In this document: piece by piece, positions 1 through 44,809 of the stretch
How positions within the stretch are numbered: the first letter of the stretch is position 1
Layout of the letters: each line of letters begins with the position of its first letter
Source of the DNA: Candidatus Levybacteria bacterium GW2011_GWA1_37_16
Lineage (GTDB): Bacteria > Patescibacteriota > Microgenomatia > Levybacterales > UBA12049
DNA: 44,809 bases
Direction of reading: 5' to 3'
NCBI GenBank assembly: GCA_943354875.1
Contig: CALRDJ010000002.1
Coordinates: 1-44,809 of the forward strand
Position numbers and translations under genes: made by a program
The notes under the pieces: generated by a model
What the model was told of the DNA's origin: nothing
The model's database searches: none
The model's input: the letters and a program-made list of their open reading frames with translations, nothing else

Positions 1-342
1 GATGGTATAAATGATGCGCCAGCATTGGCTAGGGCAGATGTGGGTATAGCGATGGGGACTGGAACAGATGTGGCTATAGAAGCTGCAGATATTACATTAA
101 TAAATAAAGATCTGAGAACAGTAGCGTCTGCTATAGATCTTTCCAAAAAGACTATGAGAACAATAAAGTTAAATCTTTTCTGGGCATTTGGATATAATAT
201 AATCCTAATACCAGTTGCAATGGGAGTGCTGTATCCATTTGGTGGACCACTCCTCAGTCCTATTTTTGCGTCTGCTGCCATGGCCAGCAGCTCTATTTCG
301 GTTGTCGCAAACTCGTTGTTACTGAAGCGAGTAAGAATTTAA
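1..342 (+). CDS. copA: Heavy-metal (P1B-type, copper-like) P-type ATPase, C-terminal fragment; the 5' end lies outside the window
   Basis: The frame is open from nt 1. The translation [33 protein letters not shown]... contains the GDGxNDxP hinge motif followed by the last TM helices. Metal-handling genes follow downstream. Confidence 0.85.
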
Positions 343-369
343 AAGTATTTTTCATGATATAATTTTTCT

Positions 370-1341
370 ATGCTAGAAAATAAAGATCACAGTCATCCTC
401 ATGAAGAAGAACATGGCCATACGCATGGCATGGTGGATCCGTCTCTTGCTACATCCGAAAGAGGGTTGTGGGCGGTAAAATGGTCATCAATTGTTTTGTT
501 TGTTGGTGCGTTATTTCAGCTCTTTGTTGTTTTATTATCTGGTAGCGTTTCTCTTCTTTCAGATGCCATCCATAACTTTGGTGATGCAGGAACGGCAGTA
601 CCACTGGCAATAGCCTTTGTATTGGGTAGACGAAAAGCAAATGATAAATTCACCTACGGATATGGGAAAGTAGAAGATATTGCAGGAGTTGTAATTATTT
701 TGTTTATGTTTGCGAGTGCTATGTATGCCCTGTACGTCTCGATTGAACGTATATTTCATCCACAAACTATTTCCCATCTGTGGGTGGTTGCAGTTGCATC
801 AATTGTTGGCTTTGCTATAAATGAAGGAGCAGCAGTTTTCCGTATTCGAGTTGGCAAACAAATTAAAAGTCAGGCACTCATTGCTGATGGCTACCATGCG
901 CGCACAGATGGGTGGTCCAGTCTTGCCGTTTTGCTTGGTGCCATAGGAGTGTATTTTGGATTTCAACTTGCTGATCCAATTGTTGGTATCATTATTACCC
1001 TGGTCATTCTCAAGACAACCTGGAGCTCTGCAAAGGAAGTATTTGCACGGGCAATAGATGGGGTAGAGCCAGAAGTGACAAAAGAAATCCGTCATGTGGT
1101 AAGCCATACGAAAGAAGTGAGAAGTGTATCCAACCTGAGAGCACGATGGATTGGACACACACTCCATACAGAGATGACTATAGTTGTTGATAAAACACTT
1201 TCTTTGCAGGGAGCACATAAGATCGTGGGAGAAGTAGAAGATAATCTCAAGACACACATTCCTCATCTTTCTTATTTTACTATTGACGTCGAACCATCAG
1301 ATCATTCGGAAGAGCAACACCATGGTGAACATGTGCATTAA
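370..1341 (+). CDS. Cation diffusion facilitator (CDF) family divalent-metal efflux transporter
   Basis: 323 aa with about six hydrophobic helices. It has His-rich N- and C-termini (HSHPHEEEHGHTHG and HSEEQHHGEHVH), a DAIHNFGD TM motif and a C-terminal cytoplasmic domain typical of CzcD/ZitB-type proteins. Confidence 0.85.
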   Translation: MLENKDHSHPHEEEHGHTHGMVDPSLATSERGLWAVKWSSIVLFVGALFQLFVVLLSGSVSLLSDAIHNFGDAGTAVPLAIAFVLGRRKANDKFTYGYGKVEDIAGVVIILFMFASAMYALYVSIERIFHPQTISHLWVVAVASIVGFAINEGAAVFRIRVGKQIKSQALIADGYHARTDGWSSLAVLLGAIGVYFGFQLADPIVGIIITLVILKTTWSSAKEVFARAIDGVEPEVTKEIRHVVSHTKEVRSVSNLRARWIGHTLHTEMTIVVDKTLSLQGAHKIVGEVEDNLKTHIPHLSYFTIDVEPSDHSEEQHHGEHVH

Positions 1342-1419
1342 TATAGAGCATGCAGCTCTTGAAACAGAGTTAGCAGAATGTGACTTAAGAGAATAAAATT
1401 CTAGTGCCATACTATTAAT

Positions 1420-2541
1420 ATGAGACACGATCATTCAAAAACAAAATTAATTATATATGCTCTTGTGGGGTGTTCTGCATTAATTATATTTCTTCTTATA
1501 AAGATATACCTATTAAAAAATCCTGACTCATCTGTATTATTAGATTCAAAAAATGCTAATTTATGGATAATTTTTATTACTGGCTTAACAATAGGTGGGC
1601 TTACCTGTCTGGCGGTTCAGGGGGGGTTGCTGGCATCTGTTATTGCAGTTGGAGAAAGTGATGAAACCAAAAAGCATAAATTCCATGGGGCAATCGCAAC
1701 GAGTGCATTTTTAATTTCAAAATTGGCAATGTATACCGTACTTGGATTTATTTTGGGTGCGTTCGGAGGAGTATTAAACATAAGCCCTGCAGTGCAGGTA
1801 TATATGCAAATTATAGCTGGAGTTTATATGCTCATTGTTGCACTAAACTTACTAGAGGTTCATCCTATATTTCGCTATGCAATAGTTCAACCACCTCGTT
1901 TTTTAACTCGAATGATCAGAAATCGGTCAAAGAGTACAGATCTCTTTGCTCCAGCTCTCCTGGGTGCTTTAACTATTTTTATTCCCTGTGGAACTACGCT
2001 AGCTATGGAGGCTTTAGCAATCAGTAGTGGCAGTGCAATTATGGGCGCAACTACTATGTTTGCTTTTATTTTGGGTACTATCCCCGTATTTTTTGGGGTT
2101 GGGTGGCTCACTTCTATACTGGGAGATACATATAAGAAGAATTTTTTGAAACTTGCCGCTTTAGCATTACTGTATTTAGGGGTCACTTCTATTATTGGTG
2201 GGTTTCAAGTGAGTGGTTTTTCCCTGAGCGGTCTTAAAAGCTCTCCTCCCGTTCAAGTAAGTCAGTATAATGGTCCCGCTCAGGAAGTTACCATAAATAT
2301 TACTGCATCAGGATATAGCCCAAGCACTATTACTGCAAAACAGGGTATACCCATAAAACTTACATTGAATTCAAATAATGCGTTTAATTGCGCATCAGCA
2401 TTTCGTATTCCAAGTCTTGGAGTAGCAGTGAATTTACAACCAACCCAGACAGAAGTAATTGAGTTACCAGATCAGAGCGTAGGGCAAATAGCCTTTTCCT
2501 GTTCTATGGGAATGTATAGAGGATTTATAACTATAATATGA
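1420..2541 (+). CDS. Polytopic membrane protein (DsbD_2/TauE-like permease fold) fused to a C-terminal cupredoxin-like domain
   Basis: 373 aa with multiple Gly-rich TM helices. A soluble beta-rich tail of about 90 aa follows (ITASGYSPSTITAKQG...FSCSMGMYRGFI). The stop overlaps the copZ start (ATGA at 2538-2541), suggesting translational coupling. Confidence 0.55.
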   Translation: MRHDHSKTKLIIYALVGCSALIIFLLIKIYLLKNPDSSVLLDSKNANLWIIFITGLTIGGLTCLAVQGGLLASVIAVGESDETKKHKFHGAIATSAFLISKLAMYTVLGFILGAFGGVLNISPAVQVYMQIIAGVYMLIVALNLLEVHPIFRYAIVQPPRFLTRMIRNRSKSTDLFAPALLGALTIFIPCGTTLAMEALAISSGSAIMGATTMFAFILGTIPVFFGVGWLTSILGDTYKKNFLKLAALALLYLGVTSIIGGFQVSGFSLSGLKSSPPVQVSQYNGPAQEVTINITASGYSPSTITAKQGIPIKLTLNSNNAFNCASAFRIPSLGVAVNLQPTQTEVIELPDQSVGQIAFSCSMGMYRGFITII

Positions 2542-2750
2542 CAAAAACGAAACTCAAAATAATTGGCATGCATTGTACGAGTTGCGCTATGAATATAGAT
2601 GGTGAACTAGAAGATACGGATGGAATAGATGTTTCTTGTACGAGCTATGCCAAGAGCGAAACACAAGTTGAATTTAACGAAGAGATAATAAAAATCAACG
2701 ATGTAATTAAAATAATTGAAAAAACTGGCTATACAGCTCAGATACTATAG
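2538..2750 (+). CDS. copZ: Heavy-metal-associated (HMA) domain metallochaperone, CopZ-like
   Basis: 70 aa with GMHCTSCA, which is the MxCxxC metal-binding motif, at the expected N-terminal position. Confidence 0.85.
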   Translation: MTKTKLKIIGMHCTSCAMNIDGELEDTDGIDVSCTSYAKSETQVEFNEEIIKINDVIKIIEKTGYTAQIL

Positions 2751-2753
2751 TTT

Positions 2754-3509
2754 TTAAATGTTTACCTCAGAAACAAGTAGGTTCTCCTGAACTCCTAAAA
2801 TATGCAGATGCAATGCAGGAAACAAAAGAGTAGAACCATGCTCTCGAAGTAAGTTTCTTATTTCCTGCGTAGATGGCAATGTCTGACTCTCGATAATTTT
2901 TGGCGCATGATTCTTAAAACCAAAAAGGGGATAAATAGGATCATCTGGAATATTTTCTGGATATTCAGAGAGCTTTTGCAGTTCCTCATTGGCTATCACT
3001 TTCTCCTGTTCTGTCCTATTTTCCTGCAATGTATGAAATGCATCCCATGCGTTAAACCGCTTATCAGTCAAATGCATCGTTCCTGAACAAAACAAGCTAT
3101 CGCACGCACACAAATGTGTACAAGGATTACATTCCAGATCCTGCGGACTAACTAAATAAGAAACACTTAATTCTTCTCCCGGAAATATATGACGGAGTGA
3201 AAAATATAGCGTATGTCCTTTGTAGGTATACATCCATGCGTTCGGAAGACAAGAATGATTAATGAGATGAATACCGTTTTTTTGAGGATCCGGATAGATA
3301 AATACTGTTTCTGAGTAATACATCGAGTAGAAGTCGTTTATATCTACTGTGTCTTCCTCTTCCATCGGCATAATCTTACCTAAATAATCTCCGATAACAA
3401 CTCCGGGCAAAATATCTTTTTTCGCGAACACTCCTTTTCCTTTTTTCTCCGTAGTTCGTACTTCCCAAACATCCTCTGGCAATAAAAGCATATCTTGATA
3501 TTTTATCAC
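2754..3509 (-). CDS. SET-domain protein (putative protein-lysine N-methyltransferase) with an uncharacterised C-terminal half
   Basis: The sequence has GKGVFAKKDI..., plus NHSCLPN and GEELSVSY SET signatures. A Cys-rich post-SET-like segment (CNPCTHLCACDSLFCSG) follows. The ORF begins with GTG at 3509, and the first ATG is at 3491. Confidence 0.75.
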   Translation of the reverse strand: MIKYQDMLLLPEDVWEVRTTEKKGKGVFAKKDILPGVVIGDYLGKIMPMEEEDTVDINDFYSMYYSETVFIYPDPQKNGIHLINHSCLPNAWMYTYKGHTLYFSLRHIFPGEELSVSYLVSPQDLECNPCTHLCACDSLFCSGTMHLTDKRFNAWDAFHTLQENRTEQEKVIANEELQKLSEYPENIPDDPIYPLFGFKNHAPKIIESQTLPSTQEIRNLLREHGSTLLFPALHLHILGVQENLLVSEVNI

Positions 3510-3561
3510 GAAATATTACCAATAGAATACCCAATAAGAACTTATTATAAAACGAAAAAGC

Positions 3562-3590
3562 TTGACAAGAAAATGCTCATATCATATTAT
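3562..3590 (+). promoter_or_regulatory. Sigma70-type promoter for the small ORF at 3597
   Basis: TTGACA (3562-3567), a 17 nt spacer, then TATTAT (3585-3590). The ATG lies 6 nt downstream of the -10 box, so a leaderless transcript is predicted. Confidence 0.55.
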
Positions 3591-3596
3591 CTAAAA

Positions 3597-3782
3597 ATGT
3601 CAAAATCAGAAGGATTAAGAGTTGCGAGAGGAAAAGGCACTTCTCGGACAGCTCCTATTATTAACGCTCAGGAAATTAGAATGGACAACGTGCCAACAAA
3701 TCCAGAAGCCGTAATACAAGAAATGATAAGAAATCAAAATCTAGCTACAGCACTCAGAAAAGACGGCAGATTAAAAAGATAA
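3597..3782 (+). CDS. Small basic hypothetical protein (61 aa)
   Basis: This is the internal ATG of the 3495-3782 ORF, chosen because a consensus promoter sits immediately upstream and the longer form would overlap the SET gene start. The N-terminus SKSEGLRVARGKGTSRTAP is Lys/Arg-rich. I recognise no family. Confidence 0.4.
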   Translation: MSKSEGLRVARGKGTSRTAPIINAQEIRMDNVPTNPEAVIQEMIRNQNLATALRKDGRLKR

Positions 3783-3784
3783 TT

Positions 3785-4102
3785 TTAGTGTTTCTTTCCC
3801 CACTTTTTCATCGTTTCTAATATTTCTCCCAAAGACTTTCCTTTTTTCGTCAGAGAATATTCGACATGGAGTGGAATCTCTTTAAACACTTTTCTAGATA
3901 TGATTCCTTCTTTTTCTAGCTCAAACAAGCGCTGTGCGAGCGTTTTAGAGCTGATACCAACCATGGCGCGCTGAAGTTGTCCAAATCTATTTTTTCCATC
4001 AAAAATATTATGGAGAATAAGTGCTGTCCACTTTCCACCCAAGATATGAAGTGCGTGCGCCACTGGACAGTCACTGTCATATTCACTTTTTATTAGCTTC
4101 AT
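3785..4102 (-). CDS. HxlR-family winged-helix transcriptional regulator
   Basis: 105 aa, with CPVAHALHILGGKWTALIL...SSKTLAQRLFELEKEGIISRK, typical of HxlR/DUF24 regulators. It is divergent from an oxidoreductase gene. Confidence 0.85.
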   Translation of the reverse strand: MKLIKSEYDSDCPVAHALHILGGKWTALILHNIFDGKNRFGQLQRAMVGISSKTLAQRLFELEKEGIISRKVFKEIPLHVEYSLTKKGKSLGEILETMKKWGKKH

Positions 4103-4151
4103 ACTTTCTTAATAGAAAGTACTTTACAAAGTAAAGTATTAAGGGTATTAT
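4102..4151. promoter_or_regulatory. Divergent control region: candidate HxlR operator overlapping the reductase promoter
   Basis: There are two overlapping inverted repeats: TACTTTC (4102-4108)-N6-GAAAGTA (4115-4121), and TACTTTAC (4120-4127)-AAA-GTAAAGTA (4131-4138). They overlap a TTTACA (4123-4128)-17 nt-TATTAT (4146-4151) promoter. Confidence 0.5.
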
Positions 4152-4160
4152 ACGTAGGTA

Positions 4161-4724
4161 ATGTATAAAATACAAGTAATAATTGGAGCTACCAGGCAAG
4201 GAAGATTTGGCGATAAGCCTGCTAAAATCATATTCGAAGACTTAAAAAAAATCGCAGATGTAGAAGCAGAGCTGCTCGATTTACGTGATTATCCGCTCCC
4301 ATTTTTCGACGAACCTGTTTCTCCAAACTTCATAACAGAACCATACAGTAACCCTCAGGTAGCAAAATGGACGAAAAAAATCGCAGAAGCGGATGCCTAT
4401 ATCATAGTGACTCCTGAGTACAACCATGGCTATCCAGCAGTGCTAAAAAATGCCATAGATTATGTCGGAAAAGAGTGGAATAATAAACCTATCGCTTTTG
4501 TAAGCTACGGCGCCGTCGCTGGAGGAACTAGAGCTGTGCAACAACTTCGTCAAGTAGTCGTAGATCTACAAATGACACCAATCAGAGCTGGTGTGCATAT
4601 CGTTAACTACTGGGATCATCTCGATGAAAAAGGCGAACTAAAGCCAGACGCTGTTCATGGAGCACAAGCGCTATTTGACCAGCTCCTTTGGTGGACCAAA
4701 GCGCTCAAAACTGCACGAGGCTAA
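4161..4724 (+). CDS. NAD(P)H-dependent FMN reductase family oxidoreductase
   Basis: 187 aa of flavodoxin-like fold (IIGATRQGRF..., TPEYNHGYPAVLKNAIDY). This is the classical partner of HxlR regulators. Confidence 0.8.
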   Translation: MYKIQVIIGATRQGRFGDKPAKIIFEDLKKIADVEAELLDLRDYPLPFFDEPVSPNFITEPYSNPQVAKWTKKIAEADAYIIVTPEYNHGYPAVLKNAIDYVGKEWNNKPIAFVSYGAVAGGTRAVQQLRQVVVDLQMTPIRAGVHIVNYWDHLDEKGELKPDAVHGAQALFDQLLWWTKALKTARG

Positions 4725-4748
4725 CCGAGAGCAATATCCTATAGTCAA

Positions 4749-4777
4749 TTGACATTTGACTTCCAGTATGTTATACT
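4749..4777 (+). promoter_or_regulatory. Strong sigma70-type promoter for the DEAD-box helicase gene
   Basis: TTGACA (4749-4754), a 17 nt spacer, then TATACT (4772-4777) preceded by an extended-10 TG. It predicts a 5' UTR of about 150 nt. Confidence 0.6.
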
Positions 4778-4931
4778 CCTGATATAGCTGGCAGATTGAA
4801 ATAATACATCTGCTTAATTTTGAAGCTACCTTGATAGTTAGATAAGATACCTCATAAACTCTTTTAATTTGTATCTTTCTCCTTATTCATGTACAGATCT
4901 CTTTTAAGCAGTTGTATTCTTTTTATCTTTT

Positions 4932-6122
4932 ATGTTTCGAAAATCATACAATAACAGTTCCAGCCGTTTCAGCAGAGGGGGAAGTTCCCCAAAGCGTTCC
5001 TTTCGTGGAAATCAAAGAATCAGAACGATGGATGCTAACCTTATCATTAAAAAAACTGCAGTTCATGTATCCCCAGAGGCGTATGTTCCTACCCATTCAT
5101 TTGACAGCTTTGCTATCTGCGATGAATTAAAGCAAAACATTAAAACCCAGGGATATGTAGCTCCTACTCCTATCCAAGACCAGACCATTCCAGCACTTCT
5201 AACTGGAAGAGATGTGATCGGAATAGCAAATACCGGAACCGGAAAAACAGCAGCATTTCTTATCCCACTGATAAATAAAGTGTACTTCAATAGAACTGAA
5301 CGGGTACTCATCGTCGCACCAACTCGAGAACTGGCAGTACAGATTCAGGATGAGTTAAAAGCATTTACTAAGGGTATGAGTATTTTCTCGGTACTTTGCA
5401 TCGGAGGAGTAAGTATGCAGCCACAAATCATGGGACTAAAGAGAAACCCAGATGTCGTCATCGGAACCCCAGGAAGATTAAAAGATTTGAAAAATCATAA
5501 CAGACTTAATTTCGCTATTTTTAATAATATTGTTCTAGATGAAGTAGACCGGATGCTCGATATGGGATTTATAACTGATGTAAAATTCATCATTTCTCAC
5601 CTACCAAAAATCCGACAATCATTATTCTTTTCAGCTACGCTACCTATGAATATTCAAGGTGTTATTCATGCATTCGTCCAAAACCCAATTACTGTTTCCA
5701 TAAAAACACAGAGGACTCCTCGCAACATAGATGAGGACGTTATAAAAACCCATGGACGAAATAAATTTGACATACTCATGGAGTTACTGAGATCTGATGG
5801 ATTTGAAAAAGTTATCGTATTTGGAAGAACAAAATGGGGTATTGAAAAACTGTCTAAGCAGCTTATAGATCAAGGCGTACGAGCTGTAGCGCTACACGGA
5901 AACAAAAATCAAAACCAAAGACAACGAGCTTTAGACGAATTTAAACAAGATAGAGCGTCAGTACTACTTGCCACTGATATCGCATCACGAGGACTTGATA
6001 TCAACGACGTTACCCATGTGATTAACTATGACTTACCAGAAACATATGAAGATTATGTCCACCGAATAGGAAGAACCGGAAGAGCTGAGAAAAAAGGTAT
6101 TGCACTCACCTTCGTAGACTAA
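4932..6122 (+). CDS. DEAD-box ATP-dependent RNA helicase (DEVD variant) with an N-terminal RG-rich tail
   Basis: Q-motif region (FDSF...PTPIQ), motif I NTGTGKT, motif II VLDEVD, motif III SAT and motif VI HRIGRTGR are present. The N-terminus is SRFSRGGSSPKRSFRGNQR. An alternative start at ATG 5028 cannot be excluded. Confidence 0.9.
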   Translation: MFRKSYNNSSSRFSRGGSSPKRSFRGNQRIRTMDANLIIKKTAVHVSPEAYVPTHSFDSFAICDELKQNIKTQGYVAPTPIQDQTIPALLTGRDVIGIANTGTGKTAAFLIPLINKVYFNRTERVLIVAPTRELAVQIQDELKAFTKGMSIFSVLCIGGVSMQPQIMGLKRNPDVVIGTPGRLKDLKNHNRLNFAIFNNIVLDEVDRMLDMGFITDVKFIISHLPKIRQSLFFSATLPMNIQGVIHAFVQNPITVSIKTQRTPRNIDEDVIKTHGRNKFDILMELLRSDGFEKVIVFGRTKWGIEKLSKQLIDQGVRAVALHGNKNQNQRQRALDEFKQDRASVLLATDIASRGLDINDVTHVINYDLPETYEDYVHRIGRTGRAEKKGIALTFVD

Positions 6123-6127
6123 TTTTT

Positions 6128-6565
6128 TTACTCCAATGTTTGCTGACCGAGGCTTTTTCTGGTCGCTGAATCCACAACCCGCTGAGTTACTGTGATATTA
6201 TGCTTCGTTTGTTTTTCAAGAGGTAACTTATAAGCCTGCTTAAAAGTAAACCAACCGAAGTTAAACTCCTCAGATGAAAAGTCTTCTAGGACTTCTATTT
6301 CTGCAAAGAATATGTGCTGAGTTCTGTTCGTAGCATCATTCACATATGTGTATACCGGAATAATTTTCCCCATCTTGGGAGAAGGAGAAAGAACAGTTTT
6401 TACAGCACGAGCAAACGCGTCTTCAGGAGTTTCTCCTTTTTCACTTTTTGACCCAAATACTAGCCATTCTGCAGGGCTACCATTTGAATTTTTTAATTGT
6501 CGCAAGAGAATTTGCTGGGTAGGCGAGTGGAATAGAAATCCGCTTACATAAAAGTCTTTATGCAT
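6128..6565 (-). CDS. Nudix-fold-like protein with a degenerate Nudix box
   Basis: 145 aa. The segment FGSKSEKGETPEDAFARAVKTVL has Nudix-box spacing but lacks the REx2EE acidic residues. Confidence 0.4.
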   Translation of the reverse strand: MHKDFYVSGFLFHSPTQQILLRQLKNSNGSPAEWLVFGSKSEKGETPEDAFARAVKTVLSPSPKMGKIIPVYTYVNDATNRTQHIFFAEIEVLEDFSSEEFNFGWFTFKQAYKLPLEKQTKHNITVTQRVVDSATRKSLGQQTLE

Positions 6566-6656
6566 TCGTGTGTATTATACCACAAACTGTGCAAGACTTG
6601 CATTTTCACTATTAAACCCTTACGCTAAGTACAGTAAAGGGAAGGGGGTGAACTTC

Positions 6657-6860
6657 ATGAAAGCATTACACATCGTGACCTTTATTTTAGTACTAGTTGG
6701 TGCCTTAAACTGGGGATTTGTGGCATTATTCAGCTTCAATCTCGTCTCAGCAGTATTTGGCTCAATGCCAGAATTGGAAAAATTGGTATACGTGCTCGTA
6801 GCAGCATCTGCTGTATACGTATTCGTATCCCATAAAAAAGATTGCAAGATCTGCAAATAA
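6657..6860 (+). CDS. DUF378-family small membrane protein
   Basis: MKALHIVTFILVLVGALNWGFVALFSFNLV... is the typical DUF378 two-helix protein. A GGGGGTG SD-like motif lies 7 nt upstream, and a TTGCAT (6598-6603)-17 nt-TACGCT (6621-6626) promoter is present. The longer ORF from 6570 is unlikely. Confidence 0.75.
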   Translation: MKALHIVTFILVLVGALNWGFVALFSFNLVSAVFGSMPELEKLVYVLVAASAVYVFVSHKKDCKICK

Positions 6861-6867
6861 TAGCTGT

Positions 6868-7410
6868 CTAAATTCGGTATTCTTCCTTAAGATCTTGACT
6901 AAACTCCTTTAAGAGCTTTGCTATCTTTGGGTCGATAACGAACTGACAGTATGGAGCATCTGTATTTCTGTCGTAATAGTTCTCATGATGAGGCTCGGCC
7001 TTATAAAAGTTAGTAAATGCGGTAATTTCCGTAACTATTTTGTCAGAATATAGATGCTCCTCCTCTATTTTCCTCTTTGACTCCTCAGCCATGTTCTTTT
7101 GCTCATCAGAGTGATAAAAAATAACAGATCTATACTGAGTGCCGACATCATTTCCTTGTCTATTCAGCGTAGTTGGGTTATGCGTATGCCAAAACACCTC
7201 TAGAAGTTTTTCGTATGGTATGACATTAGGATCAAATTCCATCTGCAATGCTTCTGCATGACCAGTGTCCCCACTACAAACCTGCTCGTAGGTAGGATTT
7301 TCTACCGACCCGCCCGAGTAGCCTGACTGCACTGACATAACACCTTTCAAGCGCTTAAAAACAGCTTCAGTGCACCAAAAACACCCATTTCCAAGCGTTG
7401 CTATTTGCAT
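6868..7410 (-). CDS. msrA: Peptide-methionine (S)-S-oxide reductase
   Basis: GNGCFWCTEAVF active-site motif and a 180 aa length. Confidence 0.92.
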   Translation of the reverse strand: MQIATLGNGCFWCTEAVFKRLKGVMSVQSGYSGGSVENPTYEQVCSGDTGHAEALQMEFDPNVIPYEKLLEVFWHTHNPTTLNRQGNDVGTQYRSVIFYHSDEQKNMAEESKRKIEEEHLYSDKIVTEITAFTNFYKAEPHHENYYDRNTDAPYCQFVIDPKIAKLLKEFSQDLKEEYRI

Positions 7411-7446
7411 ATGATGATCCTATCACATTTCTGATTAATAAAGTGT

Positions 7447-7944
7447 CTATGTGGAACTGAAAGGAGCTGCTTTTCCATTTATCAAAACACCAATAGGCTT
7501 ACCATCCTGACCAACGATAAGTGGCCTCTCTGCATCTGACTTTGGTGGCTCACCGCTTATGCCGACAGGCTTCGTGCTTTTCGCTTCTTCTATTTCATTT
7601 GCAGGCTTTACGGCAACTGTAGCCTGAGGAGATCTAATAGAGTCCACAGCCTGACCATGCGCTGAATGAATACCCGATTTAGGTGCCAAAATATCCATCA
7701 GTACTGGGGCACCCACCACTACAGCATCGTCAGCCGGTCCAAGTGCTAAACGCACTGCCATTGCACCAGCACCGACCAAACTCTTTCTATTGATCTTTGC
7801 CAGTTTTTGACGAACATCAGCAAGTCTTTGAACTGTATTATCAACTGCTTGGGAAGCAGTTGATTTTATCTGTTGTATTTTTGACTTCGCGACTGGCGCC
7901 TTAGGCGCAGGCGAGGGTTTTTCCATTGATGGTGGAGCTTCCAT
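7447..7944 (-). CDS. Hypothetical Pro/Ala/Lys-rich protein (165 aa)
   Basis: A long ORF with its own TTGACA (7981-7976)-17 nt-TACTGT (7958-7953) promoter 8 nt from the ATG. I recognise no family. Confidence 0.5.
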   Translation of the reverse strand: MEAPPSMEKPSPAPKAPVAKSKIQQIKSTASQAVDNTVQRLADVRQKLAKINRKSLVGAGAMAVRLALGPADDAVVVGAPVLMDILAPKSGIHSAHGQAVDSIRSPQATVAVKPANEIEEAKSTKPVGISGEPPKSDAERPLIVGQDGKPIGVLINGKAAPFSST

Positions 7945-7994
7945 ATGTCTTTACAGTAAAAGATTTTCCTATTTTTGTCAAACAATACTCCCAG

Positions 7995-9338
7995 CTACTC
8001 TCCTAAGAATCGCCTCCGTACGTTTCCCCATCTCTCTCTTGCTCTTCTCATTCTTACGTCCATGGGCGTTTTTTGCTTCACCTTCAACCACCCAAGTGGA
8101 TCCTCATCGCGTCGCTCACGAGTAGCCGATTCGAAAACATCTACAAGCTTTCCTGCTATAACCCCGTTCCAGTCAAAGTGGTCCACTATATGCGCTCGTG
8201 CATCTTCACCCAGTTTTTTTCTATTATCCCGTGACATCACTACTAACTCATTCATGTTCTTTGCGAGATCTTCAGGATTTGCCGGCTCTGCTAACCTTGT
8301 AAAATCATGTCCCTTCGCCCAATCTCTTACCCCTGCGATGTCAGTCGATACTATTGGCTTTCCTGTTGACATGGCTTCTGCGATAGTACGCAAAAATCCT
8401 TCTCCAAGCCGAGAGGGAGCAACAAATATATCCGTCGAGCGATAGAGCTTCGGCATGTCTACCGTGGGAATCATGCCGGTAAATATAATTGAGCGAGAAA
8501 GTCCATAGCGACGAACCATCATCTGAAGTTCTTCTGTCATTTCTCCCTTTCCAGCTACCACAAGCTGTAAATTGTCACGATTTTTTTGCAACAAATGAAA
8601 CGCTTCGATAAGATCTGGTATGCCTTTACGCTCTTCGTGACGTCCTGCGAAAAGAATAGTCGTCTTCCCATCTTTTTTATACCAATCAAATGTATCACCA
8701 TCCGGTACTAATAATTCTGTGTCTATACCATTGGGAATTACCGCAAGGCTTAGATCAGGCTTAATCTCTTTCCACATCCGAGCGGTCGATTCAGAGACCG
8801 CGATATTCCTAATAGGAGTATCAAATAACGTTTGACCAAAACCGGGCGTGAGCCTTAGCATGCGTCTTAACTCAGGACGTCTTAACCTTTGACCAATCGC
8901 AATCATGGTTTTTTCACGACGTCCTAAAACCTCCATTTGCGCATGATACGTGGTTACAAATGCTGGCACTGACTCACCATCCACACCCCGAGGAGCTGCA
9001 GTCATCAGTGTATGAGACATAAAGGAAAGATTATGAGGATTAACTACATCGGGACGAAAACGCTCCAGTACTTCTCTGACCTCTCGTTTTCCCATAGTTA
9101 AAGCATTTGTATGCCTGGTTCCGGTATTTCTAAACGAAAGAGAAAAACTACCCAGAGTCTCATCTGCTACATTATTTTCCCCATCTTTAATGCGTGGCCC
9201 TACAGTAAGTACCCGTACTCCTTTATCTTCCAATGCTTTTTTTTCTTGCTTTACATAATCCGGAACTCCAGCAGGATCAGATTCTCTTAGGGGATATGAC
9301 GATGCAATCATCACGCGAAGTTCTCTATCTCTAGACAT
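7995..9338 (-). CDS. GT4-family (GT-B fold) glycosyltransferase with a basic C-terminal tail
   Basis: EGFLRTIAEAMSTGKPIVSTDIAG matches the E-x7-E region of GT4 retaining glycosyltransferases. 447 aa. Confidence 0.8.
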   Translation of the reverse strand: MSRDRELRVMIASSYPLRESDPAGVPDYVKQEKKALEDKGVRVLTVGPRIKDGENNVADETLGSFSLSFRNTGTRHTNALTMGKREVREVLERFRPDVVNPHNLSFMSHTLMTAAPRGVDGESVPAFVTTYHAQMEVLGRREKTMIAIGQRLRRPELRRMLRLTPGFGQTLFDTPIRNIAVSESTARMWKEIKPDLSLAVIPNGIDTELLVPDGDTFDWYKKDGKTTILFAGRHEERKGIPDLIEAFHLLQKNRDNLQLVVAGKGEMTEELQMMVRRYGLSRSIIFTGMIPTVDMPKLYRSTDIFVAPSRLGEGFLRTIAEAMSTGKPIVSTDIAGVRDWAKGHDFTRLAEPANPEDLAKNMNELVVMSRDNRKKLGEDARAHIVDHFDWNGVIAGKLVDVFESATRERRDEDPLGWLKVKQKTPMDVRMRRARERWGNVRRRFLGE

Positions 9339-9397
9339 AGCTTCAGATTATAGCATACGTCTTATCATAATGGGACAAACGAACTAATTATTAAAAA

Positions 9398-10009
9398 CTA
9401 ATTGAGAGTCATGTGAAGACTTGCCTGATCCAGAATAGCAGGATATTTAAGGCTCGTTTTCATCTGAACAGTATATAATTTATTTCCAGCATCTAGCTTA
9501 ATCGGACTAGAAAGCAATAACTGTGGTGCCCCTCCCTCGAGAGACACTTCAGAAAACCATACCGGATGCTTGTCCGTGGCATTATAAAGACGCACATATG
9601 CTTTTTCGTTACCAGTCGGTATATGAACAGATGCCTCAAAAGTTACCGTGCGAACAGAGGGATAACTGGAGGAATTAATATATTTACTCAACCCCGTCAC
9701 ATCAGCCCACTCATCAGTCTCATTTGCTCCAGACCCAAATGAGATATACACTTCCTTTATTGAAGACATGCCGTAACTCGCATCTTCTAATTTCAACGAA
9801 GTCGTCGGCTCACTAGTTGGATTTTCTGTAACTATGGGAGTTGGCTCAGCAGTGGGCAAAACAGCTATTTGCTGTTGCTCTATAACTATTGGGGCTCTGG
9901 AGAATAGCTGCGTATATTGGGCCAGGAAAATGTCGAGGAATAACAGATTTGCGACAATTAGAAAAACTCCAAATTTAGGAAGTAAAGAAAAAAGGGTATG
10001 TCTACTCAC
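9398..10009 (-). CDS. Membrane-anchored hypothetical protein (N-terminal TM helix, Pro/Thr linker, beta-rich domain)
   Basis: The N-terminal hydrophobic helix is FGVFLIVANLLFLDIFLA and the linker is PTAEPTPIVTENPTSEPT. I recognise no family. Confidence 0.5.
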   Translation of the reverse strand: MSRHTLFSLLPKFGVFLIVANLLFLDIFLAQYTQLFSRAPIVIEQQQIAVLPTAEPTPIVTENPTSEPTTSLKLEDASYGMSSIKEVYISFGSGANETDEWADVTGLSKYINSSSYPSVRTVTFEASVHIPTGNEKAYVRLYNATDKHPVWFSEVSLEGGAPQLLLSSPIKLDAGNKLYTVQMKTSLKYPAILDQASLHMTLN

Positions 10010-10032
10010 TACTCCAGTGTAGCATTATGTGG

Positions 10033-11124
10033 TTATCCGAGGTAGTCTTTTAATTTATTACCACGAGAAGGATGACGTAGTTTTCTAAGCGCCTTTGCCT
10101 CTATCTGACGGATACGCTCACGAGTAACGGCAAACATGCGACCTACTTCTTCCAAAGTCTTTGGCCGTCCGTCTTTAAGACCAAACCGTTCTTCAAGGAC
10201 TCTTCGTTCGCGGTCAGAAAGAGTCGCTAACACCTGCTCTACCTGCTCTTTCAAAAGCTCCCTGGATGCAGCATCAAAAAGAGTCGGTGCTGAGGTATCG
10301 TGAATAAAATCTCCCAATCTACTATCTTCTTCGTCTCCAACCGGAGATTCAAGACTTGCTGGCTCTTGAGATATTTTTATAATTTCCAATGCCTTATCTG
10401 GATCTATTCCCAAAACTTTTGCTACTTCCTCAGGAGTCGGCTCGCGACCCAGTTCCTGCATAAGTTTTCGAGAGGTTCTGAGAAATCTGTTGATATTTTC
10501 AACCATGTGCACTGGAATACGAATAGTTCTAGCCTGGTCTGCGATAGCACGGGTAATAGACTGACGAATCCACCATGTCGCATAGGTAGAAAATTTAAAT
10601 CCTCGACGCCAGTCGTATTTTTCTACTGCGCGAATAAGTCCCTGATTTCCTTCTTGAATGAGGTCTAGCAGTGTCAATCCTCGGCCGATATATTTTTTCG
10701 CGATAGACACGACCAGTCTCAGATTTGAAGTAATCAAAACTTTTTTGGCTGCATCATCACCTTTTTCTACTTTTTTAGCCAACTCTATCTCATCACTGAA
10801 GTTAAGAAGGGGAATGCGACCAATTTCTTTCAAGTACATACGAACTGGATCAGAAACCGCGCCTTCTGTTAATACCGTAAGCGCTTCAAGCTCTTTCTCC
10901 AGTATTTCAATAGGCTTCTCGCTGTCTTGTTCTTCTGCTACTGTCTCAAAAACATCGACATCAGACTTAAGAAATTTATCATATAGCTCGTCAAGCTCTT
11001 GAATATGCTCTTCAGGCTTTGGAAAAATTGCTAAAATCTCTTCCTGAGTTATATATCCGCGCTTTTTTGCTGACGATACAATCTCAGAAACTACGGGGTT
11101 TTTTTGTTTCGTATCTTTCTTCAT
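10033..11124 (-). CDS. rpoD: RNA polymerase primary sigma factor (sigma-70)
   Basis: Region 2 ([39 protein letters not shown]) and region 4.2 ([28 protein letters not shown]) are present. It lies downstream of dnaG. Confidence 0.95.
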
Positions 11125-11248
11125 CTTTTTTCACTACAATAAGCCCTTCGAAAAGTCATTGAATCTGAGAAGCAAATTCCCAGGCTCGAAGATCTCAGGG
11201 CATTAGGTACGTATATTGTACCACAGAACCACAAAAATAACGAATAAG

Positions 11249-13033
11249 TTAGGATTGAGAGGCTTGTAGCTCCTGGAGCCTGGGCATAAGCAGGGCAATC
11301 TGACCCTGCAAAGCTTGTAACTCCTCGCTGTCACCACTTTTTTCTTTTTGACGGATTTGTTCGGCAATCTCCCTCACTTGATTTTTTACTGACAACAACT
11401 GTAGCTCTCTCACTGCCTTCTTTAGTTCGTCCCTATAGTGCCCTGCTGTTTCAAATTTAGGAATAGGAAGTAGGAAGCATGTGTCAAAAGTAGGAACAAG
11501 CTCGATCGGCAAACCCTGCAAGAAAGTCTTTGTATCAAATGATTCATGTCCCTTTCCGTATACAATGATGCGTTCAAGTATCTTGCTATATGCAGGACTT
11601 TTAAACTGATATGACTCTAGTTCACTTATCTGGGAGATAGCCTCATTCGGATTTTCTGCTTGCACTACAAGCGCCATAATATATTCCTCAAGTATTTCCA
11701 TTCTTTCCCGCTTCTCTCTCTTTACCTCTACCACCTCTGCTACCTGAGCCCTCTTCGTGAGCTTCTCCGCTTGACGGATAACACTCTCATAGGAAGTATC
11801 TAGCACAGTACTCAATTTCCGATAAAAATGTTCTTTTACGACTTCGTTTTCTATAACTGCCAGGAATGGGAGAAATGACTGGGTGATAGATTTTTTTCCA
11901 TCAGGAGTCGAAGGATCAAATTTTTTCGTAAAGTAATCTTGGAGAAAATCATAAATATCGATATCATGCTCCACCGCTTTTTTATAGGCAACCGGATCTT
12001 TGTCCAAAGCCTCATCTGCATCCTTCGCATTCTCAATTTTTATAACCGTTGTCGTAAGGCCCTTTTGCTCTATGATAGGCAAACTTCTCTGAAGTGCTTG
12101 CTGACCTGCATCATCCATATCAAAACAGAGACTAATTTTTTTCGCAAACCGCGAGAGAAGATTTACCTGCTCCTCGGTAAGTGCCGTTCCTTTTATGGCC
12201 ACTGTATTTGTAATCCCGTGATGAAATGAGTTAATCGCATCAAATTCACCCTCCACAATTATCGCCCGACCAGTTTTCTTAATCTCATCCTTGGCGATAT
12301 GAAGACCGAAAAAAAGTTCTCCTTTATGATATACAAGGGTATCTCGCGTATTCATATATTTCGGTCCGTACCCATTATCATCGAGCACTCTTCCTGAAAA
12401 TCCGACGATATTTCCTCTATGGTCAGTCAGCGGAAACATAATACGATGTACGAAAAAATCAGAAACTCTTCCATTTTTAAAAACTGCCAAACCTGCTTCA
12501 AACAAATCCTCTTTCGGATATCCTTTTTTCTTCATAAGATAGGTTGATAACGCAGATCCTTCAGATGGAGAATAGCCAAGCATAAAGGTTTTCAAAAGAG
12601 GTGCTTTTATGTGACGTGTGTCTGTTAAGTACTCTAATGCTTTTTTTCCGGCTGCATGCTTGGTTAGAACAAAGTGATAATACTCACTCGCAAGCATATT
12701 TAATGTATATATTTTTTCTTTTTTAGATGCTGTTTGTGGGCTGTAATTCTTCGTCGATGCGAGTTCTATTCCTACCTTTTGAGCTAAAATCCGAAGCGCC
12801 TCTACGAATTCCAAGTTCTCATACTCCATGAGAAATGTAAAAGCATCTCCTCCTTTTCCACAACCAAAACAATGCCAAATCTGTCGCTCAGGAGACACCA
12901 CAAAGGATGGAGTTTTTTCTCCATGAAATGGACAGTTCGTTTTAAAATTATGACCTAGTTTTTTTAGTGGTAAGTATTCTGCGATGAGGGCTACTATATC
13001 TACCTTTTCTCGTATTTGTGTTACTTGGTCCAT
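11249..13033 (-). CDS. dnaG: DNA primase
   Basis: Zinc-ribbon motif CPFHGEKTPSF...CFGCG and TOPRIM motif IVEGEFD are present. 594 aa. Confidence 0.95.
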   Translation of the reverse strand: MDQVTQIREKVDIVALIAEYLPLKKLGHNFKTNCPFHGEKTPSFVVSPERQIWHCFGCGKGGDAFTFLMEYENLEFVEALRILAQKVGIELASTKNYSPQTASKKEKIYTLNMLASEYYHFVLTKHAAGKKALEYLTDTRHIKAPLLKTFMLGYSPSEGSALSTYLMKKKGYPKEDLFEAGLAVFKNGRVSDFFVHRIMFPLTDHRGNIVGFSGRVLDDNGYGPKYMNTRDTLVYHKGELFFGLHIAKDEIKKTGRAIIVEGEFDAINSFHHGITNTVAIKGTALTEEQVNLLSRFAKKISLCFDMDDAGQQALQRSLPIIEQKGLTTTVIKIENAKDADEALDKDPVAYKKAVEHDIDIYDFLQDYFTKKFDPSTPDGKKSITQSFLPFLAVIENEVVKEHFYRKLSTVLDTSYESVIRQAEKLTKRAQVAEVVEVKREKRERMEILEEYIMALVVQAENPNEAISQISELESYQFKSPAYSKILERIIVYGKGHESFDTKTFLQGLPIELVPTFDTCFLLPIPKFETAGHYRDELKKAVRELQLLSVKNQVREIAEQIRQKEKSGDSEELQALQGQIALLMPRLQELQASQS

Positions 13034-13049
13034 AGGCGCATATCTGCTT

Positions 13050-13063
13050 CTGCCGACAGGCAG
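13050..13063. repeat. Mini-palindrome CTGCC-GACA-GGCAG in the predicted dnaG 5' leader
   Basis: This is a perfect 5+4+5 palindrome. It lies between an extended -10 (TGATACAAT on the minus strand, -10 at 13073-13068) and the dnaG ATG (13033). It has the same core as the copies at 20375, 26284 and 41022. Confidence 0.7.
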
Positions 13064-13119
13064 GGGTATTGTATCACCAACTCCGTGCCTTTCATATCTG
13101 CTAGAATAGCATTTCTACT

Positions 13120-13631
13120 ATGATATTTGTTCTATTTGGATTACCAGGATCAGGCAAAACTCATGTCGCGCAAGTCTTACGAAAACACTTTAATTTTTTT
13201 ATTCATGATGGTGATGACGACCTACCACCTGTCATGAAAAAACTACTGCTTACAAGTGTCCCTATTTCTGATGAGATGCGAGATGTTTTTTTTAAAAAAC
13301 TTATTACTCATGTTAAAATCCTTGAAAAAAATATGATCAACTGATAGTCACCCAAACATTTATTAAAAATAAATATCGAAAATGGTTTATACAAAACTTT
13401 CCAAAAGCTCAGTTTGTCTTAATACGTGTTAATGATAGTCTCCGAGAAAAAAGATTAAAAACCAGAAGAGAGTTCCCACTAGAAGATAGATATGCCAAGC
13501 ACATGGTCGACTTATTTGAAAAACCAAACATCCCATACGACACTATTCTCAACGAGTCAGAAGACGAAAAGGAAATCATTACCCAATTTAATGCATTAAA
13601 TCTTCACCAAAAGAAAGTCGATAATCCTTGA
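13120..13631 (+). pseudogene. Gluconokinase/shikimate-kinase-type P-loop kinase interrupted by a -1 frameshift in an A7 run
   Basis: The ORF 13120-13344 (GLPGSGKTH, HDGDDD) stops at TGA 13342. The -1 frame is open from 13326 to TGA 13629-13631 and continues the family pattern (YDQLIVTQTFIKNKYRKWF...VLIRVNDSLREKRLKTRR). The junction is the A7 run at 13325-13331. Confidence 0.7.
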
Positions 13632-14807
13632 GGCAATTTCTTTTTTTCCAGCAAGAGGAATTTTTTGGATCGACTTATCTTTACTTATTATGTACACCTC
13701 ATTTGTATCTGCCTCAAATCCACGATCAGATCGTGAAATATCATTTGCTATAACAACTTCGGCATGTGATTTCTGCAACGCACCAAGCGAGACCTTAAGC
13801 AATCTTTCCTCTGATAAACCATACTCTGCCTTAAATGCGATCAACTTTATTTTTGGATTTATTTTTTTTATTTCGTGCAATATCTTTCTCTGCGGCACAA
13901 GATGAATATCGAAAGAATGAGTACTTGAAATTTTTCCTTTTACTTTTTTCGTAACTTTAAAATCAGAAACTGCAGCAGCATGAAATAATATATCGCTTTT
14001 TCTAACCTCTTGATTTAAAAGAGTATATAGCTCGTCTACTGTTTCAAATGTTTTTTCTGGAATTACATAACGAGAAGTTACCGAGCTTTTCGATCGCAAA
14101 AGCAAAACATCTGCGCCCCGCAGATAACACTCCTGCGCCAAGGCTACTCCCATCTTACCAGAACTCTTATTTGCTATAAATCGAACCTCATCGATTTTCT
14201 CTCTTGTTCCTCCCGCAGTTATGATAATCCTTTTCCCCTTAAGTGAGCGAGAATAGCGCATTTGAGTATCGACTTCATCTAGGATATGTTCCACCTGCGG
14301 CAATCGCCCTTCCCCTTCATATCCACATGCAAGCATTCCCTTTTCTGGGTGAATAACTATATATCCTACTGTTTTTAATTTTAAAACATTTTCCTGCGTT
14401 ATCGGATTGTTCCACATGTGCACATTCATGGACGGACAAATAATAACTGGTGAATTTGCCGCTAAAATAGTAGTTGTTAAAAAATCGTCAGCTATACCAT
14501 GAGCTATTTTTGCGATAATATTTGCAGTAGCTGGTGCTACCACTATGACATCTGCTTTATCTGCTAAGTCTATATGATCAACTTTTCTAACCTTTAAAAT
14601 ATGTTTGTAATCAAAATTCTTTTCAAACAGCTCGCTATATACTTTATTGCCAGATGCTCTCTCAAACTCTTTTTTGTCAATCATCTGAGTGGCGCTTTTG
14701 GTCATAACCACAAAAACTTCAGCTTCTTTTTTCAAAAGCTTTACCAGCTCAAGTGTTTTATATGTCGCAATTCCGCTACTCACTCCCAAAACAACTATCT
14801 TCTTCAT
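13596..14807 (-). CDS. coaBC: Bifunctional phosphopantothenoylcysteine decarboxylase / phosphopantothenate-cysteine ligase
   Basis: N-terminal flavoprotein domain (GVSSGIATYKTLELV) plus a C-terminal DFP ligase domain (ITAGGTREKIDEVRFIANKSSGKMG). 403 aa. Confidence 0.92.
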   Translation of the reverse strand: MKKIVVLGVSSGIATYKTLELVKLLKKEAEVFVVMTKSATQMIDKKEFERASGNKVYSELFEKNFDYKHILKVRKVDHIDLADKADVIVVAPATANIIAKIAHGIADDFLTTTILAANSPVIICPSMNVHMWNNPITQENVLKLKTVGYIVIHPEKGMLACGYEGEGRLPQVEHILDEVDTQMRYSRSLKGKRIIITAGGTREKIDEVRFIANKSSGKMGVALAQECYLRGADVLLLRSKSSVTSRYVIPEKTFETVDELYTLLNQEVRKSDILFHAAAVSDFKVTKKVKGKISSTHSFDIHLVPQRKILHEIKKINPKIKLIAFKAEYGLSEERLLKVSLGALQKSHAEVVIANDISRSDRGFEADTNEVYIISKDKSIQKIPLAGKKEIASRIIDFLLVKI

Positions 14808-14873
14808 AGAAGTACTATTCTAGCATCATCAGCTTGTTTTTCCCAAATGATGAAGCTACAATAATAAAACTTC

Positions 14874-15623
14874 ATGACAAAAAAGAAATACAAAGCTCTC
14901 ATCTTAGATGTCGACGGCACTACTATTCCTAACAGTCGCGATGGAATGCCCTCAAAACGCGTAACTGATGCGATCAGAAATGCAAACCAAAAACTTATCG
15001 TAGGTCTTGCCAGCGGAAGACCATACGAAGATCTGAATCATATTGCCAAACACCTAGAACTATCTGGTCCTCTTATAGTAAACGGCGGAGCAAGAGTAGT
15101 AGATTCAAAAGGAAAAACATTATGGGAGAAAATCATCAATACTCATGATGTGATAGAAATTAAAAATATTTTTTTTCGATACAACACTAACTGTTTTATA
15201 TATGATAATGGTCGAGATGTGATAATTTCCAAAGAATACATTCCAGAAAGGGCTTTACAAATCTACTCACAAGGTCTTGATCCAGAAGTTGCAAATCAAA
15301 TTATTGAAAAAATATCTACTATAAAAACCGTTTCTGTTCATACGGTACATTCTTGGACTAGGGGGAGAGTCGATGTTATGATAAATCATACTAGTGCCAC
15401 AAAGCAGCATGGCATTCTCGAATTTGCTAAATTACTAGGCTTAAATACTCACGAAATTATCGGTGTCGGTGATGGGAACAATGACTTTCCGCTTCTTATG
15501 GCATGCGGGTTAAAAGTGGCTATGGGAAATGCATCGGATGATCTAAAAGCCATAGCCGACTATGTAGCGCCGACGGTGGACGAAGATGGCGTCGCAGATG
15601 TGATCGAAAAGTTCATATTGTAG
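14874..15623 (+). CDS. HAD-IIB (Cof-type) phosphatase
   Basis: Motif I LDVDGT, motif IV GDGNNDFPLL and a Cof-like cap region are present. Confidence 0.8.
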   Translation: MTKKKYKALILDVDGTTIPNSRDGMPSKRVTDAIRNANQKLIVGLASGRPYEDLNHIAKHLELSGPLIVNGGARVVDSKGKTLWEKIINTHDVIEIKNIFFRYNTNCFIYDNGRDVIISKEYIPERALQIYSQGLDPEVANQIIEKISTIKTVSVHTVHSWTRGRVDVMINHTSATKQHGILEFAKLLGLNTHEIIGVGDGNNDFPLLMACGLKVAMGNASDDLKAIADYVAPTVDEDGVADVIEKFIL

Positions 15624-15650
15624 TTTTTCTTTAAATACCCTATAATAATA

Positions 15651-17051
15651 ATGCCCATGAAGAGTTACGATTACTCGACATACCTCTCACCTTTCACCTG
15701 GCGATACGGGTCTGACGAAATGCGCCAAATCTGGTCTGAAATCCACAAGAGACAACTCTGGAGAAAAATCTGGGTAGCCTTAGCCCGAGCCCAAGCAAAA
15801 GAAAATCTTATCTCACAAGAAGAATTAGATGACCTCATCGTTCACGAAAAAGATATCGACATAGATAAAGCTCATGAAATAGAAAAAGAAATAAAGCATG
15901 ATCTTATGGCAGAAATCACTGTGTATGCACAGAGTGCTAAAATCGGGGGAGGGAAGATTCATGTGGGTGCTACCTCGATGGACATAGAGGACAATACCGA
16001 TGCACTTCGCATCCAAGAATCCCTCCTGCTCCTAAAAGGCAAACTCCTGACTTTACTCAAAAACCTACAAGACAAAATCGATGAATATGACTCACTCGTC
16101 TGCATGGGGTACACACACCTCCAACCAGCAGAGCCAATAACTCTAGGATATAGGTTTGCTATGTATGCCCAAGATGTTATCATAGACTTGGAGACCCTCG
16201 AATTCGCCACTACCCAGATACTCGGGAAGGGTATGAAGGGCGCAGTCGGTACATCAGCAAGCTATGTCCAACTAGTGGGTGCTGAAAAGGCTCAGGCACT
16301 AGAAGAAGACGTCGTGAAAGAACTCGGACTAAAAATTGCTGCAATTAGCAATCAGACCGGTCCGAGGAAGGTTGAACATATTATCTCCTCAACGCTTTCC
16401 TCTATAGCTCAGACCATCTATAACATGGCCTTTGACGTGCGTATTTTGCAGTCCCCAGGCTTCGGCGAAATCTCTGAAGCTTTTGGAGCGAAACAAATAG
16501 GCTCCTCTGCCATGCCATTCAAGCGCAATCCTATCAAGTCTGAGCAAATGTGCTCACTCGCACGATTCGTGATCCATCTGGCAACCGTTCCTGGAGACAA
16601 TGCAGCGCATATGCTGCTCGAACGCACGCTCGATGACTCAGCAAACCGTCGCGTAGTGCTTCCTGAGCTCTTTCTAGCTGTGGATGACATCCTAGGTAGC
16701 GCAGCTACACTTATCGCAAACCTAAACATAAACACCGCTCAGATTGAAAAAAACCTCTCTATCCATGGTCCATTTGCAGCCACAGAAGTAGTAATGCTGG
16801 AGGCAACCAAGCGGGGTGGCAATAGACAAGATCTACACGAAGCAATCCGTGAAAATTCACTAAAAGCGTACGATAGCATCCAAAAAACAGGAGTTAACCC
16901 TCTCTTGGACCTTCTCGAAAAAGACTCCCGAATTACTAAATATATCCCAACTGAGGAACTAGTAACGTTGCTTGACCCAACTCATCATGTGGGCCTATCG
17001 ACGAAGCGCTGTAAAGACCTCTCTCAGCGAATCCAAAGTATTTTAGTATGA
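15651..17051 (+). CDS. purB: Adenylosuccinate lyase
   Basis: Fumarate-lyase signature GSSAMPFKRNP; 466 aa. The start could instead be ATG 15657, because the -10 box ends at 15646. Confidence 0.92.
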   Translation: MPMKSYDYSTYLSPFTWRYGSDEMRQIWSEIHKRQLWRKIWVALARAQAKENLISQEELDDLIVHEKDIDIDKAHEIEKEIKHDLMAEITVYAQSAKIGGGKIHVGATSMDIEDNTDALRIQESLLLLKGKLLTLLKNLQDKIDEYDSLVCMGYTHLQPAEPITLGYRFAMYAQDVIIDLETLEFATTQILGKGMKGAVGTSASYVQLVGAEKAQALEEDVVKELGLKIAAISNQTGPRKVEHIISSTLSSIAQTIYNMAFDVRILQSPGFGEISEAFGAKQIGSSAMPFKRNPIKSEQMCSLARFVIHLATVPGDNAAHMLLERTLDDSANRRVVLPELFLAVDDILGSAATLIANLNINTAQIEKNLSIHGPFAATEVVMLEATKRGGNRQDLHEAIRENSLKAYDSIQKTGVNPLLDLLEKDSRITKYIPTEELVTLLDPTHHVGLSTKRCKDLSQRIQSILV

Positions 17052-18202
17052 ACTATAGGGCAACACCTATCACCCGCCCTCTTCGCATCGGCATAGTAGG
17101 TGGTGGACAACTTGGCAGAATGCTCACTATCTCTGCTAAGAAGATGGGATTTATAGTCGCTGTTACAGACCCTACGCCCGAAAGCCCTGCTGGACAAGTC
17201 GCAGATCGACAGATAATTGGCGGGTACAAAGACGAGAAATCCACCAGAGAATTAGCAAAGATTTCTGACGTTCTCACTGTTGATGCAGAATTTGTAAACG
17301 ATGAGGTTTTACAAAAACTAGAAGATGAGGGAGCAGTAATTCATCCCTCTCCCAAAACTATTACTGTTATTAAAGACAAATTAAAACAAAAAGAATTTCT
17401 GACAAGTCACCATATCCCCACCGCAGAATTTAAAAGTGTTACATCTGAAAAAGATGTTGAAGAAGCCATAGAAATATTTGGATTACCACTCCTCCTAAAA
17501 GCACGTACTGATGCTTATGATGGAAAAGGAAACTTCGTAATTCACGAGAAATCAGATATTTCTAAAGGACTTGAGAAATTAAAAAATAGATCACTCTACG
17601 TTGAAACATTTGTACCATTTACTCTCGAACTTGCGATAATGGTAGCACGAAATACAAAAGGAGAAATAACTACGTATCCAGTGGTCGAAACAATTCATGT
17701 AGAGAGTGTTTGCGATACTGTTATGGCTCCTGCATCGATTTCTCCAAGAGCGAAAAAAAACGCTGAGGACATTGCCATACAGGTTGTAGATAAATTAGAC
17801 GGCGCAGGAGTTTTCGGCATAGAAATGTTTTTGACAAAAGACGATAGAGTACTTATTAACGAAATAGCACCTCGCGTTCACAACTCTGGTCACTACACCA
17901 CAGAAGCATGCATTACTTCCCAGTTCGAACAACACATCCGCGCTATTACTGGTATGCCACTCGGAGAAACCACTATGCTAGTTAAGGCAGCTGTTATGAA
18001 AAACATACTGGGAGAAAAAAATGGTGATGGTATTCCAGAAGGTTTGGAAAAAGCAGAAAAAATTCCAAAGACGTTTATTCATATGTATGGAAAAAAGGAA
18101 TCTCGTCCCGGCAGAAAGATGGGGCATATCACGGTAATTGGAGAGACAATTGAGGAATGTTTAAAAAAGGCCAACATGGCACGGAGTTTTTTGGTAATAT
18201 AA
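17048..18202 (+). CDS. purK: N5-carboxyaminoimidazole ribonucleotide synthase
   Basis: ATP-grasp protein with [12 protein letters not shown]. The start overlaps the purB stop (ATGA), and it is followed by purE. Confidence 0.9.
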
Positions 18203-18206
18203 AGCT

Positions 18207-18722
18207 ATGAAACCAACAGTCGGAATCCTTATGGGAAGCGACTCAGACCTAGAAGTCATGAGTGAGGCAGCAAAAATCCTAGATGAATTCGGTATTCCAT
18301 ACGAATTAACCATCGCCTCTGTGCATCGAACACCAGATCGCCTGATAGAGTTTGCCAAAGGCGCAGTCGAAAAAGGATTAAAAGTAATTATCGCAGGAGC
18401 AGGTGGATCTGCCCACCTACCAGGGATGACTGCATCTTTTACCCCACTTCCTGTTATCGGGGTTCCCGTTAAAACCAAATCACTCGATGGACTTGACTCC
18501 CTACTATCTATAGTACAGATGCCACCAGGTATTCCTGTCGCGACTGTTGCTATAAACGGCGCTAAAAACGCAGGACTTCTGGCCGCAAGCATTCTAGGCA
18601 CTAGTGATAATCAGATATTGGAAAAGGTCACTTCATATAAAGAAGCCTTAAAACACCAAGTAGCTGAAAAGGCAGAGAGACTAGAAAAAATCAAATATAA
18701 ACAATACTTAAACGAAAAATAA
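18207..18722 (+). CDS. purE: N5-carboxyaminoimidazole ribonucleotide mutase
   Basis: [11 protein letters not shown]...[10 protein letters not shown] motifs; 171 aa. Confidence 0.93.
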
Positions 18723-18728
18723 AAAACG

Positions 18729-19667
18729 ATGGCAGGATCGAATATTTTAAAAACAGTAGATCTTCGTGATTTAGGAAAGAAACACACGGGGAAAGTACGC
18801 GACTATTATATAGTAGAGGAAAAACGCATCCTCATAACCACCGATAGAATTTCCGCTTTTGACGTAGTACTCGGACACATTCCTTTTAAAGGTCAGGTTC
18901 TTAATATGCTTGCTGGGTTTTGGTTTGAAAAAACGAAAGATATTATAGATAATCACGTTCTGGCAATTCCTGACCCAAATGTAACGATAGGAAAAAATGC
19001 ACAACCCATTGCTATCGAAATGGTGGTACGGGGATATATTAGCGGTGTTACAGGAACTTCTATTTGGGGAAGTTATGAAAAAGGAGAGCGTGTTATATAT
19101 GGTATAGGATTTCCTCATGGTTTGAAAAAAAATCAAAAACTAGCAACTCCAGTTATAACTCCGACTACGAAAGCTGAAAAAGGACACGATGAGAGGTTAA
19201 CCAGAAATGAGATCATAAATCGAAAGCTTGTTCCTAAAAAGCTCTATGAAGAAATGGAAAGAGCGGCACTCGGACTCTTTGACCGAGGAACCAAAATATG
19301 TGCCAAAGCAGGAATTATTCTCGTTGACACAAAATATGAATTTGGAGTATACAACGATAAATTGGTGCTTATTGATGAAATACATACTCCTGATTCTTCC
19401 AGATTTTGGATCGCAAAAACATATAATGCTCGTTTTAAAAAAGCTCTCGAACCAGAAAACTTTGATAAAGAATTTGTAAGACTATGGTTTAAAAAACTTG
19501 GATACACAGGCGAAGGAACACCACCTAAAATGACTAACGAATTCATAGAGAAAGTAAGCCAAAGATATATCCAGGTTTATAAAAAAATCACTGGACGTGC
19601 TTTTATAAAACCTGAAGGCGATATCGAAAAAAGGATTGCTAAAAACCTGAAGGCATTAGTCATATGA
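18729..19667 (+). CDS. purC: Phosphoribosylaminoimidazole-succinocarboxamide (SAICAR) synthase, long form
   Basis: GKVRDYY...LITTDRISAFD and LVDTKYEFG motifs; 312 aa. Confidence 0.9.
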   Translation: MAGSNILKTVDLRDLGKKHTGKVRDYYIVEEKRILITTDRISAFDVVLGHIPFKGQVLNMLAGFWFEKTKDIIDNHVLAIPDPNVTIGKNAQPIAIEMVVRGYISGVTGTSIWGSYEKGERVIYGIGFPHGLKKNQKLATPVITPTTKAEKGHDERLTRNEIINRKLVPKKLYEEMERAALGLFDRGTKICAKAGIILVDTKYEFGVYNDKLVLIDEIHTPDSSRFWIAKTYNARFKKALEPENFDKEFVRLWFKKLGYTGEGTPPKMTNEFIEKVSQRYIQVYKKITGRAFIKPEGDIEKRIAKNLKALVI

Positions 19668-22525
19668 TCCAAACCATTCGTGTAGCATCAAAAAATAAAA
19701 TAGACGATCTCTCAGGAAAACACTTATTAAACGACATCCGCACAGAACTCAAACGCACGGATATTACCTCTGTTGAAACAGTTAAAATATATAGACTTGA
19801 AGGAGTTTCTGAAAAAGAAGCAGAGCTTTTAACGAAAAAAGTCTTCTGTGAGGACATAAATCAAATCGCCACTATTAACAAACCTTTACTCAGTTCGTCT
19901 TCAAAAATAATTGAGATTTCGTACAAACCAGGAGTTATGAATCCTGAAGTCGCATCTATATTAAAAGCCGCCAAAGATTTAGGAGTAAATCTTATCGCTT
20001 GCGACACATCTCGTGAATATGGCTTTGTCGGCAAAATAAATCTTGAGGATGCGAAAAAAATTATTCACGATCTAAAACTATTTAATAAAACAGTCGAACA
20101 TATTGTGGAAGATTCACCCACAACTCTTATCATTTCTGGAACTGCCGGAAAAACGAAAACTATAACAATCAGAGAAATAAATGATGATCAATTAATGCAG
20201 CTCTCGAAAGACACACTTTTTTTAAATTTAGAAGAAATGCATGTTATCCAAAAATATTTTCAAAAAATTAAACGAGACCCGACTGATGCAGAACTCGAAA
20301 CCTTAGCTCAAACATGGAGTGAGCACTCTGGACACAAAACTTTTAAAGCAAACATTACCATCATTGATAAAGACCTGCCTAGCGGTAGGCAGAAAAAAAC
20401 TCCACTTTTTTCTCGGATAAAAAAGGAGGCACTGAAACATAAAAAAAATATCGTATCTGCATTTGTCGATAATTCAGGGGCTATGGATTTCTATGACGGA
20501 TGGGCGATTTGCGGAAAAGCTGAAACACATAATAGTCCCTCTGCTATAGAACCGTATGGCGGTGCTATGACTGGAAGCGGTGGGGTTTTTCGAGACATCG
20601 TTGGAACAGGACTTGGTGCCAAGACGTTAGTCTCAACTGATATTTTTTGCCTCGCTCATCCTACTCTTTCTGACGATAAACTTCCCGCTGGAAGTCTTTC
20701 ACCTCTCTATATTCTGAAACGAGTAATTGCAGCAGTAAAAGATTATGGAAATCGCATGGGGATTCCGACAAACAATGGCTCGCTTCATTTTCATAATGAT
20801 TTCAGAGCAAAACCCACAGTCCTAGTCGGTGCATACGGAATACTGCCGAAGAAATCAGCCCAAAAAGGCACACCTAAAAAAGGTGATATCATCGTAAGCA
20901 TTGGTGGACGTATCGGTCGAGATGGTATTCATGGCGCTACATTCTCCAGCGCTGAAATGACGGATAGAACTATTTCAGTAAATGCACAAGCAGTACAGAT
21001 AGGAAATGCTATCGAAGAAAAACGAACCTTTGATGCCATTATAGAAGCACGAGATGCAGGACTTATTCGCGCTATTCAAGACAGTGGTGGAGGAGGACTT
21101 TCTTCAGCAGTCGGAGAAATTGGCTCAGAACTTGGCGTAACCGTACAGTTGAAAAATGAGCGACTCAAATATCAGGGACTTTCTCCGTGGGAAATTTGGT
21201 TATCAGAATCACAGGAAAGAATGGTTCTCGCCATTCCGAAAAATAAATTTAGTGCATTTGAAAAAGTGTGTCAAAAATATAATGTCGAAGTAACGAACTT
21301 AGGATTTTTCGACGGCAGTAAAAAGCTGAATTTATTTTATGGCGATGAGGCTGTTGGAGAATTAGATATGGAATTTTTGCATAACGGTTTACCCCAACGA
21401 AACATGATAGCGAAAAAATCTATAGATAAACCGCTGAAAGAAGTACTACCAACTACTCCCAAATCTTCTGCCGAATGGATTACGATATGTAAAAAAATTC
21501 TCTCTCACCCGAATATCGCATCGAAAGAACCTATTGTCAGACTTTATGATCATACTGTTCAGGGAACTGCAGTCGTATATCCTTTTTCAGGAGAAAAAAT
21601 GGATGGACCAAACGATGCTTCAGTGATTCGTCCATTGCTAAATAAACCATATGGCATGGTGGTATCTCATGGTCTTAATCCGATCCTAAATAGAATTGAT
21701 CCCTACTGGGGGAGCATGTGGGCCGGAGCTGAAGCACTTGCCAATTATGTCGCAGTCGGAGGAGACTACAAAACAGCATCGCTTATAAATAATTATGTAT
21801 GGCCATTTCCTGATGAAGAATCACTATGGTCACTCGATCAGTCAGTTGATGCAGTGGTAGACTTTATGAGCATCACCAAAATGCCAGTCATTTCTGGAAA
21901 AGACAGCCTATCATCTACCTATCGGGGAAAAGATGGAACTATTATAAAAATCCCACCAGTTCTATGCATATCAGTATTTGGAAAAATAAAAGATGTATCC
22001 AAAACTATGACATCGGATCTGAAGAAAGAAAATTCCATTCTGTGTCTAGTAGGTGCCATGGACTATGCATCACTCGGCGGATCCACCTACTATGATATTT
22101 ATGGTGTTTTAGGAAATTCAGTACCAAAAGTAGCTATGAAAAAACTTATACAAGTCGCCGATGTTATCTATAATGGTATACAAAAAAATCAAATACTTTC
22201 CGTACATGATATCAGCGAAGGAGGATTGCTTACGACTGTATTTGAAATGTGTGTTGGTGGAAATATTGGTGCACATATTTCCATTTCAAACAAACTATCA
22301 CCTGAACAAATATTGTTTAATGAAACTGCGGGAACTTTTGTTATCGAGATCGAAAATGAACATACTGCAAAAAAATTATTTAAAAACATTCCCTATACAA
22401 TAATCGGAAAAACGTTAGGAGAAAAAATCTTGTCTGTAGAGCAAAATAAAAAAGAGCTATTTAGTATCAGCATAGAGTCACTTAAGAGGTTCTGGCAGGA
22501 ACCCATGCAGAAAATATTTAATTAA
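19664..22525 (+). CDS. purL: FGAM synthase, large-PurL-like synthetase subunit with a PurS-like N-terminal domain and no fused glutaminase
   Basis: 953 aa. The first ~170 aa or so form two PurS-like halves, followed by a linker. The core (WSEHSGHKTF, ETHNSPSAIEPYGGAMTGSGG) and the spacing resemble E. coli-type large PurL. The protein ends before any glutaminase domain. Confidence 0.85.
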   Translation: MIQTIRVASKNKIDDLSGKHLLNDIRTELKRTDITSVETVKIYRLEGVSEKEAELLTKKVFCEDINQIATINKPLLSSSSKIIEISYKPGVMNPEVASILKAAKDLGVNLIACDTSREYGFVGKINLEDAKKIIHDLKLFNKTVEHIVEDSPTTLIISGTAGKTKTITIREINDDQLMQLSKDTLFLNLEEMHVIQKYFQKIKRDPTDAELETLAQTWSEHSGHKTFKANITIIDKDLPSGRQKKTPLFSRIKKEALKHKKNIVSAFVDNSGAMDFYDGWAICGKAETHNSPSAIEPYGGAMTGSGGVFRDIVGTGLGAKTLVSTDIFCLAHPTLSDDKLPAGSLSPLYILKRVIAAVKDYGNRMGIPTNNGSLHFHNDFRAKPTVLVGAYGILPKKSAQKGTPKKGDIIVSIGGRIGRDGIHGATFSSAEMTDRTISVNAQAVQIGNAIEEKRTFDAIIEARDAGLIRAIQDSGGGGLSSAVGEIGSELGVTVQLKNERLKYQGLSPWEIWLSESQERMVLAIPKNKFSAFEKVCQKYNVEVTNLGFFDGSKKLNLFYGDEAVGELDMEFLHNGLPQRNMIAKKSIDKPLKEVLPTTPKSSAEWITICKKILSHPNIASKEPIVRLYDHTVQGTAVVYPFSGEKMDGPNDASVIRPLLNKPYGMVVSHGLNPILNRIDPYWGSMWAGAEALANYVAVGGDYKTASLINNYVWPFPDEESLWSLDQSVDAVVDFMSITKMPVISGKDSLSSTYRGKDGTIIKIPPVLCISVFGKIKDVSKTMTSDLKKENSILCLVGAMDYASLGGSTYYDIYGVLGNSVPKVAMKKLIQVADVIYNGIQKNQILSVHDISEGGLLTTVFEMCVGGNIGAHISISNKLSPEQILFNETAGTFVIEIENEHTAKKLFKNIPYTIIGKTLGEKILSVEQNKKELFSISIESLKRFWQEPMQKIFN
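20375..20392. repeat. Mini-palindrome CTGCCTA-GCGG-TAGGCAG inside purL (encodes LPSGRQ)
   Basis: A perfect 7+4+7 palindrome that is in frame within the coding sequence. Confidence 0.75.
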
Positions 22526-22529
22526 AATT

Positions 22530-23315
22530 ATGAAAAAACCAAATGTCATGATTCTTAGAACCGAGGGAACGAACTGCGATGAAGAAGCATTTTTCGCGTT
22601 CGAAAAAGCAGGCGGAAATCCAAAGATGGTGCACATAAATGATTTACGAAATAAAAAGGAGTCATTTGATAATTTTAATGTTTTGGTATTACCAGGCGGA
22701 TTTGCCTATGGCGATGATGTCGTATCGGGGAAAATTTTAGCTGTAGAACTCACTTCGTTTTTTGAAAAAGAATTAAAGAAATTCATAGAACGAAAAGATA
22801 CCGTGGTAATAGGTATTTGTAATGGATTTCAAGTATTAGTCCGTACTGGACTTCTCCCATTTAGAAATATCGGAGAAATGGATGCGACATTAACAAATAA
22901 CGATTCTGGACATTTTGAGTGCCGATGGATTCATCTAAAAATTGAAGAGAATTCTAAATCCCCAATTCTTAAAAATATCGGCGGACAAATCGTTTCTTAC
23001 CAGGTAGCACATGGTGAGGGAAAATTCTATGCAACAGATGCAGTCATGGATAAAATAGAAAAAGAAGGACTTGTCGCACTGCGCTACGTAGATGAAAGCG
23101 GTAACCCTACCCAAAACTATCCAGAAAATCCAAACGGCGCATTACATGCTATAGCCGGCATTACCGATCCGACAGGAAGAATCTTCGGTCTCATGCCACA
23201 CCCTGAGCGATTTGTTTTAGAAGAGCAACATCCTAACTTTAAACGAATGAAAAAAGTGACTCCCCAAGGTCTCCCAATATTCGAAAATATTATTACATTT
23301 ATTCAGTCTCAATAA
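22530..23315 (+). CDS. purQ: FGAM synthase glutaminase subunit
   Basis: Class I amidotransferase with the GICNGFQ nucleophile elbow and HPE near the C-terminus. 261 aa. Confidence 0.9.
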   Translation: MKKPNVMILRTEGTNCDEEAFFAFEKAGGNPKMVHINDLRNKKESFDNFNVLVLPGGFAYGDDVVSGKILAVELTSFFEKELKKFIERKDTVVIGICNGFQVLVRTGLLPFRNIGEMDATLTNNDSGHFECRWIHLKIEENSKSPILKNIGGQIVSYQVAHGEGKFYATDAVMDKIEKEGLVALRYVDESGNPTQNYPENPNGALHAIAGITDPTGRIFGLMPHPERFVLEEQHPNFKRMKKVTPQGLPIFENIITFIQSQ

Positions 23316-23364
23316 GACCGCTGTGTTAGCAAATTAAGGCTAAATACGCTATAATACCCTCCTT

Positions 23365-24438
23365 ATGAAAAATGTCGTCTTTTGGGATCTGGAAGGCCCA
23401 TTATCTCCTATGGATCATGCGTGGGAAACCGCTGATCTTTTTTCTATACAAACAGGTGGTGAAAGAAAGTCTGGAAAAGAATTATTTAGCGCTATGTCGC
23501 AAGCAATTGCACTCGATATAGAAAATAATCCTCAGTCAATTTTCCAAGCAGGCGATACACTCTCACTCCTCGTTCCGTTTTTAAAATATCATGGTGTTAG
23601 AGATATAGATTTAAGAACTGTGTCAGAAAAAGCACGACTCGTGAATGGAGCACCTGAAACTATAGCCACACTTAAAAAAATGGGCGCAGAAGAGTTTGTG
23701 CTTTCTACCAGCTACGATGGCACCTCATATGTTAACTCTACCAGCTTTATTCATCATGCAGACCGAGTAGGAAAAAGTGCTGGAGTTGATGCAGAAAATA
23801 TTTATGCTACTCATCTGGATCTTAATTCTTTGATGCTGAATCGAACATCACGAGAAAAAATAGAAATAGCGCAGTACATGATATTAGATTTGAAAGATCG
23901 TCCTGAAATACTTGCCACATATCTCACTCTACTTGCCACTAAAACTCTCCCAGATGCTGGATATGGAAATCCACTGGAGATAACTAAAGTAATGGGTGGA
24001 AAACGAAAAGCAGAAAAGATCCAAGAAATTATGGGAGAAGATGATGATTATTCAAAAGTCGTAGTAGTCGGTGACAGCATTACGGATCGAGACATGCTTC
24101 AGTTAGTCAAAGACAGAGGGGGTCTGGCTATCGCGTTTAATGCTAATCTACACGCACTTTCTCATGCAAATGCCGCACTTGCTACGACTGATATGCGCGA
24201 CATTATTCCGCTCATACAATCCTTTTGGGAAAACGGCCTAGAAAGTGCGAAAAAATTTGTAGAAGATGATGCGAGCAAGATAAGCATCAGCCCGAGAAAA
24301 GAAGGACCTCCTGTGGCAGAATCAGAAAAGAGATACCATCTGAGCTGGTTAGGACCTGAAGCAAATCTCGCAGCTACCGAGGCTATTCATGCGAGGTCTC
24401 GTTCTCTCGTTCGCGGAGAAGCTGCCAGATTAGCCTAA
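23365..24438 (+). CDS. HAD-superfamily-like protein with a variant motif I (DLEGP) and a large cap
   Basis: FWDLEGPL at the N-terminus, VLSTSY, GGKRKAEK and VVVGDSITDRD fit HAD motifs I-IV, except that the second acidic residue is Glu. 357 aa. I recognise no precise family. Confidence 0.45.
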   Translation: MKNVVFWDLEGPLSPMDHAWETADLFSIQTGGERKSGKELFSAMSQAIALDIENNPQSIFQAGDTLSLLVPFLKYHGVRDIDLRTVSEKARLVNGAPETIATLKKMGAEEFVLSTSYDGTSYVNSTSFIHHADRVGKSAGVDAENIYATHLDLNSLMLNRTSREKIEIAQYMILDLKDRPEILATYLTLLATKTLPDAGYGNPLEITKVMGGKRKAEKIQEIMGEDDDYSKVVVVGDSITDRDMLQLVKDRGGLAIAFNANLHALSHANAALATTDMRDIIPLIQSFWENGLESAKKFVEDDASKISISPRKEGPPVAESEKRYHLSWLGPEANLAATEAIHARSRSLVRGEAARLA

Positions 24439-24454
24439 ATGGTATAATTAAAAA

Positions 24455-25108
24455 ATGATAAAAGCAGTAATCTTTGACATGGATGGCCTCATGGTTGATA
24501 GCGAACCACTCCAATCTCTCGCATTTGAAGAACTAGTTAAATCATACGGGAAAACTCCGATACCTCATGAACATGGCCTCATGCAAATGGTGGGACTGGG
24601 CGGAGATGATAATTATATAATGGTACGAGAAAAACATAATATAGAAGACAACATATCTGTTTTACGAGAAAAAAGATTACCCATTTATTTTAAAATTCTC
24701 GGCGAAAAAGTTACTCCCATGCCAGGATTACTGGAACTTTTAAAACTACTGAAAAAAGAAGAATTCAAAACCGCAGTAGCATCATCGTCTCATATGTATC
24801 AAATTAATTTGGTTTTAGAAAAGCTTAATATCGCTTCGTACTTTGATAAACTAGTATCCGGTACAGAAATGCCGCACCACAAGCCGTCTCCAGATATTTA
24901 TCTCGAAGCAGCCAAGCAGCTCGATCTAGAACCACGTGAATGTGTAGCACTAGAAGATTCTTCAGTCGGCGTACAGTCAGGAAATAGTGCAGGAATGAAA
25001 GTTATCGCAGTCCCATCCACATATACCATCACTCAAGACTTATCAAAAGCTGATAAAATAGTAAATAGCTTAACTGAAGTAACCCTAGATCTTATCCATT
25101 CTCTATGA
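24455..25108 (+). CDS. HAD-IA phosphatase (beta-phosphoglucomutase-like subfamily)
   Basis: Motif I FDMDGLMVDSE, plus ASSS and EDSSVGVQSGNSAGMKVIAV. 217 aa. The stop overlaps the purM start. Confidence 0.8.
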   Translation: MIKAVIFDMDGLMVDSEPLQSLAFEELVKSYGKTPIPHEHGLMQMVGLGGDDNYIMVREKHNIEDNISVLREKRLPIYFKILGEKVTPMPGLLELLKLLKKEEFKTAVASSSHMYQINLVLEKLNIASYFDKLVSGTEMPHHKPSPDIYLEAAKQLDLEPRECVALEDSSVGVQSGNSAGMKVIAVPSTYTITQDLSKADKIVNSLTEVTLDLIHSL

Positions 25109-26211
25109 GTCAGAAAAAAATTACATACGAATCAGTCGGAGATAATTACGAAACGAAAGATCCGATAAAAAAACTCTTTCAAGAGTCCGCTCGCGCCACT
25201 GGAGAAAACCTGAAAACTCACGGCTTTTCTGAAGTCTCAGATTCCCGAGGTGAATCAGCATACGTATGGGAACAAGGAGATGTCTATATGGCATCTGTTA
25301 TCGAAGGACTCGGAACGAAAAATCTCATCGCTGATGGGATGAGAATTATTGCAAAAAAATCCTATTATGACATTATCGCTCACGATACCGTCGCTACAAT
25401 TATCAATGACCTCATTACTGTCGGTGCTACGCCACTCACACTTCATGCATATTGGGCTATCGAAGATAACGAATGGCTATACGATAAAACACGTATGACG
25501 GATCTGATCACCGGATGGAAAGATGCATGTGATATCGCGGGTGTCTCATGGGGTGGAGGAGAAACAGCGACGATGAAACAGATAGTCGTCAAAGACGTAG
25601 CAGAATTTGGCGGATCAGCGATCGGAATTATAAAAAACAAAAACCACTTGATCACTGATAAAAAATTAACCAGTGGAGATAGAATTATTTTTATAAAAAG
25701 TAATGGGGTGAATGCGAACGGTATTTCGCTCACTCGAGCCATAGCCAAAGAGTTACCAGATGGATACGCGACGCTATTACCAGACGGGACTACCTATGGC
25801 GAAGCACTCTTAACGAAATCAAATATCTATGCCAAAACTATTCAGGACTTACAATCTGCAAATATCGATATTCATTATGTGTCCAATATCACCGGACATG
25901 GCATGAGAAAGGTTATGCGCGCCAGACCAGATTTTACCTATATCATAGAAACAGTATTTGACCCCCAAGAAATATTCTTATTTATCCAAAAGCATGCAGG
26001 TCTTTCCGATGAAGAGATGTATGGCACCTATAACATGGGACAAGACTATGCGATATTTGTACCAGAAAAAGACGCAGAAAAAACTATCGAAATAATTAAA
26101 AAGAATAATTTTGATGCTATAAATGCGGGCTATATAGAGACAGGGGAGCGAGAAGTACGGCTACAATCTAAAAACATAACCTTCAAAGGCGATACGCTAA
26201 ATCTTCGATGA
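25105..26211 (+). CDS. purM: Phosphoribosylformylglycinamidine cyclo-ligase (AIR synthase), divergent
   Basis: PurM-superfamily pattern (EGLGTKNLIA, NDLITVGATPL, WGGGETA, SNGVNANGISL). 368 aa. It lies in the purine operon. Confidence 0.7.
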   Translation: MSQKKITYESVGDNYETKDPIKKLFQESARATGENLKTHGFSEVSDSRGESAYVWEQGDVYMASVIEGLGTKNLIADGMRIIAKKSYYDIIAHDTVATIINDLITVGATPLTLHAYWAIEDNEWLYDKTRMTDLITGWKDACDIAGVSWGGGETATMKQIVVKDVAEFGGSAIGIIKNKNHLITDKKLTSGDRIIFIKSNGVNANGISLTRAIAKELPDGYATLLPDGTTYGEALLTKSNIYAKTIQDLQSANIDIHYVSNITGHGMRKVMRARPDFTYIIETVFDPQEIFLFIQKHAGLSDEEMYGTYNMGQDYAIFVPEKDAEKTIEIIKKNNFDAINAGYIETGEREVRLQSKNITFKGDTLNLR

Positions 26212-26963
26212 AAAAAGTTTCCTTCTTAAGTAATCAGCAGACAGTCACTGGAACGCTTCATTTTCCTGAACTTGTAAAAGGTCTGCCTGTTGGCAGGCAA
26301 GGTAAAAATCCCGCAGCTCTTTTTATCCATGGATGGATGAGCAATGAAGACGGATACTATCCGAGAGCGAAAGCATTAACTGAACTAGGCTTTGTTTGCC
26401 TCACTATAAATCTCCGCGGACATGGAACCAGTAGCGGAAAACTGCAAGACTATTCCCGAAAAGACCACGTGGATGATTCACTTGCAGCGTACGATTTCTT
26501 GGCAAGTCAAACCTCTGTTGATGCAAATAACATCAGTATTGTCGGAGCTAGTTATGGAGGATATCTCGCTGCAATCGTGGCAGAAAAACGAAAGATTACC
26601 GCTCTTGCCCTTCGCGCACCAGCTCTGTACCCAAATACAGACTTTGACAAACCGACAGTAGATTTATTAGAAGATCGGGAGGATGAATTCTTCCAAAACT
26701 TCGAACCGGAAATAGATAACTTTGCTTTACATGGTGTTAAAAATGTAAATTCACTTCTCCTTATCGAATCTGAACTCGATCAAATCATTCCGCATAGAAT
26801 TATCGAACTGTATAAAAACCCAGTAAAAGATAAAACAAAACTAACTCATAAAATCATAAAAGAAGCCGACCATCAATTATCAAAAGAGGGGTGGAAGCAG
26901 GAATATATAGAACTACTAAAGGGGTGGTTTGGGGATGTGGATAACTTTACTCCCACTCCATAG
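26208..26963 (+). CDS. Alpha/beta-fold hydrolase (dienelactone hydrolase / S9-like)
   Basis: Nucleophile elbow GASYGG and C-terminal EADHQL. The start overlaps the purM stop (ATGA). The 3' end overlaps guaA convergently by 17 nt. Confidence 0.75.
   Translation: MKKVSFLSNQQTVTGTLHFPELVKGLPVGRQGKNPAALFIHGWMSNEDGYYPRAKALTELGFVCLTINLRGHGTSSGKLQDYSRKDHVDDSLAAYDFLASQTSVDANNISIVGASYGGYLAAIVAEKRKITALALRAPALYPNTDFDKPTVDLLEDREDEFFQNFEPEIDNFALHGVKNVNSLLLIESELDQIIPHRIIELYKNPVKDKTKLTHKIIKEADHQLSKEGWKQEYIELLKGWFGDVDNFTPTP
26284..26299. repeat. Mini-palindrome TGCCTG-TTGG-CAGGCA inside the hydrolase gene (encodes LPVGRQ)
   Basis: A perfect 6+4+6 palindrome, in frame, with the same CTGCC/GGCAG core as the other copies. 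Confidence 0.75.
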
Positions 26964-28473
26964 TGGCTGGAGGCTTGGTGGAAATATCATATACTACCCG
27001 GGAAATTGCCGGTACTTCATTTACTATTCGAGATGAAATCTTTTGCAAAACATCGTAGGGGAGCCGTGCCCATGTGGAAGTCATGATGTCTTTCGATTCT
27101 ACGACTCGAAGTGCGATAACCTCACCGAAAAATCTCCCATCCCCCTTTACCGCCACAGACTCTGCTCCTGTCATAACCGGAAAAGACATAAATACTGACT
27201 TGAGTAAATCTGCTTTCTCAAGCTCTTCGAGTAAAATTGCGTCTGCTTGTTTTATTTTTTGTAATCTCTCGGGCGTGACTTCTCCACGAATTCTCACTGC
27301 ATACCCTGGTCCTGGAAATGTCTGTTTCCAGATAAATTCATCTGGTAATCCAAGCTTTTTCCCGATAACTCTCACTTCGTCTTTATAGAATTCTCTCAGC
27401 GGCTCTATGAGAGATAATTCCATATGCTCCGGAAGTCCTCCGACGTTATGGTGACTTTTTATCTTATCAGCATGTTTACTGCCTTTACTTTCTATAACAT
27501 CTGAATAAATAGTGCCTTGCAAAAGGAACTTGACGGGCTTGCCAGACTCAACCAGCTTGTCCATTTCTCGCTCGAAAATTTCGATATAAAAATTGCCAAT
27601 AATTTTTCTTTTTTCCTCAGGATCAGTAACTCCCGACAGTCTCCCCTGCATCTCCCCCACCGCATCTACTACTATAGGCTTAACGTTGTGTTGGGCGAAA
27701 ATCTTTTTAACAAACTCTCCTGTCCCCTCTCGCATAAGTCCGTTATCGACATATATGGGGATAAATTGGTCTCCTATCGCCTCCCCTGTTAGTATTCCTG
27801 CCACTGTCGAATCCACTCCACCAGATACTGCTCCGATGACTACCCCATCCCCCACTGTGTCTTTAATATCTCGTTTTAACTTTTCGATATCGATAGTATG
27901 TTCTGTTTTTTTCGCTCCAGTTATTTCTATAAAGTTACGAAGAATTTGGTCTCCGTTCTCTGTATGCTCCACTTCTGGATGAAACTGAACGCCATAGATT
28001 TTCTTTTTTTCATCTGCCACAAATGCAAATGGCATATGATCGGTCATACCGATCGTCTCAAATCCATCTGGAAATTTAATAATCTCATCCCCATGACTCA
28101 TCCAGACGGTAAACTCCTCAGGTAACTTTTCAGTAATTTTTAATTTTGAACTTTTAACTTTTAACTCGGCCGGTCCATATTCTTTTCTTCCAGCTACCAC
28201 TTCCCCACCAAGAAGCTGTGCAGTTAATTGAAGTCCATAGCAAATACCCAGTATGGGGAGATTAAGTTCAAATATTTTAGGTTCGATGGTTGGCGCGCCA
28301 GCATCATAAACAGAAGATGGACCCCCAGAAAGAATGATACCGTTGGGTTTGGTGAGCTTAACGTCTGAGAGCGCATTTTCGGGCGTCGTGATGTGGGCTT
28401 GACTGCCAAGCTCTTTAATTCTACGAGCTATGAGGTGTGAAGTCTGAGATCCGAAATCGACTACTAGGATCAT
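26947..28473 (-). CDS. guaA: GMP synthase (glutamine-hydrolysing)
   Basis: GATase domain (GICYGLQ), ATP-PPase P-loop SGGVDS and the conserved C-terminus PPATMEWE. 508 aa. Confidence 0.95.
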   Translation of the reverse strand: MILVVDFGSQTSHLIARRIKELGSQAHITTPENALSDVKLTKPNGIILSGGPSSVYDAGAPTIEPKIFELNLPILGICYGLQLTAQLLGGEVVAGRKEYGPAELKVKSSKLKITEKLPEEFTVWMSHGDEIIKFPDGFETIGMTDHMPFAFVADEKKKIYGVQFHPEVEHTENGDQILRNFIEITGAKKTEHTIDIEKLKRDIKDTVGDGVVIGAVSGGVDSTVAGILTGEAIGDQFIPIYVDNGLMREGTGEFVKKIFAQHNVKPIVVDAVGEMQGRLSGVTDPEEKRKIIGNFYIEIFEREMDKLVESGKPVKFLLQGTIYSDVIESKGSKHADKIKSHHNVGGLPEHMELSLIEPLREFYKDEVRVIGKKLGLPDEFIWKQTFPGPGYAVRIRGEVTPERLQKIKQADAILLEELEKADLLKSVFMSFPVMTGAESVAVKGDGRFFGEVIALRVVESKDIMTSTWARLPYDVLQKISSRIVNEVPAISRVVYDISTKPPATMEWE

Positions 28474-28478
28474 AACTT

Positions 28479-28529
28479 ATTATACACTCCAGGTGATTAG
28501 TTGACAAGAGTTTATCACTTCTGTATACT
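28479..28529. promoter_or_regulatory. Back-to-back divergent promoters of guaA and purA with overlapping -35 hexamers
   Basis: Plus strand: TTGACA (28501-28506)-17 nt-TATACT (28524-28529). Minus strand: TTGTCA (28507-28502)-17 nt-TATAAT (28484-28479), which ends 5 nt from the guaA ATG. Confidence 0.6.
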
Positions 28530-28546
28530 CGCAAAGGGAAATTTTA

Positions 28547-30076
28547 ATGCCTGTTTATTCAGACGTTGCCAAAGATCTACACGACATCTACACGAAGAAC
28601 CGAATAATAATCGGCACCTCCGCCTCACAGCAAAAACCATCAGCACGAAAAAAAACTATAGCCGTAGTCGGGATCGCTCTCGGAGATGAAGGAAAAGGAC
28701 GCCTCGTCGATAATAGAATTCAATCACTCCTAAAGAAAAAGTCTACTAAGCATGTGTATGTCGTTCGTTTTCAAGGAGGAAACAACGCTGGCCACACGAT
28801 AGAAAAAGAGGGAGTAAAACTCGCTCTGCACCTTATCCCCTCTGGCGTATTTTACAAAGAAACTATCGGTATTATGGACCGAGGTATGTTTATCCATGTA
28901 GAGGATTTACAAACCGAAGTTGGGTATGTAGAAAAAGCGATCGGAAGTCTTAAAAACCGCCTCTTCTTATCTGACGAGGCCATTTTCTCATCTGATTTGG
29001 AACGCGCTGAAGAATGGCTTAACCGCATAAAAGCAGGGCAGGCTGCTGGCGGAACCGGTCGCGGAGTCGCACCATCATACGCTCATGCGATTGATCGACT
29101 GGGACTAAAGATGTTTGATTTTTTATCCGATGGGTGGACTGAAAAACTCGGTGATCAATATGATCGATATGTAAAAGAATTTAAAGCATATGGTATTGAT
29201 CTAAAGATAGTTGAAGTACCAGACTTTTTAGCAACGATTGCAGCAGGGTCTGAAAAAAAACGAAAAGTAGGCAGTAAAAAAGAATTTTTATCTAGACTTG
29301 AAACAGCCAGGAATTGGCTAGTCAAACGAAAAATGATTATCAACACGTTTCTTGTCCATAAAAAAATAAAAAATGACTCTTCTATCGCGATTCTTTTCGA
29401 GGGCGCACAAGCTACGGGACTTGATCCATGGATTGGAACTAGACCAGATGTTACCTCGACTAATACATCCGCATATGGAATCCGAGATGGCACTGCGTTC
29501 TGGCAACCATTTGAAGTAGAAAAAAAGGTCGGCGTATTTAAAATTCCTTATACTTCCAGTGTCGGTGCTAGACGCATGCCTACTCACATCGATCTCCCAA
29601 AAGACCTGAAAGACTTACCGAAGAATCCATCGCTTGACCAAGAATGGGGCGCATATGTCCGTGAAACTGCACATGAATACGGCACGACCACCGGACGACC
29701 TCGAGATATTAACCATCTCGATCTTCCATTTCTCTCATACAACGCCAAAATGTCTTATATTGACGTACTTGAAGGAACTCATCTGGATATAGCACGAGAA
29801 GACACTAAGATCAAAGTGTGTACACATTATGTGAATAAAAAGGGAGAGATAGTTCCCTATCAACCAGGACTCAGATATCAAAGAGACATTACTCCCATAT
29901 ACATAGAGCTACCTGGATGGGACGGCAGTCTCTGTAAAAAGGCCAAGAAAGTTACAGATTTACCACTGAACGCTCGAAAATATCTAAGCTTCATCCAGAA
30001 AAGAATGGGACTACCCATTGTCGGAGTTACCACTGGATCTCTGCGGGACAACATCGTCTACTTCGAAGGATATTAA
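28547..30076 (+). CDS. purA: Adenylosuccinate synthetase, unusually long divergent form
   Basis: GDEGKGRLVD, QGGNNAGHT, GGTGRGVAPSY, FEGAQATGLD and GTTTGRPR motifs are present. At 509 aa it carries an N-terminal extension and internal insertions relative to the ~430 aa canonical enzymes. Confidence 0.85.
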   Translation: MPVYSDVAKDLHDIYTKNRIIIGTSASQQKPSARKKTIAVVGIALGDEGKGRLVDNRIQSLLKKKSTKHVYVVRFQGGNNAGHTIEKEGVKLALHLIPSGVFYKETIGIMDRGMFIHVEDLQTEVGYVEKAIGSLKNRLFLSDEAIFSSDLERAEEWLNRIKAGQAAGGTGRGVAPSYAHAIDRLGLKMFDFLSDGWTEKLGDQYDRYVKEFKAYGIDLKIVEVPDFLATIAAGSEKKRKVGSKKEFLSRLETARNWLVKRKMIINTFLVHKKIKNDSSIAILFEGAQATGLDPWIGTRPDVTSTNTSAYGIRDGTAFWQPFEVEKKVGVFKIPYTSSVGARRMPTHIDLPKDLKDLPKNPSLDQEWGAYVRETAHEYGTTTGRPRDINHLDLPFLSYNAKMSYIDVLEGTHLDIAREDTKIKVCTHYVNKKGEIVPYQPGLRYQRDITPIYIELPGWDGSLCKKAKKVTDLPLNARKYLSFIQKRMGLPIVGVTTGSLRDNIVYFEGY

Positions 30077-30084
30077 ATCCTATT

Positions 30085-30170
30085 GTCATGCCGAACTTGT
30101 TTCGGCATCTCCCTGTGTCTAGAACTTGCCCCGCCGTAACGGGGAGATCCCGAACTAAATTCGGGATGAC
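30085..30170. repeat. 86-bp composite palindromic element (three hairpins), a probable bidirectional terminator between purA and guaB
   Basis: Hairpins are ATGCCGAA-cttgt-TTCGGCAT (30088-30108), CCCCG-ccgtaa-CGGGG (30129-30144) and ATCCCGAA-ctaaa-TTCGGGAT (30147-30167). The termini GTCATGCCGAA and TTCGGGATGAC are inverted repeats with one mismatch. Confidence 0.8.
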
Positions 30171-30181
30171 ACCTAAAAAGG

Positions 30182-31324
30182 TTAGTAGTTTTCTCCAGGG
30201 TTGGTAATAAGTACGTCATGTGGATGGCTTTCAGAAAGCGATGCCTGGGTAATTTGGATAAACTTTCCTTTTTCTGCTAATTCTTCGATCGTTTTCGCTC
30301 CTACGTAATACATTCCTGATTTTATGCCACCAAGTGCTTGATCCATGAGTTCTTTTACCGTTCCCTTTACCGGAACTAGTCCTTCTACTCCCTCTGCCAC
30401 TAATACTCTATCTTTATAACTTTTTCCATGATATTCATCTTCTGACTTTACTGCTGCACCTTTTTGCATCGCCCCAACCGACCCCATGCCACGATATGCC
30501 TTAAACGTATATGTTTCTTTTTTTGATTTAAAAATACTTTGGAAACGCTGAGGTACCTGTTCAGGAGTTAGCTCCACGATTTCCCCAGGTGCCTCCTGTG
30601 CCGAAGCGAAAAAACTTCCCATCATGATGGCCGATGCGCCTGCTGCGAGCGCTTTTACTATATCACCAGAATATTTAATGCCCCCATCAGCGATGATAGG
30701 AACTCCGTGCTTTCGCCCTGCACGAACAGCTTCAAGTATTGCTGTTATCTGCGGAACTCCCATACCGGAAATAATACGAGTAGTACAAATCGCACCTGGT
30801 CCCATTCCGACACGCACTCCATCTGCTCCTGCTTTTATAACTGCCTCTGCCCCATCAAATGTAGCGACATTTCCACCGATTACCTGAAGATCTTTATAGG
30901 TATTTTTAAGATATGAAATCGCATCGAGAACTGACTTCGTGTTGCCATGTGCTGAATCCACAATTACGACTGATACGCCAACCTCCACCAATGCTCTCGC
31001 TCGATCTTCAAATCCAGTAGCTCCGATAGCTGCTCCGACTAACAAATTCTGGCTTCTCACTTCTTTCACCATACGCGCCTGATCTGCTACAGATAGGTTG
31101 CGATGAATAATACCGATACCACCCAAAGAAGCCAGTGCGATAGCCAATTTAGCTTCGGTAACAGTATCCATGGGAGAAGAAACAAAGGGAATATCGAGTG
31201 TAATTTTCTTCGTTAATTTGGTTTTTAAATGTATCTCGCTACGAGAAAAATCAGCATGTCCAGGGATAAGCAGTACGTCGTCAAAGGTGTAACCGATGGG
31301 AAATGAAGTATTTTGGGGCTCCAT
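30182..31324 (-). CDS. guaB: IMP dehydrogenase lacking the CBS (Bateman) subdomain
   Basis: Catalytic loop [17 protein letters not shown] and the finger/flap segments are present. [34 protein letters not shown] joins directly where the CBS pair is normally inserted. 380 aa. Confidence 0.88.
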
Positions 31325-31329
31325 AATTT

Positions 31330-31358
31330 ACTATACAATGAGGCGCCTTTTTTGTCAA
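31330..31358 (-). promoter_or_regulatory. guaB promoter (leaderless configuration)
   Basis: On the minus strand, TTGACA (31358-31353)-17 nt-TATAGT (31335-31330), with the ATG (31324) 5 nt downstream. Confidence 0.6.
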
Positions 31359-31397
31359 GAAATGCTACTACTGAAAATTCATGTTTTTCATAGTTTT

Positions 31398-32732
31398 TTA
31401 ACTCACAGGACTGAGCTCTCTCAACTCTCCGTTTAATAATTTCGGAATTGAAATCCTGTGCGCTCCAGATGGAACACCTTTAAAAATTGCCTGAGCAATT
31501 TCTCCTACATCTGCATGCGTTATAAGTAATACTGTCTCTCCATGGTGTACTTTTTCCAATTCTTTTATGAGAAGACTAATTCTCCGCGCAACGTCATCCG
31601 TGGTCTCCGCGTGAAAACCTCTGGCAAGCTCTGGATCTTTTTGATCTGCATCGTATACTATCTGATAATTTGATTTTTTTGTTCCCTCAAATTGACCAAA
31701 ATCTCGCTCTTGAAGTTCGAACTTCGGAACTACGCTACCATCGTATCCATACTCCTGTCTAAATTCAGAGGCAGACTCCCTACATCTCTGAAAAGGAGAA
31801 GCATAAATTGCGCCTATATGAATGCCGTTACTTTTTGCTACTTTAGCTGCTTGTTTCATCTGCTCTCTTCCTTTACTCGTAATACCAAAGTCTTCGATAC
31901 CATTTAGGGGACTGCTTATGATTACACCTTGTTCATTTGCTACGCTCTCCCCATGCCTCAAGACTAAATAGCGATTCCTCAGTCTTTCAGAAGAAAATAA
32001 ACTTGAGTTTTCTTGCCAACTATCCATAGCTAGTTTTATTAGTAAGAGCATATCAGGCACTACTCTTTCTTCATACCTTCCAAAGTTCTTCACTATAATA
32101 TGTGCTCCAGGGAAAATAATCGCTGATCGCTCGTCTTTAGATAACCTAAACGCTACTTCTTCAGGTGATTTTATAAATAAATCAGGTGAGCGTCTCTGTA
32201 GCCTTCTCTCTCTTTCTTTATCAGGAGTATATAGTCCAACAACGAGAGCATTTTCAAGCACAGAAGACGGTTGAATACTTGCTGGATTTTTCACGATAAC
32301 ATTATTAGCAAAAAATATGGGTAACTTTCCAAGCGTTGGTTTTTCCAGACCAAATGGCTCAGTTCTACCACCTTCCATTGTCTTGATACCATACAGTCCG
32401 AGGCCTCCATCCTGAAGGAGGGTTTTAAATTCTTCAGAAGAGGAGTGAAATACTTCATGCCCATCATCAGAGCGAAGTGGACGAGTAATTACTCTTCTTG
32501 GAACACTAATCTTTCCTGCGAAATGAGCATCTTGAGTAGAAGCATCTATAACCGCTTTTTGTATTGTTGATTTACCACTTGCAGAAGATCCGACAAAAAT
32601 GACAGATGAAACTTCATCTAATTGCGAAAGGTTTCTTGTCCTAACCCTAAGAGAGTCCATTCTTGCTTCTCGGATTGCTTTTGCAAGTTTATTTTCTCCC
32701 TGTCCTCTTGCTGTTTCTGTATTTATAGCCAT
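31398..32732 (-). CDS. Fusion protein: N-terminal P-loop kinase (PhnN/guanylate-kinase-like) plus C-terminal histidine phosphatase (PGAM/CobC superfamily)
   Basis: The N-terminal half has Walker A VGSSASGKST and RRVITRP...SSEEF spacing, as in PhnN/GMP-kinase-type proteins. The C-terminal half has LVLRHGES (the RHG catalytic motif) and LLITHADV (the second His). 444 aa. Confidence 0.65.
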   Translation of the reverse strand: MAINTETARGQGENKLAKAIREARMDSLRVRTRNLSQLDEVSSVIFVGSSASGKSTIQKAVIDASTQDAHFAGKISVPRRVITRPLRSDDGHEVFHSSSEEFKTLLQDGGLGLYGIKTMEGGRTEPFGLEKPTLGKLPIFFANNVIVKNPASIQPSSVLENALVVGLYTPDKERERRLQRRSPDLFIKSPEEVAFRLSKDERSAIIFPGAHIIVKNFGRYEERVVPDMLLLIKLAMDSWQENSSLFSSERLRNRYLVLRHGESVANEQGVIISSPLNGIEDFGITSKGREQMKQAAKVAKSNGIHIGAIYASPFQRCRESASEFRQEYGYDGSVVPKFELQERDFGQFEGTKKSNYQIVYDADQKDPELARGFHAETTDDVARRISLLIKELEKVHHGETVLLITHADVGEIAQAIFKGVPSGAHRISIPKLLNGELRELSPVS

Positions 32733-32883
32733 AAAAAAACCTCTCGTAAAGAGAGGTTTGCCTTCTCACCTAGTAAGTGGACTAATCCTTCCCTTTACGG
32801 GTTGGGTTTAGCACCGTTTCAATTTTGAGCGGTTGCCGGATGGGTCACAGAGCCAATTCTCTCGCCATCACTCTTGATTAAAG
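32733..32883 (-). promoter_or_regulatory. SAM-I (S-box) riboswitch: aptamer (32779-32883) plus intrinsic terminator / RBS-sequestering hairpin (32733-32760)
   Basis: The minus-strand RNA is CUUUAAUCAAGAGUGAUGGCGAGAGAAUUGGCUCUGUGACCCAUCCGGCAACCGCUCAAAAUUGAAACGGUGCUAAACCCAACCCGUAAAGGGAAGGAUUAGUCC. It carries the S-box signatures AUCAAGAG, P2 GAUGG/CCAUC with a kink-turn, CGGCAACC, GGUGCUAAA, a P4 hairpin and P1 UUAAUC/GAUUAG. It is followed by ACCUCUC-UUUAC-GAGAGGU, a U-run and the AUG. Confidence 0.88.
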
Positions 32884-32885
32884 CG

Positions 32886-32914
32886 ATTGTATCAAAAACA
32901 GTTGTTCTCGACAA
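32886..32914 (-). promoter_or_regulatory. Promoter driving the S-box leader
   Basis: On the minus strand, TTGTCG (32914-32909)-17 nt-TACAAT (32891-32886) with an extended-10 TG. Confidence 0.6.
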
Positions 32915-32943
32915 GCTCGAACTATAATTGCTACTATAGTAGT

Positions 32944-34473
32944 ATGTTAGCCACAGTAAATTCTTCTGCGGTGGTGGGACTTAACGCTGTCCCTATCGAA
33001 GTGGAAATAGATATTTCCGCCCAAGGCCTCCCCTCTTTTACCATCGTCGGATTACCAGATAAAGCAGTCGAAGAAGCGAAAGAGCGCGTCAGAAGCGCAC
33101 TAAAAAATAGTAAAGCGGATTTTCCAGCGAAACGCATTACAGTAAATCTCGCCCCAGCAGACCTGCCAAAAGAAGGCGCCTCATATGATCTCCCTATCGC
33201 ACTTGGGATTCTTCTCGCATCAGAGCAATTAAAAGGCGACTTCACCACCAGTCTTTTCCTCGGCGAACTATCTCTGGACGGACGACTTAGACACGGAAAC
33301 GGCATACTTCCCCAGATAATTATGGCTAAAGAAAAGAATATCGATACAGTATTTGTCCCGAGTATGAATGCGCAGGAGGCAGCGATCATAAAAGACATAA
33401 CAGTGTATCCAGTCGCTACTCTCACTGAACTTTTTAAGCACATTACAGGACTCAAACTTATAGAACCCCAGAAACATATTTCTCATGAAACTCTGTTATC
33501 ACAGGAGTCTTATGAATTTGATATGCATGATATTCGAGGTCAGGAACAGGCAAAGCGCGCATTTGAAATCGCAGCAGCAGGTGGACATAACATGCTACTA
33601 AAAGGCCCTCCTGGTTCTGGAAAAACACTGCTCGCTAGAACTCTCCCCTCCATCCTTCCCCGCTTAACACTTGATGAGGCGCTGGAAGTTACGAAAATTT
33701 ATAGCGTTTGTGGCATGCTCGATAAGCCTCTTATTACTACCCGTCCATTCAGAAGTCCTCATCACACCACCTCCCACATCGGACTTATCGGTGGAAGTGC
33801 GACGCCAAAACCAGGAGAGATCTCACTAGCCCATCGAGGGGTTTTATTTTTAGACGAACTACCAGAATTTCCCCGTCATGTTCTCGAGGCACTTCGTCAA
33901 CCACTGGAGGATGGGATCGTAACGATCGCCCGCGCGAATGGTCGCGTCGCATTTCCTGCTAAATTTATGCTGGTCGCCGCACAAAACCCGTGCCCCTGTG
34001 GATACCTGGGAGACAAAACACACTCGTGTTCCTGTAGTACCTCTCAAATCTTACGCTATCAGAAAAAAATATCAGGGCCACTTCTTGACCGCATCGATAT
34101 ACATCTCGAAGTTCCCGCAGTAAAAACAGATAAGCTCACTGATCAGGAAGAAAACATGAATGAAACATCCGAGTCCATCCAAAAGAGAGTCCAAAAAGCC
34201 CGCGACTTTCAAACCAAACGGTTTGAAGAATTGAACATCACTTGTAACGCAGAAATGTCCCAAAAAGAAATTAAAAAGTTCTGTGAATTATCGAAAGAGT
34301 CGCATACGCTCCTTCAGCTTGCAGTCACGAAAATGAATCTATCTGCGCGCTCATACTATCGCATCATCCGGCTCGCCCGCACCATCGCTGATTTAGAAAA
34401 TAAACTAGAAATCGCTCCCTCTCACATCGCAGAAGCGCTCCAATATCGTCCAAAAACTGATACACTCTTCTAA
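32944..34473 (+). CDS. comM: Mg-chelatase-like AAA+ ATPase ComM/YifB
   Basis: MLATVNSSAVVGLNAVPIEVEIDI is the typical N-terminus. Walker A is GPPGSGKT, and the C-terminus is SHIAEALQYR. I used ATG 32944 rather than the TTG-extended ORF from 32887. Confidence 0.9.
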   Translation: MLATVNSSAVVGLNAVPIEVEIDISAQGLPSFTIVGLPDKAVEEAKERVRSALKNSKADFPAKRITVNLAPADLPKEGASYDLPIALGILLASEQLKGDFTTSLFLGELSLDGRLRHGNGILPQIIMAKEKNIDTVFVPSMNAQEAAIIKDITVYPVATLTELFKHITGLKLIEPQKHISHETLLSQESYEFDMHDIRGQEQAKRAFEIAAAGGHNMLLKGPPGSGKTLLARTLPSILPRLTLDEALEVTKIYSVCGMLDKPLITTRPFRSPHHTTSHIGLIGGSATPKPGEISLAHRGVLFLDELPEFPRHVLEALRQPLEDGIVTIARANGRVAFPAKFMLVAAQNPCPCGYLGDKTHSCSCSTSQILRYQKKISGPLLDRIDIHLEVPAVKTDKLTDQEENMNETSESIQKRVQKARDFQTKRFEELNITCNAEMSQKEIKKFCELSKESHTLLQLAVTKMNLSARSYYRIIRLARTIADLENKLEIAPSHIAEALQYRPKTDTLF

Positions 34474-36149
34474 TGATTAAGCGTCTTATTTCTGTCGTTA
34501 TTTTTCTCTCTCTTTTCGCGCTTTTTTATCATCCGATTACTGCCATAAACCAAGACCTCGGCAGACATCTATTAACCGGCAATATTATTTTGTCGACCAA
34601 AACTATTCCTACCGTTAATCTTTTTTCCTATACTCATCCCGATTTTCCTTTTATCAATCATCACTGGTTTTCAGAAGTTATCTACTCACTCCTCTACTCT
34701 ATTTCTGGTTTTCATGGCGTACTTATTTTTTCAACTGCAATTATATTGCTTTCATTTTTTCTTCTCTACAAATTTGTTTATAAAGATGCGTCAACCTTTG
34801 GTCTTATGGTAGCTTCCATTTTTTTCTTAGGACTTATCGCTGATCGCACTGATGTACGCCCTGAAATTTTCAGCGCACTCTGTATCAGCATTTTCTTAAC
34901 CACATTATTTTCATTTCAAAAACATCCCTCGAGAAAAATATTTTTTCTCATTCCTCTACAAATCCTCTGGACCAACATGCATATCTACTTTCCTATCGGA
35001 CTTTTTCTCATCGGTATTTTTCTGATCAATGATTTTATAACAAACAAATATAAACTAAATCAAAAACTATTCTTTGTCACTATTGGCGTTACACTTGCGA
35101 CTCTCGTAAACCCTCACGGAATCACAGGCGCTCTATATCCATTTGTCGTCTTACAAAACTATGGATACTCAATAGAAGAAAATCAAACCATGCTCTTTCT
35201 TTGGAAGCTTTTAGGAAAACAGAATATTATTATTTATTTCATCGGATCCCTCTGGGCGGTTTGCACACTCCTTTTTTCAACTCATAAGAAAAATTTTGTC
35301 TATTGGTCACTTATATTGTCCGGCATTATCCTCACTTACATGCAGGAACGAAACGAACTCTTGCTTGTTTTGTTTTCTTTCATTCCGATGACTGCAGTCA
35401 CTACTGATGTTTTAAAAAACATTTCTAAAAACTCAAAAACGTTACTTACCGTAGTGCTTTTGGGAACTCTTTTCTGGGTAGTAACTCCCTATATTCAAAA
35501 CCGAGGACTTGGATTTGGACTTCCCGAATATGCGAAAAATGGAGTGGATTTTATGATAAAAAATAAAATTACTGGACCTATGTTTAATAACTTTGATATC
35601 GGTAGCTATCTCGAATATCGCCTATATCCAGAGGGAAAAGTTTTTATCGATGGCAGACCCGAAGCATATCCCTCCTCATTCCTTCAAAGTGAATATATTC
35701 CCATGCAGGAAAACCCTACCGTGTTTGAAAAACTAGACGAAAAATATGGATTCAACGCCGTTTTCTTTTTCTATCCAGACCAAACCCCTTGGGCAGCACA
35801 ATTTACTAAGAGTATCATCTCAAACCCGAAGTGGTCACTCGTGTATCTGGATGGCAATACCATAATTCTTCTGAAGAAAAATGAAAAGAATAAAAAGTTA
35901 ATTTCAAGTTTTGAAATGCATCCTGACAGCCTTCACATATCCGATGATCTAAAAAATAAAGAGGTAGTTAGCCATCTTCTTTTCTTATTTAGCAATCTTG
36001 AATGGAAAAACGAACTAATTCAAATGGTGGAAAAAACGATACAGATTGACCCGAACAACTGCTACTCTCTTTATTATCTAGGAGCAAATGGAACAAATGA
36101 GGCTTTACGAGGAATGTACGCACAAAGATTTACAACGCTGTGTAAATAA
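34473..36149 (+). CDS. Polytopic integral membrane protein, possibly a GT-C-fold glycosyltransferase
   Basis: 558 aa, with at least 10 hydrophobic helices followed by a soluble C-terminal domain. The start overlaps the comM stop by 1 nt. The functional call is weak. Confidence 0.4.
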   Translation: MIKRLISVVIFLSLFALFYHPITAINQDLGRHLLTGNIILSTKTIPTVNLFSYTHPDFPFINHHWFSEVIYSLLYSISGFHGVLIFSTAIILLSFFLLYKFVYKDASTFGLMVASIFFLGLIADRTDVRPEIFSALCISIFLTTLFSFQKHPSRKIFFLIPLQILWTNMHIYFPIGLFLIGIFLINDFITNKYKLNQKLFFVTIGVTLATLVNPHGITGALYPFVVLQNYGYSIEENQTMLFLWKLLGKQNIIIYFIGSLWAVCTLLFSTHKKNFVYWSLILSGIILTYMQERNELLLVLFSFIPMTAVTTDVLKNISKNSKTLLTVVLLGTLFWVVTPYIQNRGLGFGLPEYAKNGVDFMIKNKITGPMFNNFDIGSYLEYRLYPEGKVFIDGRPEAYPSSFLQSEYIPMQENPTVFEKLDEKYGFNAVFFFYPDQTPWAAQFTKSIISNPKWSLVYLDGNTIILLKKNEKNKKLISSFEMHPDSLHISDDLKNKEVVSHLLFLFSNLEWKNELIQMVEKTIQIDPNNCYSLYYLGANGTNEALRGMYAQRFTTLCK

Positions 36150-36416
36150 CTACGCTTCTTTACTAAAACGAGTACCAATACCCAGACTACTTAACTGCAT
36201 TTCCCTACTTGCTTGCTGCTCTGCTGCTTTTTGCGCGCTATCTCCTGCACTATCAATATGACGAGATCGCGGTTCATAGATCACTTTACTCGTCGTTACG
36301 GCTCCATCTATAAATGGACTCGGTTTTATTATCGCGCCTGAATCACTACGCAGTGACACCTTACTCGCCATTCCGCTGTTATCTGACGTTACTAATGCTG
36401 TTCCCAATATTCCCAT
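36150..36416 (-). CDS. Hypothetical protein (88 aa)
   Basis: This ORF fills the gap between two plus-strand genes. I recognise no family. Confidence 0.35.
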   Translation of the reverse strand: MGILGTALVTSDNSGMASKVSLRSDSGAIIKPSPFIDGAVTTSKVIYEPRSRHIDSAGDSAQKAAEQQASREMQLSSLGIGTRFSKEA

Positions 36417-36481
36417 GAAATTAGCATATCATAGGCATGCAAATCCCCTATATAACTTCCTCTATGCTACAATAGATTACG

Positions 36482-38845
36482 ATGAAACCTGGCCTCTCTG
36501 CCTCCCAAGCTCACTCACTCCTACAGCAATATGGATACAATGAGATAACAGCCAAGCACAATGCCTCTCCTCTCCTTCTCTTCTGGTCTCAATTTCCAAC
36601 TGTCATAAACGGTATTTTAGCGCTTGCTGCCTTGCTTTCTTTTTTTGTCGGTGATGCTATCGATACGATATTTATCTTCGCCATTCTCTTTCTAAATGCT
36701 GTTTTGGGGTTTTATCAAGAATATCGAGCAGAAAAATCTCTGGAAAAATTAAAAGCCATGCTCAACCCACTGGTTCGAGTGATCCGTGATGGAAAAGAAC
36801 AACAAATTAGTAGTCGCGATCTTGTGCCAGGAGACATCGTATTTTTATTTGAAGGCGAGCGCGTACCCGCAGATGGAGCCATCACAAAAACTAACCACTT
36901 AGAAATTGACGAATCAGTCCTAACCGGCGAATCTCTTCCTGTTGAAAAAGAACCCAAAGCTCAAATCTTAAGCGGAACACTCGTAACAAAAGGGAATGGC
37001 TATATGGTTGTTGAGAAAACCGGCATGACCACTCGATTTGGTCAAATAGCAGAAACGCTTGCTACAGTCGAGGAGGATACCTCCCCACTAAAAAAACAGG
37101 TAAACGGATTAGGAAAAGTATTATCTGCTGTCGCTTTTTTATTCGCTTTTTTGGTGGTACCCGTCGGTCTTTCTCAAGGGAGAGAACTCTTCCCCCTTAT
37201 CCTGTTATCGGTAAGTGTGGCTATAGCTGCTATACCCGAGGGACTTCCAGCTGTTATCACCATCGCACTCGCAATCGGCACCAGTAAGATGGCGAAAAAG
37301 GGCGCCATCATACGAAAGTTGCCAGCTGTGGAAACACTTGGATCTGTTCAGATCCTTCTTTTCGACAAAACAGGCACACTCACCCAAAACAAAATGCAGG
37401 TGAAGGAGCACTGGACACTCGTGAAAAATAGCCTACCGAGACTTTTCATGTCTTGCGTAGTCGGAAATACCGCAACTCTTATCGAAAAAGGGGTTCCTAA
37501 CGAGTACGATGTGATCGGCGATACCACTGACGGCGCACTACTTCTCTACGGACATAAAAATGGTCTAAAGCAAGAAGTTCTGGAAAAAACAGGGAAACTC
37601 ATAGATGAGTATGTTTTTGACCCAATCACTAAAACCATTACGATCGTCTGGCAGGAGGGAGATAATCAGACAGTATTTATCAGAGGTGCACCTGAAGAGG
37701 TTTTGGGAAAAAGCATCGTGACAGAAAAAGAACGAAAACAAATAACAGAAATGTATGAGTCCTTTGCGCTAAAAGGACTTCGCGTAATCGGATTTGCGAC
37801 GAAAACCAAAAAACATGGCCATACATCTCGAAAGCATCTCGAGAACAACCTTACTTTTTTAGGACTTATCGGAATCTACGATCCTCCACGCCTTGAAGCC
37901 AAACAGGCCATCTTATCCGCTAAGGAGGCAGGAATACGCCCGATCATGGTAACGGGAGACAATGAACTTACTGCGTTAACCATCGGAAGAGAAGTAGGTC
38001 TTATAGACGAAAACGACCATGTCATTACAGGAAACGAATTATCCAAGATTTCAGACGATGAACTGTCTCTTCTTCTGGATACTACGAACGTATTTAGCCG
38101 CGTACAACCAGAGGATAAACTCAGGCTCACTTCCCTATTTAAGAAAAAGGGGTATATCGTCGGAGTTACAGGAGACGGAGTAAATGATGCACTTGCTCTA
38201 AAGCGTGCAGATGTCGGCATCGCTATGGGAATTGGCGGAACAGACGTCGCCAAGGAAGCAGCAGATATCGTACTTACCGATAATAACTTTGCTACGCTCG
38301 TCCACGCTATTATGGAAGGACGAGTTATCTATAATAATATCAGCAAAGCCATCGTGTATCTTCTCGCCGGCAACCTATCTGAAATCCTGTTTGTTCTCCT
38401 CACTGTCGCATTCGGACTTCCTGTCGCACTGTTGCCCACGCAAATTCTATGGATAAATCTCGTCACCGATGGTATCCCTGCACTCGCGCTCGCCAGTGAC
38501 ACCGGCGATTCGAATGTTGTCCATCAAAAACCGAGAAACATCAGTACCCCTATTCTCACACCACAACGCCTACTATTTATCCTAACGGTCGGCGGAACCA
38601 TAGCCATAATTTTGTGCTTTGTATTTTATGTTATTAACCTAAACGGAAATAGCACACTTGCGCGAACAGTAACGTTTAACTTATTAGTAGCACTTCATCT
38701 GTGTGCTGCATTCATCGTGCGAGGAAAAAATTGGTACCGAAAAAATCCTCTCCTTATGTACGGAACCATCGCGACAATTGTCCTCCAAGCCATGATTACC
38801 CTTATTCCATCACTGCAGGAAATTTTTCATCTCGGTTTTAACTAA
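36482..38845 (+). CDS. P2-type cation-transporting ATPase (Ca2+-ATPase-like)
   Basis: DKTGTLT phosphorylation site, [15 protein letters not shown] (SERCA-like TM4), TGDN and [20 protein letters not shown] are present. 787 aa. Confidence 0.88.
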
Positions 38846-39879
38846 AGAAGCTCATCCTTAAGATTTTTCGGAAGTGGATGCTTTAGATGATGATATGCAT
38901 GCACAGTCACTACTCTTCCTCGAGGAGTTCGTTTTAAAAAACCTATTTGCATGAGATACGGCTCGATTACATCCTCTATCGTTTGACTATCTTCAGTAAT
39001 ATTAGCTGCGAGCGTATCTAAACCGACTGGCCCCCCGTTATGTTTTTCGATAAGAACAGTCAAAAGCCGTCTATCTGAGTCATCAAGCCCGAGCGGATCT
39101 ACGTCGAGCAGTCGCAATGCTTCATGTGTCAGATCGCTTGTGATCTCTCCACTCCCCTTCACTACTGCATAATCACGGGCGCGCTTCAAAAGTTTCAATG
39201 CGATACGTGGCGTACCTCTTGCACGCTTTGCCAGCTCACTCATACTATCCGGATCAATTTTTATCTCCAGTTTCTGTGCTGCTTTTTTTATGATTTCACT
39301 CAAGTCGTCAACTTCATAAAACGACAGCCTATGCGTAACCCCAAATCTATCTCGTAGTGGCGCAGAAATTAGACCAACCCGAGTCGTGGCACCAATGATA
39401 GTAAATTGTGGGAGATCGAGCCTGAGAGTTCGCGCAGACGGTCCTTTTCCAATTACGACATCTAGTGCATAATCTTCCATAGCTGGATAGAGTGTTTCCT
39501 CAATTGTCTTATGAAGCCTATGAATTTCATCTATAAAAAGCACGTCTCCTTTTTCCAGATTAGTCAGAATGGAGGCAAGATCTCCAGTTCTTTCAATCGC
39601 TGGACCTGAAGTAATTCGGATATTTGCCCCCATTTCGCGGGCAATAATGTGTGACAGTGTCGTCTTCCCAAGCCCCGGAGGTCCATAGAGAAGTACATGT
39701 TCAAGCGCCTGTTTACGTTTCCGAGCTGAAGCAATAGCTATAGATAATGCCTCTTTTACCTTCTGCTGCCCCTGAAACTCACTCCAATCCTGTGCACGCA
39801 AAGAAGTAAAAAGCACCTCTTCTTCAGGCAACACATTTTCAGTTTTCTTCAATTCCTCCGTAGGCTTTTGCTTCTTCAT
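38842..39879 (-). CDS. ruvB: Holliday junction branch migration ATPase RuvB
   Basis: [15 protein letters not shown] and a conserved C-terminal winged helix. Confidence 0.95.
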
Positions 39880-39900
39880 GTTTAATTTAAAATTAAAAAC

Positions 39901-40476
39901 TTATTTCCCGAGCTGTCGCAATGCCAGCTTTATTTTCTTCTCAGTTGGAAGCGCCGAATCAATCTCTTGCAGTGCCACTGCTGCCTCCTGATCAGAGTAA
40001 CCAAACGTTTTCAATGCCATTATAACGTCTGAGTTTTCAGACGAATCATCGCTGGTCAAATCCAAATCTTTTCCTCCTCCTACTTTATTTTTCAACTCTA
40101 TAATTATCTTCTGGGCATTTTTTCTTCCCAATCGCGGTACTGCAGTAAATGTCTCCACATTTCCATTTTTTATGGCACCAATTATGTCACCACTACTATA
40201 CAAAGAAAACATACCTACTGCAGTTTTGGGACCAATACCAGAAACGCTTATAAGAAGTTCGAAGAGTCTCAGGTCCTCAGCTTTTGAAAAACCATACAGC
40301 TCCAACATATCTTCTCGCACATGTGTATAAGTAAATACTACGACCTCACTCCCCAGTCCAGAAATTTTATTTAAAACATCACGTGCGACTAAAACTTTGT
40401 ATCCAACTCCACCGGTATCGATGAGGATATAGGGGTCATTTCGAAGAACTACTGAACCTCTGACCATGCCAATCAT
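39901..40476 (-). CDS. ruvA: Holliday junction DNA helicase subunit RuvA
   Basis: MIGMVRGSV...GVGYKV OB domain and a helix-hairpin-helix segment (VSGIGPKTA). 191 aa. Confidence 0.92.
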   Translation of the reverse strand: MIGMVRGSVVLRNDPYILIDTGGVGYKVLVARDVLNKISGLGSEVVVFTYTHVREDMLELYGFSKAEDLRLFELLISVSGIGPKTAVGMFSLYSSGDIIGAIKNGNVETFTAVPRLGRKNAQKIIIELKNKVGGGKDLDLTSDDSSENSDVIMALKTFGYSDQEAAVALQEIDSALPTEKKIKLALRQLGK

Positions 40477-40488
40477 AATTGAATTTGA

Positions 40489-40980
40489 TTATAACATACG
40501 AGCAGAAGTCATTTTTCGTGAAAAGCCATGCGTTATGGCTATCGCCAATGCGTCTGCGGTGTCATCAGGAGTAGGAACTTTCGATAATTTCAAAATGGCT
40601 TTCACCATCTGCCCTACTTGAGATTTTTCTGCCTTACCATATCCAGTTACTGCTATCTTTACCTCTCCCGGTGAGTACTCTCCGACTTTTAAGTTATGCT
40701 GCGCTGCGGATAAAAGCACGACTCCCCGTGCCTGACCCACAGAAAAGGCGGTTGTCACATTCGTGCCAAAGAATAACTTCTCAATCCCAAGCTCATCAGG
40801 CTTTTCTTTTTTTATCACTTCAGTAATCTTTGTATATAACTCCTCTAATCTTTTTTCTGCTGTTTGCTTTTGTTTTGTCTCTATGCAGCCATAACTACCA
40901 ACCACTAACTTCTGACCTATAACATCAACCACTCCCCAACCACACCTTCCAATTCCAGGATCAATCCCAAGTATCTTCAT
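40489..40980 (-). CDS. ruvC: Crossover junction endodeoxyribonuclease RuvC
   Basis: MKILGIDPGIGRCGWGVV is the canonical N-terminus with the catalytic Asp. The 25-codon upstream extension of the ORF reads through the repeat element and was discarded. Confidence 0.9.
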   Translation of the reverse strand: MKILGIDPGIGRCGWGVVDVIGQKLVVGSYGCIETKQKQTAEKRLEELYTKITEVIKKEKPDELGIEKLFFGTNVTTAFSVGQARGVVLLSAAQHNLKVGEYSPGEVKIAVTGYGKAEKSQVGQMVKAILKLSKVPTPDDTADALAIAITHGFSRKMTSARML

Positions 40981-41021
40981 AATTTCCACTTCTTCATGTA
41001 TTCTACTATAGAACACTAGGA

Positions 41022-41067
41022 CCTGCCTGCCGGCAAGGCAGGGATCCTGAATCAAGTTCAGGATGAC
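41022..41067. repeat. Composite repeat: CCTGCC-tgccggcaa-GGCAGG palindrome abutting an ATCCTGAA-tcaag-TTCAGGAT(GAC) hairpin
   Basis: Both repeat classes of the window sit side by side in the ruvC/rplY divergent intergenic region. Confidence 0.8.
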
Positions 41068-41082
41068 AACCCAAGACCAATC

Positions 41083-41111
41083 TTGTGTTTAACGCCTGTC
41101 TCTAGTATAAT
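41083..41111 (+). promoter_or_regulatory. rplY promoter
   Basis: TTGTGT (41083-41088)-17 nt-TATAAT (41106-41111), with the ATG 8 nt downstream. Confidence 0.55.
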
Positions 41112-41119
41112 ATAAGCCT

Positions 41120-41851
41120 ATGCCACAACGAGAAAAACTTACCGTCGAAAAACGAACAGTTTTGGGAAAAAATGTAAAGAGAATGCGAAAGCAGGGTCTT
41201 TTGCCCGCAAATATTTATGGTAAAGGCTTGGAGTCTACCTCTGTACAAGTACCTACGAAAGAGTTTGAAGCACTTTTTAAAGAAGTAGGAGAAACCGGTC
41301 TTATAGATGTCGTCTTAGATGGCCAGTCTCATCCAGTACTCATCAAAAACATTCAAATAGCCTCAGTTACCCGAAAAATTCTCCATGCTGAATTCTATCA
41401 AGTAAACTTAAAAGAAAAAATTAAAGCTATGATACCAGTTGAAGTCGTAGGAGAACCAAAGGCAGTAACTGATAAGCTCGGACTATTACTCCAAACATTA
41501 TCTGAAGTTGAAGTTGAAGCACTACCAGAAGATCTCCCTGAAAAATTTGAACTGAACGTAGAACACTTGGCAACAATTGATGAGCAAGTAACCGTAGCCG
41601 ACCTAAAGGCACCTCAAGGAGTAGAAATATTGACCGAAGCAGAACAAGTCGTAGCTAAAATTTCAGAATTGGTTTCTAAAGAAGCAGAGGCTGATGCCGC
41701 CGCCGCAGAAGCTGCAGCAACTGCTGCATCCACAGAAGGCGAAGCCACAGCTGAAAGCGCAGAGGGCGTATCATCTCCAGAGGGTGAAGGCGAAAAACCA
41801 GCTTCAGGCGACGAAAAGACTAAGGAAGAATCAAAATCAGAAGAAAAATAA
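41120..41851 (+). CDS. rplY: 50S ribosomal protein L25 / general stress protein Ctc, with an acidic low-complexity tail
   Basis: RTVLGKNVKRMRKQGLLPANIYGKG is the L25 N-terminus, followed by a beta-barrel Ctc domain and an Ala/Glu-rich C-terminal tail. Confidence 0.9.
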   Translation: MPQREKLTVEKRTVLGKNVKRMRKQGLLPANIYGKGLESTSVQVPTKEFEALFKEVGETGLIDVVLDGQSHPVLIKNIQIASVTRKILHAEFYQVNLKEKIKAMIPVEVVGEPKAVTDKLGLLLQTLSEVEVEALPEDLPEKFELNVEHLATIDEQVTVADLKAPQGVEILTEAEQVVAKISELVSKEAEADAAAAEAAATAASTEGEATAESAEGVSSPEGEGEKPASGDEKTKEESKSEEK

Positions 41852-41854
41852 GAA

Positions 41855-42313
41855 CTACTCCCCTAGTACCTTTTCAAATTCTCTCCCTGGAATAAAATTA
41901 GGATCAATTTCCAACGTCTTTTCTAAGTTCACCTTTGCCCTATCTGTATCTCCCAGCCTGTAGTCCGCAACAGCCATCATGAAATAGCCGTCTCTATATA
42001 ATGGATATGCATGGGTAACCTCTCTCCACTTCTCTCGATCCAGAATCAGATCCTCTCTTTCCATCAAGCGACTCGCAAGTACGTTTTTAGCAGTATAGAG
42101 TTCATATCCCTGCCCAATTAGCGCTATAGTGAGCAATGCTGAGATGATTAACACATTTTTCTTAAATGAGTCCACTGCGCGGAACAACGAAAAGAATCGT
42201 TCCCCAAACCCCCGTGGTGCTTCGGGAATACTTCGGGAAATACTCGGGGATTCTTTTTTCGCTACCTTTTTTACAATTCGTGGCTTACGTGGCTTCGTAT
42301 TTTTAACAGACAT
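41855..42313 (-). CDS. Membrane-anchored TPR-like hypothetical protein
   Basis: Basic N-terminus, one TM helix (VLIISALLTIALIG) and a TPR-like C-terminus (AVADYRLGDTDRAKVNLEKTLEIDPNF). It lies 4 nt downstream of valS. Confidence 0.5.
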   Translation of the reverse strand: MSVKNTKPRKPRIVKKVAKKESPSISRSIPEAPRGFGERFFSLFRAVDSFKKNVLIISALLTIALIGQGYELYTAKNVLASRLMEREDLILDREKWREVTHAYPLYRDGYFMMAVADYRLGDTDRAKVNLEKTLEIDPNFIPGREFEKVLGE

Positions 42314-42317
42314 AATA

Positions 42318-44561
42318 TTATTTGGGCCAACTTGAAATCATAATGGAATCCTCTCCCCCCAGCTTTCCATACATCTCTTCTGTTATGAATGGCATAAATG
42401 GATGTAGGAGTTTTAAGAGAGTTACGAATAGCGAATTGAGAACCATAAAGGAATTTTCATCAATTCTGTTCTTAACATCTTCTATGTATTTATCAGCGAA
42501 TTCATGCCAGATAAACTCATATAATTTTTCAGATGCGAAATTAAACTGATAACTGTCTATATTTTTCGTAACTTCTGTAACCAAAGCCTGTACTTTTTCC
42601 ACCATCGCCTTATCATTCTCATGCATTGAAATAGTGTCATTCTGGAGCGTAGCGATAGAATCTATTTGAGGGATCCTATCGGTCGTTTCGCTCCCTCCAG
42701 GATGACCCGAAGTAGGTCTTTTCATTTCTATAAACCGTGTCATGTTCCAAAGCTTATTCGCAAATTTTCTTGACGCATCGAGCTTCGGATATGAAAGACT
42801 TTGATCATTTCCTGTGGCATTTCCATATACGAGCGCAAATCGCACCGCATCCGCACCGTACTGCTCCACCAGCTCCAAAGGATTTACTACATTTCCCTTG
42901 CTCTTACTCATTTTTTTCCCATATGGGTCATTTACGAGTCCATGAAAAAGCACATCTTTAAAAGGAACCTCTCCAGTAATATACATCCCCAGCATAATCA
43001 TGCGTGAAACCCAAGAGCGTAAAAGATCATACCCGGTTTCCATGACCGCAGTCGGATAAAACTTTTCAAAATCACCAGACTTTGTGGTCATAAGTGTCAA
43101 GTATGGCCACTGCCCTGAAGAAAACCATGTGTCAAATGTGTCAGTATCCTGTTCTAGATTAGTAGATTCACATCTTGGACATTTATCTGGCTTCTCACCC
43201 TCAGTTACTATCCAGTCTGATTTTTTGTCATTCTGGAGCGGATTCGACGAACTCACCGTAAACTCCGCGATAGAATCCTTATGAGAGATCCTATCGGTCG
43301 CCTTGCTCCCTCCAGGATGACAAGAGACGCACTGCCAGGCAGGAATACGAATTCCCCATACAATTTGTCTGGAAATATTCCAATCTCGTAAGTTATCCAT
43401 CCACTGACCATAATGGTTTTCGAAGTTTTTAGGAGTTATTTTTATTTCACTTTTTTTAACCGCTTCAAGTGCTTTTTCTTTTAGTGGACCTACTTTCACA
43501 AACCACTGCTCGAGCGGTAATGGCTCCAAAACATTTCTGCATTTATAGCAAAGCCCTACTCTATTTACATATTCTGTATCAATTTTTTCAATTAACCCTT
43601 TCGCCTGCATCTCTTCCACTATCGCTGCACGAGCCTGCTTGATATATAATCCCGCAAACTTACCTGCGTGCTCATTCATCTTCCCGTCAAACCCGATTAC
43701 CTGCTTGAGTGGCAGATTGTGTCTTTTTCCTGTCTCATAATCATTAAAATCGTGCGCCGGTGTTACCTTCACCACGCCCGTTCCGAATTCGGGATCGACC
43801 ATCTCATCCCCTACTACTTGTATGCTTGCCATACCCAAAACCGTCTCGACCTCTATTACTTTTCCAATGTATTGCTGATACCGAGGATCTTTCGGATGCA
43901 CGGCGATACCGGTATCGCCAAATTTTGTTTCAGGACGCGTCGTGGCTAAAACAAGCGGTCCATACTTTATGTAATACAAAGGACTTCTTCGTTCTTCGTG
44001 TACGACTTCCAAGTCTGAGTAGCCGGTTCCATCAAATGTGCAGTAATTTACCAATCGGTAATCTCGATACACGAGTCCATCTTCATGCATTTTTTTAAAC
44101 GTTTTATATACCAGCAGGACGATGTCTGGATCGAGCGTATATTTTTGGCGTGACCAATCAAGGGAGAATCCAAGCTTCCTGAGCTGATTCTCTATCCCCC
44201 CCTTATTCTCCTCTACATACTCACTGATCATCTTGTAGAGCGTTTCCTGGTCAAAATCAAACCTCGACTTTCCCTGCTCTTTTAGCTTCTTTTCGAAAAC
44301 GAATTGGGTTTCAGTTCCTGCATGATCAGTGCCCGGCAGCCATAATGCACTCTCTCCGAGCATCCGATGATATCTGATAAGAACATCCTCTACCGCAAAC
44401 ATCGCATGACCGAAATGAAGTGCTCCATTCGCATTTGGTGGCGGCAAAACAATACAATATGGTTTTCCATCTGGGTGAATTTCAGGCTTAAAATATCCTT
44501 TTTCTTCCCAATCCCTGTATATTTTCTCCTCAACGTCTCTGTGGTTATATATCTTATCCAT
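42318..44561 (-). CDS. valS: Valine-tRNA ligase, short form without the C-terminal coiled coil, carrying two repeat-derived insertions
   Basis: PPPNANGALHFGHA (HIGH), KMSKSKGN (KMSKS), TRPETKFGD and VDPEFGTGVVKVTPAHD are present. 747 aa. Confidence 0.95.
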   Translation of the reverse strand: MDKIYNHRDVEEKIYRDWEEKGYFKPEIHPDGKPYCIVLPPPNANGALHFGHAMFAVEDVLIRYHRMLGESALWLPGTDHAGTETQFVFEKKLKEQGKSRFDFDQETLYKMISEYVEENKGGIENQLRKLGFSLDWSRQKYTLDPDIVLLVYKTFKKMHEDGLVYRDYRLVNYCTFDGTGYSDLEVVHEERRSPLYYIKYGPLVLATTRPETKFGDTGIAVHPKDPRYQQYIGKVIEVETVLGMASIQVVGDEMVDPEFGTGVVKVTPAHDFNDYETGKRHNLPLKQVIGFDGKMNEHAGKFAGLYIKQARAAIVEEMQAKGLIEKIDTEYVNRVGLCYKCRNVLEPLPLEQWFVKVGPLKEKALEAVKKSEIKITPKNFENHYGQWMDNLRDWNISRQIVWGIRIPAWQCVSCHPGGSKATDRISHKDSIAEFTVSSSNPLQNDKKSDWIVTEGEKPDKCPRCESTNLEQDTDTFDTWFSSGQWPYLTLMTTKSGDFEKFYPTAVMETGYDLLRSWVSRMIMLGMYITGEVPFKDVLFHGLVNDPYGKKMSKSKGNVVNPLELVEQYGADAVRFALVYGNATGNDQSLSYPKLDASRKFANKLWNMTRFIEMKRPTSGHPGGSETTDRIPQIDSIATLQNDTISMHENDKAMVEKVQALVTEVTKNIDSYQFNFASEKLYEFIWHEFADKYIEDVKNRIDENSFMVLNSLFVTLLKLLHPFMPFITEEMYGKLGGEDSIMISSWPK
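42636..42706 (-). repeat. 71-bp imperfect palindromic element, in frame inside valS (anticodon-binding region)
   Basis: The element is GTCATTCTGGAGCG...GATAGAATC-tatttgagg-GATCCTATC...CGCTCCCTCCAGGATGAC. It encodes HPGGSETTDRIPQIDSIATLQND. Confidence 0.8.
43227..43321 (-). repeat. 95-bp copy of the same element, in frame inside valS (Zn-knuckle region)
   Basis: About 85-88% identical to 42636-42706 by hand alignment, plus a 24-nt internal insertion. It encodes HPGGSKATDRISHKDSIAEFTVSSSNPLQND. Confidence 0.8.
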
Positions 44562-44589
44562 TACACTAGATTATAACACGATATCCTAG

Positions 44590-44809
44590 CTATCTGGAGG
44601 CTCGAGGGGTAAATACTATACCTGAGGCCACAAGTGGATACCCATCAGACTTCGGCCATAAATCGATTTCCAGTTCTTTTGCCTCGCGAAATCTTCCCAC
44701 TACGACCATTCGACCAGAGCTCGCCTCATCTGAGCACTCCACATATTTACCTTGTAACAGCGGTTTTCCTGTTCTCTGCTGATGCGCAGCATCTAATTGA
44801 ATCCATACC
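44590..44809 (-). CDS. C-terminal fragment of an unidentified protein (start outside the window)
   Basis: The minus-strand frame is open from the window edge to TAG (44592-44590): ...LLQGKYVECSDEASSGRMVVVGRFREAKELEIDLWPKSDGYPLVASGIVFTPRASR. It is absent from the ORF track because it has no start codon in the window. Confidence 0.4.
   Translation of the reverse strand, partial: VWIQLDAAHQQRTGKPLLQGKYVECSDEASSGRMVVVGRFREAKELEIDLWPKSDGYPLVASGIVFTPRASR

Follow-up and report, generated by a model that had tools for sequence, protein, structure and literature searches.

Gene content of the locus

The window, which is the whole 44,809-nucleotide stretch of DNA that was analysed (a contig of a Candidatus Levybacteria bacterium), encodes on its reverse strand a 444-aa fusion of a P-loop kinase with a histidine phosphatase, downstream of a SAM-I riboswitch and upstream of guaB. 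In the direction of transcription, the features of the locus are as follows.

32886..32914, reverse strand: predicted promoter-like site (TTGTCG, 17 nt, TACAAT, extended TG), 9/12 in a consensus scan
32780..32883, reverse strand: SAM-I (S-box) aptamer, Rfam RF00162
32746..32798, reverse strand: predicted antiterminator helix, ViennaRNA fold, -17.3 kcal/mol
32733..32759, reverse strand: intrinsic terminator, AAACCTCTC, loop TTTAC, GAGAGGTTT and T-run, from a terminator scan and the sequence
32740..32745, reverse strand: Shine-Dalgarno-like GAGAGG, 7 nt before the ATG, read from the sequence
31398..32732, reverse strand: CDS of the 444-aa kinase/phosphatase fusion, from the ORF list
31998..32705, reverse strand: PhnN-like P-loop kinase domain, residues about 10-245, from alignments A1 and A2 and the fold
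32565..32591, reverse strand: Walker A motif (P-loop) GSSASGKST, residues 48-56, from the family alignment
31461..31964, reverse strand: branch-1 histidine phosphatase domain, residues 257-424, Pfam PF00300
31330..31358, reverse strand: promoter-like site of guaB (TTGACA, 17 nt, TATAGT), 11/12 positions in a consensus scan

The motifs from which the fusion was originally recognized are all present in the 444-aa ORF: VGSSASGKST (residues 47-56), RRVITRP (79-85), SSEEF (98-102), LVLRHGES (256-263) and ITHADV (403-408). Of three full-length homologues, which have 51-53% identity, one is from Candidatus Roizmanbacteria. The AlphaFold2 model of the fusion has a mean pLDDT of 79.

The surroundings of the fusion are those of a purine cluster, as had been noted: purB, purK, purE, purC, purL, purQ, purM, guaA, purA and guaB were all found in the window. 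The fusion had also been regarded as a monocistronic unit, with guaB transcribed from a promoter of its own. The promoter-like site of guaB at 31358-31330 was indeed located, its -10 element ending 5 nt before the guaB ATG, but the terminator scan found no terminator-like site in the interval from the fusion stop codon to guaB; therefore, read-through from the fusion into guaB is possible, and the monocistronic assignment is only tentative. A 357-aa ORF of the window (23365-24438) was considered as a homologue of a SAM_HAT_C-like ORF in another locus that encodes a related kinase (L040) and was rejected, the two having no homology.

The riboswitch and its expression platform

SAM-I is the one riboswitch that Rfam identifies in the whole window. 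The RF00162 match upstream of the fusion is full length (model positions 1-108) and exceeds the gathering score (54.9 bits vs 44.4, E = 4.5e-10), which upholds the initial riboswitch call, and the aptamer can be aligned with those found 5′ of orthologous loci. The predicted promoter lies directly 5′ of the aptamer, in a position that suits an aptamer start at 32883.

The terminator consists of a 9-bp hairpin (32759-32737) and a run of 7 T that reaches the ATG; the same layout (CCTCTC...GAGAGG, then a T-run) recurs in four other loci that encode the orthologous kinase and phosphatase (L002, L003, L024 and L044). The Shine-Dalgarno-like GAGAGG is contained within the 3′ arm of the terminator, and formation of the hairpin would occlude ribosome binding too. 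When the expression platform was folded with ViennaRNA minus the terminator 3′ arm, GUAAAGGGAAGG (32798-32787, the 3′ side of P4 and P1) was predicted to pair with CCUCUCUUUAC (32756-32746), which comprises the 5′ arm and the loop of the terminator. Such an antiterminator helix could coexist with neither the bound aptamer nor the terminator.

The OFF-switch design that had been proposed for this leader is thus supported by a terminator that abuts the ATG and a competing antiterminator that is predicted by folding. With SAM bound, the aptamer would retain the 3′ sides of P4 and P1 and the terminator at 32759-32733 would form, so that transcription would stop and the ribosome-binding site would be buried. 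At low SAM, the 3′ strands of P4 and P1 would instead form the antiterminator with the 5′ arm of the terminator, which would permit expression of the gene. The aptamer class and the terminator/antiterminator OFF logic, here predicted, are those of the classical S-box (SAM-I) regulon of Firmicutes; the differences are that the host of the fusion is a bacterium that belongs to the candidate phyla radiation (CPR) and that the product lies outside the described classes (Met/Cys biosynthesis, metK, transport and salvage enzymes).

The histidine phosphatase half

The C-terminal half matches His_Phos_1 (PF00300) at E = 1.5e-26 with 93.7 bits against a cut-off of 21.7, and its catalytic residues R259, H260, R316, E342 and H406 are invariant in nine orthologous partner phosphatases. 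Judged by these residues, it is a catalytically complete branch-1 histidine phosphatase, in agreement with the original prediction. The closest solved relatives are PhoE (1ebb/1h2e, E = 4e-8), PspA (4ij5) and CobC (3hjg), which have the same catalytic residues; unlike those types, the phosphatase half falls far under every equivalog cut-off and belongs to an orthologous group of its own with extra invariants (N, C71, Y..VY..D, HR and K in the numbering of alignment A7). A role in cobinamide salvage by a CobU/CobC pair was rejected: CobC (TIGR03162) is matched at 59.3 bits vs a cut-off of 162.9, the kinase is not of the CobU type, and there is no cobalamin riboswitch.

The kinase half

The N-terminal half had been likened to PhnN and to guanylate kinase, and sub-threshold profile matches, hhalign and the fold all bear this out. 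Pfam matches Guanylate_kin (PF00625) below threshold, with 19.6 bits vs a gathering score of 25.2 and over residues 43-107 only, while PhnN (TIGR02322) scores 19.8 bits vs an equivalog cut-off of 156. PhnN is nevertheless the named family with the best score in each of the 32 relatives that were scanned: TIGR02322 was matched below its cut-off by 32/32 family members (best E 4.8e-17), with 28.4 to 46.6 bits for relatives scored individually, far under 156, and guanylate kinase was matched by 26/32 (best 1.5e-8). Profile comparison by hhalign likewise places guanylate kinase (Gmk; probability 94.8, E = 5e-8) at a greater distance than E. coli PhnN (probability 97%, E = 1e-10). By sequence, the kinase half is closest to PhnN among named families, yet far under every family cut-off, and canonical membership of either PhnN or Gmk was rejected, its scores being under both cut-offs.

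PhnN (TIGR02322/COG3709, E. coli b4094) is, like the window kinase, a P-loop kinase of about 185-230 aa, and the two have the same order of motifs: GxxGxGK[ST], [RK]R.ITR..R, a LID with RL..R, and a C-terminal helix. The window kinase keeps the P-loop, in which G48, S49, S50, G53 and K54 of Walker A are invariant in the family alignment, as well as the arginines of the lid and TRxxR, the motif by which guanylate kinases bind the phosphate of the acceptor. Unlike PhnN, it has an insertion, MEGGRxE, and its residues E93-V94 and Y114-G115 stand in place of the E-N and W that E. coli PhnN has in common with the main clade of the kinase family; furthermore, it is not accompanied by a phn operon, is fused to a histidine phosphatase and is under SAM control. 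Guanylate kinase (PF00625/TIGR03263) has the fold and the phosphate-binding TRxxR motif in common with the window kinase, but its guanine-binding Glu region aligns with Y114/G115 and the residues aligned to that region are not conserved.

The kinase domain alone was modelled with a pLDDT of 88.5 and has a guanylate-kinase fold, its best Foldseek matches being GMP kinases with TM of 0.6-0.73. The top 50 matches are all guanylate kinases or guanylate-kinase-like domains (TM 0.38-0.73, query- and target-normalised), and the fold comparison cannot separate PhnN from Gmk because no PhnN structure is among the matches listed.

It had been predicted as well that the N-terminal half would not be a named S-box enzyme. 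Since the S-box can control cys operons, one candidate was a cryptic APS kinase paired with a PAP phosphatase, classical S-box functions in which the kinase would serve PAPS synthesis and the phosphatase the subsequent removal of PAP. However, neither APS_kinase (PF01583) nor CysC models of Pfam and NCBIfam matched the fusion or any of the 32 family members at E ≤ 1, and no locus has sat, cysH or cysD as neighbours. An APS kinase/PAP phosphatase identity is effectively refuted.

Conservation of the kinase-phosphatase pair under SAM control

The kinase belongs to a family that has no name and consists of approximately 359 clusters, mostly from CPR bacteria. Among 212 aligned kinase domains, 16 constitute a subclade in which EN...W...S is replaced by V/I...YG...F, so that the N and W of the main clade and of E. 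coli PhnN have become V94 and G115 in the window and the S of the main clade corresponds to F141 there; the nearest neighbour of each of the 16 domains is another member of the subclade. Wherever the context of a subclade kinase is known, an orthologous histidine phosphatase is either fused to it or encoded next to it, and both gene orders occur. Kinase-to-phosphatase fusions occur in the window, L001 and L002, and the reverse fusion in P0044; separate adjacent genes have the phosphatase first in L003, L004, L022, L024, L043 and L044, and the kinase first in L042. A metagenome scan yielded only 10 loci, all of them main-clade.

A SAM-clan aptamer was found 5′ of seven of the nine distinct subclade loci with upstream DNA (the window, L001, L002, L003, L022, L024 and L044, where it is tandem) and in none of 24 main-clade loci (hypergeometric p ~8e-6 by our own arithmetic), with the reservation that four of the seven supporting aptamers score under the Rfam gathering score (40.6, 40.8 and 41.8/32.9 bits, and 26.4 bits for one that is 5′-truncated). 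The other two subclade loci, L004 and L042, have no recognisable aptamer, and a two-sequence alignment gave no convincing alternative leader motif common to both. Genes of SAM and methionine metabolism are found near the pair, at one locus each: metK follows immediately downstream in L001, the operon behind the aptamer of L022 also includes a Cys_Met_Meta_PP enzyme (a PLP enzyme), and ahcY is within 2 kb in L003. An aminotransferase is upstream in L002.

These observations show that both the coupling of kinase to phosphatase and the SAM control are conserved. The original prediction, which placed the fusion outside the known S-box regulon, turned on whether its orthologues co-occur with SAM-responsive leaders; they do so at seven of nine kinase plus histidine-phosphatase loci, and the product is not among the described classes. 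The fusion is therefore a genuine S-box regulon member, conserved and not previously described; literature searches directed at this link found no report linking SAM riboswitches to such a kinase/phosphatase or to CPR bacteria. Purine genes adjoin the kinase in the window alone among the subclade loci. The SAM-linked loci of the orthologues do not keep this adjacency, which in the subclade is probably incidental.

Possible functions of the kinase-phosphatase pair

That related genomes have a SAM switch before this pair as well speaks for an undescribed step of SAM/methionine metabolism. From the conserved residues and the genomic context, we infer the class of substrate and the direction of flux. 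The preferred reading, to which about an even chance may be given, is that a SAM-I OFF riboswitch governs the bifunctional enzyme of a conserved SAM-regulated module of Microgenomates-type CPR bacteria, with a phosphorylated ribose other than ribose-1,5-bisphosphate (R15P) as the substrate. The kinase would be expected to act on such a derivative because TRxxR, the P-loop and the lid are kept while N and W are replaced by V94 and G115; even the ribose-phosphate class is an extrapolation, since the kinase is far under the PhnN and guanylate-kinase cut-offs. Most probably, the substrate would be derived from the ribose of SAM by-products; MTA or 5′-deoxyadenosine, for instance, could yield a 5-substituted ribose-1-phosphate. 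The partner phosphatase may act in the same short pathway, which would boost the supply of methionine, adenylate or SAM when SAM is scarce.

A more specific proposal is that the PhnN-derived kinase puts a second phosphate on the 1-phosphate of a 5-substituted ribose (5-methylthioribose-1-phosphate, MTR-1-P, or 5-deoxyribose-1-phosphate, for example) to give a PRPP-like ribosyl diphosphate, a step that the histidine phosphatase would complete or police. This particular chemistry seems unlikely. The preferred reading itself is weakened in that we know of no downstream user for the diphosphate of MTR-1-P or a similar sugar phosphate.

Alternatively, the pair could be a switch between PRPP and R15P, in which the kinase has the function of PhnN and converts R15P and ATP to PRPP and the phosphatase reverses the reaction or drains PRPP or R15P to a lower phosphate. 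The pair would then govern the balance between nucleotide synthesis and catabolism by the R15P/RuBisCO route of CPR bacteria, and SAM control would reflect the adenylate that SAM synthesis demands. PhnN is after all the closest named family, and the JGI annotation of relatives reads 'ribose 1,5-bisphosphokinase PhnN'. Main-clade kinases are located in purine operons (purL-kinase-purQ in L040, kinase-rnhA-purM in L029) and beside oxidative pentose-phosphate genes (L037); the window fusion itself adjoins guaB, purA and the pur cluster, and its layout parallels that of PFK-2/FBPase-2. Nudix domains occur as fusion partners of main-clade kinases, and production of R15P from PRPP has been proposed for a Nudix hydrolase (PMC7300363). 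However, the SAM-linked subclade is the one that lacks the EN and W of E. coli PhnN and the main clade, its conserved associations are those with SAM aptamers and with metK, ahcY and a Cys/Met PLP enzyme, with purine genes adjoining in the window only, and PRPP genes are in no known S-box regulon. A PRPP/R15P switch is doubtful.

The purine neighbours in the window suit a plain PRPP or nucleotide role as well as they do the preferred reading. In a nucleotide role, a divergent nucleotide kinase (of GMP or AMP, for example) and a nucleotidase would balance purine pools, and the riboswitch would be a lineage-specific addition without a link to methionine chemistry. GMP kinases are the best structural matches, guaB, guaA and purA are close by, and main-clade relatives are found in pur operons; on the other hand, the sequence is nearer to PhnN than to Gmk, Y114/G115 occupy the guanine-binding Glu region of Gmk, the SAM aptamer is kept across distant loci that have no purine neighbours, and a kinase fused to a phosphatase acting on one nucleotide would constitute a futile cycle. 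This explanation is very improbable.

The genes of the methionine-salvage kinase and phosphatase of Bacillus are members of its S-box regulon, which suggests non-orthologous stand-ins for the two steps of that classical pathway that handle phosphate as another possible role: the kinase would phosphorylate free 5-methylthioribose as MtnK does, and the phosphatase would carry out a late dephosphorylation in the manner of MtnX or MtnC. The conserved SAM control, the metK and Cys/Met-enzyme neighbours and the aminotransferase upstream in L002 would fit such a role, and the S-box is known to serve methionine metabolism in general (PMC3766115). Against it, the phosphate-binding TRxxR motif is kept, which argues for a phosphorylated acceptor and not the hydroxyl group of a free sugar; genes for the isomerase, dehydratase, enolase and dioxygenase are in none of the loci; and the full pathway is not known in CPR genomes. 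A salvage replacement must be considered decidedly unlikely.

Few pointers to missing metabolism are as reliable as riboswitch-controlled genes without an assigned function, since the pathway is named by the ligand. In this case, the sensor is a canonical one for SAM, and it recurs in control of a kinase-phosphatase pair without a characterised member or a Pfam family, in CPR bacteria, the SAM and methionine economy of which is poorly understood. Knowledge of the substrate would extend the S-box regulon by one member, would give a function to the approximately 359 clusters of PhnN-like kinases, including the widespread Nudix fusions, and may explain the recycling of the ribose or adenine moiety of SAM in ultra-small symbionts. 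If the more specific proposal, a second phosphate on a 5-substituted ribose-1-phosphate, is true, minimal CPR cells would switch on at low SAM a methionine/adenine salvage chemistry that is new with respect to cultured bacteria. The question is directly testable, the fusion being a compact single protein suited to expression.

Fusions of similar architecture

The layout of an N-terminal P-loop kinase followed by a C-terminal branch-1 histidine phosphatase is that of PFKFB (6-phosphofructo-2-kinase/fructose-2,6-bisphosphatase), structures of which are the top full-length Foldseek matches of the fusion at E = 2e-8, with an overall TM of only about 0.3. Unlike PFKFB, the fusion has no match to 6PF2K (PF01591) at E ≤ 1 in Pfam, and its kinase half alone matches GMP kinases. 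True homology to PFK-2/FBPase-2 was rejected, since the layout alone is shared; the resemblance is that of an analogous, independently assembled architecture.

A second comparison is with fusions of PhnN-like kinases to Nudix hydrolases in Parcubacteria-type CPR bacteria (e.g. P0028 of Candidatus Liptonbacteria), the kinases of which have 38-45% identity to the window kinase. An anti-phage function was considered for the fusion and for a Nudix-kinase relative, and was rejected with no PADLOC family matched by either at E ≤ 0.01. The Nudix fusions, too, combine the kinase with a phosphohydrolase, and do so in either order, the partner being a Nudix hydrolase and not a histidine phosphatase. The Nudix-type kinases keep EN/W/S and have a SAM aptamer at 0/24 loci; their genes are often beside a gene resembling that of manganese-dependent inorganic pyrophosphatase.

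Regulatory leader of the fusion gene

The list of ORFs in the window confirms the 444-aa kinase/phosphatase fusion at 31398 to 32732 on the minus strand. The S-box aptamer predicted upstream of it was recovered in an Rfam scan of the whole window as the sole structured RNA in 44.8 kb, a full-length SAM-I (S-box) aptamer that scores above the Rfam gathering score of 44.4 bits and lies 47 bases from the fusion ATG.

Features of the leader
Ending 3 nt upstream of the aptamer, minus strand: promoter-like site (TTGTCG, 17 nt, TACAAT) from a consensus scan
32883 to 32780, minus strand, same as the fusion ORF: SAM-I aptamer, 54.9 bits, E = 4.5e-10
32759 to 32737, minus strand: 9-bp hairpin (AAACCTCTC, loop TTTAC, GAGAGGTTT) in the spacer between aptamer and ATG

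The hairpin is followed by a run of seven T, the last of which directly abuts the fusion start codon. The sole Shine-Dalgarno-like sequence, GAGAGG, 7 nt before the ATG, sits in the 3′ arm of the hairpin, and therefore this terminator should block translation besides transcription. When the platform was folded with the terminator 3′ arm left out, an alternative helix of -17.3 kcal/mol was predicted, in which GUAAAGGGAAGG (the 3′ sides of P4 and P1) pairs with the terminator 5′ arm. The antiterminator logic is the same as that of the classical S-box, and the predicted competition between helices supports the OFF switch of canonical type originally proposed. The sensor and mechanism of the leader are ordinary, but the enzyme pair under its control is not.

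Two halves of the fusion protein

The C-terminal half (residues 257-424) is, from its sequence, unambiguously the predicted branch-1 histidine phosphatase (PF00300, E = 1.5e-26), with R259, H260, R316, E342 and H406 unchanged across nine orthologues. Its nearest solved structures are PhoE, PspA and CobC, and every score against named equivalog models is far under the cut-off. The N-terminal half combines a perfect P-loop (G48-T56) with a P-R-R-V-I-T-R-P-x-R motif and a lid rich in arginine; it scores under every family threshold (19.6 bits vs 25.2 for Guanylate_kin; 19.8 bits vs 156 for PhnN). In profile comparisons, 32 of 32 diverse kinase relatives matched the PhnN model (best 4.8e-17) and 26 of them the guanylate kinase model (best 1.5e-8), while hhalign gave a probability of 97% (E = 1e-10) to E. 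coli PhnN and 94.8% (E = 5e-8) to E. coli Gmk. For the kinase domain, an AlphaFold2 model (pLDDT 88.5) matched GMP kinases at TM 0.6-0.73. Therefore, as anticipated, the domain is PhnN-like with a guanylate-kinase fold, outside both named families, and the fusion is bifunctional, with a PhnN-like kinase joined to a histidine phosphatase. Over its full length the protein, modelled at pLDDT 79, is closest to PFK-2/FBPase-2 at TM about 0.3, a likeness confined to the shared two-domain layout.

An APS kinase/PAP phosphatase pair would be a further alternative, but the APS kinase model was unmatched, so the protein is not that known S-box enzyme; models of CobU, 6PF2K and defence proteins were likewise unmatched. 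The enzyme pair is without a characterised member or Pfam family, and a literature search found no report linking such a pair to SAM riboswitches.

A subclade coupled to histidine phosphatases

Sixteen of 212 aligned kinase domains carry the window protein's replacements of residues near-invariant elsewhere: E-N to E/D plus a hydrophobic residue (V94 in the window protein), W to G (G115) and S to F (F141). The nearest neighbour of each of these domains falls within this subclade (16/16). E-N and W are common to E. coli PhnN and the rest of the family, the main clade. Alignment to Gmk maps the changed positions to the acceptor (GMP) binding segment, suggesting that acceptor specificity may have changed. 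All subclade members with retrievable context (DNA loci of kinase relatives, designated L, and the protein P0044) are coupled to an orthologous histidine phosphatase.

Arrangement of the coupled domains or genes
Fusion, kinase then phosphatase: window, L001, L002
Fusion, phosphatase then kinase: P0044
Adjacent genes, phosphatase then kinase: L003, L004, L022, L024-28, L043, L044
Adjacent genes, kinase then phosphatase: L042

The coupling is conserved, and its occurrence both as fusions of either order and as operon neighbours argues strongly that the two activities would work jointly.

Conserved SAM control

The survey of orthologues envisaged in the original prediction found a SAM-clan aptamer ahead of seven of nine distinct subclade loci having upstream sequence, as opposed to 0/24 distinct main-clade loci (hypergeometric probability 36/4,272,048, about 8e-6). 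SAM control is conserved in this specific subclade, and the comparative signal is strong.

Aptamers of the subclade loci
Window: SAM-I, 54.9 bits
L003 (Candidatus Daviesbacteria): SAM-I, 55.2 bits
L002 (Candidatus Roizmanbacteria): SAM-I, 48.7 bits
L044: two tandem SAM-I aptamers, 1373-1470 and 1538-1641, 41.8 and 32.9 bits, before a phosphatase-kinase operon
L024: SAM-I, 40.8 bits, E = 5e-6
L001: SAM-I/IV-like, 40.6 bits vs gathering score 41.1
L022: SAM-I, 5′-truncated by the contig end, 26.4 bits

The platforms of the window, L002, L024 and L044 are alike, with a terminator 3′ arm of GAGAGG or GGAGG and then a T-run, 2-13 nt before a possible start codon; the L003 leader has the same arm and T-run at a greater distance upstream of the first gene. 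No SAM aptamer is recognisable in L004 or L042. Their leaders (L004 3195-3352, L042 4880-5012) consist of ~100-150 nt and then a terminator hairpin with a T-run abutting the start codon; there may thus be a sensor of divergent or other type.

Proposed function

Co-located genes point to the SAM cycle. In L001, metK follows the fusion after 33 nt; in L022, the aptamer is separated from the phosphatase-kinase pair by genes for a divergent PLP enzyme of Cys/Met metabolism and a serine hydrolase; and ahcY and a ribokinase-family nucleoside/ribose-1-phosphate-type kinase are near the L003 pair. In L002 and L022, alpha/beta hydrolases sit next to the SAM-regulated module or form part of it.

The kinase/phosphatase pair would be expressed when SAM is low, and with metK, ahcY and the PLP enzyme as neighbours, it would most likely help to regenerate methionine, adenylate or SAM from ribosyl compounds derived from SAM. 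Because the TRxxR phosphate-binding motif is kept and acceptor-pocket residues are altered, the acceptor would most likely be a phosphorylated ribose derivative other than ribose-1,5-bisphosphate (R15P). Further alternatives are that the kinase and phosphatase replace MtnK and MtnX, or that they are a nucleotide kinase/nucleotidase pair. The S-box regulon gains a new enzyme module in CPR bacteria. It is a well-supported lead, open to direct testing, towards a missing part of SAM or methionine metabolism, the chemistry of which is putative.

The wider kinase family

An exhaustive profile search (E <= 0.001) placed the kinase in a family of 359 clusters at 50% identity, chiefly from Parcubacteria-type CPR genomes, that is covered by no Pfam family; some members bear the JGI pipeline label 'ribose 1,5-bisphosphokinase PhnN'. 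The typical member is a ~220-aa protein or a Nudix-domain fusion in either order, and a frequent neighbour is a DHH-DHHA2 gene similar to that of manganese-dependent inorganic pyrophosphatase. Together, the Nudix-kinase fusion and this neighbour make up a second, uncharacterised conserved module in Parcubacteria-type CPR. In L005-L010, L012-L018 and L032-L034, the main-clade kinase is fused N- or C-terminally to an ADP-ribose-pyrophosphatase-like Nudix domain.

The main rival to regeneration from SAM-derived ribosyl compounds is a plain R15P/PRPP interconversion module. It draws support from the similarity of the kinase to PhnN (chemistry described in PMC9700705), from a Nudix hydrolase having been proposed to produce R15P from PRPP (PMC7300363), and from the occurrence of main-clade genes in purine and pentose-phosphate settings; it fits the main clade better than the SAM-linked subclade. 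Some family genes sit within purine operons, which hints that the main clade has a role related to PRPP: in L040 (3032-11467) the kinase is between purL and purQ, followed by purE, purM, purC and an HD hydrolase, and in L029 (5001-7283) another precedes rnhA-purM. In L037 (5410-6585), a 194-aa member begins 3 nt after a 195-aa ORF without a family match, and both are just downstream of the oxidative pentose-phosphate genes pgi, fbp, gnd, zwf and pgl.

Neighbourhood of the fusion in the window

The purine genes noted around the fusion are present, but their adjacency is not common to other subclade loci and is probably incidental. The proposed guaB promoter corresponds to a promoter-like site matching 11/12 consensus positions. 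With no terminator between the fusion and guaB, SAM-dependent read-through into guaB may occur to some extent, so the description of the fusion gene as monocistronic is likely but not certain. The guaB -10 element (TATAGT, 31335-31330, minus strand) ends 5 nt before the guaB ATG at 31324; therefore, the mRNA may be leaderless or nearly so. The 380-aa guaB product has an unbroken Pfam IMPDH match (1-345 of 345), suggesting that the CBS subdomain is missing.

In the plus-strand region 32887-32944, the listed TTG start of the comM/yifB ORF abuts the riboswitch of the opposite strand; the conserved N-terminus MLATVNSSAVVGL points to the ATG at 32944 as the likelier start, which would give a 211-nt divergent intergenic region. 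Within 22530-26963, a 357-aa ORF without a confident family and a HAD_2 hydrolase split the purine cluster between purQ and purM, and an alpha/beta hydrolase follows purM. The adenylosuccinate synthetase encoded by purA (28547-30076, plus strand) is unusually long at 509 aa, with an N-terminal extension of ~38 aa ahead of a stretched Pfam domain (465 residues on a 416-position model).

Follow-up and report, generated by a model that had tools for sequence, protein, structure and literature searches.

A predicted SAM-I riboswitch in the leader of a kinase-histidine phosphatase gene of a CPR/Patescibacteria bacterium

Results

Genes at the locus

The window, i.e. the whole stretch of 44,809 nucleotides that was analyzed, originates from an uncultivated, ultra-small member of the CPR/Patescibacteria. 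It contains a gene for a 444-aa protein, the leader of which is described here. The genes around this leader are:

26947-28473, minus strand: guaA, beyond purA
28547-30076, plus strand: purA, beyond guaB
30182..31324, minus strand: guaB, encoding an IMP dehydrogenase that lacks the CBS insert; the next gene after the 444-aa gene, at a distance of 73 nt
31398..32732, minus strand: the 444-aa gene, with a guanylate-kinase-fold kinase domain (residues ~25-240) and a histidine phosphatase domain (His_Phos_1, residues ~255-425)
ATG at 32944, divergent: comM/yifB, upstream of the leader element

The C-terminal half of the 444-aa protein could be identified as a histidine phosphatase (PF00300, E 1.5e-26). 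The N-terminal domain stayed below the thresholds of PF00625 (19.6 bits vs 25.2), TIGR03263 (16.7 vs 160) and the PhnN family TIGR02322 (19.8 vs 156), and its assignment as a curated Gmk or PhnN was rejected because all curated cut-offs were missed widely. In a profile comparison with the PDB, it matched a Plasmodium guanylate kinase over the whole domain (E 9e-4), and the AlphaFold model of the protein (pLDDT 88) gave Foldseek matches to guanylate kinases with TM scores of 0.55-0.70 at 14-19% identity. By these profile and model comparisons, the N-terminal domain is a guanylate-kinase-fold P-loop kinase that would act on a phosphate acceptor. With few exceptions, the assemblies that carry homologs of the 444-aa protein are of CPR/Patescibacteria (Roizmanbacteria, Parcubacteria, Liptonbacteria, among others); the exceptions are some MAG records labeled Gammaproteobacteria, Deltaproteobacteria, Bdellovibrionales or Kofleriaceae.

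In the terminator scan, no terminator-like site could be identified between the 444-aa gene and guaB, and guaB may receive read-through transcription from the 444-aa gene. It also has a promoter of its own, TTGACA-17-TATAGT, at 31358-31330.

The leader contains a SAM-I aptamer

When the window was scanned with cmscan against all 4227 Rfam families, the only match was RF00162, the SAM-I or S-box leader family. The match covers 32883-32780 on the minus strand, extends over the full length of the model (positions 1-108 of 108) and scores 54.9 bits (E 4.5e-10), above the gathering score of 44.4. At the level of the covariance model this is far beyond chance and the aptamer is genuine. The following elements were assigned to it, all on the minus strand:

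32780..32883, minus strand: SAM-I (S-box) aptamer, from RF00162 and pair counts on four related leaders
32881-32876 / 32787-32782, minus strand: P1, UUAAUC/GAUUAG, 6 bp
J1/2, minus strand: AUCAAGAG, as read on this strand
32869-32865 / 32843-32839, minus strand: P2a, GAUGG/CCAUC
32861-32859 / 32852-32850, minus strand: P2b, GAG/CUC
32837-32831 / 32815-32810, minus strand: P3, GGCAACC/GGUGCU
32801-32799 / 32793-32791, minus strand: P4, CCC/GGG with the loop GUAAA, a minimal helix of 3 bp
32856-32853 / 32805-32802, minus strand: pseudoknot between UUGG in the P2 loop and CCAA in J3/4

All helices of the four-way junction, P1 to P4, are thus found in the element. In P2, the 5'-strand CGA and the 3'-strand GUGA are aligned, at the sequence level, with GGA and UGAA of the kink-turn consensus. 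In the cmscan alignment, the highly conserved consensus positions are all retained except for one A to C change in the 3' strand of the kink-turn. The nucleotides of the ligand pocket are present as well: AAGAG in J1/2, GCAACC/GGUGC in P3, AA in J3/4 and the inner A-U pairs of P1. The initial annotation, which had proposed an S-box aptamer here from the letters alone, had placed the core elements, helices, kink-turn and pseudoknot where the minus-strand reading and cmscan now locate them, and the RF00162 score it had called for lies above the gathering threshold. Judged by these sequence and structure features, the element is a SAM-I aptamer, and binding of SAM would be expected.

An assignment of the element to the related class SAM-I/IV (RF01725) was rejected, as P4 lies in the SAM-I junction position and the 3' hairpin is absent; in the clan competition SAM-I wins over RF01725.

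When the whole leader was folded without constraints, P1 was not formed and the z-score was a modest -1.75. The missing P1 is expected, because the ligand and the tertiary contacts lie outside the thermodynamic model. Since the model does not include P1, the direction of the switch rests on analogy with characterized S-box leaders.

SAM aptamers precede related genes in other lineages

Related loci were compared with the window. They are given here with the form of the coding region, its identity to the window protein and the aptamer found upstream:

L001-L006, L012, L023 (Candidatus Roizmanbacteria): kinase-phosphatase fusion, 51-52% identity; SAM-I in the L001/L012/L023 group (Roizmanbacteria MAG), 48.7 bits vs 44.4
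L007-L010: kinase-phosphatase fusion, 53% identity; SAM-I/IV in L008/L010, 42.8/42.6 bits vs 41.1, and in L007/L009, 40.6 bits vs the gathering score of 41.1
L024/L025, L026-L029, L013: two adjacent genes, phosphatase first, 45-47% identity; SAM-I in L024/L025, 55.2 bits vs 44.4; SAM-I-like with deviating J1/2 and J3/4 in L026, 40.8 bits, E 2e-6, below the gathering score of 44.4
L030/L031: kinase gene followed by another gene, 56% identity (kinase domain); SAM-I/IV in L030, 43.1 bits vs 41.1

SAM aptamers of two classes are therefore found directly upstream of the module in six lineages, including the window. The module joins the kinase and the histidine phosphatase either in one fusion protein or as neighboring genes, and in either order: the window, L001 and L007 have the fusion, and L024, L026 and L013 have separate adjacent genes with the phosphatase first. 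The neighbors of the module are the purine-interconversion genes guaB, purA and guaA in the window and metK in one lineage, L007, where metK follows the orthologous gene after 32 nt on the same strand; no terminator-like site was found between these two genes.

Aptamers were not detected at all related loci. The NUDIX-fused relatives of the kinase domain (L014-L022) gave no SAM aptamer at E <= 0.01, and none was recognized at the distant kinase homologs L032/L033. The two-gene module L013 has no recognizable SAM aptamer; its 321-nt leader, searched alone at E <= 5, gave only weak, terminator-driven matches.

The initial annotation had suggested examining orthologous leaders for conservation of the pairings, and these are indeed kept. 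In the four SAM-I leaders, 96.2% of the pair cells hold standard pairs, compared to 23-49% when the 3' partners were slid by 1-3 columns. P2, P3 and the pseudoknot show zero disruptions across the four leaders, and the single unpaired P4 cell in the counts is an alignment artifact. Both sides changed at four pairs: A-U to G-C at P2a pair 2, G-C to A-U at P2a pair 5, A-U to G-C at P2b pair 2 and U-A to C-G at pseudoknot pair 1. The pseudoknot thus reads UUGG/CCAA in the window and CUGG/CCAG in L001 with pairing retained. P1 of L001 in the Rfam register is AGCAUA/UGUGUU, with 6 bp and two unpaired positions beside the junction. The pair table was curated by hand, as the MAFFT alignments of the leaders place P4 of L024 one column off and also misalign its terminator. 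With a sample of four sequences, in which L001 alone supplies all double changes, the covariation lends support rather than proof, and the score of the covariance model is the main test.

Terminator and antiterminator share the same bases

Downstream of the aptamer an expression platform is predicted, with the following parts:

32784..32798, minus strand: antiterminator 5' strand, GUAAAGGGAAGGAUU, composed of the P4 loop GUAAA, GGG of the P4 3' strand, J4/1 and the beginning of the P1 3' strand
32760..32782, minus strand: intervening hairpin GUC-CA-CUUAC-UAG-GUGAG-AA-GGC between aptamer and terminator, predicted in every fold
32746..32758, minus strand: antiterminator 3' strand, AACCUCUCUUUAC, which also forms the 5' arm and loop of the terminator
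32733..32759, minus strand: intrinsic terminator from the terminator scan, with a 9-bp stem AAACCUCUC/GAGAGGUUU, the loop UUUAC and U7

The terminator hairpin AAACCUCUC-UUUAC-GAGAGGUUU spans 32759-32737 with an energy of -11.5 kcal/mol, and its stem is nearly identical in L001. The U7 tract (32739-32733) abuts the AUG at 32732, and a separate ribosome-binding site is absent. A terminator with a U-run directly before the AUG had already been read at this place in the initial annotation.

In the alternative structure GUAAAGGGA.GG.UU (32798-32784) pairs with AA.CC.UCUCUUUAC (32758-32746), this helix including GUAAAGGG (32798-32791) with CUCUUUAC (32753-32746). This helix encloses the intervening hairpin (32782-32760), in the position of which the relatives carry a hairpin of unrelated sequence. 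As the helix excludes P4, P1 and the terminator together, it is designated the antiterminator. Nascent RNA that ends before the 3' arm of the terminator has this helix in its minimum-free-energy structure, and the same pairing can form in L001, L024 and L026. For the full-length leader the antiterminator fold has an energy of -43.3 kcal/mol and the terminator fold one of -45.2 kcal/mol, and the fold of the full leader with the aptamer enforced, calculated with no ligand term, has -40.1 kcal/mol. Mutually exclusive terminator and antiterminator folds, which had been proposed as a check of the platform, are thus predicted. In these calculations the closeness of the antiterminator, terminator and aptamer folds is what a switch tipped by its ligand requires.

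The complementarity between the P4 loop and the terminator loop is retained in four of four SAM-I leaders, despite their differing loop sequences:

Window: P4 loop GUAAA, terminator loop UUUAC
L001: P4 loop AUAU, terminator loop AUAU
L024: P4 loop UUUU, terminator loop AAGA
L026: P4 loop GAUAA, terminator loop UUUUC, with one U-U mismatch

For the expression platform, this comparative evidence carries the most weight. When the homologous antiterminator is enforced in L001 and L024, the nascent RNA folds 6-9 kcal/mol less favorably than in its minimum-free-energy structure, because purine-rich, GAGAGG-like segments of their aptamers can pair with CCUCUC instead.

Based on the aptamer, the platform and their conservation, it is highly probable that the element is a SAM-I riboswitch that acts as a transcriptional OFF switch in the leader of the kinase-phosphatase gene. 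The core reading of the initial annotation, a SAM-I aptamer followed by an intrinsic-terminator platform, is borne out by RF00162, the conserved pairings and the alternative folds. From analogy with characterized S-box leaders, we infer the following course. When SAM is scarce, 32798-32784 would pair with the 5' arm and loop of the terminator (32758-32746) and thereby block the terminator. With the antiterminator formed, RNA polymerase would read into the gene, and the GAGAGG arm and the AUG would be single-stranded. Bound SAM would lock P1 and P4 within the four-way junction and so withdraw the 5' strand of the antiterminator. The 9-bp hairpin and U7 would then form and transcription would halt 1-7 nt upstream of the AUG; in transcripts that escape, the start region would be folded within the hairpin. 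The kinase and phosphatase would accordingly be raised at low SAM, which would place the enzyme pair in the SAM/methionine regulon.

The SD-like motif in the terminator arm

The sequence GAGAGG (32745-32740) lies inside the 3' arm of the terminator, and no other purine-rich motif occurs within 20 nt of the AUG; its GAGG is followed by 7 nt and then the AUG. The AUG at 32732 as start codon is consistent with the alignment of homologs, in which conserved residues begin before Met25. This geometry had led to the proposal that SAM binding both terminates transcription and buries the Shine-Dalgarno (SD) sequence. An SD core (GGAG, GAGG or AGGA at -16 to -7) was identified at 2 of the 37 gene starts in the window. 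The identical GAGAGG arm is kept in L001, the start codon of which lies 19 nt downstream, and the start codons of L024 and L026 are also well downstream of the hairpin (19-40 nt for the three leaders). L024 has its own AAAGGAAA and carries a dead AUG-GUU-UGA immediately after the U run. As GAGAGG is kept where the start codon lies downstream, it appears to be conserved as a partner in terminator and antiterminator and not demonstrably as a ribosome-binding site. In the SAM-I/IV leaders of L008/L010 and L030, the order of terminator, U7/8 and AUG is the same as in the window, which makes a start codon abutting the U-tract a recurrent design.

A switch that acts mainly on translation, in which the hairpin hides GAGAGG and the region near the AUG and termination is incidental, would agree with the GAGG placed 7 nt from the AUG in the terminator arm and with the recurrence, in L008/L010 and L030, of a layout that leaves no room for a ribosome-binding site. 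We consider it unlikely. The hairpin with its U7 is a textbook intrinsic terminator, initiation led by an SD sequence is not the habit of this genome to judge from the 2 of 37 starts, and the start codons of L001, L024 and L026 lie 19-40 nt past the terminator, outside the hairpin. Furthermore, terminated RNA is untranslatable, so that occlusion would matter only for read-through transcripts. The position of the GAGAGG on which the proposed dual control was based is thus real, but the scarcity of SD cores and the downstream starts in three SAM-I relatives weaken the proposal, which is no more than plausible. An added translational effect on read-through transcripts is possible, and any such effect would be secondary to transcriptional termination, as terminated RNA is never translated.

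The ligand

The predicted SAM switch has as its target a kinase-phosphatase with no known tie to methionine or SAM chemistry, whose gene does not belong to the classical genes of methionine or SAM metabolism. An aptamer that has the SAM-I fold but binds, for instance, SAH or a different adenosyl compound could suit this unusual target of the nucleotide type, and L026, which scores under the gathering threshold, deviates at the usually conserved J1/2 and J3/4. A changed ligand is nevertheless very unlikely: the window element keeps AAGAG in J1/2, GCAACC, GGUGCUAA and the inner A-U pairs of P1, its score exceeds the threshold by 10 bits, and its orthologs use a second SAM-binding class, SAM-I/IV, in one case adjoining metK. 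SAM-I riboswitches usually precede genes for the metabolism or transport of methionine, cysteine or SAM; here the link of the target to SAM is indirect, through SAM aptamers before the module in five other lineages and metK next to it in L007.

The promoter

The aptamer and the divergent comM are ~60 nt apart, and a promoter of the leader must lie within this interval, which favors the candidate proposed there:

32886..32914, minus strand: candidate promoter TTGTCG-17-TGaTACAAT, 9 of 12 positions, assignment uncertain

In 2 kb, 8 promoter-like sites were counted, compared to 3.8 +/- 1.7 in shuffles. As one of these 8 sites and with 9 of 12 positions, TTGTCG-17-TACAAT is not significant on its own. 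Its -35 element aligns with a TTGACA in both L001 and L024, each followed by a -10 element after 16-17 nt. The -10 element TACAAT ends 4 nt before the first base of P1, whereas L001 has 15 nt and L024 has 17 nt at this place. At 14 of the 37 gene starts a hexamer matching TATAAT at 5-6 of 6 positions ends 4-10 nt before the start codon (background 4%). Such -10-like hexamers close to start codons point to leaderless transcripts and a gap of 5-9 nt between the -10 element and the start site. Applied to TACAAT, this gap would put the start at 32880-32876, inside the 5' strand of P1, and leave 3-5 of its 6 pairs. Two upstream TATAGT boxes (32926-32921 and 32938-32933) likewise match 9 of 12 positions and would leave P1 intact. 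The promoter named in the initial annotation thus exists as a sequence and has an aligned -35 element in two relatives, but a normal start from it would clip P1; the assignment is plausible.

Such clipping of P1 could be a sign of decay, and the genomes of the CPR are reduced, but the reading of the element as a relic or a chance hit that regulates nothing can practically be dismissed, given the E value of 4.5e-10 and the aptamer, terminator and antiterminator complementarity kept in diverged lineages with proteins that are only 47-56% identical.

Discussion

Here, a SAM-I riboswitch that would switch off transcription at high SAM is predicted in front of a gene that encodes a kinase and a histidine phosphatase as one fusion protein. 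As an RNA, the element is a further SAM-I riboswitch and nothing new in kind, and any annotation pipeline based on Rfam would detect it. It also represents a compact natural terminator from a CPR genome that is predicted to be controlled by a ligand. For Patescibacteria, riboswitches have been mentioned only as a prospective genetic tool in PMC11665869. A literature search did not return natural SAM riboswitches in CPR bacteria or an association with this gene, which is not proof of novelty.

The value of the riboswitch lies in the functional clue it gives for an uncharacterized enzyme pair of the CPR and in the lead it offers into the SAM supply of mostly uncultivated organisms. The genomes of CPR bacteria are very small and contain many unassigned genes. 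As the presumed SAM-responsive OFF switch is kept before the module in six lineages, the enzyme pair appears to be wanted when SAM is low. We tentatively propose, as a possibility that is by no means the likeliest outcome, that the module marks an unrecognized step of SAM homeostasis in CPR bacteria, with new chemistry that either feeds MetK or replaces the kinase and phosphatase steps of salvage. The first variant could, for example, consist in recycling the adenosyl or ribose-phosphate moiety of SAM by-products into ATP or PRPP. In the second, unrelated folds would carry out the kinase and phosphatase reactions of methionine salvage. S-box leaders of B. subtilis also control the methionine-salvage kinase MtnK and the phosphatase MtnX, the folds of which are unrelated to the window enzyme. 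Overall, the RNA as such is of modest interest, and the clue to what the enzyme pair does is of moderate interest.

Riboswitches that act both as terminator and as sequestrator of the ribosome-binding site resemble the window in that GAGAGG and the nucleotides near the AUG lie in the stem and the U-tract. They differ from it in that SD cores precede only 2 of 37 gene starts here and that the layout is not kept in three related SAM-I leaders.

The S-box or SAM-I leaders of Bacillota, such as those of Bacillus subtilis yitJ, metI and mtnKA and of Thermoanaerobacter tengcongensis metF, have the P1-P4 junction, the P2 kink-turn, the pseudoknot and the core in common with the window element. They operate by competition between terminator and antiterminator and are OFF at high SAM, and the window platform is predicted to be alike. 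In contrast to them, the window element is found in a CPR/Patescibacteria host and its target is a kinase-histidine phosphatase fusion. Its P4 comprises 3 bp, its U-tract abuts the AUG in the absence of a separate ribosome-binding site, and its antiterminator is largely built from the P4 loop and 3' strand and not from the 3' strand of P1 only.

SAM-I/IV (RF01725) belongs to the same clan, CL00012, and shares the SAM-binding core with the window element, which differs from it by a P4 in the SAM-I position and by the absence of the SAM-I/IV 3' hairpin. Riboswitches of this class precede orthologs of the window gene (L008, L010, L030), with the same layout of terminator, U run and AUG.

Gene starts and control regions in the window

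When all starts in the window were counted, a Shine-Dalgarno core was present at 2 of 37 gene starts, while a near-consensus TATAAT ending 4-10 nt 5' of the start codon was found at 14 of the 37, compared with a background of 4%. The following gene starts were considered as examples:

31324-31358, guaB
32932-32944, comM
start of 42318-44561
start of 41120-41851

Because Shine-Dalgarno cores are rare and TATAAT elements lie close to the start codons, leaderless mRNAs appear, from these signals, to be the transcript type of most first genes in the window. The riboswitch-controlled 444-aa gene is among the few for which a long leader is obligatory.

Upstream of the riboswitch, a TG-extended promoter-like sequence, TCGACA-18-TACTAT, precedes the divergent comM/yifB gene (32908-32944, + strand). 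Since its candidate -10 element (TACTAT) ends 6 nt 5' of the ATG at 32944, the comM/yifB transcript may be leaderless. This site and the riboswitch promoter candidates overlap back-to-back within a divergent control region of 60 nt. No Pfam match at E <= 1e-5 was obtained for the 558-aa ORF directly after comM (34473-36149, + strand) or for a 152-aa ORF (41855-42313, - strand).

Immediately 3' of the 444-aa gene lies a compact purine-interconversion cluster (26947-31324) of guaA (-), purA (+) and a CBS-less guaB of 380 aa (-). No terminator-like site was found between the 444-aa gene and guaB, and therefore guaB could be within reach of SAM-dependent read-through.

Leaders of related loci

The called start of P0003, a 456-aa orthologue, falls within the SAM-I/IV aptamer (L008:805-860, L007:153, L009:199). 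Its true start is likely the AUG immediately 3' of the terminator U-run at L008:860, which would make the protein ~18 residues shorter. In L024, a phosphatase-first module with a SAM-I leader, a dead three-codon frame, AUG-GUU-UGA (L024:1447-1455), directly follows the terminator U-run and occupies the position of the real start codon in the window; the real L024 start is located 20 nt further 3', with its own AAAGGAAA.

In the phosphatase-first locus L026, two features precede the phosphatase gene and then the kinase gene, in this order:

L026:816-919, SAM-I-like aptamer, score 40.8, below the gathering score of 44.4
L026:1002-1364, unannotated 120-aa ORF

At normally conserved positions, AGCGAG replaces AAGAG in J1/2 of this aptamer and CCCCACCC replaces UAAACCC in J3/4. 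It may represent a variant with changed ligand affinity or specificity.

The related two-gene module of L013 (phosphatase, then kinase), a Patescibacteria MAG locus, is preceded by a 290-nt AT-rich leader (L013:2718-3006), which ends in a strong terminator (ACAGCCU-CGAAGA-AGGCUGU, then U7) just 5' of the start codon. No Rfam family matched this sequence, possibly a riboswitch or other leader type that has yet to be described. A RelA/SpoT gene lies next to the module in divergent orientation.

NUDIX-fused relatives of the kinase domain

The kinase domain also occurs with an N-terminal NUDIX hydrolase in place of the histidine phosphatase (L014-L022, proteins P0006-P0032). No SAM aptamer was found near these genes. 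Such fusions are present in many other CPR lineages, including Liptonbacteria, Kaiserbacteria, Jacksonbacteria and Uhrbacteria, and the exchange of NUDIX and histidine phosphatase domains may be a clue that the substrate is a nucleotide or a sugar phosphate.

Follow-up and report, generated by a model that had tools for sequence, protein, structure and literature searches.

The valyl-tRNA synthetase gene of a Levybacteria genome contains two in-frame palindromic segments, each of which is most probably a dimer of REP-type selfish palindromes of the (T/C)GTC-tagged "CGTC REP" superfamily, translated within a permissive loop of the enzyme. The gene lies in a stretch of 44,809 nucleotides from Candidatus Levybacteria bacterium GW2011_GWA1_37_16 (contig CALRDJ010000002.1), all of which was analysed and which we call the window. 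The two segments are copies of one repeat, are built from units of one architecture, and belong to a family that recurs in other essential genes; they are absent from most relatives of the enzyme and fall in loops modelled as coil. In-frame palindromic repeats are already known in genes of Rickettsia and other bacteria. What is new is the host, a member of the Candidate Phyla Radiation (CPR), the unit type, with its short basal stem, tandem G·A and variable inner arms, and the finding that the two ValRS loops are filled by different REP families in different Levybacteria, often by one family at both sites of a genome. Our searches of the literature on CPR/Patescibacteria together with palindromic or REP repeats found nothing relevant, and those made with the element's sequence string returned only primer coincidences.

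Results

The valS gene (42318-44561, minus strand; 2244 nt) is a single intact ORF of 747 aa with ValRS homologues. Its product matches T. thermophilus ValRS (1GAX; E = 1.5e-157), carries the catalytic motifs HFGHA (aa 49-53) and KMSKS (aa 550-554), and retains both halves of the Zn knuckle (C411xxC414 and C461xxC464). The first-pass annotation of this DNA had raised the question of an assembly artefact. We found the gene with 0 mismatches to the window in an ENA metagenome assembly, in the NCBI MAG GCA_943358235.1 and in the Logan assembly of run ERR4405442, three assemblies that differ in pipeline and possibly share their underlying reads.

Two palindromes, of 71 and 95 nt, lie within this ORF and leave its frame unbroken, as the first-pass annotation had claimed. 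Dimer A (71 nt; 42636-42706, minus strand) encodes aa 620-642, HPGGSETTDRIPQIDSIATLQND, which come after ...FIEMKRPTSG at the junction of the catalytic and anticodon-binding domains. Dimer B (95 nt; 43227-43321, minus strand) encodes aa 415-445, HPGGSKATDRISHKDSIAEFTVSSSNPLQND, a peptide that immediately follows Cys414 (codon TGT) of the Zn-knuckle motif C411-V-S-C414. The dimers share orientation and reading frame; on the coding (minus) strand both start with GTCATCCTGGAGGGAGC and end with CGCTCCAGAATGAC, and 63/71 positions are identical in an alignment made after removal of a 24-nt block (8 codons; 43243-43266) that only copy B contains. The earlier statements on orientation, termini, the extra block and an identity of about 85-88% all stand. 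A repeat search also recovered the pair (55 nt, 87%), and the 17-mer GCTCCCTCCAGGATGAC occurs twice in the window, both times in dimers A/B, with 0.09 occurrences expected from shuffles. The 24-nt block lengthens the inner-arm hairpin of one unit of dimer B, and it is of the type of variable arm seen throughout the valS repeat family.

On two points the first description had to be adjusted. The frame is indeed kept, but 71 and 95 are not multiples of three: the leading GT of each element belongs to the preceding codon (GGT or TGT), and the true in-frame additions, running from CAT to GAC, are 69 and 93 nt. Likewise, one insert does follow the first CxxC of the Zn knuckle, after C414, but the flank had been misdrawn, as four further residues, KKSD, separate the insert from WIVT. 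Each copy has one stop-free sense frame out of three, which is the frame used by valS. A Pfam search with one insert peptide returned no family.

Both segments had been described as a single palindromic element. They are palindromic; each is, however, a dimer of two REP-like hairpin units and not a single MITE-like palindrome. In dimer B, unit B1 (43287-43321, minus strand) reads, from its 5' end on the mRNA strand, T-GTC-ATCCTG-GA-GGAGCAAGGCGACC-GA-TAGGAT-C, with a C/G-type basal pair and a double G·A module; a 9-nt spacer (43278-43286) separates it from unit B2 (43227-43277, plus strand), which reads T-GTC-ATTCTG-GA-(inner arm)-GA-TAGAAT-C and has a T/A-type basal pair. In dimer A, unit A1 (42672-42706, minus strand) reads G-GTC-ATCCTG-GA-GGAGCGAAACGACC-GA-TAGGAT-C from its 5' end on the mRNA strand, and unit A2 (42636-42662, plus strand) reads T-GTC-ATTCTG-GA-GCGTAGC-GA-TAGAAT-C. 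The tag is TGTC in three of these four units and GGTC in the fourth. The two units read on the mRNA strand have the tails CTC and CCC, those on the opposite strand CCT and CTA, and only the C is conserved. In the general plan a (T/C)GTC tag is followed by an AT-Y-CTG arm, which pairs with TAG-R-AT, by a tandem mismatch (G·A/A·G), by an inner arm that varies, and by a C/CCA tail. In the valS family the basal stem has 6 bp and ends in G·T before the tandem G·A/A·G, and the inner arm measures 7-33 nt; in valS-type units it is often the mini-hairpin GCGAAGC.

The two copies are predicted to fold as RNA into long hairpins (-28.2 and -38.5 kcal/mol; z = -4.4 and -3.9). The whole valS dimer, unlike single units, is thus predicted to surpass shuffled sequence in stability. 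The unit hairpins of the valS family did not surpass it when DNA nearest-neighbour energies were used (z = +0.6 to -1.3), and unit B1 has the expected hairpin as its predicted fold, with a stability no better than that of shuffles. Because energies give no support, the case for folding of valS-type units is made by covariation. Among the matches listed, basal pair 3 is T-A in 215 of 371 units, C-G in 149 and non-Watson-Crick in 7, and 17 identical inner arms were found with both the T-A and the C-G type of basal pair. The inner arms close with at least 2 bp in 108 of the 120 distinct units among the matches listed, and their sequences are unrelated.

We compared the two insertion sites with other ValRS sequences and with structure. 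Most of the best 120 relatives, all of them Levybacteria or Patescibacteria, are without the inserts; one empty Zn-knuckle site, for example, reads CKGC-SG-WIVT (P0035). The closest ValRS on record are ~74-79% identical to the window's, and no closer relative with an empty site is on record. T. thermophilus 1GAX has no counterpart of either insert: in the alignment, site 1 falls between two matched stretches and site 2 consists mostly of gaps. In an AlphaFold2 model of the window ValRS (pLDDT 83 and pTM 0.84 overall), only three stretches have low confidence, aa 418-447, 552-557 (near KMSKS) and 619-627; the first and third, with pLDDT below 50, fall in the inserts and are modelled as coil, and in the dimer A segment the coil extends up to ~aa 635. 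The earlier proposals that the segments are missing from canonical ValRS and occupy surface loops are both borne out by these comparisons. Different REP families fill the same two loops in different Levybacteria. In each of three genomes one family occupies both valS sites, and the family differs between genomes; in one host (P0053) a composite element is present at both sites, with a nested single unit that is identical at both.

Further tagged elements occur elsewhere in the window. A tags-outward heterodimer of canonical CGTC type (30085-30170) lies in a 105-nt gap between convergent genes that end at 30076 and 30182; one of its units reads TGTC-ATGCCGAA-loop-TTCGGCAT-C and the other, on the opposite strand, TGTC-ATCCCGAA-loop-TTCGGGAT-C (z = -4.9 and -4.9). 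A single canonical unit, TGTC-ATCCTGAA-CTTGA-TTCAGGAT-C (41043-41067, minus strand; z = -3.5), has ruvC on one side and the gene for ribosomal protein L25 on the other, and a pattern match, TGTC-ATGAAGTT...AGCTTCAT-C (14848-14879, minus strand), is a candidate for a further unit. The units at 30085, 30145 and 41043 have 8-bp stems and 5-nt loops. Like all four valS units, they begin with AT and end with AT, a feature on which the family-wide scans are uninformative, the AT stem start being fixed by their pattern. The ends GTCAT...ATGAC are common to the valS copies, 30085-30170 and 41043-41067, as had been reported (with 41044 given as the start of the last). The accompanying claim of one repeat family is right at the level of one tagged superfamily, but the 30085 and 41043 elements are of different families. 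In all, ~55 kb of this genome (the window and L122) contains two valS-family dimers, together with three or four units that belong to other families. At gathering thresholds the only Rfam match in the window is a SAM riboswitch at 32780-32883, and no tRNA or tmRNA was found there.

Matches to the valS repeat family were found at at least 117 genome loci and at least 120 metagenome loci, and 34 of 121 dimers among the matches listed lie within long ORFs; the suggestion that the repeat proliferates in coding and intergenic DNA was therefore well founded. Six proteins were confirmed by Pfam as hosts of inserts: UvrA, SecA, RecG, which has two, a TMEM260-like protein, a Wzy_C protein and a second ValRS, whose insert is at the equivalent site. 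Many copies are present in some other genomes; MAG DAIRGS01, for instance, has at least 25 loci and JBGVNP01 has at least 10. Among the matches listed, the base at tag position -1 is T in 117/149 units and C in 22/149, and T in 49/76 dimers and C in 20/76; the tail starts with C in 142 of 143 distinct units, CCA being the commonest form (63/143). Heterodimers that combine a T/A and a C/G unit make up 65 of the 97 parsed dimers among the matches listed. In a scan seeded on single units, a recognisable partner lies within 130 nt of 48 of the 149 units listed. The unit type is found in records labelled CPR, Gammaproteobacteria, Clostridia, Bacteroidales, Planctomycetota, Acidobacteriota, Chloroflexota and archaea, the labels being record titles and some bins possibly contaminated. 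When the lengths of the in-ORF copies are taken modulo 3, all three residue classes are represented.

The flanks of 76 dimers exhibit only a palindromic preference, for a pyrimidine at -1 and a purine at +1, and on inspection these flanks contained no evident target-site duplication or direct repeat. We found no dimers in 2.9 million IMG/VR contigs, and units in only four of these; since IMG/VR is nearly devoid of units and lacks dimers, phages are unlikely to be the main reservoir. A tblastn search with E. coli RayT, over the window and ~0.9 Mb of loci with short flanks, gave no match better than E = 1.7, for a gene that usually occurs once per genome. Orphan ends up to several kb apart were considered as an autonomous parent element; they are degenerate or nested copies and not the ends of an IS element.

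Discussion

The closest known system is that of the CGTC-tagged REPs, described as families CGTC-1 to CGTC-4 (Di Nocera, De Gregorio & Rocco 2013, BMC Genomics 14:522; PMC3733652). This superfamily includes RPE-4 (= CGTC-4), RPE-6 (= CGTC-1) and Neisseria dRS3, occurs in 5 phyla, mostly in Alphaproteobacteria, was earlier known to have copies inside uvrA and tRNA-synthetase genes, and has no known dedicated transposase (PMC3733652). Like the valS family, CGTC REPs have a terminal CGTC tag, often TGTC, a stem that starts with A-T and T-A pairs, and a short C/CCA tail; they occur as single units or in dimers whose tags face outward (HH), which have one long hairpin as a further possible fold, and in the window both valS copies and the 30085 element are dimers with outward tags. 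Heterodimers are preferred among CGTC REPs; in the valS family they account for 65/97 of the parsed dimers listed, and in the scan seeded on single units only 48 of the 149 units listed have a recognisable partner. Shared features are also the location beside the 3' ends of convergent genes and in-frame copies that add ~20-30 aa, even two per gene, in hosts such as uvrA and tRNA synthetases. The two groups differ in format: in CGTC-1 to CGTC-4 the stems measure 8-9 bp and the loops 4-5 nt, whereas in the valS family a basal stem of 6 bp is joined, through the tandem G·A/A·G, to a 7-33 nt inner arm. Because of this difference, the valS family lies outside CGTC-1 to CGTC-4 and would be a new family. 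The 30085 and 41043 units, in contrast, do fit the described format, with an 8-bp stem and a 5-nt loop.

The Rickettsia palindromic elements (RPE), reportedly described by Ogata et al. in 2000, are the second point of comparison. Like the valS case, they are in-frame palindromes at tolerated positions in functional, often essential protein genes of a small-genome bacterium; in the window, the palindromes are in frame within an intact ORF, most relatives lack the inserts, and the model shows these as coil. The first-pass annotation had offered RPEs as an analogy, and the relationship is closer than it proposed, for the valS units carry the defining features of CGTC REPs, the superfamily of RPE-4 and RPE-6 according to PMC3733652. 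RPE-4 and RPE-6 have the CGTC tag in common with the valS family, a link made through the statement in that paper and not through sequence alignment. RPEs and the valS elements differ in host phylum and unit sequence, and in the classic case, RPE-1, the palindromic insertion is longer than the valS elements (PMC3733652).

Two other groups were compared with the valS elements. GTAG REPs, BIMEs and REPINs are likewise short tagged hairpin units in inverted dimers, and have been proposed to move as ssDNA hairpins recognised by a trans-acting enzyme; GTAG REPs, however, have a GTAG tag and RAYT (Y1 HUH) genes, whereas the valS family has a (T/C)GTC tag and our RayT tblastn, a weak search, gave no match. 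MITEs (Correia/NEMIS, RUP, Coxiella QMITE1/QMITE2) are also small non-autonomous repeats, and can overlap ORFs and add peptides (PMC5896051). They have IS-derived terminal inverted repeats and target-site duplications, while the valS elements end in tagged hairpin units, and no flank duplication was seen.

We propose that elements of this kind would be copied within a genome and that some copies would land in genes. An in-gene copy would survive only if the added length were a multiple of three, no stop codon were introduced, the peptide lay in a loop and the enzyme still worked, all four together. Both valS copies would be such survivors, one at the tip of the Zn-knuckle hairpin and the other in the linker before the anticodon-binding domain, and would be translated as disordered loops of 31 and 23 aa with no function of their own. 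The inserts are probably translated and the enzyme active. The copying was presumably duplicative, by transposition or by gene conversion between REP-holding sites, and, by analogy with RAYT and the GTAG REPs, may be driven in trans by an enzyme that recognises the tagged hairpin in ssDNA.

It is possible, though we do not think it probable, that the valS sites have been occupied by REPs since the Levybacteria ancestor, and that the present copies arose by gene conversion or template switching (concerted evolution) and not by fresh transposition. Nearly all of the closest Zn-knuckle ValRS relatives carry an insert at the identical point, straight after TGT, with a TGT|CAT... junction in the window and in two relatives (P0048 and P0005) and similar 3' ends, ...C(C/T)CAGAATGAC-AA; ancient occupation would also agree with the presence of the same family at both sites within each genome and of different families in different genomes. 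Many relatives, however, have empty sites, and the unit types are unrelated between lineages. Conversion, moreover, needs donor copies and a copying mechanism of its own, and this alternative therefore refines the reading of the inserts as colonising REP dimers and does not replace it. A much poorer prospect is that the palindromes are functional RNA in the valS mRNA, as an RNase target, a translational pause or an antisense sRNA gene, kept for regulation. Strong hairpins are predicted on both strands, and Di Nocera et al. (PMC3733652) argue for transcription of many intergenic REPs and for a possible role of these as RNA, but 42560-43400 contains no credible Rfam family at E up to 10, on each RNA strand the mismatches leave at least one of the two long helices incompletely paired, and the element is two-fold symmetric, is found in both orientations, and belongs to a family that also sits in unrelated genes and between convergent genes.

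We consider it very improbable that the segments are removed before the enzyme matures, by a mini-intron, translational bypass or an intein-like step that restores a canonical protein. Stable hairpins with repeated flanking ends could in principle promote bypass or excision, but all in-gene copies are open-frame and stop-free, which would be needless if the segments were removed and counts against removal. With 23-31 aa they are far too short for an intein, they have no ribozyme or Rfam matches, and we know of no such segment-removal system in bacteria. Scarcely worth entertaining is an error of assembly or binning, or a valS that is a decaying pseudogene. Misassembly is possible at palindromes, and the source is a metagenome-assembled genome; however, the 2244-nt gene is the same in three assemblies of different pipelines, its ORF is intact and its catalytic motifs complete, the AlphaFold2 model is confident outside the inserts, and analogous inserts are present in the ValRS of relatives.

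Colonisation by REP dimers, which we favour, extends the range of in-frame colonisation of essential genes, usually cited for Rickettsia, to the Candidate Phyla Radiation, and does so within the same tagged-REP superfamily. CPR bacteria have very small genomes, and odd lineage-specific insertions are a known trait of their proteins; translated REPs may account for some of them. We also put forward, as a speculation that is more likely wrong than right, that the GGAG...GATAG unit is one element type conserved over many bacterial phyla and possibly archaea, kept active by a putative widespread enzyme or by a universal host function acting on ssDNA hairpins, and that in CPR it repeatedly rewrites the same permissive loops of essential proteins such as ValRS, UvrA, RecG and SecA, its copies being homogenised in each genome. 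If so, the unit would be a standing source of lineage-specific protein insertions in reduced CPR genomes and could lead to the mechanism, long sought, by which CGTC REPs and RPEs are mobilised. Family presence or absence, scored with the unit pattern and set against gene content, could be a way toward the enzyme that moves them. The repeated occupation of the same two loops by various REP families provides a natural map of where ValRS tolerates insertions. For annotation, such segments should be flagged as repeat-derived, and not as functional motifs or misassemblies; an example of a tryptic peptide predicted across the inserts of the window's ValRS is IPQIDSIATLQNDTISMHENDK.

Two in-frame copies of a palindromic element within valS

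The last gene of the window, valS (42318-44561, minus strand), is a single intact ORF of 747 aa. A repeat search of the window recovered the pair 42652-42706/43267-43321, which belongs to two longer copies in this gene, copy A (42636-42706, 71 nt) and copy B (43227-43321, 95 nt). Upon alignment of the two regions, we found that on the coding strand both copies open with GTCATCCTGGAGGGAGC and close with CGCTCCAGAATGAC, that a 24-nt block (43243-43266) is extra in copy B only, and that the copies are identical at 63/71 positions once this block is removed. A 17-mer of the element end had no further occurrence in the window (chance expectation, 0.09 matches). Each copy is predicted to form a long hairpin (z about -4). 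The lengths of 71 and 95 nt are not divisible by three; the leading GT of each copy belongs to the preceding codon, and the in-frame additions are 69 and 93 nt (CAT...GAC). Of three possible sense frames, a single one is uninterrupted by stops in each copy, and the valS ORF uses it. The insert peptides occupy aa 415-445 and aa 620-642 of ValRS, a protein that retains KMSKS, the HIGH-type motif and the four cysteines of the knuckle; an insert peptide, taken alone, matched no Pfam family. The two in-frame palindrome copies reported in the first-pass annotation are real.

The inserts relative to other ValRS proteins

At best about 74-79% identical, the closest ValRS proteins all come from Candidatus Levybacteria or Patescibacteria. 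In an alignment of the 120 closest, both insert positions are empty in most; for example, the relative P0035 reads CKGC-SG-WIVTEG, encoded by TGT TCC GGT TGG. The Zn knuckle is wholly missing in many of these 120. The T. thermophilus enzyme (1GAX) has no counterpart to either segment: site 1, after the second knuckle cysteine (Cys414), falls between two matched stretches, and site 2, in the linker before the anticodon-binding domain, falls mostly in gaps. An AlphaFold2 model of the window ValRS built with 71 homologues was confident overall (pLDDT 83.3, pTM 0.84), and pLDDT fell below 50 in only three stretches. One, 552-557, surrounds KMSKS; the others, 418-447 and 619-627, lie in the two inserts, which are modelled as coil. 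These data agree with the earlier proposals that the segments are absent from canonical ValRS and sit in surface loops.

Many Levybacteria also carry low-complexity inserts at several ValRS sites (NSKFKIQNSKL, KIKNQKSKIKNQK, IRNPKSEIRN, SIKYQVLSI), at positions corresponding to about aa 492, 615-640 and the C-terminus of the window protein, and the same type often occupies two sites of one ValRS, e.g. P0096. These inserts, known here as peptides, probably derive from AT-rich repeats without the GTC tag.

The palindrome as a dimer of tagged hairpin units

We searched genomes, one per species, using just the outer 12+12 nt of the element and obtained at least 117 loci, whose host taxonomy is that of the record titles. 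Among the matches listed were CPR groups (Curtiss-, Levy-, Roizman-, Davies- and Woesebacteria, WWE3, Saccharibacteria, Paceibacterota), other bacteria (Gammaproteobacteria MAGs, Clostridia, Bacteroidales, Fibrobacter, Acidobacteriota, Chloroflexota) and three archaeal bins, with GC contents of 29 to 66%; a Tepidisphaeraceae MAG held at least 25 loci. Closely similar elements, most of them with the arm GGCTCTGAAAGAGCC, occur in bins from one study (isolates H076xx-L1_cleanbin) whose assignments span several phyla and extend to archaea (Sodaliphilus loci L013, L036, L066, L072, L088 and L107; L039, Oscillospiraceae; L028, Methanomethylophilaceae; L029, Alistipes; L115, Eggerthellaceae). This similarity points to bin contamination or very recent transfer, and the cross-domain distribution is to be read with caution; several same-study gut bins sharing one subfamily may be cross-contaminated.

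All matches listed follow one plan: GTCATYCTGGAG, arm, CGATAGRATC, loop, GATYCTATCG, arm, CTCCAGRATGAC. Of 97 elements parsed among them, 93 have a Watson-Crick combination (T..A or C..G) at the two variable Y/R positions within each half, but just 28 have one between halves. Across 371 units from the genome, metagenome and viral loci listed, this pair was T-A in 215, C-G in 149 and non-Watson-Crick in 7, and 17 identical inner arms were seen with both pair types. The inner-arm sequences are unrelated (GCGAAGC, GGCTCTGAAAGAGCC, GCCGAAGGC, GTGGCAACGACCAC and a repeated module, G-GA-GC...GC-GA-C), yet 108 of 120 distinct units have an inner arm closed by two or more base pairs. Because Y/R pairing lies within halves and the inner arms close despite their unrelated sequences, we infer that the building block is a hairpin unit and that the "palindrome" is two inverted units with their tags outside. 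The unit reads, 5' to 3', (T/C)GTC tag, stem ATYCTG/TAGRAT, tandem G·A/A·G mismatch, inner arm and tail C, and the last pair of its basal stem is G·T. Nearest-neighbour energies for DNA give the valS units no greater stability than shuffled sequence has (z = +0.6 to -1.3), but the dimer as a whole is predicted to fold more stably than shuffled sequence.

Among the matches listed from the genome scan, 34 of 121 dimers are embedded in open reading frames that extend 60 or more codons to either side. Six host proteins with in-frame copies were checked by Pfam: UvrA (Levybacteria MAG), RecG (Curtissbacteria MAG, two inserts), SecA, a TMEM260-like glycosyltransferase, a Wzy_C protein and a second, distantly related ValRS whose insert lies at the same catalytic/anticodon-binding domain junction. 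These results support the earlier suggestion of a proliferating repeat family able to colonise coding sequence.

A new family of the CGTC-tagged REP superfamily

The CGTC REP superfamily was defined by Di Nocera, De Gregorio and Rocco in 2013 (PMC3733652). Its members carry a terminal CGTC tag (TGTC in many repeats), a stem that opens with A-T and T-A pairs, and tails that fit CCA, occur chiefly as HH dimers (tags outside) with frequent heterodimers, lie no more than 20 bp from the 3' ends of convergent ORFs, and have no known dedicated transposase (PMC3733652). In-frame copies within genes, including uvrA, recB, dnaE and tRNA-synthetase genes, encode 20-30 aa, at times two per gene; CGTC-1 and CGTC-4 of R. 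conorii are RPE-6 and RPE-4, respectively, and Neisseria CGTC-1 is dRS3 (PMC3733652).

In 149 valS-family units base -1 of the tag is T in 79% and C in 15%; the family's tails begin with C in 99% of units, and CCA (44%) is commonest. All units in the window have stems beginning with AT, and each valS copy is a heterodimer with its tags outward. The intergenic dimer at 30085-30170 lies between two convergent genes, whose ends are at 30076 and 30182. The units at 30085, 30145 and 41043 have 8-bp stems and 5-nt loops (z = -3.5 to -4.9). In contrast, the valS family does not fit the stem/loop format of the four described CGTC families, and on these sequence features is thus best classed as a new family within the superfamily already described. 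Since the units share CGTC REP features and the superfamily is equated with RPE-4 and RPE-6, the proposed RPE-like behaviour is borne out in refined form: the finding is real and the RPE-type interpretation right.

RPEs were reportedly described in 2000. Tagged REPs inside genes were described in 2013 (PMC3733652). New here are a CPR host for in-gene tagged REPs, a unit family that conserves a tandem G·A at its core and occurs in records of many phyla, and the repeated occupation of two ValRS loops, homogenised within genomes.

The spacer of the intergenic dimer (30110-30144) has its own GC-rich hairpin (CCCCGCCGTAACGGGG); some CGTC dimers have comparable "structured spacers" (Di Nocera et al., PMC3733652).

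Repeated colonisation of two ValRS loops

At the DNA level, site 1 holds differing tagged elements in different relatives. P0048 carries TGTC-ATCCTGAAC..GTTTCAGGAT-C, then GATCCCGAA..TTCGGGATGAC, then a partial third unit; P0005 carries a composite unlike that of P0048; and in P0053 a single unit, GTCATTGCGAGCGAAGCGCGGCAATC, is nested in the spacer of a GTCATCCTGAGCAAAGCGAAGGATC dimer. In the window, P0048 and P0005 the element starts right after the Cys codon (TGT followed by CAT), so that the tag takes its TGT from this codon; in P0053 the cysteine and the element are three codons (FSR) apart. In other lineages, site 2 is filled by inserts of the EMPKQVRHD, VILSGAKDL and HPEQSEGS types, among others, the first type being the family of the window's intergenic 30085 unit.

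The same family tends to fill both ValRS sites of one genome, as confirmed by DNA for the window and the hosts of P0053 and P0048, and as judged by peptide for P0084 and P0007. In the P0053 host, even the nested single unit is identical at both sites. This sharing shows that complete elements, composites included, spread between sites of one genome, by fresh transposition or by conversion of sites that were already occupied.

ValRS relatives that otherwise share about 97% identity (P0010 versus P0102/P0103; P0037/P0026/P0039 versus P0087) differ wholly in the IPAW-to-EQD segment, which corresponds to about aa 408-470 of the window protein (43150-43340): one form has the Zn knuckle and a repeat-derived insert, the other is knuckle-less. 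In the second set, P0087 has a domain of about 100 aa (REWKP...KFHKPELDV) here. In these comparisons the segment acts as a swappable cassette, suggestive of recombination.

Mechanism and alternative explanations

The inserts are tagged-REP dimers of defined unit architecture, present in these loops in a lineage-specific manner, and such elements recur in essential genes. The intact motifs, the stop-free frame and the RPE analogy suggest that they are translated as disordered loops and tolerated; selection would retain insertions that keep the frame, contain no stop codon and lie in loops. As RAYT and GTAG REPs suggest by analogy, a trans-acting enzyme recognising the tagged hairpin in ssDNA may drive their spread; tblastn with E. 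coli RayT, a weak test, found no mobilising enzyme in the window and about 0.9 Mb of loci. Phages do not appear to be a reservoir of the family, since a search of IMG/VR found no dimers and only four contigs with units. One sequence classed as viral, L128 (IMGVR_UViG_3300029305_010155, 5357 nt), contains seven units, an unusual density, and could be cellular DNA wrongly classed as viral, or a cluster of repeats.

Palindromes of this kind could instead be regulatory RNA, but this is unlikely: the element has no Rfam match and is two-fold symmetric, and both orientations occur, in unrelated contexts. Removal of the segments before mature ValRS forms is likewise unlikely, because every in-gene copy keeps an open frame. 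Sequence data, as far as they go, exclude an assembly artefact or a pseudogene; valS is identical (0 mismatches) in an ENA metagenome assembly, the NCBI MAG GCA_943358235.1 and the Logan assembly of run ERR4405442, which makes misassembly unlikely. Concerted evolution at sites that were occupied long ago is a serious possibility, one that would refine rather than replace colonisation by tagged REPs.

Other features of the window and the valS neighbourhood

Upstream of valS in related Levybacteria (L118, 1-3000; L121, 1640-2360) lie PIN, MazE, PhD/YefM and ParE toxin-antitoxin genes, which are missing at the same place in the window's genome (L122). The sole Rfam match in the window above the gathering score is a SAM riboswitch (RF00162) at 32780-32883 on the minus strand (54.9 bits, E = 4.5e-10).
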